From positions 236,282,001-236,346,000 of the forward strand of contig OZ024741.1 of assembly GCA_964016885.1 (NCBI GenBank): a stretch of DNA of 64,000 nt, given 5' to 3'. A program made the position numbers and the translations under genes. Below the pieces are notes generated by a model, which was given only the letters and a program-made list of their open reading frames with translations, had not been told where the DNA came from and did no database searches. This DNA is from Eledone cirrhosa. Taxonomy: Eukaryota. Numbering within the stretch: the stretch's first letter is position 1; each line of letters starts with the position of its first letter. Of this stretch, positions 1 to 64,000 are shown piece after piece.

Positions 1-119
1 GGCTAATAAAGAAACATATATATATATGTATGTATGTGTGTGTATGTATGTATGTATATATATGTGTATATATATATGTATGTATATATATATATATATA
101 TATCTATATCCAAAATTAA

Positions 120-820
120 GATAAATCAAAGTGAATTTAATCTAAATCAAAATTATGGGTGTCATGCCAGAAAGGCATGCGCCATATCACCCGTAAAATA
201 AGCTCCAAGGTTCTAATGAATAGGTCCGAGCATTTTATAACAACTAGAAATTGATTAACATATAAATAAACATATGAAACAATCACAGGGGATAATTTTT
301 ACAAGTGTGTAAGCACACATAGCTAGGTAGGTAACTAAATAAAGTTAACTAGAACTTCAAAAATAGATACCTTATAATATGATTAATCTTTCCTGTATAT
401 ATTCCATTAAAGAAATATATTTCACCAATTAATCGAATGGTAAACCACGGAGGCCGATACTTGGATTTTCAACAAGGAAGAAGTCCAGCCATCTGTGTTT
501 ACGCATTAAGTTCAAATCAGCGACTGGCCAGTAACACGTGCTGAAGCTACTAAAAATACACACATCATACCAGCTTCGTCCCAGTGGCGTGAATAGGGTT
601 ATCGACAACTAGAAACAGCAGTCAAGTCCTTTCAACAGAGTTAGCTCTACAATGTTAGCTCTACATATGTTTATTTATATGTTAATCAATTTCTAGTTGT
701 TATAAAATGCTCGGACCTATTCATTAGAATCTTGGAGCTTATTTTACGGGTGATATGGCGCATGCCTTTCTGGCATGACACCCATAATTTTGATTTAGAT
801 TAAATTCACTTTGATTTATC
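120..820. mobile_element. Fold-back insertion with 157-bp inverted arms (120-276 / 664-820) between TA-rich microsatellites; probable Penelope-like element terminal fragment
   Basis: gataaatcaaagtg...aaacatatg is the reverse complement of catatgttt...ctttgatttatc, with one mismatch seen (aaggttc vs aagattc). Both sides are flanked by TA/TG repeats. Confidence 0.65.
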
Positions 821-911
821 GTATATATATACGTATATATGTACATGTGTGTGTGTTTGTGTATTTGTGTGTATGTGTATGTATGGATATGTATATATAT
901 ATATTTGTATG

Positions 912-980
<69 letters not shown>

Positions 981-1015
981 ATGTGTATATATGTGTGTAT
1001 GTGTATATATGTGTG

Positions 1016-1066
<51 letters not shown>

Positions 1067-1219
1067 ATGTATATGTGTGTGTGTATGTGTGTGTGTGCAT
1101 GTGTGTTTATCTACTTTTATATTCATTCTGTTTCCTTTCCTTCTTCCTTTTCCAGCCTCACTTTCATATAGATTATATTTTTGTTTTTAAAGTCCACTGT
1201 CAATAAATACACCAGAATT

Positions 1220-1283
1220 TTTTCCTTCTGATGACTGAAAGCAAATTTTGTTTGCTTTCAAGAAACCACTGGTAAATGAAATA
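1220..1283 (+). ncRNA. Type I hammerhead ribozyme-like motif (PLE-type) within a short element at ~1110-1380
   Basis: CTGATGA (1228-1234), then a 10-bp stem II tgaaagcaaa/tttgctttca, GAAA (1262-1265), short stem III ccactgg and a TA site. Stem I (ttttcctt/aatgaaa) is imperfect. Confidence 0.65.
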
Positions 1284-1420
1284 ATTATCTTATGTTGTTT
1301 ATTACATAACTATTAAGTTCTGTAACCTTCATAGAGCACTCTTTTTTCCTGGACCTTTCCGACGGAATGACTTCATTCATACATATATATAGCACTAAGT
1401 AATGCTTATTGCAAAAATGC

Positions 1421-1490
<70 letters not shown>

Positions 1491-1989
1491 GCATTTTTGC
1501 AATAAGCATTACTTAGTGCTAACAGATCCAAAGTACAAAATACTGGCCAGTTTTGTACTTTGAATCTGTTAGCAGTAAGTAATGCTTATTGTAGAATCGC
1601 AGCACCCTCGCCTTGGAGTATAACAATTTTTTCTCTTCCCCTCTGTTAATTTCTTTCTGACGAAATGCAATAATTTATTAGGTAATGCATACAATTGAGC
1701 ATTGGACTATGCAGCCAGCACATTTAGATGGCTATGTAATTGTACAGAAACATATGTTAACGATTGAACACTCAATAAATTTCTCCTTCTGACCACTTCT
1801 TCCTGCCTAATTTTTCCTGCTTTTCCTGGTAACATACTTATCATTACACACACACTCACACATATGTATATACACACACACATATATGTATATTTGTGTG
1901 TGCACATAGCTACATATACACGTATGAACAGATTTATATGTGTACGTGCATGTGTGCGTGTACTGTGCGCACATGCGTGTACTGTGTAT

Positions 1990-2690
1990 TTGTGTGTGTT
2001 GGCACTTAGAAACCAACTCTGGTTTTTATTCAACAGAAAGTAATCTTTTGTTAGTATTTTCCGCTAAGCATAATTGGCATTTGTTGGATCCGACTGTATA
2101 TGTGGATGTGTTTTCTATGGTTGGCCAGATTATTCTAATATTCTCTATATATGTTTTCCATTTAATCTCCAGTTAATGTTGACCCAATGTCGTATCGTTT
2201 CTGTGTTCAGGTTGTAGGATTGAGAAAATATGTTGAAAATAACGGTTTTTGAAGATATTTGTTGTGGGCTTAATATATTCTATCCACATCTTTCGTAGAG
2301 TTTATCAATGTTCTATCGAGACATCTTCAGTTATTTACAATTACACCGAAATAGAGGTTTAGACAAGTTCCTGACTGTTATGTTTCTGATTGCGTTTGTA
2401 TTTATTTTAGAATACCTTTAAACATAAATCTTGATATAAAATAATAAGATTGTCAGTAAAGTTGTAACTAACATTTTTGTATTTTTATGAAAGAGTTCGT
2501 GGTATCTATGTATGGTGAATGTATATTACAGTTTGCTTTTAAAATTACGGTCAGCTAAAGCATTATTATATGTACAAAGAGAATAATGGAATGTTCTTCA
2601 CATTTATTTAAATGTTCACATGCCTACATTAACTTTATCTCCAATTTTCTAATATACGCTTTATTGTGCATAGATATTTATTATTTAATT
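1990..2690 (-). pseudogene. Degenerate Penelope-like element GIY-YIG endonuclease region (Hydra-clade-like)
   Basis: Minus-strand translation gives RYFQHIFS...DTTLGQH...IIWPTIE...YTVGSNKCQLCLAE...ELVSKCQH with stops and frameshifts; KCxLCxxE motif. Confidence 0.6.
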
Positions 2691-2711
2691 AATTACATCA
2701 CCGACTAGAGC

Positions 2712-2925
2712 TGTGGATTGGCAGTATCAGTAGAGCGTCGGACATTATGCTTTTCGGCATAGAGTTACGATCCGTTACGTTCTGAGTTCAAATCCCACCG
2801 AGGTTCACTTTGCCTTTCATCCTTACGGGGCCCATAAAATAAAGCACCAGTAACGTACTGTGGTCGATTTAATCGACTTACCCCTCGCCCAAAATTGTTA
2901 GCCTTGTGTCTAAATCAAAAACCAT
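2712..2925 (+). mobile_element. tRNA-derived SINE family A. Other copies at ~8200-8386, 9545-9700, 12535-12745, 16030-16215, 18897-19008, 20886-21052, 25255-25800 (cluster), 27315-27456, 28475-28610, 29580-29725, 30520-30688, 35253-35354 and 40655-40780 on +; 60055-60190 on -
   Basis: A-box-like tggcagtatcagtagagcg, B-box gagttcaaatccc, conserved body actttgcctttcatccttacggggtcgataaaataaagtacca, and 3' end gctggccttgtgcctaaa...gaaacaattatt, repeated throughout the window. Confidence 0.85.
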
Positions 2926-3193
2926 TAATTGCATCTCCGACTAATGTACTAGATGCAAATGAGACCAGCCTTTTCAGCTAATTCCTAGTTTGTGTTTGAT
3001 ATCATTAATATTTGACTATATCGCCCTTCGTGGACATAAAAGATAGCGTTATTTGTCTACTGATGAACGACCAATTAGCTCTGAAACATCCATGGGCAAT
3101 GGAAGTGAATAACAGGAAATTCTTCAAATCTGTTTTAATCTTCAGAGCGAGGTTTATAAACTGTAGTCATATGTAAATTCAATTTATCTTTAA

Positions 3194-3261
<68 letters not shown>

Positions 3262-3349
3262 AATATGGGGAGAAGAATACTGCATGGTTGCACATGGATA
3301 ACATGCTATAAAATGAGTCCCTCATCAGTGATTTGCCAACGGTCATTGG

Positions 3350-3381
<32 letters not shown>

Positions 3382-3485
3382 GCAATTTATTTCAAATAGA
3401 ATTTGCTTCAGGACTGGTATTGTTTCATTTACAACTAAATAAAACAATACTAGTCCTGTAGAAGTAATTTCTATTTGAAATAAGT

Positions 3486-3617
<132 letters not shown>

Positions 3618-3679
3618 TAACCCATGCTAGCGTGGAAGAACGGACGTAAAACGGTGATGATGATACATATATACAAAAG

Positions 3680-3934
3680 TCAGCTCAAAAGTGACACAGA
3701 GGAGACTGAGGTTGGCTGGACATGCTCACCGACATCCAGAGTTGACATTGCACTCAGTGCTCCTTTGGGAGCCCTTACATGGACACATTAGAAGAGGAAG
3801 ACCAAGGTTAACATATGTTGATGCCCTAAGGACAGACACTGGTCTGTTGGAGATGCAGGATATGGCAGCGTTAATGAGGGACAGAGACCGCTGGAGAGAA
3901 CTCGTCCATGGATCTCGGGAATTTTACCCGCCTT

Positions 3935-3936
<2 letters not shown>
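3680..3936 (+). mobile_element. 5'-truncated RTE-type LINE 3' end
   Basis: ORF RRLRLAGHAHRHPE...GRPRLTYVDAL...DRDRWR is typical of an RTE C-terminus; it ends at (TA)n. Confidence 0.75.
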
Positions 3937-4005
<69 letters not shown>

Positions 4006-4145
4006 TTTATCCCGGGTTCAATCGGGGGTAACCACAGTAAGTATGGTACTCAATACAAAGCAGAGTATACATATTTAATATAGAAAAGGCAGAACGATTT
4101 CTCCCGAATGAAACAGTTCTAGTCCTGTAGAAGCCTTTTCTATAT

Positions 4146-4313
<168 letters not shown>

Positions 4314-4316
4314 CAT

Positions 4317-4511
4317 ATAGGAAAAGAGTAAGGAGCCACACGGCTGAGCTCCGGCCATTTCGACAGCTGTCGGTTCTAGCTGTCGAAACAGCCGGAGCTC
4401 AGCCGTCGGGGTCGGTCCTGACTCTTTCCCTATTACCCACTCTACTACCCTAAGTATTGAGTACTCTGGTGATTTATGGTCCACCTGGTATCTTACCGCA
4501 TCCCTCTTTGT

Positions 4512-4513
<2 letters not shown>
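4317..4513 (+). mobile_element. GC-rich fold-back element in (TA)n; family also at 18521-18703, with half copies at 30765-30830 and 45945-46085
   Basis: Inverted arms cggctgagctccggc..tttcgacagct / agctgtcgaaa..gccggagctcagccg, followed by an ~80-nt tail shared with the 18521 copy (actaccctaagtattgagtactctggt). Confidence 0.65.
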
Positions 4514-4576
<63 letters not shown>

Positions 4577-4739
4577 ATATATATATACGTGTATACACAA
4601 ATAATCGCCCCCTCTCCCTCAGTTTATTTATTTTTTCAGAATTTTCCCGCTTATTAAATTTTGCTAATCTATCTCAGGCGAAATTTTATTTTAAATTTTA
4701 TTTTCCTGGGACAATTAATTTTCTTTATACATTAAAGTG

Positions 4740-4900
4740 AAGGCGTGTAGCTGAGTGGTTAGCGAATTGGATTCACAATGTTGAGGTTGTGAGTTCGATT
4801 CCTGGACCGGGCGGTCCGTTATGTCCCTGAGCAAGACACTTTATTTCACGTTGCTCCTTCTACCTGGAGTTGCGACCGATAGATAGTACTACCAACTGGA
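4740..4900 (+). mobile_element. tRNA-derived SINE family B; copies at ~18140-18440 (-), 34455-34590 (+), 41130-41410 (-) and 59078-59420 (+)
   Basis: tagctgagtggttag A box, gagttcgattcc B box, then the conserved core gtccctgagcaagacactttatttcacgttgctcc. Confidence 0.75.
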
Positions 4901-5195
4901 AAGACCAACGGAAACATTGTTCCCTCGGTCCGATTTGACGAAAGTCGATCGATCCTTTTTATACATTAAAAAAACCTTATACATAACAAAAAAAAAGAAC
5001 ATTACAAGAAATCTCATACGTTATAAGATAAACAGGATGGGTTGGGGGTCTCAATATGTAAACTAAACGACTAATTCTGGTTTCTAAAAAATCAACGGAG
5101 ACAACCTAAAATAACTACTGATCCCCCCCCCCCCCCACCTCCGCTTATTCCAACCCCTCACCTATTATTTGGGACCCGAAAGTACACACACACGT

Positions 5196-5269
<74 letters not shown>

Positions 5270-5289
5270 TTATGTATATATTTATATAT

Positions 5290-7110
5290 ATTTATTGTTA
5301 TATTTGGGGAGGGTCATATTTGCGTAATATTGCCAGAATTAATAACAGAACACACTCACTGTTTGGTTGGTTTTCGCTTCTCGCTGTCTTTTATATATAT
5401 ATATCTGCGATCTAACTTACTCGGTCCTCAGTGTTGCCATTGACTGACCGGCGGTCAAAAATAATACAGATACAATATAGACAAACACATATATATATAG
5501 TTTACATAAATCTTTCGTTGCACATCTGCAACATCGTCAGTGGTGTTATATTCATTGTTCCTCCTGTTGTGTTGTATGTCTACGCCATTTTTTTTTTTTT
5601 GTTCAGTCTGTCTATATATTTATTTGCTTGTTTGTTTATCTTATTTTATTTTGTCTTCTTTGCGCATGCGTTTGCGTGTGTGTATAGTGTTATGTGTGAT
5701 GTGTGATGTGTGACTAGTGTGTATAGTGTTGTCTGCTGGGTGACTAGTGTGTGTTTATGTGCTTGTGTATGTATTTATTTATCTTATTTTATTTAATTTA
5801 ATTTACTTATTTATTTATACTTCTCTTAGGTCAGTGTTGTTTGTTTGGGTGTTGTTGTTGTTCCACTCATTCTTTCTGTTTAGCTTTGGTCTTCTAATTT
5901 CTATTTCACTGGCCTCTCTGATTTGCCTATCTGCTGGGTCATTCCTATGTTTAGATATTATTCTAATTTCTATGTTGTCTATGTTACCGTCATGATGTTG
6001 TCTAGCATGTTCGTATAGTACTGACCCGTTTTTTCGTCCTTTTAGTTCCCCCCAGTGTTGGTCTATCCTTTCACCTATGCTACGAGCTGTCTCACCTATG
6101 TATGTTGTTGTCGTGTTTCTGCAAGTACCCTCTGTACATCTTATGCTATAGACTACGTTTCTAGTTTTACAGTTTATCCGGGGGTTCACCTTACATATGA
6201 TACATTTCCTATTGGTACAGTGGGTTTTCTTAAAAGGGTAGGTTTTGCTGATCAGGGATTTTATGGTGGTTCCTGGCTTTTCTACCACCTTTATTTTTAA
6301 GTGGGTCTTTCTCAGGGCCTTTCTACACTGGTTAGCTAATTTCCCTCCAGGGGTGGCGTCCACAAACATGACACTCTGATATCTCTGGTTGTCGTACCAT
6401 GATGTGGCCTTCCCTATCTTATGTCTAGCCCTATCTAAGCTATTCCATGATTTGCTCCTGTATAGTGGGCAAATTCCTTTCATGTCCAGTTCTATGAGGG
6501 TCTTATACTTTTCCATGGCTCCTTCGTATACTCTGACTCTGTCTCTTTGGTTGTAGCCAGAGAACTGCATGCGGTTGATGAAGTGTTGGATGTGTCCTTC
6601 CATTTCTGTTGGGTCGCACATGCTGGACACATTCTTCATCACTCGTACCAAATCTGCGATCAGAATATTAAACTTAGCATTACTGGACATTGCTGAGTTT
6701 TTGAGTATCAGGTATTTGGAGGCCATGGGTTTAGCATAGTGTGAGTGGAGAATTTGGGCTCTCTCGTCTATAGTGTTAATCCAGAGTTCTGTGTCTAATA
6801 CAGGTAGTCTATTGTTAGGGTGTTTGGAAGGGAAGTCTATAGTTACAGTTATACTCTGGTGTATGGAATTAGCTATCTGCTGGATGCTTTCCATCGTGCT
6901 ACGTTCTAAATCAAACTTGTTAGTGCTCTCTAGTGGGGGTGTTCTTATAACTATATTGATATCGTCTACATAACGAGAGTACATGATGAGGTCTATGGAG
7001 CTTTCATTAAGGAGATCTTTAAGTCTCCTTTCCCACCATACCATGAAAAGGTTGGCAACATCGCCAGCTATGCTGACGCCGATGGCTGCTCCCTCATTTT
7101 GGGTGTAGAT
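5290..7110 (-). mobile_element. 5'-truncated Penelope-like element, Naiad-like; RT C-terminal half plus GIY-YIG endonuclease (ORF 5815-7044, frame extends upstream to ~7110)
   Basis: YTQNEGAAIGVSIAGDVANLFMVWWE and SRYVDD RT motifs; LPVLD; Cys-rich linker HCTNRKCIIC...C; VVYSIRC...C...YIGETARSIGERIDQH GIY-YIG; E...LNRKNEW end. Confidence 0.9.
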
Positions 7111-7609
7111 ATATTTATATTTGGATGTATATATATTTATATTTGCTTACATGTGTGCGTGTGTAGTCTCTGGGTGGCTGCAAACTAGGCATCAAACATG
7201 CCATTAGATATGATGCATGTGTGTGTGTGTGTATGTCTGTGTGTGTGTGTTTATGTGTGTGTGTATGTCTGTGTGTGTGTTTATGTGTGTGTGTGTGTAT
7301 GTGCCTGTGTATATGAGTGTTTGTGTGTGTGTGTGTATGTGCGTGTGTATATGAGTGTTTGTGTGTTTGTGTGTGTGTGTCTCCTTTCTCAGTGCCCTGA
7401 CCTCAGACAGACAGCCACTGTTATTCAGTGCTACATTCAATATTCAGCACACACACACACACACACACACTATCTATCTATCTATCTATTTACACACACA
7501 TATACACACACACACACGCATATATTTATATATATATATATATATATCTATATCTAACCTACTTATCAAGCAAATTACCTATCTAACCTTCTATCTATCT
7601 ATCTATCTA

Positions 7610-7710
7610 ATTGTTTGTTTTTATATTTTTTACACGACTGTATGTAAAATCCCCGGCATGTCTTTGTATTGTCCCCTTTCTTGTTGCGCCCTTGTGGCTA
7701 ATAAAGAAAT
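7610..7710 (+). mobile_element. Short 3' end of a Tx1/L1-clade LINE inserted in (CTAT)n
   Basis: Ends cccttgtggctaataaagaaat, like the LINE end at ~20816-20838 and the window start (1-14). Confidence 0.6.
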
Positions 7711-8419
7711 CTATCTATCTATCTATCTATCTACCTGGGACTATATAACATCCACAACAACTGTGACAACAATGTGTATGTGTTTGTTCCAGAGTAAAGT
7801 GCACCGCCGCCGACGCCACCAATACCATTAGCACCACCATTAATGTGTCCGTCTGGCAGTCATCATGTTTGTCTGTAAGACTGACGTAACAAAAGTGGTG
7901 CGGGGGGAGGAGGAGTGGTTGTGTTGTGACGTGTGTGTAAGGTAGATAGATAGAGATAGAGAGAGAGGGGAGGGGGGAGGAGGGGGAGAGAAAGAGGGAG
8001 TGTGCGCAGTAATAGTAGCCATAGGACAAAGAAAGGATCTGATGAGTCATGAGACAGAAACTGAAGAGAAAGGGAGAGGGAGAGCGAGAGAGAAGCTGAA
8101 CTGGTGTGGACAATATCAAGGCACACCATGAGACATGAATGCTATAGGGGACTGTTAGGAAGAACAGAACTATTGAACTGCGAAGCATGCATTATTTATT
8201 AATTGGCAGTATCGGTAGAGGGTCGGACGCCATGCTTTGACGCATAGAGTTACGGCCCTTGCCATTCTGAGTTCAAATCCTGCCGAGGTTAACTTTGCTT
8301 TTCATCCTTACGGGGTCGATAAAATAAAGTACCAGTAATGCACTGGGTAATTGCTGGCCTTGTGCCAAAAATTAGAAACAATTATTTAAGTTTAACCCAA
8401 TATATATATATATATATAT

Positions 8420-8668
8420 TAGAAAGTGAGGTTTTTTTTACAAAATGAAAAATAACCGAGGTGTCCTACACGAGTGAAAGTATAAAGAAAAAGAGATGAA
8501 ATCGAAAATGCAACTGTGAGAAAAACCACAGACCCTCCATCTCAACTCACCTTTTGAAAAGCAGAAGAACTGTGAAACCGGTAAAGGAACCAAATAAATA
8601 TATATATTTAAAAAAAAAAAAAAAAAAAAATAAGACTCCAGTTGCATTTTCGATTTCATCTCTTTTTC
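8420..8668. repeat. Fold-back insertion with perfect 30-bp inverted arms (8487-8516 / 8639-8668) between (TA)n tracts
   Basis: gaaaaagagatgaaatcgaaaatgcaactg versus cagttgcattttcgatttcatctctttttc. Confidence 0.75.
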
Positions 8669-8688
8669 GTTATATATATATATATATA

Positions 8689-9156
8689 TACAATATTAAA
8701 TAAATGGAAAACTATATTTATAAAACCATATTTATTTCATTATATATATTTCGGGGATATCATATTAACAATATGCTATGCCTTCATCAGACAAAATACA
8801 ATATAAACAGTTTTATAGATAAATATATTCGACATACCGTAATAAACATCAACTTCATTTGAAGAGGTTTACGCTTGCAGTGCAAGCGTAAACCTCTTCA
8901 AATGAAGTTGATGTTTATTACGGTATGTCGAATATATTTATCTATAAAACTGTTTATATTGTATTTTGTCTGATGAAGGCATAGCATATTGTTAATATGA
9001 TATCCCCGAAATATATATAATGAAATAAATATGGTTTTATAAATATAGTTTTCCATTTATTTAATATTGTAAATATACTCCAAATATTTGTCGAGTGCTT
9101 TTATATCAGTTATAAATATTTACTAGTTGTAACCCAACAATTTTAAATATAACTTT

Positions 9157-9160
<4 letters not shown>
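8689..9160. mobile_element. Palindrome with 191-bp arms (8689-8879 / 8881-9071, 1-nt loop) plus an ~90-nt tail, in (TA)n; PLE-type terminal fragment
   Basis: Centre acgcttgca-g-tgcaagcgt; the arms read as reverse complements out to 8689/9071 with no mismatch seen by eye. Confidence 0.85.
8962..9027 (+). ncRNA. Type I hammerhead ribozyme-like motif (mirror copy at 8733-8798 on -)
   Basis: tattttgt-CTGATGA(8970-8976)-stem II with 11/14 pairs-GAAA(9008-9011)-palindromic tatata-TA-atgaaata; stem I is fully paired with G-U wobbles. Confidence 0.65.
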
Positions 9161-9240
<80 letters not shown>

Positions 9241-9313
9241 TAACAGATTAAAGTTTAAGCAAAGAATCGCTGCTTTCACCCTTAACGGGATCTTCTGAAA
9301 CTCTCTCTCTCTC

Positions 9314-9346
<33 letters not shown>

Positions 9347-9876
9347 GAGACAGAATTATGTATGTATGCATGTAGGTAGATAGATAAATAGATAGGTTGA
9401 CAGACAGCTAGAAATACAAACAGACAGAGAGAGAGAGAAAGGAGAAAGATTGCTGTCTTGTCCCAAGCCAGCTCTGATTAAATGGACCTATGATCAAACA
9501 TGTTCCAGCTATGACCATCCTGTTGTTTTTTTTTTATGTATTATGGCAGCGAATTGGCAGCAGAGTCATTAGAATGTCATGTAGAATACTTTGCCGTATT
9601 TGTTCCGGCTCAATGGGTTGAAATCCCGCCGAGGTCAACTTTGTTTTTCATTCTTTCGGGGTTGATAAAAGACAGTACAAATTAAGTATTGGGACCGATC
9701 TTTCCTCTATATCTCTTTCTCACTTCCTTTCTCTCCTTATCTGGAAGAAAATGGCTGTGTTCGGACTTGGAAAAGAGATGGGCTTAACCAGGTTTAAAAT
9801 GCCCAAGTTGACGCCCTTACGATTCCACCGGGAATTACGGGTACATACATACACACATACATACATACATACATGC

Positions 9877-11788
9877 ATGATGGAATCATCTCGATTTCGA
9901 GAATTACCATCACTTGATCCTTTTCTCATTCATGGGGGTCACGAACATAACTTTTGAGCCTTGCCAAAGTCTTATATTCCTGCATATGTTGCAGAGAAAA
10001 ACAATTTTTAAAGGAGCCTTTTTCGGCTACGGCCGGACATGCTCATGCAACACTTGTGAAAGATGTTTAGATCAAATGATGCCTGTGCTTGAAACTTTTT
10101 TTAAGGTGAAAACAGGCATTGCACTGAACGAACCCCAGTCCCTGAACAACGGTGTAGGTATAATAATATCCTAACAAGGACAAGGGGCTTCTCACTCCCG
10201 GAGGGATAAGCGCGCGCTCGGACACCATACATGATGGCTGCAACACGATTTCGAGTAATGCCATCGCTTGATACTTAAGCGTGAGTATCACGGACGAGGC
10301 TTTTTAGTCCTGCTAGGGACTTGCCTATGGCCAACAATACCATGCATTGCAAAAAATGTCACATATCAAGCGATGCCTGTGCTTGAAGCTTTTTTAAGTG
10401 AGGAAATGAAGAAAGGCTTTGGTCAGGGCCAATCCCACTCTCTAAACATCGAATGCATTTGCCCCAAAAGAAGAACTAGTCTACATCGTTGGATGCAAAC
10501 GATGTCGCAGGTTTTATATGAGAGAGACCTTCTCCTAGAGAGATGTCTTAATGAAGACTAAGAGTCTCTCGTTCCACAAAAAAATACATACATACATAAC
10601 ATATACACATACATACATGATGGCTGCCCCCTCGTTATCGAGTATGGCCATTGTACGATATAACATTATTAATAATCATCAATTAATACTATCATCCAAT
10701 GACTGTGCGTGAAGATTTTTTTTTTAAATGAGGAAAGACTGTGCACTGAGCCAATCCCACTCTCTGAGCGACAGTAGCTGTAACCCGAAAAGAAGAAAAG
10801 ATCAACATCATCGTAACTACTGCCGCAGGTTTTATGTCGGAGTTATCCCAGTTTCCCGAGTTGCCTTCTCCTAGAAAAATGCCCTGACAAAGCCTAAGGG
10901 TCCCCACTCCCAGTGATTTAACCACGCGATCGGGTAATTAGCCCGATTATTTCTATTTCTCCGCGCATATACATACACATGCATACATGTATCATATATA
11001 CATATTTACACATTTTTGGATGACCGTTCACTCTTATGAGTTATTCCGCCCTTTGTCAGGTTTTGTTTTTTGTCCTGCAGGGTGTCCAAAATCACCTGGT
11101 GGAGTTGCCAGTTTAGTCGCCGACGACTCGACCACGCGACAGGTTGTACTGGGTTACATACATACATACATACATACATACATGGTGGCTGCCAACTCGT
11201 TTTCGAGTACGGCCACTACTTTATATCCATGTAGGAGAACCCCTACTGATGCGCTGAACGAGTGTGACTTTTTAGTCCGGCCAGCGACTTGAAAACTCTG
11301 GTACAGACACTACACTTGTGACAATTACTGACACATAGTGCTGGGCCCATTGTACCCTGTGATGACAAGTGCAGAGAGATCTCCAGATATAAAGCAATGC
11401 CTGTGCCGTGAAGCTTTTATAGTGAGCAAAGGCACTGCATTAGCCAGTCCCACTCTCTTAACCAAGATGATATTTACCAAAAAGAAGAACAAGTCAACAT
11501 TATTGGATACCATCAGGGTTGCAGGTGCTATATCAGAGTTTTCCTTCTCCTAGAATTCTGCCTTGACAAAGGCTAAGGGGTCATCTCTCCCGGTGTTTTG
11601 GATGGCCATTGACGCTTAAGAGCTCCTTTGCCCTTTGACAGGTTTTGTTTTTAGTCCTGCAGGATGTCCAAAGTCACCCTCCTCACCAAGAAACCTTGGT
11701 GGAGTTGCCAGTTTAGTCGCCAACGACCCGACCATGAGACAGGTTGTACTGGGATACATGTTACCAGTAGCACCAACTGGTGACCTGA
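9877..11788 (-). mobile_element. Head-to-tail array of non-autonomous, internally deleted RTE derivatives with (TGTA)n tails; most complete unit 11181-11788; related pieces at ~13040-13318 and 63295-63612
   Basis: On the minus strand, an RTE 5'UTR-like motif (ggcagaattctaggagaaggaaaactctg) is joined within ~300 nt to a C-terminal C2H2 remnant (CSVCTRVFKSLAGLKSHTRSAH*), a 3' hairpin and a (TGTA)n tail. Units are separated by (TACA)n. Confidence 0.65.
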
Positions 11789-13335
11789 CATACATACATA
11801 CATACATACATACATACATACATACATACATACATACATACATACATACATACATACACGCACAGTGTATCCAATATTACATTTTCAAATGTCACCTTAC
11901 ATATCTTGTCAGAGATATGAATAGATGAAAGTAAAAGGAAATTTCGCTGCTGTGTCAAACAGGTCGAGTGACCACAGGCCAGTAGCTAAAGTAAATAGGT
12001 GACTTAAGTTTAGAGGATAATAGGTTGTAGGGCGTGTGTGTGTGTGTATGAAAGGCGGAAAGAGGAAGAAGAGAAAGAACGAGAGGAGTGTTTGTGGGAA
12101 CGTGTGTGTGTGAAAGAGGGAGAGGAGAAGAGAGATAGGTGGTGAAGGGGAAGAGAGAGAGTGTGAGAGAAAGAAACAAATATGAGAGAAAGAATGGAAG
12201 AAGTAAAAGGGTGAGTGGTAGGAGAGAAGTAGAGAGAGAAGAATAGACATAGAATGTTTGTAGGGAGATGTGTGTATGAAAGAGTGAGAAAGAGGAAAGA
12301 AAGAGAGAGAGAGGAAGAGACAGAGATGTAGAGAGTAAAAGAAAGATATGTAGAGACGAAGGGAAGGAAAGAAAATGGAAAGGAGGAAGAGGAGTATTGA
12401 CAAAGAGTGGGATAGAAGTAAAGAGAAGGGTCAGCTAAGTGGTGTTATGGGCGAGAAAGAGGGCGAAACACAGAGAGGGAGTGAGAGGTAGAGGGGATAG
12501 ATATCTAATATTTAAAGAAAGCCAAGGGTAGTGGATGGACAGAATTGGCAGAGCGTCGGCTAAAATGCTATTGTCGTATTTGTTCTGGCTCTTTACATTC
12601 TGAGTTCAAATCCCGCCTAGGTCAACTTTACCTTTCATCCTCTCGGTGTTGATAAAATAAAGTACCAGTCAAGTACTGGGTTGATTTAACCAACTTTGTC
12701 CTACCGACATATTTGCTGACTCTGTACCAAAATTAGAAACCAGTATTTAAAGGAAGCCATGCATTAAGTATATTTAAATTGGTCTCTTCTCATTCTCATT
12801 GCTGAATATCGGGCACTAATTACAATTGCACCAATACCCATCTATATGATGTAATATGTCTATAATTCTCATCGGGAAAAAAGTGATGTCGGTTGGTCCC
12901 GAATCCTCGTCCAACTATTACTCTAGAGTTGGCTATCGAACGGCAGCTCATCCTCCTACATCACAAGGATGAAGCTGTTGCCCACTTGAAAGGTTGCCAC
13001 CAAGATGACTAAGGAATTCCATCTACTCCGGCTTTGAAATCAGAGTGATCCTTCTCTTAAACAGACTGCCTACCAAGGCTCTGTCTATGCTTTTTGTGTG
13101 TGTTTTTTTGTTTTTACACACTATTGGATGGCCGTAGCCTTTTCTGAGTTACTCCGCCCTTTTACGCGCTTTGTTTTCCATTCCGCAAGGTATCCAAAAA
13201 TCACCCTCCTCATCAAGCAAGCTTGGTGGGGTTTCCGGTTTAGTCGCCGACAACCCGACCATGCAACAGCTTGTACTGGGTTACGTGTTACCAGTAGCTC
13301 TCGGGAGCGACCTGACACAATATATGAACTATTTA

Positions 13336-13536
13336 AATACCCCAAAACACACAGGAAGCCGCGCAGTGTATATATAATCTAACTAAACTTTTATAAAATT
13401 AAAAGCAGACCCGATAAATTTCTAGATACTTATATATGAACTGTTTATATAATTTATAGGGTCTACATTTAACTTTATATACAGTTTAGTTAGATTATAT
13501 ATACACTATGTGGTTTCTTGTGTATGTTTGGGTATT
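13336..13536. repeat. Older imperfect palindrome (~200 bp)
   Basis: Perfect 25-bp core agtgtatatataatctaactaaact (13365-13389) / agtttagttagattatatatacact (13483-13507); flanks have diverged. Confidence 0.75.
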
Positions 13537-13994
13537 CTCTGTTTCATACACATACATACGCACATACATACGCACATACATGTATCATTTTATTCTTTAA
13601 CTGGTTTCAGTCATTAGAATGGAAGCATGCTAGGGCTCCGCCCAAAGCAGATTTTAGTCGATCATATTAATCCTAGTATTTATTTTTTTCAATGCTGGTA
13701 CTTATTTTATCGATCTCATTTTGTCAAAGCACTAAGTTACGGGACATAAACACAGACACAAAACAAATGTAACACAAACACAGTCACACACACGCACATA
13801 CACGCACACATACATATATACGACGTGCTTCCGCAATTTCCATCAACCAAATTCCACTAACAAAGCATTGATCAACCAAATGCTATATTAGAAGACACTT
13901 GCTCAAAATGCCACCAAGCATGACTGAACCCAGAACCAACTGGTTGCGAAGCGAAGTCCTTAACGACATTGCCATGTCTGCACCTATAGATATT

Positions 13995-14950
13995 ACCACC
14001 CTTCCTTTTACATCCGCTTGTATGGGTTGGACGGATCTTTTCCAGCACAATTCCCCTCCACCTACTGCGTTTCTTCGTCAACTTATCTGCCAGGTTCAGC
14101 GTTTTGAGAGTAGCTCTCACCAAATTTGCCCAGGTCTTTCTTGATCTTCCTCTACTACAGCTTCCTTCCTTTGCAAACTTCTGGCACATCTTCACTCAAC
14201 AGTCATCCATACGCATCACATGACCATACCAGTGCAGTCTTCTCTCTTTTATAGTAGTTTTTCTCTCAGCTCATCCATGTTCCGCCGTTCGTGCACATTA
14301 ACATTACACATCCAATAGAGTATGTTTATTTTATTTCTCTCCAGCCTTCGCATATCCTCTGCATTTAATGCCTGTGTTTCACTTCCTTACAACATCGTAC
14401 TTCGAATGCAAGCACGATATAGCCTGACGTTAATTCGCAGAGAAAAACCCTTTGTTGTCAACAAAGGCAGTAGCTTTCTGAACATTTCCATCCTGTTCTT
14501 ATCGTAGCTAGTATTCAGACCAATCTCTTCCACTGATAATTAGGTCATCTAGGTAACAGAGGGTATCAAATACTTCTATGAAGTTTTCCCGGGATTGAAG
14601 AAAGTTTATTACACTGGGTGGGGGTGGGATCTTACTTCTAATTACTTCTATGCATTACTTACATACAAAGTTTACCTTTTCTTTTAGACTACCTACAATC
14701 CCACTATACCTCTTGTGTCCCCGAGTTTTACATAGTGCACACCGTATAGAGTTTCTACCTATCGAGCACAGCGGCGGCCCTGGTGGAATCAGAGTTCTTA
14801 CTAATTGAAACGTTGGTTTTCACCAAGTTTACTCTAAGCCTGTTTGATTTTAAATTCTGTTTTTACAGTAAGAATTTATTCTCTAGCCCTTCCACAGATT
14901 CAGCAATAAAAACTAAGTCGTCAGTATTCAGAAGTTCCCGTGCACATATA
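13995..14950 (-). mobile_element. Degraded RTE LINE 3' portion (same group as the 52-57 kb copies)
   Basis: Minus-strand remnants of KGFSLR..RLY.ACIRSTML.GSET, RRLHWYGHVMRM and GR.RKTW. Confidence 0.75.
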
Positions 14951-15107
14951 TCCGGTCTTAAACTCTTGTGGCATGATGAACTATAATAAATATAAGAACC
15001 AAATCGTCAGAATACAGAAGTTCCTATGGACATCCGGTCTTAAACTCTTATGGCTTGAAGAACTATATTAAACAGGAAAGGAACAGTTTATCTTTCAAAC
15101 GTGATAC

Positions 15108-15360
15108 ATTAACTCTTCTGATACTGAACCGACAGGCACCGTCCATGGTTCTAAGATTCAAAGCTATCTGTTTTAAAGTGTTCATATTTATTTAAAAACC
15201 TTCCATCATATTTTTGTCAGAACCTTTGTTAAGTTATCTTCCAAACACCAGGTTAATAACGAGTAAGTTATATATTAAATACATACAAATTCTTGATTAT
15301 TTTCAAAATAATTTGAAAATTATAAGTGCCTTTCACATATACTTCCGAGAACAAATTGCT
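15108..15360. mobile_element. TTAA-associated MITE-like element (piggyBac-like ends); second copy at ~39557-39813
   Basis: Both copies start ttaacYcttYtgatac and share ttaagttatcttccaaacacc and gattattttcaaaat; the 39.6-kb copy ends aaagaattaa. Confidence 0.45.
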
Positions 15361-16303
15361 GTATTATTGGAGATGTATGTAGTCTTCTCGAAATAAAATT
15401 GGTTTTTTTGTATCACGAAGATGTGTGCGTGCCCCCCCCCCCCCTCTATCTTTCACCCCCTCTCTTCTGAACGGTGAGATGGACGTATTTTTCGAAGCTA
15501 ATAATATGGAATTACATAACTGCTATCGATTAGTCAATATATCGATATTATCGTGATTCATTTCAACCTTTGAAACTATTGTAAGTAAAGCACTGAACCG
15601 CGTCTTTTTGTTTTCATTGTTCAACCTATAAATATGAAATTATACCTGTATTTTGTTTATAAGAACAATGGTTACAGATACAAATTAAAGTGTCCTATAC
15701 TTCAGAAAATAAAATCCAATATAATAAACATACATCTTGTACCTGTTGTACCTGTAGATTCCTCGCTTCCTGTTTCTGTTAGACGCGCTGGAGGTGTACT
15801 GAAAGAAAGAAAGACAGAAGGAAAGAAAGTTGAGAGAGAGAGAGATGCAAAGAAAGAAAGACTTTAAATTCCGTAGACTTTTTTCCTTTCTTCAAGCATA
15901 TGAATATCTGTTCATATATATATAACTCGGGTGGTGGGGGTGGGTTGGGGTTGGGGTTGGGGTTGATATAATCTATTTTCCCAATCTGACATATTGCAGA
16001 CCTTGTGTCTATATTGAAAATCATTATTAAAGGGTGGTAGATTGGCAAAATGTGTAGAGCGTCGGGTGAAATGCCTTTGCGGTGTTTGTTCTGGCTCTTT
16101 ACATTGTAGTTCAAATCTCACCGAGGTCAACTTTGCCTTTCATTCTTCAATCAATATAATCAACATTGCTCTGTCCCCCAAAATTTGCTGGCCCTGTGCC
16201 TAAATTAGAAATTAATATAAAGACTGGCTGTCTATTTTGACGGTGTGAGCTCACTAATTATGAATATCATATATACGCACACACGAGCACAAATACATAC
16301 ATA

Positions 16304-17305
16304 CACTGAGGCACATACATGCACTGAGGCTCACACATACATGCACTGAGGCTCACACACGCACATACATGCACTGAGGCACACACACGCACATATATGC
16401 ACAGAGGCACACACACGCACATATTTGAACAGAGGCACACACACACGCACATATATGCACAGAGGCGCACACACACACGCACATATCTGCACAGAGGCAC
16501 ACACACGCACATATCTGCACAGAGGCCCACACACACGCACATATTTGAACAGAGGCACACACACACGCACATATCTGCACAGAGGCACACACACACGCAC
16601 ATATATGCACAGAGGCCCACACACACGCACATATCTGCACAGAGGCCCACACACACGCACATATCTGCACAGAGGCACACACACACGCACATATATGCAC
16701 AGAGGCGCACACACACGCACATATCTGCACAGAGGCACACACACACGCACATATCTGCACAGAGGCCCACACACACACGCACATATATGCACAGAGGCGC
16801 ACACACACGCACATATCTGCACAGAGGCACACACACGCACATATCTATCTGCACAGAGGCACACACACACACGCACATATCTGCACAGAGGCCCACACAC
16901 ACGCACATATATGCACAGAGGCGCACACACACGCACATATCTGCACAGAGGCCCACACACACACGCACATATCTGCACAGAGGCCCACACACACACGCAC
17001 ATATATGCACAGAGGCGCACACACACGCACATATCTGCACAGAGGCACACACACGCACATATCTGCACAGAGGCACACACACACGCACATATCTGCACAG
17101 AGGCCCACACACACGCACATATCTGCACAGAGGCCCACACACACGCACATATCTGCACAGAGGCCCACACACACGCACATATCTGCACAGAAGCACACAC
17201 ACGCACATATCTATCTGCACAGAGGCCCACACACACACGCACATATCTGCACAGAGGCACACACACACGCACATATCTGCACAGAGGCCCACACACACGC
17301 ACATA
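16304..17305. repeat. ~30-bp minisatellite, about 33 copies
   Basis: Unit gcacagaggc(a/c/g)cacacacacgcacatat(c/a)t with variable (CA)n length; it explains the overlapping repetitive ORFs. Confidence 0.95.
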
Positions 17306-17809
17306 CGTAGTTAGGAGGGGGGAGAGTCAATAGGTTTCTTTGCCTTAATTTATTAACCTTTCCTTTTCTCCCAGTTGTTCACTTCGATTCAGGCAAATTG
17401 CACAAAGAAGAGAATAAAGGAGAAGGCAAAGCTCTATATATAGTCAGTGCAAACCACATTAGCGACAACAGTTTTGTGTTGAAAATTATCAATGCAGCTG
17501 TCAAAAAATTACCATTTATCGTCTTTTTTTCTTTCCAATTATTTAATAAATTATATACGTAAGAAATAATTTATATGTATGAATCTCTCTCTCATTCTCT
17601 CTCCACCCCCCTCTCTCTCTATATATATATATACACCCACACTTTATATATATATACACGCACACTCTTTATATATATATATATATACACGCACACACAA
17701 ACACACACTGACACGCACACATTCATGCATAATGTGCGCGCATTGCACACATTCACAACACACCCTCACGGATGCACACACCCTCACGGATGCACACACC
17801 CTCACGGAT

Positions 17810-17847
<38 letters not shown>

Positions 17848-17858
17848 CCAAATCCTTA

Positions 17859-18029
17859 CCTTGTTGTCTTAGGATAGTCTATGCAGTTTTCCGGTTTATA
17901 AGCAGGTGTGAGGTTCAGACCCGGCAGGCGGTTCCGTCACATTTTTTCTGTCATATTTCGTAATATGACAGAACCTCGAACCTGCTATAAACCGGAAAAC
18001 TGCATAGACTACTACTATTCCAAGACGAC

Positions 18030-18031
<2 letters not shown>
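17859..18031. repeat. Fold-back insertion between (CA)n and (TA)n with a nested hairpin
   Basis: tagtctatgcagttttccggtttata / tataaaccggaaaactgcatagacta; inner hairpin ttctgtcatatt/aatatgacagaa. Confidence 0.75.
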
Positions 18032-18126
<95 letters not shown>

Positions 18127-18478
18127 GTGGCACGCCATCGGCTACGGCTACGAGTGTTCCAGATGATACGATCAACGGAATAGCCTGCTCGTGAAATTAA
18201 AGTGCAAATGGATGAGCAGTCGACAGACACGCATACACCTAACGTAGTTCTCAGAGTGATTCGGTGAGACACAGCATGTGATAAGGCTGACCCTTCGAAT
18301 TACAGGTACAACTCATTTTTGATAGCTGAATGAACTGGAGCAACGTAAAATAAAGTCTCTACACCACGCGCCATCGGGAATCGAACTCATGACTATGCGA
18401 TCGTGAGCCGAATTCCCTAACCACAAAGTGACGCGCTTTCACACACACACACATACATATATACATATATATATATAC

Positions 18479-18524
<46 letters not shown>

Positions 18525-18734
18525 AAAATGTTCAAGACTCCGACGGCAGAGCTCAAGCCGTTTCGACAGAAATAGCCGTCGAAACGGCTTGAGCTCTGCC
18601 GTCGGGGTCGTGAACATTTTCCTATTAGCCACTATACTACCCTAAGTATTGAGTACTCTGGTGCGTTATGGTCCATCTAGTTCCTTACCACACTTCCTTT
18701 GTTATATATATATATGTGTCTGTGTGTCTGTGTG

Positions 18735-19025
18735 TGTTAGGTAATTCCGAAGGCAAAGGAAAAAAGAGTGCTCTATGTATAGAACAGAGCTATTTAATTA
18801 GAAATTGAACAACACAAAATATAACTACTCCATTACCAAAGGTTTCTGGATCACAGACAATAATATTATACGTCTTCCAGACGTATAATATTATCAATCC
18901 CGCCGAGGTTGACTTTGCCTTTCAGCCTTACGGGGTCGATAAAATAAAGTACCAGTAATGCACTGGGTAATTGCTGGCCTTGTGCCTAAAGTAGAAACAA
19001 TTATTATCAATTTCTAATTAAATAT
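18735..19025 (-). mobile_element. Short PLE-type terminal fragment (family of 1110-1380 and 22499-22730), fold-back, interrupted by a SINE-A insertion
   Basis: Shares agagtgctctatg..agagctatttaatta..cattaccaaaggtttc with 22540-22612. tatttaattagaaattg is mirrored at ~19007-19023. The SINE is flanked by a tattatcaat duplication. Confidence 0.6.
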
Positions 19026-19030
19026 ACACG

Positions 19031-19161
<131 letters not shown>

Positions 19162-19639
19162 ACAAATATGGCATAAATTTATCGAAATAAAATCATTTCC
19201 ATTTCGTTGTTCCTTAAAAACTCAATGGAAATTAGATGCGAAAAAATATTCCAGAGCATACTCATAATATTACGGAAACAACAATAATTATATTTTTTTA
19301 ATACATATGACGAGGCAAAAACCAATCAGAACATAAAGTATATATACCTATACAGCTGTTTCAAACCATAAAAAAAATATATATACTAGATGTCTTTTTA
19401 GTGCTTCAAAATATAAGGTATCCCTTGGGAGTTTAGTTAAAAAGTGACTCGTATGTGTTGATAAATTAAACAGGTAACCTTACGCTGTAATAGACGAGGT
19501 AACCTTTGCTTTTAAGCATCAAAAGAATAGCAAAGAGGTTCATAGCAGAGCTAGAAATAGCTCACCAACTCCTTCAAATAGATCAGCTCAAGCAACTAGG
19601 GAAGCAGTACATAAATCAAAAATAAAATCTCGATTTCGT

Positions 19640-20836
19640 TGTTGAATGGAAATCATGGTCAGGCGGTCCATCTGTTGTCAACACCCGCTACGTGGAGGGC
19701 TGGGCATGCCGTGGCTGATGATGCGCAGGCACGCGCTCAGGCTACGACATCTCCACCTCTTCCTCGACGGTGATCAGGTGTGGTCGCCGTTTGCTAGACG
19801 CGTTTTTCCCCAGCTCGTTTCCTTGACGGAGCTGCAGTCCTGGGTCAAGCGAAGACCGAGAGGGAGCGCCTGGAGACTGGAATGTCTTCAGGCGCTCACA
19901 GCCCTCGACAAATCGGGCAATGTGATCGGTGGAAACTCCACCTCGGCGTTCTATAGAGGATTAGTGGAGGGGAAGAGCGACGACGTACTTGGGGAAACTC
20001 TAGGCGTCGACGAAAATCAACTAGCCAATCTCTTCGGAAGAACTTTCGGGCCAGGGCCTATGGACAACTTCCAGAAATCTCTGGCCTGGCAGTGCTACCG
20101 AGGAGCCTTGCCAGTTCGGGATAAACTCTACAGGCATGGAGGTGCCGTCAGCCGGGCATGTCCAAGATGCGCGCAGGGCGACGAAACCGTCCTGCACGCA
20201 CTCGTCCAGTGTCCGAAAATTGCTGACTTGTGGGTTTATGTCGAACACCTGCTGTCGCGTTTAGGACGGATCCAGCTATCATCTGAGTCTATCGTGAGGA
20301 TTGCCCCGCCCTCCTCCTTTAGCCGGGAAGGACAGGCAGTTTTTATCTGTCTGGTGGCCATGGCGAAAGAGATAGTATGGTGGACACGTTTGAAAGGGCT
20401 GAAGACGAGCACTTACCTCTTCGGTGATGCTCTGATTGACTTTTTCAAATTTCATTTGAAAAGGAAAATCAGAGTAGAGAAGGAAGTGCTCTCTTCCCAG
20501 CATTTTGTTGAAAGATGGGTGAGAGAAGCAAGAATGGCCCGAGTGAATGGGCCGACTCTGAGTATATATCTGTAAACTAAAGGTGGAAAACTGGGAGAGG
20601 GCACTTGCCTTGGTGGTCAAGGTCATTGTGGCTTTTTACTGGGCTTTCTCCACAAATGTCCCTCCGAAGTCTCCCCCCTATTGGGGAATTTTTTCATTGT
20701 TATTTTCATTGTTATTTTTGTTACATCCTCTGTTTTTGTTTTTTTACACGCAGAAATGCCCATTTGTACCGTCCTGCATTGTCCTGCACTGTCCTTAATG
20801 TCTACTTTATGTAAACCCTTGTGGTTAATAAAGAAA

Positions 20837-20838
<2 letters not shown>
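19640..20838 (+). mobile_element. 5'-truncated Tx1/L1-clade LINE: ORF2 C-terminus with zf-RVT (ORF 19646-20575) and 3'UTR
   Basis: GGLGMP; W...RGALPVRDKL...CPRC...ETVLHALVQCP (CCHC zf-RVT motif); AATAAA-containing end followed by (ATT)n. Confidence 0.88.
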
Positions 20839-20885
<47 letters not shown>

Positions 20886-21094
20886 AGGGCGGTGGATTGG
20901 CGGTATCGGTAGAGGGTCAGACGCCATGCTTTCCAGCATAGTTACGCCCCTTAACGATCTGAGTTCAAATCCCGCCGAGGTTGACTTTGCCTTTCATCCT
21001 TACGAGGTCGATCTGGGTGATTGCTGACCTTGTGCCTAAAGTAGAAACAATTCTTCTTCTTCTTCTTCTTCTTCTTCTTCTTCTTCTTCTTCCT

Positions 21095-22350
21095 GAGAGG
21101 GTCATGGCGGCAGAATCCTTAAACACTCCTTCTAACGGGTCGGGTCAGAAGCAACCGTTTCCAATTGACCCCGCTGGAACCCCGAGCAAGACCGCTCAAG
21201 GATATTATCCAACCATCTTGCTCGGGGTTAACTCCGGGGTCTCCTGTCGGTTAGTTTTCCCCGTAAAATCTGCCCAGCGATTCTTTCCTGAGACGTTCTA
21301 ACCACATGCCCAAATGCCCATCGCGATCGTATTCTTTCAGTCATTACCGAAGATTCATGGTCATAGGTAAGGGTTGATACGAATATCGAATTGAAGATAG
21401 CGAGTTTGGCTTTTACACCTACCTCCCTTCTTCTGATTACCAAATGCTGAAGCTGGCGCATTACTGTACCAGCTCCTGCAATTCTTGCACTTAATTTAGC
21501 TTCCTGCCTTCCATCACTCGTGAACACGGCCCCGCAATACTTGAACTTCTGCACCTGCTTCAGTGGAACTCCATTCACATATAGAGTGCACTGCGCAGGC
21601 TTCCTTGACGGGCGACTTTCTTAGTTTTCGCAGCACTGATTTTCATTCCAGCCATGAACCCTATGAAAACTCGGCATGAAACCTATCAAATCGGAGATCA
21701 CTTTCTGTCGAGTTAAGTAATACCATGTCGTCTGCAAATTCTAGCCGACTAATTTTACACCCGCCAGTCATGACACTACTTCCAACCCGTCTGCGCATGT
21801 CAATCCCGTTCATGAAAGTAATGAGCAGGAGAGGTCACAGTATGCACCCTTGGTGGAGTCCCACTCCCACATTTAATGGTTTCAATTTAGCACCATTTAT
21901 CCGAAGACAAATACTCAGGCATTCGTATAGCAACATCATGACAACAAGAAGCTGACTATCGATTCCATACTCCTGCAGAACCATCCATTGCAGCTTCCGA
22001 TGAACACTGCCATATGCTTTTTCGAAATCAACAAAACAAGAATATACCTCTTGGCAATACTCCCACAATTTCTCGAAGACCTCGTGTAGTGTGAATTCTT
22101 GGTCGGCTGTGCTGTGTCCGGGGTGAAAACCACACTGTTCATCAGCTAGCTTGAACGCGACAATCTCCCTACATCTCTTTGTCAGACACTTAGCATAGAC
22201 TTTACCAGGGAGGCTTAACAACGAGATTTCTCTGTAACTGGAATAATCTCTTTTATCTCCCTTTTTGAAAATTGGGATTATCAATCCCGATTACCATTGC
22301 TTAGGTGCCTTTCCAGAGATCCAGGCCACCTGGCACACAGGAGCTAGCCA
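21095..22350 (-). mobile_element. Degraded RTE LINE (RT and C-terminus)
   Basis: IIPIFKKGD..YREISLLSLPGKVY, EQCGF, CFVDFEKAY, VGLHQGCIL, QVQKFKYCG, WAFGHVVR. Confidence 0.88.
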
Positions 22351-22443
22351 GAGAATGCCTTCAATGGAAATTATATGCGAAAATATATTCCAGAACATAC
22401 AAATACATACACACAAATATACACTTTTACTCTTTTACCTGTT

Positions 22444-22498
<55 letters not shown>

Positions 22499-22502
<4 letters not shown>

Positions 22503-22728
22503 GTATTTCTGTAGAAAAGGTAAAGGAAGGGAGAGTGCTCTATGTATGCTACAGAGCTATTTAATTATGTAATAAACAACACGATACAATTATTCCATTT
22601 ACCAAAGGTTTCACGAAGACAGGCGAGCTTATTCTGATGAACGAATTCAGACGTCTCTGTTGAGCTCGCCTGTCTTCGTGAAACCTTTGGTAAATGGAAT
22701 AATTGTATTGTGTTGCTTATTACATAAT

Positions 22729-22730
<2 letters not shown>
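22499..22730. mobile_element. Fold-back PLE-type insertion in (TA)n (arms ~22562-22629 / 22663-22730)
   Basis: taattatgtaataa...cacgaagacaggcgagct is mirrored by agctcgcctgtcttcgtg...ttattacataatta; an ~63-nt unmirrored tail lies on the left. Confidence 0.8.
22629..22701 (+). ncRNA. Type I hammerhead ribozyme-like motif
   Basis: att-CTGATGA(22634-22640)-stem II acgaa..cag/ctg..ttcgt-GAAA(22680-22683)-cctttgg-TA-aatgg; same 3' half as the 1228 motif. Confidence 0.6.
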
Positions 22731-22763
<33 letters not shown>

Positions 22764-22994
22764 AATCTGAGTTTTTCGAATATAATATGCAAACAGCCTC
22801 TTTTACATGCCAACACAAGAACAAGAATGAGGGGCAAATTCTACTGACATGGCTTAAAAGAGGGTGTTTGCATAATTGCAAACTAATCGAATAGTATTAT
22901 TAATATTCGAAAACCACAGATTACATTTATTGTATTCAGTCATGTAGAGCGATAACCTTTTGTTAGTTATTATATATATATAAATACACACACG

Positions 22995-23040
<46 letters not shown>

Positions 23041-23075
23041 TACATACACACACATATATATATTTATATATATCG

Positions 23076-23400
23076 ACGTTATGCCCGTTCTATCCGACAC
23101 GCTCCGTCTCATATATATATATGAGACGAGCGTGTCGAATAGAACGGGTACGTTCACAGACACTCTATGAAGAACCGTAGACTGGAGAACTCTACAACGC
23201 TCGCCAATAAAATCTGGCAGCTTAAAAACACAAACCAGGAATTTATCGGGAGCAAGGGCCTACAACAATGGAATGTCCCACTGCGGACTTTGCAATATGG
23301 GGCTATTCCATATTTCAAGGTACGATAAGATGCTGCTTAACAGCGAAATAGAAAGATCAATTTTCTGTAGGCATAAAATAGCTATCAAGTTCACAAATTT
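23076..23400 (+). pseudogene. Hairpin (23076-23153) followed by a degenerate Hydra-like PLE endonuclease C-terminus
   Basis: cccgttctat..gacacgctc..gtctc(at)6gagac..gagcgtgtcg..atagaacggg; then RLENSTTLANKIWQLK...AYNNGMSHCGLC...LLN...FCRHK. Confidence 0.55.
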
Positions 23401-24009
23401 CAAACCACCGTGATTCGACCCAGCAATCCCAAAATTAGAACTGAACCACCTGGATTTTAACGTACGGAATACACACCATCACACCGCTATTAGCTGTCAA
23501 ACAGCCGACCGGTCACTAGATCATAAATCTCTTTCACCCTCTCTCCCTGAAACCACATCAACCCCATTAAGACAAGACAATCAGCAAAACATTTACCACA
23601 CACACTTGTCAAAACCCCCCCTTCACCATCCACCCTTAGCCCTTGGGTCTCATACTAGTATCTCCCAATTAATTTATAATTTATTGCTTTTTCTTTTATC
23701 TGTCACTACCTCAGACTCTGTACACGTATCTATGTATATTTCGAATATGACTTTTCATGTTAGCACTAAATCCACCACAGCATCCTTAAGCGAAAACTTA
23801 CTCACCACCACCACTATCATATTCTGTACTTATATGCTCTCACTTATCCTTATTTCTTTATATTTTTATTATTTTTCCATTTTCTTACTTTTTTACTGGA
23901 TCTTTTTTTTTATTTTTTACTTTTTACATCTGTAAACTTCTTTACCTATTTATCATATATTTTATTATTGCTGTTATTGTTTTGATTATACGCTATTTCT
24001 CTGCAGTAT

Positions 24010-24140
24010 AATATCAATAATATTAATAAATGGAAACTATCTTTTTAAAACCATATTTATTTTATTATATATATTTCAAATGTTGGTACGGTCTCATCAG
24101 ATAAAATACAAAAGTTGTTTTACAGATAGTGACATATTCA
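24010..24140 (-). mobile_element. Diverged relative of the 8689-9160 element with a decayed hammerhead
   Basis: Minus strand tattttat-CTGATGA-(unpaired 16 nt)-GAAA-tatata-TA-ataaaata; shares aaaaccatatttattt and taaatggaaa with 8700-8740. Confidence 0.6.
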
Positions 24141-24337
24141 AACTAGAACTTAATGTTTTGAGTTCTATTTGAATAGTCATATATATATATATATATATAT
24201 ATAAATTTGGAAGAAACAGGGAGCTGTGTGGTTACTTGATAAAGTGTATTTAAAAATAAAAGGAAAGCACAAGCGGGGGACAATCCCTCCTTCAGTTATC
24301 TGCTGGAGATCATGGACATTTCAACGCATTATATATA

Positions 24338-24938
24338 CTAGCAGAAAAACCACCCTTTTGATGTTTTTTCTGCTAGAATGTGTAGTGTACATATTGATAT
24401 TATACGCAAATATATATACATGTAGATATGATATACATCAAATGAAATCGTAATTGACAATATACACAAAAATTGAACGAAGTCTGAATTACACTGTCTT
24501 CTGTAACATGATACATTAAAAAAGGACGATATTATATATAAACTGCATTAGGAAAATGTATCCATCGGTAGTTGTTTATCTTACTCCAATATTGAGATAG
24601 GAAAAGGGTTAATGTAAACAATAAATTTTAAAAACTTGATTCAGTGGAACGATACGTGATGCCCCCCCCCCTCCCCACACCCACACACACACCCACAGAT
24701 GTGATACTTTTATAAGCAATCGCTAACCGGAAGTGTTGACATTTGAAAATTTCAAAAAGGTGAATCTTAAAATAAGCAATAAAATTATTTATATTTAATC
24801 AAGAATAACGAAATTTAGTAGATCAATTATGTAATATTCATTCATTATTTATTCAAAGTAATCCAACTTATTTTACAAACGGGATAAAAAAAAAAATATT
24901 CTGGATGCAGTCCCGCACTCCTTTCTTTATTATAGTTA

Positions 24939-24941
<3 letters not shown>
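24338..24941 (-). mobile_element. Possible non-autonomous Helitron
   Basis: The minus strand begins A|TCTTAACTATAATAAAG and ends ...CTAG|T with a subterminal palindrome (ctagcagaaaaa/ttttttctgctag). Confidence 0.5.
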
Positions 24942-24979
<38 letters not shown>

Positions 24980-26198
24980 CTATGGAATAACAATATAAGT
25001 TAGTGTTTTTAATGTCCATTAACGATTTTTTTCAATAGATTATTAAATCAATTTTCGCAAAGGAGATGGAGATCCGGCTGATTAAACTGATAACTATATT
25101 ACTGGTGGTACTTATTCAATCAAGCCATCCCCTTCGAGATATGAAAATCAAAGTTGCCTCCACATTCATAATTCGTTTGTTACTTAGACACAAATATCGT
25201 AAAATTTACGGAGGAAATGGTGTGGTGTTCATAGCTTTTCTAAGGAGATTATTATGTAGATTGGCAGTATCGGTAGAGTGTCAGACACCATGCTTTGCAG
25301 GACAGAGTTATGGCCCTTTACGTTCTGAGTTCAAAACCCGCCGAGGTTAGCTTTGCCTTTCATCCTTACGGGGTCGATAAAAATAAAAGCACCAGCAATT
25401 CACTGGAGTAATTGCTGGCCTTGTGTCAAAAGTAGAAACAATTAATATCAGCACAAAAATGTGGTGGATTGGCAGTATCGTTAGAGCGTCGAACAACATG
25501 CTTTGCGACATAGAGTTACGGCCCTTTGCGTTCTCAGATGAAATCCTGCCGAAGTTAACTTTGCCTTTCATCCTTACGGGGTCGATAAAATAAAGTACCA
25601 GTAACGTACTGGCGTCCTTTTAATCGACTTTCCCCTCGCCCAAAATTGGTGGCCTTGTAAATCAGAAACCATTATTATCAGCGCAAATCCCGTCGAGGTT
25701 AACTTTGCCTTTTATCCCTACGGGGTCGATAAAATAAAGTACCAGTAATGCACTGGGATAATTGCTGGCCTTGTGCCAAAAGTAGAAACAATTATTATCA
25801 GCGCAAAAATAAAATAAAAAAATGGTGTGTTAACCGAATATTGAAACTATCTGATGGTTATCCTAATTAGTAGAAATAGCAGCCAAATTCCCCTCAAATC
25901 ACCCTAACATATTAATTAGTTGTGCAATCAGGGTTTAGATAATTGTGATATGCATACATAAATATATTGTTCGTACACATACACACATACATATATAATG
26001 AGTGTATGTATATATATACACACACACGTATATATACATACTACGAAGATGTCAAGTAATGTGTATATACGCACATTACTACGCACACACATATATTGGC
26101 GCCGCGGTCGGGATTTTATATATATATAGCCTCAGGAGACTAGAAAATGTGTGTGCATCGCCCGTGGGAAAAAACAAATACTAAAAAAAAATTCGTCA

Positions 26199-26270
26199 GT
26201 TTCACTTTGGGGTAATGGTAGCATAAAAGAACGGCATGCGGCAGGTGTGGGTTCGACTTTTACGCGAAGC
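26199..26270 (+). pseudogene. tRNA-like remnant (probably a SINE or TE head)
   Basis: tggggtaatggtagca A-box-like and ggttcgact B-box-like motifs; the stems pair poorly. Confidence 0.3.
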
Positions 26271-26464
26271 GTTGTATAAATTTCTTCCGTTTCCAAACTC
26301 ATCCAACAGTTCTAAAAATACATTGTTTATACACATACATTTCTTTTTAAACAGTTCTAGTCCTAGTCTTTTCTATAATAAACATGATTATACTCTACTA
26401 ATGTATTGAGTACTTATTGTGGTAACCCGGATTGAACCCTAGACTCACACACATATATATATAT

Positions 26465-26904
<440 letters not shown>

Positions 26905-28799
26905 CGCGTGTGTGTGTAAGCATTTTAAAAATTACTTTTTTAATCTGGTGCAGAAATGTATATTATTGCATGTCACCTCACTATCCGCGGTTCTTGAGAA
27001 CATTTGATTATTTTACAAGAGAAGTGGTTGATATGAATACATGCCATTAGTTAGTGCACGTTCCAAGAGCAGCAATGATGTAAGTGAAGCGAAACTCTTC
27101 CAACTAGGAAATTAAATAACGGTCGCAGGTAGTAATCTTTCTGTGAGCTTACCGCTTTATCACATACCCTGTGACGTTTCTTCTTGTTGGGAGAGGAGAT
27201 GGGAATAGAAGACGTTCAACACGTGTAAAGTGATTTTACTTGTATTTGAAAACACACTGAGAGGAGAAAACGAGATGGTGTGATATTCATGCCTTTATTA
27301 GGAAGTATTATTTGTAACATAGTTACGTCCCTTTACGACCTGAGTTCAAATCCTGCCTAGGTTAACTTTGCCTTTCATCCTTACGGGGTCGATAAAATAA
27401 AGTACCAGTAATGTACTGTGTAATTGCTGGCTTTGTGCCTAAAATAGAAACAATTATTTGTAGTATAGATTGAAGTGAATTTGTCTAAGGAACAAAACTG
27501 ATTCTCAAATCCGGAATCGCTCTTATAAGTGTATATTGATTGATTTTTCAATCTACCTGTCTCTCTTTATTATCATTACAATCTATCTTATTATTTCTTA
27601 TTGTTCTTTTCCTTTTTCTCTCACTCAACCATCCTAATTCTCAGTCTGTATCTACCTCATTCCACTTCATATACTTCACTGTCTATTTCATTCTCTCTCT
27701 TTTCGTGTATAGATTTTCTTCTCTCTCTTTCTTCTCACATTTCGTATTCCTTTCCATCTATCTAATCTCTACCTCTCACCCTCCGTTTCCTTCATTCACC
27801 CTCCTTCCTTTTCGTTCCTCTATCACACTTTATTTTCAATCACAAAACTTTAAAAAAAAACAAAAAAACTGTTTATTAGTAGCCTTTTTCAGTTATTATT
27901 TCGGCGCCAAATACTTGTAAACCAATCACTTTCACTACCACATACGTTCGACAAACCTTAAAAGAAAAACTCTTCTGATCCACATTTACACATTTATCAC
28001 TTTCATTAAATCTCCTTAAATAACGTTTCGCTTTTATATTTGTAACTATATGAATTTTAAAATATATATATTTTCAATTTGTTAATTTAGTTTTAAAAAA
28101 CCATTAAGTCAAAAAGTCTCGTTGCAGACAAAACTTAACATTACCCAACAAGTGTTAATTTAATTTTTAAAATGCGCTATTTTCTCGTTGAACCATCAGT
28201 AATGTCGCTATATTAAATCCCGCATATATGTTGGCCTTAATTCAATACCCATTTCCAAGAACTGGATGGTCTTTACAAAAATAGCAACAACGAAAAAAAA
28301 AGAACAAAAAAAAAACCTGTTTTTCAATTATTCGAGTACATAAAAAAATTCAGATCAAGTTTTATAACTACAATCTAAGGTCAGAAACATTTACCAGGAG
28401 ACAAATCAACTCCCGTTTAAGTGGGTGGACTCTTTTTTTACGTCTTTGCAGGGGATTCTAAACATAGTCGTAACGCAGAATCGTTAGAGTGTTAGATAAA
28501 ATGCCTTGCGGTATTTAGTTACGGCTCTTTACATTCTGATTTCAAATTCCTTCGAAGTCAACTTTGTTATAGCTCCGGGTCGATAAAATAAAATACCAAT
28601 CAAATACTGAGATCATTTAATTTAATATTCCTATAGAGCTTCCAAGATATGAATGGAATTATAACAGAAGATTCGTTTATAGATGAGATTTGTTTACACT
28701 TACGAGGACACAGGTTTGAATGAAAGAGGATTTATGAATGCATGCCTTTCGAAAGGATGGGGAGGGGCCTTTAGGAAATTGATTTAAAGCGAGGGTAAG

Positions 28800-29170
28800 G
28801 ACAATAATTAACCGGAACTTTATATGCGGTGTAAGTGAGCAATAATTTCACCGCTGCTTATGTGTCTGTCTGTGTGTCCTACTTTATCTGCCCACGTATG
28901 TTTTCAAATGTGTTCAAAATAATAAGCGCAAAACGTTACGGTTTTTCCAAAGTTAGAGATGAGGCAGAGATAGAAATTGAGTTAAGGCGACAGTCAGAGA
29001 GAAATCAGACGGAACCTGTCCCGAACAAGAAATAGAAAAACCTTGAGGTGTGGGGGGTGCAGAGACTTATGAACATCCACCCCGGGTGGAGATGTGGAAA
29101 GTGAGAGACTATGATGAACGTGAACGGACAGACTGCGACATTGGTATGAAACAGCGGAGATAAGGTAAGA
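28800..29170 (+). promoter_or_regulatory. Candidate promoter / non-coding first exon of the zinc-finger gene
   Basis: Non-repetitive, CpG-retaining segment ending in a consensus donor AAG|GTAAGA (29164/29165), upstream of the CpG-decayed domain. Confidence 0.3.
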
Positions 29171-29239
29171 GATCAGAGTAAACAAGACAGGCGCACACAC
29201 CATGCATTACTATCACCATCACTACACGATCCAGCAAAA

Positions 29240-30340
29240 GGGCGCAGGGGTGGGGGCTCTACACGGTCACTCGACCTACTGAAAACAGTAGCCAAATTAT
29301 CTCAAATCACACATCCTGTTTAAAAAAAATAAAATTTAATTTAAAAAGTCTTATTCACCTATGTAATTCTAGATATACGTAGAAGCGGGATGATCATAAC
29401 TGGAACGCCTTTAATCATATGCCTGTTGAATCATGGGCTAAACAACATAACACATCTCTACATGTTGACTAAGAGAAAGAGAGATCACGGGTTCACACAA
29501 CTAAATGTTGATTGTCAACTGTTGCCTATGTAATTACGGCTGCTATTATTGGCGTTTCTTCATGTTGTTATTGATATAACTATGAGTTCAAATCCCGTCG
29601 AGGTCAGCTGTCCCTTTATCCTTCTACGATTGATAAAATGAAGAACCAGTTGAGTACTGGGTTCGATATAATGGACTTCCCTCTTCCTTTAAATTACTGG
29701 CCTTGTTCCAATGTTAGAAAGTAATACTACTAATACTACAACGAGGAAGTCTGTATACAGTTGCACCACATGTTAGAAATAGCAGCCAAATAAAACCTTA
29801 CAGTTTTCTTCTTTTTTTTTTAAAGACACTTCGAATAGTGTAATCCTAGATTGGTCAAGGGTGTAGCGCCTTTGATCATAGTGTGTTCGACCAAGGCTGA
29901 CTCAGAGTGAAACAACAATTATCTGTTTTCTTATCCATGCTTCAAGTTCTACTTTATCGTCATTACATACACACATACTTGTGGGTGCATACATGTTTGC
30001 GTGTATTATAGTAATTATAACATGCAAGAAGAAATCCCGCTCGACCCGTACCCCCATCTCGTGTCATTGATTAGCAATATTTTGATTGTTTTTCCCCGCA
30101 CATACGAGCCAACGGGGGAGCTTCGACGTAATCACTCGTCCTGCTTAAAATAACAGCCAAATATCCCTAAAATTACACCCGTGGTTTAAAAAAATGCAAA
30201 AGACATATTGGATAATGTAAGCTTAGATACTTTATATATGTATCCCCGCCCCCTAAAAATGGACGTGATTGTCAGTCAAAGCTGTAATGTAATTTGATCA
30301 TATGTACTTGACCGGAGCAGACCTAGGGCTAAACAACAAC
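29240..30340 (+). mobile_element. Three diverged copies of another short interspersed repeat (~29240-29450, 29760-29920, 30110-30340); related pieces at 9440-9530, 25860-25940, 31240-31350 and 40490-40560
   Basis: Shared gtcactcgacc..gaaatagcagccaaat..aaatcacacc...tttgatcata...gggctaaacaac. Confidence 0.55.
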
Positions 30341-30828
30341 GACCTCTATCCATTCGAATATACATACTCAAGCAACAATTCCATTTGACAGATTTCTCAT
30401 GTCGTTTATTTTAACTTCCTTTTTGAAACCTAGGTGGGGATAAACAATGAAAATGTTATTTGTAACTCAGTTATATAAATTGTATTATCTTCCTAGTCTC
30501 TCATGCTTAGGTATTTAGTTATATACAGCTCTTCACGTTCTCAGTTCAAATCCCGCCTGAGTCAACTTTGCCTTTCATCGTTCCGGGGCTCGATAAACCT
30601 AAGTGCCAGTCAAGTATTGGGCTCGATCTAATCGACTTCCCCTTCCCCAAAATTACTAGCCATGTGTCTATGTTAGAAACCATTATTATTGTGACCTTCA
30701 TGAGAAGAGCATGAACATTACACGATCTCGATTTGGTATTCTTACTTATATATATATATATATATAGGAACAAGTATGACCCCGACGGCAGAGCTCAAGC
30801 CGTTTCGACGGCTATTTCTGGACTCATG

Positions 30829-30879
<51 letters not shown>

Positions 30880-31754
30880 CAATACCAAAGACGAACTTTT
30901 ATATATACACACGAGGTCTTAAAATTTATAGAGAATCGAGATCGTGTATGGGGGAGAAGCAGAAGAAAGGATAGGGAGACGATTCGGGGAAGAAGAAAAA
31001 AGGCGGAAAATTGTCAATTAGAGAAACTGCTTTGTGTGTGTGTTTATGTGGCTCCGGTTTCTTGCTGATCTAACACATTCCTTCACCTTTTCCTCTGACA
31101 GTACACATACACACACACATTAATCAAAATATATCAGTGTAGAGTGATACATGTTTAATACCAGAGACCCAAGTTAGAACTAGTCGAGTAAACCAATGAT
31201 CAAAAGCGTTATGTTTTTGTTGTTTTTATCAAGATCTATATTGACCATTATTTCACTTCGTTTCTAAGGCTGTATGGTGTATTTGAGGGAATTCGGATCC
31301 TAGATCCTGTGCCTAGTTGATCGAGCGACCACAGAACTTCCATCATTGGCTCCGATTCATACATTCATACATACATACATACATACATACATACCTAAAT
31401 GAATGCATGCGCACACACATACACATATGCATTCAATATATATATATATGGTAGAAGGAGGAGAGAAAACTATAGTTAGTATTTTTTGAACAGCTTATTG
31501 TAAATATTGGTAGGCTTCGAGGTTACTTCTGTCACGTGTGCCGTGTGTGTGTGTGTGTGTGTGTGTCCTATCTACCTTTGTAAATCTACGTATCTATCAG
31601 AGTTTGCCTTGTAAGTCTGTCTATATCGATCTGTCTGTATGTTTGTTTATCGATCTCTGTCTCTTCCTGCGTCAATCGGTATCTCTGTACATCTGTCTGT
31701 CTACACATATCTTCATATATCAGCCTGTTTACCTATCTATTTCTGCCCCCCCCC

Positions 31755-31788
<34 letters not shown>

Positions 31789-32091
31789 GTATATAGTAAT
31801 AATAATAATTAATATACCACAACGTTTTTACGTTTTTCTTCCTTTAAGATAATCATCGTTTAAAACATGTTTTATACAGATTCTCGCGTGTGTGTGTGTG
31901 TGTGACTCAATGAGCTCAACTATCATTTTAAAGACCAGAACAGCAAGAACATGACTCAGCAGCTCACCTGAAACCTAATTCAACAATAAACGTCAGTTCA
32001 ACATTGCGTGTTAAGAACCATGCATTATAAAATTTGCTGAGGTTGATTGATACCGCTGTTTAAATGTTACAATAATCCATGTGGATCTTTT

Positions 32092-33652
32092 TGAAGGATT
32101 ACATTGTGATCCACGCTTTATATTGGAGTGTATAAGCTCCATATATTATTACAAACATCAAGCGTATATGAAGGATTAGATTGTGATCCACGCTTTATAT
32201 TGGAGTGTATAAGCTCCATATATTATTACAAACATCAAGCGTATATGAAGGATTAGATTGTGATCCACGCTTTATATTGGAGTGTATAAGCTCCATATAT
32301 TATTACAAACATCAAGCGTATATGAAGGATTAGATTGTGATCCACGCTTTATATTGGAGTGTATAAGCTCCATATATTATTACAAACATCAAGCGTATAT
32401 GAAGGATTAGATTGTGATCCACGCTTTATATTGGAGTGTATAAGCTCCATATATTATTACAAACATCAAGCGTATATGAAGGATTACATTGTTATCCACG
32501 CTTTATATTGGGGTGTATAAGCTCCATATATTATTACAAACATCAAGCGTATATGAAGAATTACATTGTGATCCACGCTTTATATTGGGGTGTATAAGCT
32601 CCATATATTATTACAAACATCAAGCGTATATGAAGGATTAGATTGTGATCCACGCTTTATATTGGAGTGTATAAGCTCCATATATTATTACAAACATCAA
32701 GCGTATATGAAGAATTACATTGTGATCCACGCTTTATATTGGGGTGTATAAGCTCCATATATTATTACAAACATCAAGCGTATATGAAGGATTACATTGT
32801 GATCCACGCTTTATATTGGAGTGTATAAGCTCCATATATTATTACAAACATCAAGTGTATATGAAGAATTAGATTGTGATCCACGCTTTGTATTGGAGTG
32901 TATAAGCTCCATATATTATTACAAACATCAAGCGTATATGAAGGATTAGATTGTGATCCACGCTTTATATTGGAGTGTATAAGCTCCATATATTATTACA
33001 AACATCAAGCGTATATGAAGGATTAGATTGTGATCCACGCTTTATATTGGAGTGTATAAGCTCCATATATTATTACAAACATCAAGCGTATATGAAGGAT
33101 TAGATTGTGATCCACGCTTTATATTGGAGTGTATAAGCTCCATATATTATTACAAACATCAAGCGTATATGAAGGATTAGATTGTGATCCACGCTTTATA
33201 TTGGGGTGTATAAGCTCCATATATTATTACAAACATCAAACGTATATGAAGGATTACATTGTGATCCACGCTTTGTATTGGGGTGTATAAGCTCCATATA
33301 TTATTACAAACATCAAGCGTATATGAAGGATTAGATTGTGATCCACGCTTTATATTGGAGTGTATAAGCTCCATATATTATTACAAACATCAAGCATATA
33401 TGAAGGATTAGATTGTGATCCACGCTTTATATTGGAGTGTATAAGCTCCATATATTATTACAAACATCAAGCGTATATGAAGGATTAGATTGTGATCCAC
33501 GCTTTATATTGGGGTGTATAAGCTCCATATATTATTACAAACATCAAACGTATATGAAGGATTACATTGTGATCCACGCTTTGTATTGGGGTGTATAAGC
33601 TCCATATATTATTACGAACATCAAGCGTATATGAAGGATTAGATTGTGATCC
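32092..33652. repeat. 77-bp tandem satellite, about 20 copies
   Basis: Unit attgtgatccacgctttatattggagtgtataagctccatatattattacaaacatcaagcgtatatgaaggattag; near-identical ORFs in the track are offset by 385 = 5 x 77. Confidence 0.97.
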
Positions 33653-34619
33653 ATATAGCATGAGATCTGTAAATAATCCATATGCTTCAAGTGTGGTTAA
33701 GGAATAGATGGATCCCTGCATCTTTTGGTTTAAGAAGTAAGGATCATACATAGCATTACATAATCTATATGGATGGAAATGATGTTCCTACTGCTACATG
33801 CATGTATAAACCCATCGCTAGGGGGCACTGGATGGCATTTTCCCTTTCTCTTTTCAATGGCGCATCCCCAGATTTAGAAAATTTTACGGTGATATGTTTG
33901 TTCCAAAATTTCACCTTATTACGAATTAGAGTGCCCACACAATATTCCGATGCCCTCCCCTCCACCAAGCACCAAAGCCTAGCAACAGGTTTCATCGTCA
34001 TCATCATCATTTATCATCTGTTTTTCCTAACAAGTGGACAAGTGGTTGCAGACCAAGTGAGTACTTAATCGAAGCTACTGACCTCTCAGATGAGCCAGTG
34101 TCTCGCACCTTGTTTACACATATTCCTGCACTCTACGAAGTACACTGGGTGCATTTTATTGTAGCAGTAGCACTATGGAGGTTGACATGACCTCTACACA
34201 GATAAAGAGTCCTCCTGACCTTTTTGGTATGTGTTCTATGATGAATGTCTTTCCTATCACCAATCACTTCACAGGGTGTACTGGATGAGTTTATCATGTA
34301 GATCACTAACACAAAAGAGATTCTGTCTTTGACAGGGCTGAAGAGACTTCTTTGTTTGACAAGGCCTGTGTATGTAGAAGAATAAGTTCTTGACTGATGT
34401 ATACAGAGGCTTATTCTGATACATGCCATACAGTAGAGATTTGTACAAGAGATAGGAGGCACATGGCTTAGTAGTTAGAGCATTGGCCTTGCAATCGAAA
34501 GGTTGTGAGTTCAATTCTCAGACCGGGTGATGTGTTGTTTCCTTGAGCAAGACACTTTATTTCACATTGCTCCAGTTTACTCAGTTGTAGAAATGAGATG
34601 ATAGGGACTGAGGTCCATA

Positions 34620-34810
34620 TCATTCCACTGCAAAGTGGTCGTGGAGGTGCCACGGCAAAAAAGCACCCAGCACTCACTGTAAATGAGGTTGGTGTTAGGA
34701 AGGGCATCCAGCTGTAGAAATCAAGCCAGCATCAGTTCCCGTCCCACCCTTGCAAGCAGGGAAAAGCGGACGTAAAATGAAATGATGATGATGATGATGA
34801 TGATGATGAT
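34620..34810 (+). mobile_element. SINE-like family C carrying the RTE 3' tail and (ATG)n; copies or tails also near 3618, 38915-39255, 45590-45755, 49290, 50290-50450, 51030-51220 and 52080-52335
   Basis: aaaagcacccagcactcactgtaaatgaggttggtgttaggaagggcatccagctgtagaaa, then acccttgcaagcagggaaaagcggacgtaaaatga, nearly identical to the LINE end at ~57230-57277. Confidence 0.75.
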
Positions 34811-35220
34811 AGACTGGTCCATGTGTTACACATATATATCAAGTACTGGTTCATTGCATTGCATGTTTGTGGGAGAAATGGACTGAATGTATAGGATACA
34901 AAATGATTCATATGTGTGCATGATACACTGATTTATGAACTATGAACTGCATGTTTGTATGAGAGATGAACTGGTCCATGTGATACATGTGTGTGTAAAA
35001 GATACACTGATCTATGTGCTACATGTGTGTATGAAAGGTGGACTGATCTGTGTAATACATGTGTGTATGAGATGCAAACTGTTTCATGTGAGACCTGTGT
35101 ATGAGAGGTGAACTGATACACGTGTATGAAAGATGAACTGGTCTGTGTAATACATGTGTGTATGAGAGGTTGACTGCTTTGTATAATACATGTGCATGAG
35201 AGATGGACTCGTCCGAGTAA
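34810..35220. repeat. Degenerate ~38-bp tandem repeat
   Basis: Recurrent gtgtatgagag(a/g)tg(a/g)actg(g/a)tc..tgtg.tacatgt. Confidence 0.7.
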
Positions 35221-35604
35221 ACCTATTATTGGCTGTTATTTCTAGCTAAGACCCCGCCGAGGTTGACTTTGCCTTTCATCCTTACGGGGTCGATAAAATA
35301 AAGTACCAGTAATGCACTGGGTAATTTGCTGGCCTTGTGCCTAAAGTAGAAACAGTTATTTCTAGCTAAGACTATATTTAAGATAATAATGTTTGATTTG
35401 AGGGAGACTTAACTACTGTTTCTAGTAGAGACTATGTTATTAATGTAACATTATTTAAGACAATAATGTGTGATAGGAGGGAGATTTAACTACTATTTCT
35501 AGCAGAGACTATGCTGTCAATGTAACTTTTTACATAAATAAAGTTTATATTATGTAATTTCTAGCAGGTTGTAGCACATGAGTGCATGTGGTAAGGGCCA
35601 TTGC

Positions 35605-36870
35605 TTCTTCATCTTCACCAACTTATTCCTTAGAGGATCATGGGGGCAGGGTACTCAAACACTACTTTCAACGGGTCCTGTCAGAAGCAACTGTCTCCAA
35701 CTGATCCTGCTGGATCCCCAAGCAAGACCAGTCAAGCTCATGGATGTTATCACTATCTTGCTCGGAGTCTACCCCTGGGTCTCCTGCCAGTTGGTTTTGC
35801 CCATAAAATCTGTCCAGTGATTCTTTCCTGAGACATTCTAACCACATGCCCATAGAATCGGAGCTGTGTTCTCTCAATTAGGAGAATTGGCAGCTATACC
35901 TGGTCCGACTCTATGATCTCCGAGTTACGCACTTTATCGAGTAATGTTACTCCTAAGACCCTTTGGAGGAACCCCATTTCAGTCACTTATATTGGTGATC
36001 ATATTCTTTCAGTCACTACCCAAGATTCATGACCATAGGTAAGGGTTGGCACAAATACCGAATTGAAGATAGTGAGTTTGGCTTTTACACCTACCTCCTT
36101 TGTACTGATTACTAAATGCTGAAACTGGCTCATTACTGCACCACCTCCTGTAATTCCTGCACTTAATTCAGCTTCCTGTCTTCCATCACTCGTGAACACG
36201 GCCACGGGATACTTGAACATCTCCACCTGCTTCAGTGGAATTCCATTTACATGTAGAGTGCACTGCATAGGCTTCCTTGAGAGGATGATTGTCTCAGTTT
36301 TTGCAACACTTGGCATCATACCTATCAAGTGCAAGTAATACCATGTTGTCTGCAAATTCCAACCAACTAATTCAACACCTGCCAGTCATGATGCCACTTC
36401 CAACCTGGTTGCACATGTCAATCCTGTTCATGAATATATCGAACAGGAGAGGTGACAGTAATCACCCTCCTCAAAGTCCAACTCCCACATTGAATAGTAT
36501 AGATTTAGCATCAATTATCTGAATATGAATACTCGGGCAACCGTATAGAAACATCAGGGCAACAAGAAGCTGACCATCGATTTCATACTCCGGCAGAACC
36601 TTCCACAGCAGGTCCTGTGGAACACAGTCATATGCCTTCTCAAGGTCAACAAAGCATGAATACACCTCTTGGCTGCACTCCCACAATTTCTCAAACACCT
36701 GACACAATGTGAATATTTGGTCAGCTGCGTCTGGGGTGAAAAAAAAATGTTTGTCAGCTAACTTGGACTACTAACAATCTCCCTACATCTCTTTGCCAGA
36801 CACTTAGCAAAGACTTTATTGGGGAGGCTTAACAAGGAGATCGCTCTATAATTGGAGCAATCTCTTTTGT
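35605..36870 (-). mobile_element. Degraded RTE LINE, same family as 21095-22350
   Basis: VFEKLWECSQEVYSCFVDLEKAYD and KQVEMFKY..VFTSDGRQEAELSA, colinear with the 21-kb copy. Confidence 0.88.
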
Positions 36871-37969
36871 CACTCAGGGTAGCTGAATCGATAAAGTGTT
36901 GTACTACTTACTCATAAGATGTGATATCAAATGCATAGCAGTTATTTCGCTGTATTTCTAGACAGATAACTACATTCTACATTACTACCGTTCACTTAGC
37001 TGTCGGGAATAGTTATCAAATCATCTGGGACAGTCATGGATAAACTGTGGCCAATTTGGCTTTCTGAATGGCATGCCTAATTTCAAAATTGCCTTAAATT
37101 TTTAAGTAGTGTGGCCCGCTTTATGATGAGCCATATCCTATACAACCCACTGCTCAAAAAAGGTTGCCCATGCCTAATCTGAAGAATGTTATCTGTGAGA
37201 GATTGGGATCCTCCTCTCTATCATGTTTCTAAACATGACACTATATTCTACATTACTACAGATCATCTAGGAATGTTAACCTGTGATAGATTTGTGTCTG
37301 ATCTGGGTGGAGATTATTTTTAATTCTCATTGTTATATTTTGCATTACTGCTGTTTACCTGTCAGTAGAATTAAGTACCAAACAATCTGGGAAATATTAC
37401 TTGTGATAGTCTTGTGTTTTATTAAGAGAAAGATTAAGCACTATAAAATCAGAGATAAGGCCCCATCCTGAATTTTGGAGACATTTACTCTTGAAATGAT
37501 GGCATTTGCAGATGACATGGTGTTACTTAACTTGAAAGAAGGTGATCTCCAACTTGCACTTGATATGTTTGATGCTGAGTGCTGCGAAAACTGAGACACT
37601 CATCCTCTCAAGGAAGCCTGATGGTTAGATAACATCCATGAGCTTGGCTGGTCTTGCTTGGGGATCCAGCCGGATCAATTAGAAGGAGTGCCCCCATGAC
37701 CCTCTCAGGAATAAGTGGGTGATGAAGATGATGGAAAGAAAACCTCATTTGGTGAGATTTGAACACAGACCATTGACTGAAGATATATTACTAAATACTG
37801 TCTGATACTCTACACTTTCTGCCATATGATTGATCTAATATTGATTTCTGTGATTGGCACGGGACCACATATTTAGGGTGAAAGGTATAGTTGATTAAAT
37901 TAAGCCAAGTGATTATTTGTTTATCATCATCATTTTCAGGGAAAATGGATGATAAATGATGATGACTTT

Positions 37970-38350
37970 CTGTATAGGTATAGGCTACACATCCCATATA
38001 CGGAACACAAAACAAACAGCTTTGTCAGGCAGCAAGTTAAAAAATATGCTCACAGACAGGAACCACTCTTTGCAATAGTGAAAAGATGGAAACTTGTGCC
38101 TGATATGGTCATATATCCTGCCACAACTCCTTGTCCAAAACCATCCTTCAGGGCACAGTCGAGGGAGTGTGAAGAAGAGACAGACAAAAAAAATTCTGGT
38201 CCGACAACATCAAAGACTGGGATGTTCACAACACCAAGACCCTTCTACATATGATGGAGAATAGAAACCAATGGCAACAACTGACTGCAAAAGCGTCTAG
38301 GGTGGCAACGACTGGCTGCATTAGTTGTGGGAACATAATGATATGATGAT
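37970..38350 (+). mobile_element. Degraded RTE-type LINE 3' fragment
   Basis: LHIPYTEHKTNSFVRQQV...VKRWKL; then, after a frameshift, YGH...SKTILQG...W.DNIKDW; (ATG)n-like tail. Confidence 0.65.
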
Positions 38351-41300
38351 GATAGGCTGTATAGGAAGCAATATCTTGCAGGCAAGTGTCTTTCCTGATG
38401 CCAACTCTTACGACACATAAGGATATAGTGTACTTAATCTAAAAACTGAGATATACATTATATATATTTTACATTGCAATTAGTGAACTTTGGTTACAGG
38501 TTTCTGGTTCACTGACATTTCTGATTATGAGAGTGACAAAGGAGTGCCTGTAAAACTCTCTACAAATGCTTCAAGGGGCTTTGTTCAAAAATATGTTTCC
38601 ATTCTCTGCTGATGTATATCAGAGATAGATACACATGCATATGCTTACACACCCAAAGACAGCAAAGGTAGTCCCCGCTCTCCTAGCTAGGTGGTAAGTC
38701 AAAATAAGAACATCAAGGAGATGTGAGTTCAATTAAGAACTGATATAGGGTAAAGTTGATTGTTTAATGTCCTACTCTTCCATTTCATCAATGGAACATA
38801 TGGACTTCTCAAGCCACATCACAGACAACATGTCTGGTGAGACAGTAATTTGAAATAAAAACAGGTACATTGTAGAGCCAACTCTTTCAGCTCTCCTTGT
38901 ATGGGACCTTTCTAGTGCTGGTGGCTCAATAAAATATACCCAATACACTCTATAAAGTGGTTGACATTAGGAAGGGCATCCAAAATAGAAAGTGTGCCAA
39001 AATGGAATGTACAAACATGACATAGGTTCTGTAAACCTCTCTGGGAAGGTAATAATTCTGTAAGAGCTGATACAGAGTAGAAAGAACATTTTAGCCATCC
39101 TGTATGGGACATGACAACAATATACACCCAGTTCAATATACACAACAAAGTGACCAATTTTCTTTGTTGTTGTCAGGGTCAAATATGACGCAGATAGTGA
39201 CAAGTCAGCCAACTCATGCCTGTATTGAAAAACATGTAAAATGATGATGATTATGATATATGACAAGCTTCAACACAGCTTCCTTCTACCAAATTCCACA
39301 CATGTCATATTAATAAGCATCACAGAATCACATCTATGCTCATACTTGATTTAACTTGGCACCAGATGGATTTGAACTAAGAACATAAAGTACTGCAACT
39401 AAATATCACAAGACATTTTTACTCAGCACTGATTCTGCCATCAATGGAGGGCCTAATAAAACATCCAACATTGATCCCTTTTCTCTAGTTCAAATCCTGA
39501 AATAAAATGGTAGGGGAAATATAGGGCACATATTTCCTAGAAAGGTCTTATTTGATTTAACCCTTTTGATACCATACTGCAGTCCCTGGATCTATGATAC
39601 AAAGCTGTTTGTTTTTAAATGTTTATATTTATCTAAAAAAAAACCTCCTATTTTAATTTTATGAAAAACCTTTAAGTTATCTTCCAAACACCTACTTAAT
39701 ATTGAGAAAGTTAGTTATATTGTTAAATCCCCCAAAATTCTCGATTATTTTCAAAATTATTTGAGAACAGTAAAGAGTGTCTTTCATTAGAAATTTGGCA
39801 AGGAAAGAATTAAATTATCTCCGTTATATGACGTATTTATTTAATCAATTCAAACATGAATGAAAGGCAAAGTGAAACTCAACATGTAAAGGGATGTAAC
39901 TAAATGCAAAATCTCATTTGTTTCAGTGTTCTACCTAATTCTCTACCATCCATCTTTACTTTTGGTTGTGAGGTGGGCTGGTGTCTTGATAAACAAATGC
40001 AATAAGCTTACTGTTTGTTTCATGTATGTCTCTGTTTTTTATTATAGGGCAGTTCCCTGCAGTCTTCCCCTGCCATCACCCCCACCCCTACTTTCATCTC
40101 TCAATGGTCCAATTGCTCTCCCAACTATCGTGTGCTGTGGCTTAACAATTCAATCTACAAGGTATGTACTCAAAGAAAAACATCAAATTTACTAACTTCT
40201 TTTTTTTATGACTTAGTGAGATATCTACTGTGTGGAGAGCTACTCCAAATGCTTGCAACAAAGTGTAATCTGCTAACGTCACCCAAGGGCCACATAATGG
40301 TGTTAAAATCCGATGCTGGATTAGGTCTACCACTTGAGAGCAGGAACACGGTCTTTCTCAGTTTCCATCTACTAAATTTCACTCATGAGGTTATGGTAGA
40401 AGAAACTTGCTCAAGGTGTAGCTTAGCAAACTTCTGAACCACTCTGCTACTTGTTTTTATTATTATTATTATTATTATTTAAAACCATAAGGTGTGATTT
40501 GAGTGAAATTAGCTGCTATTTCTACAAGTCAAGCAACTGCATTGGGGCATCCCTCATTGTCTCAGTAGGTTTTAGTCAAACATGTCATAATATTGAATAT
40601 AGAAATAATATATTATTGATCAAAGGGATTATGATGGCAAACTGTTACTGACATCAGTGTTAAATAGAATAATATTTTGGTATTTATACCGGTTCTCTGT
40701 GTTCTGATTTCAAATCTTGCTGAGGACAACATTATCTTCCAGAGTTGATAAATAAAGTACCAGTCAACGTACTAGAGTTGATTCTACTCTTTCTCTTTTT
40801 CGGTCTCATCTGAGCTCCAAAATAATTTTTATTGATGAATCACACAACTTTCATAGATTTTTGTGCAAATACTCAGAACTTGTAAACCTATAGTCAATCT
40901 TTTCAGTCAATTTTAATTATTTTCTGACCCAACATTTTTGTCTTGCCTCAAAAAATGGCAGAAACAATTCTAGAGTGCTCTCTTGTTTCTCCCCTCCTCC
41001 CCCTTCTCTCTCTCTCTCAGCTATGTTGTGCCTTAAGAAGGGTTGTGGGAGGCTACTCCCCAGAGCATCATTTTCTCCAGAAATGAGCAAGTGGGGAGTT
41101 AGCAACCTCTTATAGAAAAGCTGACATCAGTTCTGATGATGAGTGTTCCAGTGGCTTCAATCAATGGAGCAGCCTGCTTATGAAATTAACATACAAGTGG
41201 TTGAGCATTCCACAAACATGGACCCCTTAATGTAGTTCTCAGGGTGATTTAGTGTGACAAGACAGGTCCTTTGAATTAGAGGTACAACTCATTTTTGCCA

Positions 41301-42140
41301 TCTGAGCAGACTAGAACATAAAATAAAGTGTCTTGCTCAAGCACACTATGCGTAATTGAGAATCAAACAGACTACCTTACAATTGTGAATCAAACACCCT
41401 GACCACAATGTGTTGGTGGTATAAGTGACTTGACTATGTCTTCAGCAGTGGAGCTAGTGGTTTGATTTACCTGGTACTTATCACTTCCTTAACAGAACTT
41501 CCCTGTCTTCTTAATAATTACAATTGCAATCCCATTCAAACCATCTTTTTAATTTTTTTTTTTTTTTACTTTATATATTTTTTTACTTTATATATTTTTA
41601 ATTTATATATTTTCCCAGGAATTATTTCCTGAAACTGTATTTTTAATTCTCGTCTTTCTTCTTTAATTATTGCTGTGTGTATCCAGATTAGAATAGGTGC
41701 ATCATATCTCTGCATGTTATTAGGGGTGACTAAAAAGGTTGGAACTGGGAAGAGAATCCAGCTGTAAACATTGCCTTAAAACAGATCCCTTGATAAATAT
41801 GAAAACTGTCAACGGGCCCACATGACTAACCCTTACTTTAGCAGGATAAATGCCTTAAAACTGTTGTTGTATTTGTGTTCATTAATGAATGAGTGAATGG
41901 ATGAATATATTATCTTTTATTAATTTCCCATGGTGAATATCTTCTTTGGTTTAGAAATTTTACTGAAATTCTTTTTTTTTTAATCTTGAGACTGTATTTA
42001 TTTAATTCATTCATATATTTATTTATGTATTTATTTGCCTATTTTTCCTTGTTACGAATATCTTTTACCTGTTTTAGAATCTTTACTGAAACTGTTATTT
42101 CTACGTCTTCTTTCCAGCAGTGTATAGCAGTAGTTCTGCA

Positions 42141-45100
42141 ATGGAGAGGTACAGTGGTGAGAAATCCAGTCATTCTGATATGTCTGGGAAACAGTTTTCA
42201 CATCGACACATGCAGCAGGCTAGAATGTCTCATATGAACAAAAAGCACGGCAACAGTGAAATAGCAGCTGTGAAGCAGTTTGTTCCACACAGACATGCTT
42301 ACCAAACAGCATTATTTCCTGTTACCATGCCTATGCCGCACATGACCCTCATTCCAGCCCACACGGAAGCTCTGTCGGGTAAACACTTCTCCCACCTCCA
42401 ACAGCATCATCATCTTCATCAACAGCAGCAGCAGCAGGTGTCCATGGCATCAATTGTTGACAAATCCCCAACCCACAGTGATATCATTAGTAAACATTTC
42501 CCCACCTCACACAGCCACAATAGCTTGCAACAACAACAGCAGCCTCCTCTTCCTCCTCCACCTCCTTCATTAACACCAACCCAAGTGAGGATGTCACACA
42601 TTGCTGAAAAATCCCTGCATCACTCTGAAATATCTGGCAAACAATATTCTCATAGCCTGCAACTACAACAACAGCAGCAACAACAACAGCATTCTTTGTC
42701 ACATTTACCTGAAAAGAGTAGCCATTCCCAATTATCTGGCAAGCAATATTCACACTCTCATAGCATGCATCAACAACAACAACAGCAACAACAGCGGATG
42801 TCTCGTATAGCAGATAAGTCAAGCCACAGTGAGATGTCTGGTAAGCAATATTTACACTCCCAGAGCATGCATTCTCAAAGAATGTCTGACATCCTTGAGA
42901 AGTTGAACCCTGGCAGTGAGATTGCCAGTAAACAGTACGTCCATTCACCAGACATACCAACTCATCGGATGCCTCACGTCAGTGAAAAATCCAGCTCAGG
43001 ACACCGTGATGACCTGACCAACAAGTACTCCCAGTCACACACTGGCATCCAGTCGGATAGAATGTCACTGTTGTCCTCCTCGGACAAAACTGGACAAAGT
43101 GGAGGCAGCAATAGCAGCCCTACTGGCAAATCTCATTATAACCCTACACACATGCACACTTCAATGGTGTCCCCACCTCATCAGCAAATGTCACATCTCC
43201 CAGAGACTATGTTTCCCAACAACATCTACAGTAGCCAGTATTCACAACCCTGTTACCTGCCTGTCTCCACTCCTCCTACTGTGACTACTCCCACTTCAGC
43301 TTCTACACCTGATCGAATACTATCACCAAACACCACACCTATTATAAGCTCTAGTATAGCTTCCAAACAGCAGCCGCAACAAGTTTCTGTTGATAAAACC
43401 TATAGCAGTAGTAGTCATGAAAAGTCTCTCTCATACCAGAATGACATTAGTCAGAAGCAGTACAGTATCGGTAAGTCGTTACCCACATCAACTAATCAAC
43501 AACAACAACAACAGCAACAGCAACAGCAGCAACAACAACAACAACAGCAACAGCAGCAGCAGCAGCAGCAGCAACAACAACAGTATCAAGAGCGAAAGGA
43601 GAAAACGAAGGAGAAGCAGCTGTTTTGTGATTACTGTGGTAAGAAATTTCCTCAGGAAGATATGATGCAAGAGCACCGCCTCACTCATATGGGAGGAAAA
43701 GCTTTCCACTGTGACATTTGTTTTAAGCAATTTTCGCGCAGAGATACAATGCAAAGACACCGTAAGAGTCACATGGAGTCTAGCCACAGCATAGATTCTA
43801 CTGGATCCACCGAAAATGTCTCACTGAATAACTCTGACCACAGGTCGACAATGATGCCTCAGAGCATGACAACAATGCCTAGCTCAGTCTCTCCCAATCA
43901 GTCCACTCTGGCGGGTCCCGTCCCATATGATACCTCTCCATCAGTCCCTCCTATCACTACTATGAACTACATACCAACTATACCGAAAACACCAAAACCA
44001 AGAGCTCCAAGGATTTCAAAACCCGATGACAAGACGTACCAATGTGATATTTGTTTCAAACAGTTTGCTCAGCGTTACTACTTACAGATTCATCGGAGGA
44101 CACACACCGGTGAGAAACCATATCAGTGTGACTTTTGTATTCAGAAGTTTTCTCGCAGGGACACTTTACAGATTCACCGAAGAACTCACACCGGAGAGAA
44201 ACCCTACCAGTGTGAGATATGTCTTCGACTGTTTGCTCAAAGTGATAAGCTACGAGCCCACAAGAAGTCACACGTTTTGAAAAAAAAATACCAGTGTGAA
44301 TTTTGCCTGAAGCAGTTTGCTCAGAGGTATTACCTGCAGATCCATCGGAGAATTCACACAGGAGAGAAGCTACTACAGTGTGATGTCTGCTTTAAACCTT
44401 TTGCTCAGAAACATTACCTAGAAATCCACAAGCGAACTCACACAGGGGAAAAACCATTTCAATGTGATTTCTGTATTCAAAAATTTGCACGGAAGACCAC
44501 ACTACAGATCCATCGAAGAACACATACAGGAGAACGTCCATACCAATGTGATGTTTGTTCAAAAGATTTTGCTCAAAAATACAAACTTCAGATACACATG
44601 CGGACACACAGCCCTAAAAAGCGACACCAATGTGAAATCTGTCTCAAACAGTTTGCTCAGAGTCACTATTTGCACATTCACCGAAGAACACATACTGGAG
44701 AGAAACCATTTGAATGTGAAATTTGCAGTAAACGATTCTCACAGCGCAACTCACTGCAAGTGCATAGGCGGACGCACACAGGGGAGAAACCATATCAGTG
44801 CGACACTTGTTTCAAGCAGTTTGCTCAGAGACAGTATTTACAAATACATAAAAGAACACACACGGGCGAGAAACCATTTCAATGTGATTTTTGTATTCAA
44901 AAGTTTGCACGCAAAACCACACTGCAAATACACCGCAGGACTCACACAGGGGAAAAACCTTACCACTGTGACATTTGTCTCAAGAAATTTGCTCAGCGGT
45001 ACAAGCTTCAAATCCACAAACGCACACACATGCCTAAAAAACGTTACCACTGTGACGTATGTCTGAAGCCCTTTGCTCAGAATCACTACCTTCAAGTACA

Positions 45101-45485
45101 TCGTAGGACGCACACAGGCGAGAAACCATTTCAGTGTGATGTCTGTTTAAAGCAGTTTGCTCAAAGGAACTCTCTGCGACTGCATCATCGAACTCATACC
45201 GGGGAAAAGCCGTTTGAATGCGACATTTGTTTCAAGCAGTTTGCACAACGACATTACTTACAGTTGCATCGAAGGACTCACACCGGAGAGAAACCTTACA
45301 CTTGTGAGTTGTGTACGAAACAATTTGCTCGAAGGGATACACTGAAACGGCACAAGAAACTGCACAATTCTCAACATAGTGCAAACAAAAAGATGCACTT
45401 TGGTGAGCAAAAGTCAGCCACAAATTCTGGGAGTAAAACAATTGAAGAATTTCCACCTATGAGTGAATATTTGTGGCAGTTGTAG
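42141..45485 (+). CDS. C2H2 zinc-finger protein (~1114 aa; 2 + 16 fingers; Q/S/H-rich N-terminus; Q29 tract)
   Basis: Uninterrupted 3.3-kb ORF; CxxC-x12-HxxxH repeats with TGEKP linkers (44037-45365); polypyrimidine tract and ttccagcag acceptor at ~42100-42120 just before the ATG at 42141. Confidence 0.95.
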   Translation: [1114 protein letters not shown]

Positions 45486-47559
45486 CCTCCATAGTATGTA
45501 ATGTAGCCACATGTCCAGTATTTAATGGTAAACTTATTATGTATATAAATATATACATATGTGTGTATGTATGTGTGTAAATGTGGTTCATATTAGGAAG
45601 GGCATCCAGCTGTAAAAATCCCGGCCAAATTTACAGTTCCATCTGTGAAGATCCGGCACAGCCAATCTGGCCAGACTTGTCTCATGATGTGGACCACCCG
45701 TCTAACCCATGCAAGCATGGAAAATGGACGTTAAACGGTGATGAGGCTGATGATGATATATATATATATATATAAACAATGCCAAATTTGGAACGTAACA
45801 AGCAAGATTAGTCGCTCTAACCTGTCTGGTGTCGGACTCTGACAACCCATCCAACACATGCATAAAAATGAGGATGATCATCATTTTTAAATCTGCCATT
45901 CCCTGCTTGCATGGATTGGACATATATATATATATGTTGATCTGAAGTTGAATTGAGGGTAACCACAGTAAATAAGGTACTCAATTCATAAGTAGAGTGA
46001 GAAAATCTTTATTTATATATATAGGAATGAGTAAGACCCCGACGGCTGAGCTCAAGCCGTTTCGGCGGCTAATTCTGGACTTTATATATATATATATATA
46101 TATATGTCTGTGTGTGTGTACATATGTACAGATGTGAATGTGTGTGTGCATGTATGTGCATATGTATATATATACATTTGAGGTTACAAACAAGAGAAAA
46201 ATGTAGGTAATACATAAGTAATGTAAATATATTTCTTGTAGTACTGATGTGTGTATTATGTGTATGTGTGTATATGTATTATGTGTATATATGTATGTAG
46301 ATATATATGTCTGTATATATATGTATGTATGTACATATATATGTGTGTGTGTGTGTACTGTTTCTAAAATGAAATTTCACATCATTTTACACATAATGAA
46401 AACTCTTTTGAAAGATTTTTTTCAAGTTATCCCTATGGCAGGATTAATGTTACCACTTTTTTTTTTACAGTAGAACTGTGTAGTTATACTTACTAACTTG
46501 ATATAAACAACTAATAATACTTCAGATTTAGCCACATGTTATCATAGCAGCTAAATCTCTCTTACACACATTACTATAAATACTCTCTTGTTTATCTAGA
46601 CTTCTATGACACAAGAGAGAAAAATATCAAATAAATGAAATGAAAGTTAAATTTTGAGTTCAAAGCAAAGTGTGCCTCATCTAGACAAGATAATGTATCA
46701 CCATCATCTTGATCATAATTATCATTTGAGATTTAATGTCTATTTTTTATTATTATTGTGTTTTGTGTTTCTTTTTTTCTCTCCAAAGTGAATTGGATAG
46801 GTTTATCTGTTGTATGCTATATCAAAAATTGTCTTGAATCTAGATCAACTCATCTGCAATCTAGTATGTTATATCAACACTCCACTTGACCCTAGATCAG
46901 CTCATGTAGCATCTCTATTATGTTATATCAACACTACTTGATCCTGGATTAACTCATCTGTTGAGAGCCATCATCAAGCTCAGATCTAGTTTCAATTTTT
47001 GTTTGTTTATTCTTTTTTATTTTGTATCTCAATCTGTGAACAAAAAGCATTGTTGTTGGTTACAGTTCTCCAATGGGCCGATCACCAGATCAGTGCTTTT
47101 CTGATGGCAAGAATGACATGGGAATGTCTATAACTTAATGCGGAACAAATATCATGAGCGACTTTGTAAAACACCATTTTCTTTTTTCAGTTTTCTTGCA
47201 TATATATTCAACACTGATATAAATTGGCGAAAGATATACACTATTACATCATCATCATTTTACATCTGTTTTCCATACTTGCATTGATTGGACAATTTTT
47301 TCTAGCACAGCATCTCAACATAGGTTGCAGTTCTTTATAATCTCTTTCATGAGATTCAGTATCTTCCCATGTTGTCTTCATTTTTTCTCTTCTCTAGATT
47401 TCCTCCACATGGACAGTCTGGCTCTTTATCTAATTGTTATCATCTTCTTTTAACATTCGTTTTCACTGCTAGCAAACAGTATTCAAACAGAGCCTCTGAC
47501 CTCCAGGCTGATCGAGGACTCAACTTGATCCCACACTCTACAGAGTGCATTTTATCATG

Positions 47560-47860
47560 GTATCAGCACTGGGGAAGTTGACTTGTCCTTGGCATAGCTG
47601 AAGAGTCTTCCCAAATCTGTTTGGCAAGTTTTCTATGGCTAAATGCCTTTGTTATCACCAACTACTTTATAGAAGTGTACTGGGTGATTGTTTATCATAT
47701 AGATCACCAACACTAGGGAGGTTGTCATGTCTATAACGCAGCTGAAGAGTCTTCCCAACCCTTTGTTTGGCAGGTTTCTATGGCTAAATGCCCTTCCTAT
47801 CACCAACTACTTTACAAAGTGGACTGAGTACATTTATTATGTAGATCACCAACACTTAAA
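47560..47860. repeat. Tandem duplication of ~165 bp
   Basis: cact.ggga.gttg...agctgaagagtcttcccaa...tttctatggctaaatgcc...atcaccaactacttt...tagatcaccaacact occurs twice. Confidence 0.7.
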
Positions 47861-48038
47861 AAAAACATCTTATAATTTATTAACACTACAGGTCTGATAT
47901 ATGAGGATGGTTCAAGTGGAGGGTGTCTACAAAAGAGGAAGATATGAAGCAGGCTCATAAATCACTGTAACACATCCTCTTACATGTGCATTTTTGGGTG
48001 TTTAGATAATAAAGCAGAAATATATATATATATATATA

Positions 48039-48790
48039 TGAGGTATGTTCAATAAATAATGAGAAAATTTCAGGAGAGGCATTAAATATCATTCAATTAG
48101 AATGTTACTTCATGGTGAAGTAGACTTATATATAATGTATAAAGTGACTAAATGGCAACTTCCTATCTGCCTAGGTTGGAGCACAGCAGTGTACATATTG
48201 GAACCAGTGTAATCGGGTTCGAGGATCTGTCAATACTTGGCAACGTGCAGAGAAACATCAAGCAATGTTATGCCATCAAATTTTGTGTTAAACTTAAGAA
48301 AATCAAACAAGAAGCCCATGGAATATTAGAGGGAGGCCTGATTTTGGTTTCCTGAATAAAGTAGTGTTTTGCGACAAAAGTTGGACATTTATCTGAGAGC
48401 CCAGTGGAAGCACGTATCCTCCAAGCCCTAGAAAACAAAGATGAGAAGGCCATGGTCATTCCTTTCTCCAATTCCTAGGGGCTAATTCACATTGAATTGA
48501 TTCCTGAGGGCCAAACCGTTAGTAAAGAATACCTTGAAGTTCTGAAAAGGTTCAGGGAGAGGATGAGATGAGGAAGAAGAAGCTACCGCAGTGGAGTGCT
48601 GGTGACCAACGGGAACGAAAGTGGTGCAACACCCACCCTACAGCTCTGACTTGGCTCTTTGGGACTTCTTCCTGTTCCCATACATGAAAGACAGCTTCAG
48701 GGGAATCAGATTCAAGTCTATATGAGCTGAAAGAGGCATTGGCAAATTTCTAGATGGGACTGCAGAAGGACAGGAAGGAAGTCTTCTAGG
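48039..48790 (+). mobile_element. Decayed mariner transposon (internally deleted)
   Basis: TA followed by a tgaggtatgttcaataa TIR-like start; QCYAIKFCVKL, LIHIELIPEGQTV and HPPYSSDLA..DFFLFP (YSPDL-type motif) remnants. Confidence 0.8.
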
Positions 48791-50029
48791 AGTAGGGAAG
48801 ATATAAGACAATGTGGTGAAAACTGATCACATGAGCTGAACCTCACAACAGAAATGACAAAGGACCACAACGATTGATGGCTAGCAGTGCTGGAAAAGAC
48901 TGGTCCACTACAGTAAACGGAACTTTTTTACATGTCTGTTAGGTCTCCTTATCTGCTGTACACATCCTCCCATCTAATATATCTCACCTTCTCATCTACA
49001 TCACTCCTTTTCACAAACTTTGGGATCTGTCAGATTTGCACTGCCCTCCAATAAGCACATAATAGGAAAATGCTCTTAATCCTGCATATAGTCAATTCTC
49101 CTCAAATCCTGTGATCTACCCTGCCACTCATCCAAACCACTACTCTACACTTACATTTGCTCCTGGTTTTCTCTTGGTAACAAATATGAAGCTACCATTT
49201 CTCCCTGCACAGGGCCTCTTCTGTCATAACTCCCACCCCACCTTTTTCTTTTACCTCTACCCTGCTGAGGTTACAGTTACCTGTGACAACCCATGCAAGC
49301 ATGGAAAAGAGACATTAAAAATGATGATACAATATTTTAATAGATATGATCTGGAAAATATCTGACACAGATGAACAGCTGGACACAGCAGTGATTATTA
49401 GCAGGTAAGACCAAGTAAATATATAGGATTTGAATGGTAACCACATAGGATAGTGAGGATTCTTCAATCATATCACAGACATGACAATCTCTGTTGGTGC
49501 CATGATAAAATGTACCCTCTACACTCTAAAGTGGTAGTGCTGGTGTCATGATAAAATGTACTCTGTACACTCAGTAAAATAATTTGCATTAAGAAGAGCA
49601 CGCAGCCCTAGAAACTATGTCATATTGAGGGAAATGTGGTTCTAGGCAGGTGGTAGCTCTGATTAACCACTGACTTGATCTCTAATAATCTGTCTAATAC
49701 ATGTCAGCATAAAAAATGCAATGGTTGATGATAAATAAAACAAATGGCGGTAGGAGTAATTTTTAATAGATGAAAACAGCTAAACTTGGAATAACAATGG
49801 TGTGAATCATAAGTTTCCAGTAAATAAACACCATTTTATTCATCATTTTTTCTCTGCAAAAATATGAAGGATTAAAATAATTGAATGATAGTGAGACTGG
49901 AACTCAGAATGTTAAAGGATATCTCTGAATCCTACAAAATACATAGTATGGCATTACTATCTCAGTCATACCTATCTTCCTACTACGACTGCTAATAATA
50001 ACAATAATGATTTTGAAAATAGACCTAGC

Positions 50030-50300
50030 CCACCCCATGAGGTGGTAGTGCTGGTGTCATGATACAAAACTGCCCACTGTGGGGTGGTAGTGCAGCTGCC
50101 ACAACAAAAGCACCTAGTCCATAGTGTAAGACCATAGTGCTGTTGTCACGACAAAAAGCACACAGCCCACTATGGCATGGTAATACTGGTGCCACAACAA
50201 AATGCACCCGGTAAGGTGATAATACTGGTGCCATGACAAAAACCACCCAGTCCATCCTCTAAGGTAATGCTGGTGCCATGAAAAATGTTACCAGTACATG
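50030..50300. repeat. Degenerate ~40-bp tandem repeat of the SINE-C head region
   Basis: Repeated gtagtgctggtgccac/tgacaaaagcaccc units leading into a SINE-C body at ~50290. Confidence 0.6.
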
Positions 50301-50804
50301 CTATAAAGTGATTGGCAATAGGAAGAGCATCCAGCTGTAAAAAAAAACAACGTATGTACAAGACGTGGTCACCTGACCTGTCTAGCCTCACAACATGGCA
50401 GCCTATCCTACCCATGCAAGCATAGAACAAACATTAAACTGTGATGATGATGTCTCTAAATCACAATTGACAGGTAAGTTGGTTTTGATGATGAACATGT
50501 AGCAGTTTGATAAACTGAACATACTGATTGAATTATAATACAAATAGCTGAGTGTTCCACAGGCATATGTACCCTTAACATTATCCTCAGTCAGAATCAA
50601 TGTGACAAGGCTGCACCCTTGAATTAGAGCTACAATTCATTTGACAGGCTTCTGCACAGTTTCTATCTACCCAGTTTCATTTGCATGTTTTGAGTCAACC
50701 TGAGGCTATGATAAGGCAGTTTACGAAGATGCTTTACAGGGAAATCAAATCTGGGATCACATCATTGCAAAGTGAACCTTTTAACTCCATGAACATGTGG
50801 CCAC

Positions 50805-51030
50805 TGCTTGACCGCTACTTTATTTTATCAATCCCAGTACTTGACAAGTACTTTCTTTTATAAACTGCAGTACTAGACAGGTACTTTATTTTTAAACTGC
50901 AGTACTTGACAAGCACTTTATTTTATCAAATGCAGTACTTGATTGGTACTTTATTTTATCAACCCCAGTATTTGACTAGTACTTTGTTTTATTGACCTCA
51001 CTACTTGAAAGGTACTTTATGTTATAAACC
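50805..51030 (-). repeat. ~31-bp minisatellite derived from a SINE-A segment
   Basis: About 7 units of cagtacttgac..gtactttattttatcaa, the reverse complement of the SINE-A sequence ttgataaaataaagtaccagtcaagtactg. Confidence 0.75.
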
Positions 51031-51529
51031 CTAATAAAATGCATCCAGTACACTCTGTAAAGTGTTTAGGATTAGGAAGGGCATCAAGTTGTAGAAACCA
51101 TGTGAAAGATTAAGTGTACAACTAAGATCTGGTTTCCTTTCATGCCTTGTCTCATACCAGGCCAACCTGTCCAATCCACGTTGGCATGAAAAACATACAT
51201 AAAATGATGATAATGATAATGATGCATACATAATATTTATATGATAATGATACATAAGGTATACATGTGTATAAGTTACAACCTCTATTTTACATACATT
51301 TGAAATCATCATTTTACATCTAATTTCCATGGTGGCAGGAAATTCGGAGGAAGCTGTAGTAGAGAATGACCAAGAAAGACCTGGGCAGAAGTGATGAGAG
51401 CAGAACTCAAACCACGGAACCTGACAGAGGAGATGATGAAAGAATGCAGCAGGTGGAAGGAACCTGTGTAACAAAAGACCCATCCGAACCATGCAAGCAT
51501 GGAAAAATAGATGTAAAAGGATAATGATA

Positions 51530-52045
51530 TATAGGGTTAGAACGGGATGGAAGAAGTTCAGGGAACTACTGCCACTGCTAGCTGCAAAAGGCTTCTCCCT
51601 CAAAATGAAAGGCAGACTGTATGATGCGTGTATCCGAACAACAATGTTACATGGTAGTGAGACCTGGGCGCTGAAGGTGGAAGACTTACGTAGATTAGAA
51701 AGAAACGAAGCCTGCATGCTCCGATGGATGTGTAATAGTAATATACGCGAACGACAAAGCATAAATGAATTGAGAGAGAGACTGAGCATAAGAAGAATCA
51801 AATGGTGTGTGCAGGAGAGGCGGTTGCGTTGGTATGGACATGTGATGCGTATGAAGGATGACAGCTGCATAAAAAGGTGCAGAGCACTAGAAGTCGATGA
51901 AAACCGCGGAGTGGGGAGACCCAAGATGACCTGGGATGAGGTGATAAAAGCCGACCTTACCCAATTACACCTCTCAAAGGCGATGACACACGACCATGAC
52001 CTCTGGCGTCACGCAGTAATACAGAGTACCCGACCTCCCATGAAG
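51530..52045 (+). mobile_element. 5'-truncated RTE LINE 3' fragment
   Basis: RVRTGWKKFRELLPLL...LHGSETW...RRLRWYGHVMRM...GRPKMTW. Confidence 0.88.
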
Positions 52046-52416
52046 CATAGAGACAATATGCCCCCACACCCTCCCACTACAAGGTGGTCGTGGAGGTGCC
52101 ACGGCAATAAAGCACCCAGCCCACACTGTAAAGTGGATGTTTAGGCGCCACGAAAAAGCACCCAGCACTCACTGTAAATGAGGTTGGTGTAAGGAAGGGC
52201 ATCCAGCTGTAGAAATCAAGCCAAATCAGTTCCTGTATGAGCAAGGCATGGTCAGCCGACCAGACACTGCCCGCAACAGGACAACCCGTCTAACCCATGC
52301 TAGCATGGAAGAACGGATGTAAAACAGTAATGATGATATATATATACATATATACCCTTGCAAGCAGGGAAAAGCAGATGTAAAATGAAATAATGATGAT
52401 GATGATGATGATGATG

Positions 52417-52417
<1 letters not shown>

Positions 52418-52448
<31 letters not shown>

Positions 52449-54763
52449 TTTACGTCCACTTTTCCCTGCTTGCAAGGGTGGGACGGGTCTTATTCAGCAC
52501 AGCATCTCTCCACTCGTCACGGTCTCTCGTCATCTCCACCGTGAGCTTCAATGATCTGAGGTCTGTTCTCACCACCTCCGCCCATGTTTTTCGTGGTCTA
52601 CCTCTACCACGTCTTCCTTCAACTGGCAATTCCTGGCACTTCTTCACCCATCGGTCATCCTCCATGCGCATCACATGTCCATACCACCTCAGTCTCCTCT
52701 CCCGTACACTACATTCTATCCCTCTCAGACACAGTTTCTCTCTCAGCTCATTTATGCTGGGTCGTTCACGCACATTGACATTGCACATCCAACGGAGCAT
52801 GCTTGCCTCATTTCCCTCCAGCTGTCGCATATCCTCTGCAGTTGCTGCCCATGTCTCACTACCATGCAGCATCGCGCTCCTCACACAGGCATCATACAAC
52901 CGGCCTTTCGTACGCAGGGAGAAACCTTTCTTCGTCAGCAGAGGAAGCAGCTTCCTAAACTTCTTCCAACCCATCCTTATTCTAGATACTATGGCCTCGG
53001 AACACCCTCCTCCCATGCTAATCTGATCTCCTAGGTACCGGAAGCTATCCACCACTTCTAAAGCACCCTCCTGCATCTGAAAAATGTGTCTATCAATGCG
53101 ACTTCTACTGTCTAATTTCCCTGTACATCTACTGCATACATATTTCTCCCTACCTGCTAGTTTGCCTGCTATCCCGCTACATCTCTTGTGTACCCAGGAT
53201 CTGCATTGTGTGCATTTTATAGAATTTATGCCAGTTCCTTTTCTGCATATCGAACATGGCCATTTCCCTGACGGAATCAGGGTTTTGTCCTCTTTTCTAC
53301 TCATCAACACTTTTGTCTTAGCTAGGTTCACTCTCAGTCCTCTTGCTTCCAACTGCTGTTTCCATAGCCAGAATTTATTCTCTAGCTCCTCTACTGATTC
53401 TGCTATAAGAGCCAGATCGTCAGCATAGAGAAGTTCCCATGGACAGCCAGTCTTAAACTCCTCTGTTATGGCTTGGAGGACTATAATGAACAAGAGCGGG
53501 CTGAGGACCGAACCTTGATGTACTCCTACTTGTATCTGGAATTCTTCACTAAACTCCATTCCTACCCTGATTTTACTGAGAGTACCTTTGTACAAAGTTT
53601 GCACTGTCCTCACAAGCCTTTCCTCAACACCTAGCTTCCTTAGGGACCACCAGATGACAGATCAGCTTACCCTATCAAAGGCCTTCTCTAGGTCAACAAA
53701 GGCTAAGTATAGTGGCTTATTTTTCTCTAAGAACCTCTCTTGCAATTGTTTCACCAAGAAGAGGGCATCTGTTGTACTCTTCCCAGGCATAAAACTAAAC
53801 TGCATCTCATCTAGTTTGACCCTTTCTCTAATTAGTTGTGCTAATATCCTTTCTGCCACTTTCATAACCTGATCCATCAGTTTTATACCCCTATAATTGC
53901 TCCTCTCCAGAGCACCCCCTTTACCTTTGTAGCAATTTATGAGAATACTGCTGCACCAGTCTTTGGGTATGACACCACCATATATAGCCTGATTGATGAT
54001 GCGTGCAACCAGTTTAGTGCCTTCAGCATCTCAGCAACTATTCCCGATGGTCCAGCAGCCTTACCATTTTTCATTTCCCTAATCGCCTCTTTGACCCTAT
54101 ATTCGTCAATCTCAATAGCTGGTCCCTCTGTCGGATCTACTAAGGGTAATTTCCCTCTCTCCCATTCGTTCTCCACATTCATCAGTCTCTCATAATGACA
54201 TTTCCAGGCCTCCTTTTTCTGATCATTCGTGACACTAAGTACACCGGCATCATCCCGGACACATTTATCTCCAACAACATCCTGATTTGCATTGACACAC
54301 TGCCTTGCAATGTGGAACACCGCACGCCTCTGATCTTCCCATCGCAGAACATTGGCAAACCTCCTACTCTCTGCCTCCCTGCGTGCTAAGTACACCTGAC
54401 GTCTAGCTTCTCTCTTAGTGGCTGTATATTCTTCCCTACTCCCACCCTTTTTCCAAGCCTTCCATGCTAGTCTTTTGTCTCTAATAGCCTTATCTACTGT
54501 GCTGTTCCACCACCAGGTCACTCTCTGTCTGGTTGGAGCTCTGCTCCAGCCACAAGTTTCATCAGTAGCCTGCAGCAAGTTGTCACGTAAGAAATTCCAG
54601 TTATTATCTATGTCATACGTCTCTAAATCGACTTCTTTTTCGTCATATACATCTTGAAGGGCTTTCCTAAATTTGTATTTTAGTGAAAGGTCTTTTAGCT
54701 TCCAGACCTTTCTTCTCCACACCTTCCTGTATGTCTCATTCCATCTCTTGCTTATTGAGATAT
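52418..54763 (-). mobile_element. 5'-truncated RTE LINE (RT with PHD-like Cys cluster), frameshifted
   Basis: AFVDLEKAFDRV, GVHQGSVLSPLLF, YADD, CSIC..C..C..H..C, FRYLG; (ATG)n tail on the minus strand. Confidence 0.95.
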
Positions 54764-54771
54764 ATATATAT

Positions 54772-57277
54772 AAAGAGAAAGACTGCTTTTACGAGCAACT
54801 TTTACAAACAACCGCAATGACAGAGGACGGAGACATCGTTATGCTAGCAGGAGACTTCAATGGTCATGTTGGACAGCTCCAGGATGGTTTCACATGGTGG
54901 GCACAGTTACGGCTCAAGAAATGAAGAAGGAGTGAGACTTCTTGAATTTTGTGATGCAAGTACACTGACTATTTGCAACACTAACTTCCAGAAACCTGCC
55001 AACCACCTAATAACCTACAAATCTGGTGAGCACATAAACCAGATTGACTTCTTACTAGTTAGGCAGCGGGACAGGCAGATAGTGTCTAATACCAAGGCAT
55101 ACCCTGGGGAAGAATGTACCCCACAGCATAGGTTAGTCGTTAGTGATATCTCAGTAAGCAAGAGATGGAATAAGACATACAGGAAGGTGTGGAGAAGAAA
55201 AGTCTGGAAGCTAAAAGACCCTTCACTAAAATACAAATTTAGGAAAGCCCTTCAAGATGTATATGATGAAAAAGAAGACGATTTAGAGACGTATGATTTA
55301 GATAATAACTGAATTTCTTACATGACAACTTACTGCAGGCTACTGATGAAACTTGCGGCTGGAACAGAGCTCCAACCAGTCAGAGAGTGATCTGGTGGTG
55401 GAACAGCACAGTAGATAAGGCCATTAGAGACAAAAGACTAGCATGGATGGCTTGAAAAAAGGGTGGGAGTAGGGAAGGATATACAGCCACTAAGAGAGAA
55501 GCTAGACGTCAGGTGTACTTAGCACGCAGGGAGGCTGAGAGTAGGAGGTTAACCAATGTTCTGCGACGGGAAGATCAGATGCGTGTGGTGTTCCACATTG
55601 CAAGGCAGTGTGTCAATGCAAATCAGGATGTTGCTGGAGATAAATGTGTCCAGAATGATGCCGGTCTACTTAGTGTCACGAATGATCACTAAACTGGTTT
55701 CATGTATCATCAATCAGGCTATATATGGTGGTGTCATACCCAAAGACTGGTGCAGCAGTATTCTCAAATTGCTACAAAGGTAAAGGGGATGCTCTGGAGA
55801 GGAGCAATTATAGGGGTATAAAACTGATGGATCAGGTTATGAAAGTGGCAGAAAGGATATTAGCACAACTAATTAGAGAAAGGGTCAAACTAGATGAGAT
55901 GCAGTTTGTTTGTGCCTGGGAAGAGTACAACAGATGCCCTCTTCTTGGTGAGACAATTACAAGAGAGGTTCTTAGAGAAGAATAAGCCACTATACTTAGC
56001 CTTTGTTGACCTAGAGAAGGCCTTTGATAGGGTACCCCGATCTGTCATATGGTGGTCCCTAAGGAAACTAGGTGTTGAGGAATGGTTTGTGAGGACAGTG
56101 CAAACTTTGTACAGAGGTACTCTCAGTAAAGTCAGGGTAGGAATGGAGTTTAGTGAGGAATTCCAGATACAAGTAGGAGTACATCAAGGTTCGGTCCTTA
56201 GCCCGCTCTTGTTCATTATAGTCCTCCAAGCCATAACAGAGGTGTTTAAGACTGGCTGTCCAAGGGAACTTCTCTATGCTGACAATCTGGTTCTTATAGC
56301 AGAATCAGTAGAGGGGCTAGAGAATAAATTCTGGCTATGGAAACAGCAGTTGGAAGCAAGAAGACTGAGAGTGAACCTAGCTAAGACAAAAGTGTTGATG
56401 AGTAGAAAAGAGGACAAAACTCTGATTCTGCCAGGGAAATGGCCATGTTCGATATGCAGAAAAGGAACTGGTATAAATTCTATAAAATGCATACAATGCA
56501 GATCCTGGGTATACAAGAGATGTAGCGGGATAGTAAGCAAACTAACAGGTAGGGAGAAATACGTAAGCAGTAGATGTAGAGCAAAATTAGACAGTAGAAG
56601 TCGCATTGATAGACACATTTTTCAGGTGCAGGAGGGCGCAATAAAAGTAGTGGATAGCTTCCGGTACCTAGGAGATCAGATTAGCATGGGAGGGGGTGAG
56701 GGGGTGTTCCGAGGCCATAGTATCTAGAATAAGGACGGGTTGGAAGAAGTTTAGGGAGCTGCTTCCTCTGCTGACGAAGAAGGGTTTCTCCCTGCGTACG
56801 AAAGGCCGGTTATATGATGCCTGTGTGAGGAGCTCGATGCTGCATGGTAATGAGACTTGGGCAGCAACTGCAGAGGATATGCGACGGCTGGAGAGAAATG
56901 AGATAAGCATGCTCCATTGGATGTGCAATGTCAATGTGTGTGAACGCCCCAGCATGGATGTGTTGAGAGAGAAACTGTGTCTGAGAGGGATAGAATGTAG
57001 TGTGTGAGAGAGGCGACTGCGGTGGTATGGACATGTGATGCGCATGGAGGATGACCGATGGGTGAAGAAGTGCCAGGAAATGCCAGTTGAAGGAAGACGT
57101 GGTAGAGGTAGACCACGGAAAACATGGGCGGAGGTGGTGAGAACAGACCTCAGATCGCTGAAGCTCCCGATGGAGATGACGAAGGACCGTGTCAAGTGGA
57201 GAGATGCTGTGCTGAATAAGACCCATCCCACCCTTGCAAGCAGGGAAAAGCGGACATAAAATGATGATGATGATGAT
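54772..57277 (+). mobile_element. 5'-truncated RTE LINE (partial APE endonuclease plus RT), disrupted; inverted relative to 52418-54763
   Basis: AGDFNGHVG, QIDFLL and QHRLV APE motifs; RT motifs as in the neighbouring copy (YADN here); internal deletion near 55688; (ATG)n tail. Confidence 0.95.
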
Positions 57278-57558
57278 ATATATATATATACAGATATAAA
57301 CACGTACATAAGTACATACATACATATATGTGTGTGTATGTGAGTATATGTGTGTGTTAATACATGCATCAAAAGTGAGCTTGATTGTCTAAATTCCTAT
57401 ATAGGGACAATATTAATACCACATGATCCACACAACTACACAGCTAGTGACATACGCTTGCATCCCTATTTCACATTATTTGCACTTATAGCAGCGTCTG
57501 TGTCTATGTGATGGCGTTAGTGTTGGGAGATGCGTCTATCTGTATATATGTATGAATA

Positions 57559-58998
57559 TCTCTATACATATATATAAAATTGAAATTGTCTGTGTGTGTG
57601 TGTGTCCTAAGTTTTGCAAAGTCTATACAAATCCACATTTCTACTCCGATTGATTTCAAACTTGCATTTATATATTCCTTGCGGCCTAAAGATATTAACT
57701 GCAGCTTTTATTCTTCAATTTTCTGTTGTTAAAGGCGTGTTAGGCGCCGGTTATCAATCTCCCTCTCTTTATTAGTCTGTCTTTTTAGATAGATACATAG
57801 CTATAAGGTTGCGCCCTTATAATATCTGTATGTCTGTATGGCTGCATTACGACATTATGACAAATATTGTTCTCATTGATGACATATTTTATTTGCTATT
57901 TTCCGTTCATTGCCAGGGAACCCCTTCATGAACTAAAGTATCATCTTCCTGTTTTCCTTTGGTTGCAACATTTTTCGAAATATTTACTTCTGCGTTCACA
58001 GATTGATTTTTTTAGTTTCAGAAGAAAGCACACATTGTAAGCAATGTCAATATTACGGCTGCTACATAGGACTCCCATTACCACTGAACTTTCACCTTTA
58101 CGTTCTGCATTTCCATCCGCAGGCCAACATGGAATGGTCTTCATAGTAGTCAGTTTATTGAGGGAGAAACAAAAGGCTCTCGAATTTGCCGTCCTCGAAT
58201 TTGCCGTCCAAAAAACCCATTGACAATAACGGAAACTGCTAACATCAACGAGGATTGATACATTGTAGGTCGCTATAACCCGTCTTTTATTAATCAAAAA
58301 CTTCTTGCCAATAAACATTAACCCTTTGTGCGCCATTCATCTAATGGTAGACCAACAAATACCAACTAAACGGAGCATTGACAAGAACGATGGTGAATGA
58401 ATCTTCGAGGTAAGCAGTTTCCTCCCGAGCTGTTAGTTCACGCGGGATTCTCTGCTTCACCTTTTCATAATAATACCGAACAACGTACTGCTGGTCACTC
58501 CTTCCCCCAAAAGCCATACAAAATGGACATGTGCATCGGGCAGATGGATCGGGTGCAAATCTACACCAGGCCCACATGAGAAATTCGCAAGGGACTGAAC
58601 CGAGAGGGATAGAGAGAAAGAGTAACTTAGTGGATAGAGTGCGAATGAACTTTTGAGGTAAGTAGCCTATGCCTTACTGCTATGACACTGGAACCTTCTG
58701 CCAACTGAACCTGTGCCTTTCTCTTTCACATTTACTCCAATAGGCCAAACAGAGTGGAAACGTTGGGGGGACAACTGTCACAGTAGGAGTATGAAAAGAA
58801 GAGGCTCAACAATATTTCTATGAACAATACACATAGACAGCTAAACTCTACTTTCAACTTCTTAATTTTCTCCAAATAAAACAAGTTTCCTGTCGGTATA
58901 TTTTCGTGTGTTTTTAACAGGCACTCACAAATAAACGTTTCTCATTGGAGGTGCTATTACCAATGTTCTTACCCGTGCAACGCCGGGATACACTGCTA

Positions 58999-58999
<1 letters not shown>
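57559..58999 (+). mobile_element. Non-autonomous Helitron-like element (~1.44 kb)
   Basis: 5' A|TCtctatacatatatataaaat...; 3' hairpin cccgtgcaacgccggg followed by CTAG|T (58996-59000). Confidence 0.7.
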
Positions 59000-59081
<82 letters not shown>

Positions 59082-59789
59082 GGTACATGGCTTAGTAGTT
59101 AGAGCATTGAGCTTGCAATCCTGAGGTTGTGAGTTTGATTCTTGGACCAAGTAATGAGTTGTGTCCTTGAGCAAGACACTTTATTTCATGTTGCTTCAAT
59201 TTACTCAGCTATAGAAATGAGTTGCGATGTCACTGGTGTCAAGCAAGCTGCATCTGCCATTGCCTTTCCCTTGGACATCATCGGAGGCGGGGAAAGTGGA
59301 GGCTGGTATGCATGGGCGACTACTGGTCTTCCACAAACAACCTTGCCCAGCCTTTTGCCTTGGAGGGGAACTTTCTAGATGTGAATTCACAGTCATTTGT
59401 GACCCGAAGGGGATCTTTACTCTTTACCCTATATATGTATGTATATATGCATGCCTCACAAATGATTACAGGTAAACTCCCACACCCCTTGTGGTGTGAT
59501 TAGGTGTGTGTCTTCTCCCACTTTGCATTTTGGTGGGGGGTGGGGGGGTTCTTTTCTCTTTTTATTTTTATATAAATTTTGTTTTACACATTACCACCAC
59601 CATCATCACCACCACTACCTCCCCCCCATAACACTACAGAGATAGACATAGAAACACCTCAACCCTAGTCAATCATCACAAGCAACTTTACACAAAATCA
59701 ACGCATACATATATATTTCTGTACCCACAAGCATACATATGTGTGAGTGTGAGTATATGAGTGTGTATATATATATATATACACATACA

Positions 59790-59849
<60 letters not shown>

Positions 59850-61399
59850 GATAAACACACAGAGTGTCCCAAAAATGTATACATTTTTGGGGTTCACCTT
59901 ATATATATATATATTTTATTGAGGTTAGTCAGTCTTCTTACTCTGGAGTTTCACCTGTTTATCACAGGGTCATCAGACAAGAACTAATGTTTCAATAGGG
60001 ACACAGTATAAATAAAGGAAGACTTGGGGGATGGAGTTTTAATTGAGAAGGAGTAATTAATTGTTTCTACTTTTGGCACAAGGCCAGCAATTACCCAGTG
60101 CATTACTGGTACTTTATTTTATCGACCCCGTAAGGATGAAAGGCAAAGTTAACCTCGGTGGGATTTGAACTAAGAATGGCAAGGGCCAATGTAGGGTTGA
60201 CAGGGTGGTGGCTATACAATTACACATGCACATAAATATACATATATACACACAAATGTAGATACACATACATACACTCTAAATACACATATGCAGGTGC
60301 TTACATATATGTAAATAAATATATATGTATACACACAAACATACCTATACTTATAAAAGAGATACAAGGAAATACAGTAAAAATATTTTAAAAGTTATAA
60401 AAAAAATTATAAAAAATGATAGATATATATATACACATACGTATACAAGAAAAAAAAACGTATGCTTATGTAAACTTAAACATATACATATGAATGCCCA
60501 TATGTACATACAAACATATGTACATATATACACATAAAATGCATGCAAACATATGAATAAATACATGCCTACACACCGACATGCATATATACATACATAT
60601 ATGAATATGAATATAGAAATTCCAATGCATGCATACATATATACAATGGTCGGGTGGGTGTGTGGGTACAGTGGTGGTGGTGGTGGGGGGGGGGGGGGTG
60701 ACAGCAGTGGTGTTGGTGTAGGGGGAATTAGTACAGAGTATAAAGTGATGTAGTTTAAATATTAAAGAATTAATGAAAATTATGGGAATATGAAATTGTA
60801 GGAGCTATGATATGGGTGAATGAGTAAGTGGTGGCAGGGTGGTATTGGTGTTAAGTAAATATGTGAAATATATAAGACATATGAATATAACTTATGGAGA
60901 TATAAAGGAATTAATTATAAGGAAGATTATGGAAATATAAATATTATGAAATATGATGATGATGATAATGGTTGTCGTGGGGCACATATAAAATATAAGG
61001 TATGAGGAATAAAGAAAGTAAGGAAAAAATAAAAAATGGAAAAATGAAAAATTGGAGAGATGACAAAAAAATGAGAAAATGGAAGAAAAGAATAAAACAT
61101 TTTAAGTTAAACAAATTTTTTAATTAAAAATTTTTAATTTTAAATTAAAAAAAAAATAATATAGTATGAAGTAAACTAAAATATAAGGATTAGAAGAATA
61201 TAAGGGTGGTGTAGGTCATGGAATTATAGAGTACAATGTATGGCATATGATATATAAGACATAAGAGTGGTGAAAGATATGAAACATAATTTTTGATGCT
61301 GGGTTACCCACAATTAGTGAGGCTAAAGGGGCTGGCAGTGGTTGCCAAGATATAGATTCTAGATGGGGTGAGGTGGGGTGATGGATGTCTTCCGACATT

Positions 61400-62170
61400 T
61401 ACACAATCCAGAACACATTGTTATCTGGTGGGTAATCCGTGGGGTAGTGTGTTATCTGGTGTACTGTCCAGTGAAGCAACACAAGCAGAACTTTTTGTGT
61501 GTAAACAGGACAGTTTATCCCCCCGAGAGTTCAAGATGTTGGTTGATTAGGCTAGGATATTTAGTTTTTCAATGGTACATAAGTAGCATTTCATGCCATG
61601 TCTGTTGTAGGCTTTCTCCTTTGCTAAAATACTCCATCTGATGGTAGAGTTTATCATCCTGCTGTCTTTCAATTGCGAAATGTATTTTGACAGAAATGTT
61701 GAATTCTGCAATTGTCTGTTATAGAATGTATACAGATGTTGAGAAAAACGGGATTTAAATGTATTTTCAGTCAGTCTAGTGTAGATTTTTTTCTCTGTAC
61801 TTCTGCTTTATATATGCACTCCCTATTTATTTTCCAGTGGGCATTGAGTTTGGTCTCTGCAATTACATTCCAGGAATGTCTGAGATGTATTGTTAGTTAG
61901 TGTGGTATGCTTGTTGAAGATCTTATAGTAATGGCGTGTGATGGGAAAATGCTTTCTTATAAGGGAAAGAAATTATCCGGCTATGTTGGTAGATATATTG
62001 AGACTGTAGGTGGGGGGTTTACATCAGATGATCTTCCTAGCTCTGTGTGTTTTGTTGATACGGGTAGGATGAATATATGTAAGCTTCTCATTAAAGCCAC
62101 TTTTTTTAAATGCATGTTTATAGTAGGAATGCACCAGCTTCTGCTCCTGAGCATAAGTTCGGATTTAATT
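61400..62170 (-). pseudogene. Hydra-like PLE 3' half (thumb, linker, GIY-YIG endonuclease), degenerate
   Basis: KKSGFNEKLTY..RARKII..PP.YS..STNI..FLSLIRKHFP; CNCRDQTQCPL; IYKA..YTRLTENTFKSRF..H; LSKYI; KCYLCTIEK; LNSR. Confidence 0.8.
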
Positions 62171-62199
62171 CACAAAAAAATCCCCCTTACAACAAAGAT

Positions 62200-63150
62200 A
62201 TGTTAATCAAGCTAATTAAAAAACTCCCTTTCAAAAATTAAAGGAATCTATTCGTACGGGCCAACGAAACTAGGAACACCTACAAATTAGTTAAACTATT
62301 GTATGATTCACTACAGTCTAGTAATATCACGGATACCTACAAAAAAACGAAAACAACCACACTGTGTACAACGACGAAAATCCTACTTCCTGCTGAAAGA
62401 CCATAAAGAAAATTTTACTGCAAACCCCCAAATGTCGCCAAATCAACCCCATGAAGAGCGAAATAGGTAAAGTCAGCAAACAAATTATCGACAATCAGAA
62501 GATCTACCAATTTCAAGCAACAGAACTGCAGCAGTGCCACCATCAAATGGTTCATCAACATAAACGACAAACATAACTGCAATTTGATATTGTCGATTTC
62601 TACCCACCCATTTCTCGCGAGCTACTCCTCCAGTCCCTGGAATTCTGGAAAAAAATTACACCACCATAACAGACAACGACGTAATAATTATACTAAATGT
62701 GAGGAAGTGAAAGCTGTACCACGATGACTCTTTCTGAGTTAAGAAGCACGGTGCTGAACTCTTCGACGTTGCAATGGGTAGTTTCGATGGAGCGGAGGTG
62801 GCAGACATTGTCTGTTTATACCTGTTACACACCCTGAAGAACAAGCTCCCATGCGTTGAACTTGGACTATATAGAGACAATGAACTTAGCCTGCAGCTGT
62901 AATAAGCACAATGTGGATATGCTGAGAAAAAACCTAATTAGCACGGTGAAACAGCTAGGCCTAAAATCCACTGTTATAACCAACCTAAAAATTGCAGATT
63001 TACTGGATATAACCCTGGATCTAAACATGGGCCCCACCGACCATTTCATAAACCAAACGGAGACTGAAACTACATCAACAAAGGCTACACCCGCCCACCC
63101 AGCATTACATGCCACAAAGCAGTCTTCCAGCATCGCTAAAGTCCAGTAAA
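62200..63150 (+). pseudogene. Hydra-like PLE reverse transcriptase 5' half, degenerate, inverted relative to its 3' half
   Basis: LKDHKENF..NP.KSEIGKVSKQIID; FDIVDFYPPIS; FDVAMGSFDGAEVADIV.LYLL; GLYRD; LLDITLDL; YINK..HP. Confidence 0.8.
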
Positions 63151-63615
63151 AGAGTCTCATTTTACGCTTCCTGTTTCCCTTCCTCCGTGTGTAATATTTA
63201 ACCTTTTCTTTTCTTCCTTTCTATCCTTTTCCTCAAGTTTCCCCCAGTCCCTCTTCTTTTTATATCTACACACATACACCCACATGCATACATACATAAT
63301 GGCTGCATTTCAGTTTTGAGAATTGCTATCACTTGACCTTTTTCTCATACGTGGGTGGTATGAACATGACTTTTTAGCTTTATAAAGGGTTTAGATTCCT
63401 TTCTGCGTATGCTACAGCGAAAGGAAACAAAAAGACCATGTTCACGCAACACGTGTGAAACTCGTTTAAAGTATGTGATGCCTGGACCAATCCCATTCTC
63501 TGAACAAGGGTGACAGGTAACCAAAAAGAAGAACAGCTCAACATCATTGGTTGCCATCGAGTCGCAAATCTTACATCAGAGTTTTACTTCTAGAATGATG
63601 TCCTAACAAATACTA

Positions 63616-63800
63616 CGAGGGTGGGTTGAAAAGTTCATAGACTGACTACGAAGAAGTGATGTTTGAGTTGTGAAATCTTGCATGCATTAATTTTAACTCT
63701 TCTTATTAATAACTGCATTGTTTCTTGTCAGGTAAACTGACATCTGACTGTTTCAAGAAGAATTCAAAAGTAACTAGTAGCGGCCTTACAGAGTAACTAG
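63616..63800 (+). mobile_element. Left end of a mariner-type element
   Basis: TA followed by cgagggtgggttgaaaagttcatag, a mariner-like TIR; no partner TIR seen in the window. Confidence 0.5.
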
Positions 63801-64000
63801 TAATAACCTTACAGAGCAAATTTTACATTGAAAAAAAAAAAAAGACCAAAGATTGTTAATTATATCGTATTTGAATTAACGTACATTTTTTCCACATCTT
63901 ACACAGACATATAATCACTTATTAGTTAATTAATTATATGAACAAAAAATTGGGTTCATCAGAATTAATAAAAAGAATACAAGAAACATTTTACCTCCTC

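Follow-up and report, generated by a model that had tools for sequence, protein, structure and literature searches.

Cephalopod genomes contain hundreds to thousands of C2H2 zinc-finger genes, which have been tied to the nervous system. The canonical finger (PF00096) has two Cys and two His as ligands in the arrangement C-x2-C-x12-H-x3-H, a TGEKP-type linker, and a beta-beta-alpha fold with an aromatic/Phe/Leu core. The cephalopod expansions have been described by Holzinger et al. 2025 (PMC12513265), by Albertin et al. 2022 (PMC9068888), and in PMC9795677. In the main text of PMC12513265, the strings "degenerat-", "N-termin-", "effector", and "domain architecture" are absent and no N-terminal domain is described; in the accessible text of PMC9068888 and PMC9795677, no N-terminal domain was found for cephalopod C2H2 genes, and none of the three texts, as far as accessible, describes an effector domain.

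Degenerate C2H2 fingers are known from mammalian KRAB zinc-finger genes, e.g., ZNF7 and ZNF443. There, Cys or His ligands are missing in fingers beside intact arrays, and, according to the cited passages, the degenerate fingers are single, non-functional, and counted only when two of the four ligands remain (PMC2865497, PMC2667407). Conserved N-terminal stretches that mark subfamilies of tandem zinc-finger proteins, and that may recruit cofactors, are represented by KRAB in tetrapods and FiNZ in cyprinid fish; FiNZ is reported as a 28-aa acidic stretch, encoded by its own exon and unlike known domains (PMC10547256). That members of a finger family can lose their zinc ligands in nature has been reported for Ml4 and Ml5 of Mesorhizobium loti, zinc-free homologues of Ros/MucR (PMC12948726). 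In addition, disordered regions in which aromatic residues recur periodically have been described in transcription factors (Naderi et al. 2024, PMC11321997). Thus, degenerate fingers as such are already known, but a finger-derived N-terminal domain of the cephalopod family treated here was not found in print in the literature searched, which consisted mostly of the main texts of open-access papers.

The window, i.e., the whole stretch of 64,000 nucleotides that was analysed, belongs to a genome of 3.0 Gb and contains the gene for a tandem C2H2 protein (P0001) with 18 intact C2H2 fingers (Pfam, PF00096, E=1.9e-60). Outside the decayed region, the gene has the following features:

42116..42117, + strand: probable splice acceptor, an AG behind a pyrimidine tract; the coding exon would start at 42118
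42141..45485, + strand: coding sequence of P0001 in a single exon, from Met 42141 to the stop codon at 45485 (1114 aa)
43497..43583, + strand: poly-Gln tract of 29 residues, read from the sequence
43620..43772, + strand: two intact C2H2 fingers, the first of the form typical of the subfamily
44037..45365, + strand: array of 16 intact C2H2 fingers, the predicted DNA-binding part
45444..45482, + strand: conserved C-terminal motif, acidic residues followed by Pro, a hydrophobic residue, x, x, Tyr/Ile/Leu, Leu, and Trp, shared by 14 of the 16 family genes

In run X2, one contig aligns with the window from 42116 on and has 368 different letters upstream of the aligned part; positions 41879-42115 are covered by run X5 and have no cover in run X2. 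We infer that the X2 contig represents a spliced transcript, which would place the acceptor at 42116..42117. The frame is open from the putative acceptor to Met 42141, and the orthologues of the paralogue L082 annotated in four species (three Octopus species and Argonauta) begin at the equivalent Met. A neighbouring paralogue has a finger array that shares 98% identity with proteins of the three Octopus species and 96% with Argonauta, from which an octopod origin of the genome was deduced; only in these four species were named orthologues found. An exact match to P0001 was absent from the protein collection searched.

The initial annotation had proposed that the N-terminal half of P0001 consists of decayed fingers. 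Pfam detected no finger within aa 1-450 of P0001, and none in the N-termini of 10 paralogues; therefore, the likeness was tested directly with masked profiles. The profile was built from 179 fingers of unrelated arrays, its Cys columns were masked, and the composition of the region itself was used as background. The units named in the initial annotation came out at the top of the ranking, and the best eight summed to 31.4 bits. Three kinds of shuffle gave averages between -79 and -102, and with each kind 0 of 300 shuffles reached 31.4 bits. Masking the His columns as well led to the same outcome. Because the units repeat, column-permuted profiles were also run on the real sequence, which preserves its repeat structure, and the observed sum was matched in 0 of 500 runs. 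When Ser was back-substituted with Cys, the best four of the 18 S-x-x-S sites scored 24.4, 22.5, 18.4, and 13.9 bits, on a scale on which the 18 intact fingers score 16-41 bits and the top site in 200 equally treated shuffles 8.1 bits.

Searches with the paralogues gave the same picture. The first 300 aa of the window protein alone matched no finger in the PDB; the unmodified N-terminus of L078 had 39 PDB matches, of which 38 were zinc-finger proteins (best E=0.006). A profile of 10 paralogue N-termini, none with an intact finger (profile A4), matched Zfp568 at E=6e-17, and the best 60 of its 115 PDB matches were all zinc-finger proteins. On the window N-terminus, profile A4 scored 40 bits, and its best stretch scored 22 bits versus at most 11 in 600 shuffles. 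The proposed descent of the N-terminal units from C2H2 fingers is thereby settled. Outside the ligand columns, homology to the PF00096 finger and its TGEKP-type linker are present in these units; the two-Cys/two-His ligand set is not.

Eleven units were identified in total; C1 and C2 denote the sites of the first and the second Cys:

42141..42200, + strand: fossil finger 1, Ser at C1 and C2, exact register, top-scoring unit; the four closest paralogues have Tyr at C2
42222..42284, + strand: fossil finger 2, weak, with an insertion of one residue
42330..42392, + strand: fossil finger 3, weak, C1 Glu, C2 Ser, absent from the initial list
42441..42503, + strand: fossil finger 4, C1 Ser, C2 Ile
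42588..42941, + strand: fossil fingers 5-8, a Ser-rich run (42588-42650, 42690-42752, 42792-42854, 42879-42941)
42972..43034, + strand: fossil finger 9, weak; its linker half was already noted initially, and its second half has Asp and Thr at the Cys sites
43185..43262, + strand: fossil finger 10, the unit conserved across the family, with Asn at C1 (at 43218) and Tyr at C2, then Gln-x-Cys-Tyr
43404..43466, + strand: fossil finger 11, C1 Asn, C2 Ser, common to the paralogues L031, L032, and L033

All eight units listed initially were found at their positions, but the list was incomplete: fossil fingers 3, 9, and 10 had to be added, and fossil finger 10, the unit most widely common to the paralogues, had been overlooked. 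Neither Cys is kept in any of the 11 units, and no unit has a full ligand set. The spacing of 27-34 aa that had been given for adjacent units applies to four of the seven gaps in the initial list and not to the other three; the 11 units follow one another at 28, 36, 37, 49, 34, 34, 29, 31, and then about 70 and 75 aa. Fossil fingers 5-8 resemble most one another and the units of the closest paralogues, and poly-Gln stands behind fossil fingers 5 and 6.

Replacement of Cys by Ser, which the initial annotation had described as prevailing, holds for the single sites (6 of 8 listed units at C1, 5 of 8 at C2), but not for both sites together (4 of the 8 listed units, 4 of all 11). Ahead of C1, units 1, 6, and 7 have Ser in place of the Pro and the aromatic residue as well, and Ser makes up 18.5% of the region (Gln 16%, His 9%), so the drift toward Ser is not specific for Cys. 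At the threshold used for a family-wide tally of C2, 56 units were detected versus 8.5 expected from local shuffles. In the distant paralogues, C2 is Tyr in 16 of 35 units and Cys in 4 of 35; Ser prevails only in a subclade of four genes, namely the window gene (5 of 8 units) and L031, L032, and L033 (9 of 13). Hence, the S-x-x-S pattern that had been put forward as conserved is not that of the family.

The codons likewise spoke against the proposed repeated and independent replacement of Cys by Ser, which had been derived from the presence of both TCN and AGT codons. Among the 38 best-scoring distinct units, the 10 with Ser at C2 contain nine TCT codons and one TCA, and the sole AGT at C2 in the window belongs to the divergent last unit. 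At C1, both AGY and TCN occur; however, the next commonest residues, Asn and Gly, are one step from AGY. In the alignment of unit 1, L079 has Cys at C2, the paralogues L076, L031, L032, and L033 have Tyr, and the window gene alone has Ser; TAT to TCT is a single step. Most simply, this unit would have gone from Cys via Tyr to Ser. The codon argument was rejected on the basis of the C2 tally, the Ser codons, and the unit 1 alignment. At one C2 site, the window gene has Ala, and two related organisms have Gly. It is nevertheless likely that the second Cys was lost more than once and independently across the family, because some units still keep it. A change from Cys to Tyr is a transition and one from Cys to Ser a transversion, so the abundance of Tyr may partly reflect mutation bias.

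The search of the genome itself, whose counts are lower bounds, placed related genes at least at the genome coordinates C2:234.0-237.7 Mb and C2:340.4 Mb and on two small contigs. In a tree of 25 finger arrays, 21 form one clade (support 99/99), and about 19 genes of this clade carry fossil units, mostly within a 3.7-Mb cluster. With the family profile, 15 of 16 genes have a best N-terminal unit that outscores at least 98 of 100 shuffles, and with the profile of unrelated fingers 12 of 16 have one that outscores all 100; L087 fails with both profiles. By eye, L092, L094, and L097 contain clear units and L101 weak ones, and L074, which lies within the clade, has no detectable unit. The window gene, L031, L032, and L033 form a subclade (95/85), and the sister gene L076 has Tyr at C2.

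The units form a graded series that extends from fingers with one Cys or both His to the Ser-rich units of the window. The second Cys is kept in some units of L071, L079, L081, and L083, the first Cys in L086, and L075 and L078 have one unit each with both His retained, at a spacing near 28 residues. Lys is present in 68% of the family units, an aromatic residue at the core Phe site in 76%, the core Leu in 29%, and the second His in 42%, values that are inflated because the units were detected by the same columns. Two positions on the linker side hold a derived hydrophobic residue in 21 and 19 of the 38 fossil units, in contrast to 4 and 14 of 180 intact fingers, which argues for descent from units that were already decayed. 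Taken together, the fossil fingers are a real feature, larger and older than initially noticed, and Ser was the wrong residue to single out. As a side observation, the best matches of the L078 N-terminus in the ESM Atlas were C2H2 clusters (0.96), with a recognition of 1570 that lies below threshold and makes these matches weak.

That the region is retained under selection and is not decaying neutrally, as had been assumed initially, was borne out. Between the window gene and related organism B, 19 synonymous and 11 non-synonymous differences were listed, which corresponds to an omega of 0.16-0.21, or at most 0.41 were all 10 further differences non-synonymous; the listed coding indels (3, 3, and 1+5 bases) keep the frame. 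In this comparison, no motif-specific selection was detected: the unit cores (6 non-synonymous and 8 synonymous differences) are under no stronger constraint than the remaining positions (5 and 11; pN 0.012 in both; Fisher p=0.71, at low power). Consequently, selection on the motif is seen for the paralogues and the conserved unit, but not for the Ser-rich units.

The conserved unit at 43185-43262 was anchored by eye, and 10 of 16 genes were used. Across these 10 paralogues, its pN was 0.37 at a saturated pS of 0.80, close to the first intact finger (pN 0.32) and far from the spacer behind it (pN 0.72). Among pairs of codons for the same residue, only 117 of 261 match, so gene conversion does not explain its conservation. 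The unit keeps mainly aromatic residues, Gln, and a derived Cys-Tyr pair, and Lys in only 4 of 10 genes.

Fossil blocks also outlast the adjoining spacers across species in two paralogues. The identity of L082 to its Argonauta counterpart is 86% in the fossil block, 62% in the spacer, and 96% in the array, and for L085 versus P0005 the values are 64%, 25%, and 84%. P0005 is one of two more distant proteins, the other being P0006, with arrays 84-85% identical to L085. The protein search with profile A4 found six proteins; P0007 was discarded, as its match, judged by eye, runs through intact fingers only. An orthologue of the N-terminus of the window gene was found neither among proteins of near length or shorter nor among 1.84 billion representatives, where the single match, P0002, was rejected as a compositional match to a Pro-rich tandem repeat. 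The fossil region as such is under purifying selection, as judged from these sequence comparisons.

That the region may serve as an effector domain in animals without KRAB, as had been proposed, is still a viable hypothesis. None of the effector-domain families in Pfam (KRAB, ZAD, SCAN, BTB, and FiNZ as far as Pfam represents it) was found at E values of up to 10 in P0001 and 10 paralogue N-termini. The acidic composition of KRAB and FiNZ is absent, since the region is net positive, with 37 Lys+Arg versus 26 Asp+Glu in 470 aa. The C-terminal motif is at least as conserved as the fossil region and no worse a candidate for an effector, and it could carry the effector role alone. Across species, identity in its last 16 aa is 94% and 75-81%, compared with 62-77% and 27-32% for the adjoining tail. 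The motif may resemble the hydrophobic-x-x-hydrophobic-hydrophobic helices of activators.

Compared with the described systems, the locus shows similarities and clear differences. It shares ligand loss beside an intact array with the mammalian degenerate fingers; here, in contrast, mostly one ligand or none remains, and the decayed units form a family-wide N-terminal block that has derived residues and outlasts its spacers. KRAB and FiNZ are similar in that a conserved N-terminal stretch marks a tandem zinc-finger subfamily, but, unlike FiNZ as reported, the fossil region lies in the exon of the array, is net basic, repeated, and finger-derived, and occurs in about 20 old genes, not hundreds. 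Clustered multi-finger genes are likewise a feature of the cephalopod expansions as reported (PMC12513265), and the clade of about 21 genes, whose synonymous sites are saturated, may correspond to one of the small clusters common to cephalopods. Ml4 and Ml5 are reported to contain a bacterial domain whose extended hydrophobic core is conserved, whereas core and helix are decayed in the window units. Polar low complexity and spaced aromatic residues are shared with the regions of Naderi et al. 2024, here with one aromatic residue per about 30-35 residues in aa 120-333; however, aromatic residues are sparse (20 of 470), their spacing stems from the finger ancestry, and the periodicity was assessed by other means than in that paper.

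Taking these results together, the eleven decayed fingers in the N-terminal 450 residues, which are conserved among octopods, are probably a disordered regulatory region, which would contact cofactors or further copies of the protein. In the proposed history, the founder of the subfamily would already have had about three outer fingers without the first Cys and the first His. Thereafter, the second Cys would have been replaced on several occasions, in most cases by Tyr. Within the subclade of four genes, units may have been duplicated inside the gene and have drifted to Ser, His, and Gln, with poly-Gln taking the place of the recognition helix. The 18 intact fingers are predicted to bind DNA, and the fossil region would serve as a flexible multivalent arm. 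Within this arm, the best-kept unit (43185-43262) may be a short binding motif in which aromatic-rich remnants contact partners, and the Ser-rich units may be weaker repeats or spacer. Without ligands, and with the core Leu in 29% of the family units, the fossil region is predicted to be unable to adopt the finger fold, and because the helix is gone, it would not read bases.

A more far-reaching version is conceivable, though tentative. The subfamily may have made its own effector from dead outer fingers, i.e., a zinc-free cofactor-binding motif older than the Argonauta/Octopus split, perhaps coleoid-wide. In some genes, this motif would have been multiplied into a tunable array and paired with the conserved helix motif at the C-terminus, and the result would be an analogue of KRAB that arose by recycling of a DNA-binding repeat.

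The alternative that survives best, although we regard it as rather unlikely, is a tolerated relic that acts as a passive spacer. Selection would then maintain frame, polarity, and disorder, and the finger pattern would reflect ancestry that is partly refreshed by conversion. The equal constraint inside and outside the unit cores of the window gene is consistent with this, as are the gene conversion seen among L031, L032, and L033 and the wide differences in unit number and spacing among the paralogues. In addition, outer fingers decay in an unrelated octopod family too, in which four of five tested N-termini outscore at least 298 of 300 shuffles. However, conversion is insufficient to account for the low pN of the conserved unit at saturated synonymous sites, and a passive spacer does not agree with fossil blocks that outlast the adjoining spacers in two paralogues.

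It is improbable that the units still bind a ligand. His-rich units might hold zinc or another metal loosely, or Lys might grip the backbone of DNA or RNA non-specifically and thereby aid the search by the array. The His content and the positive net charge of the region would fit this, as would the second His retained in part of the family units and the derived Cys that recurs in the conserved unit. However, the complete ligand set is missing from every window unit, and the most widely common unit has kept its aromatic residues, with Lys in a minority of genes.

The zinc-free repeat module suggested initially would need a finger-like hairpin in each unit, with Ser or Tyr in the old zinc site, and would be comparable to the zinc-free Ros/MucR proteins, for which Ml4 and Ml5 offer a precedent in the part of the report cited (PMC12948726). 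The retained hairpin and linker positions, i.e., Lys and the aromatic residue at the core Phe site, and the near-canonical spacing and remaining His of L075 and L078 point in this direction. However, the helix half and the core Leu have largely decayed, and in the window poly-Gln and poly-Pro stand in their place. Furthermore, Ros homologues have a large hydrophobic core, which a 28-residue finger does not. AlphaFold predicted no fold for aa 1-386 of the window protein (pLDDT 45.7, pTM 0.13) or for the L078 N-terminus (pLDDT 55.8, pTM 0.12); as the alignments were shallow (4 and 10 rows), this low confidence is weak evidence of disorder and counts only weakly against a fold. On balance, a folded repeat is hardly to be expected. 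Lastly, an accidental resemblance between the finger consensus and a low-complexity region rich in Ser, His, and Lys, for which the silence of Pfam and the lack of a PDB finger match or a usable ESM Atlas match for the window region might be quoted, is practically out of the question, being ruled out by the column-permutation null and the profile A4 matches, with every null exceeded and graded intermediates among the paralogues.

If the fossil region were inert, the finding would be a tidy example of finger decay. Standard annotation misses the block, because Pfam scores nothing there. A single genome shows a graded series from a folded metal-binding repeat to a low-complexity region under selection. 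For the C2H2 genes of cephalopods, which lack KRAB, the finger-derived N-terminal block and the short C-terminal motif provide two candidate effectors.

The window's gene encodes a short motif with a terminal Leu-Trp at its C-terminus, and the same motif was found in 14 of the 16 family genes tested. In one paralogue, L084, it finishes with Leu-Cys instead. The motif is strongly conserved between species and is a candidate for a cofactor-binding helix.

45444-45482 (+): C-terminal Leu-Trp motif, window's gene
L031-L033, L071, L075, L076, L078, L082-L087, L092, L094, L101: C-terminal motif, paralogue ends

The three closest paralogues, all located on the window's contig (G000:C2), have a block of 128 codons within the fossil region in common, which contains only 0-6 synonymous differences, although the genes have otherwise diverged to saturation at synonymous sites. 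The 3' end is also common to L031 and L033. The common block looks like the product of recent gene conversion across 0.6-2 Mb, but it may stem from an assembly error.

L031: G000:C2 234.16 Mb
L032: G000:C2 236.21 Mb
L033: G000:C2 234.73 Mb

In the N-terminal spacer of L082, a tandem repeat with a 14-residue unit extends over about 300 aa. This repeat is missing from the Octopus and Argonauta orthologues and is a recent expansion within the coding sequence. The L085 orthologues P0005 and P0006 contain more Ser-rich decayed units after the conserved block, which resemble those of the window's gene and possibly represent a parallel expansion. At L096 (G000:C5:69.01 Mb), the 5' part of L075 is present in a second, truncated version, and the adjoining open frame is LINE reverse transcriptase-like by eye. 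A distinct zinc-finger subfamily with single fingers far apart (L072, L073, L080) is interspersed in the cluster that contains the window's gene.

Elsewhere in the window, retroelements and repeats were found. The last two retrotransposon fragments lie in opposite orientations. A Pfam search with the 443-aa frame yielded no match; it may resemble a Penelope-type retroelement. The degenerate repeat at 16267-17333 is open in several frames and does not represent a gene.

5815-7146 (-): open frame, 443 aa
16267-17333: degenerate CA-rich tandem repeat, about 1 kb
19646-20575: retrotransposon fragment, zf-RVT or RVT_1 match
21835-22290: retrotransposon fragment, zf-RVT or RVT_1 match
52450-53661: retrotransposon fragment, zf-RVT or RVT_1 match
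55894-56727: retrotransposon fragment, zf-RVT or RVT_1 match

A decayed finger was also present in a large zinc-finger expansion unrelated to the window's family. This expansion is marked at the N-terminus by a different conserved stretch, about 48 aa long, which contains one such unit. Its score exceeded those of the shuffles in 300/300 (L009), 298/300 (L015), 300/300 (L018), 289/300 (L019), and 300/300 (L020) cases. The stretch is similar in acidic character and position to FiNZ, the N-terminal domain of a fish zinc-finger family, and is a candidate for another effector.

L009, L015, L018, L019, L020: contigs C27, C5, C6, members of the unrelated expansion
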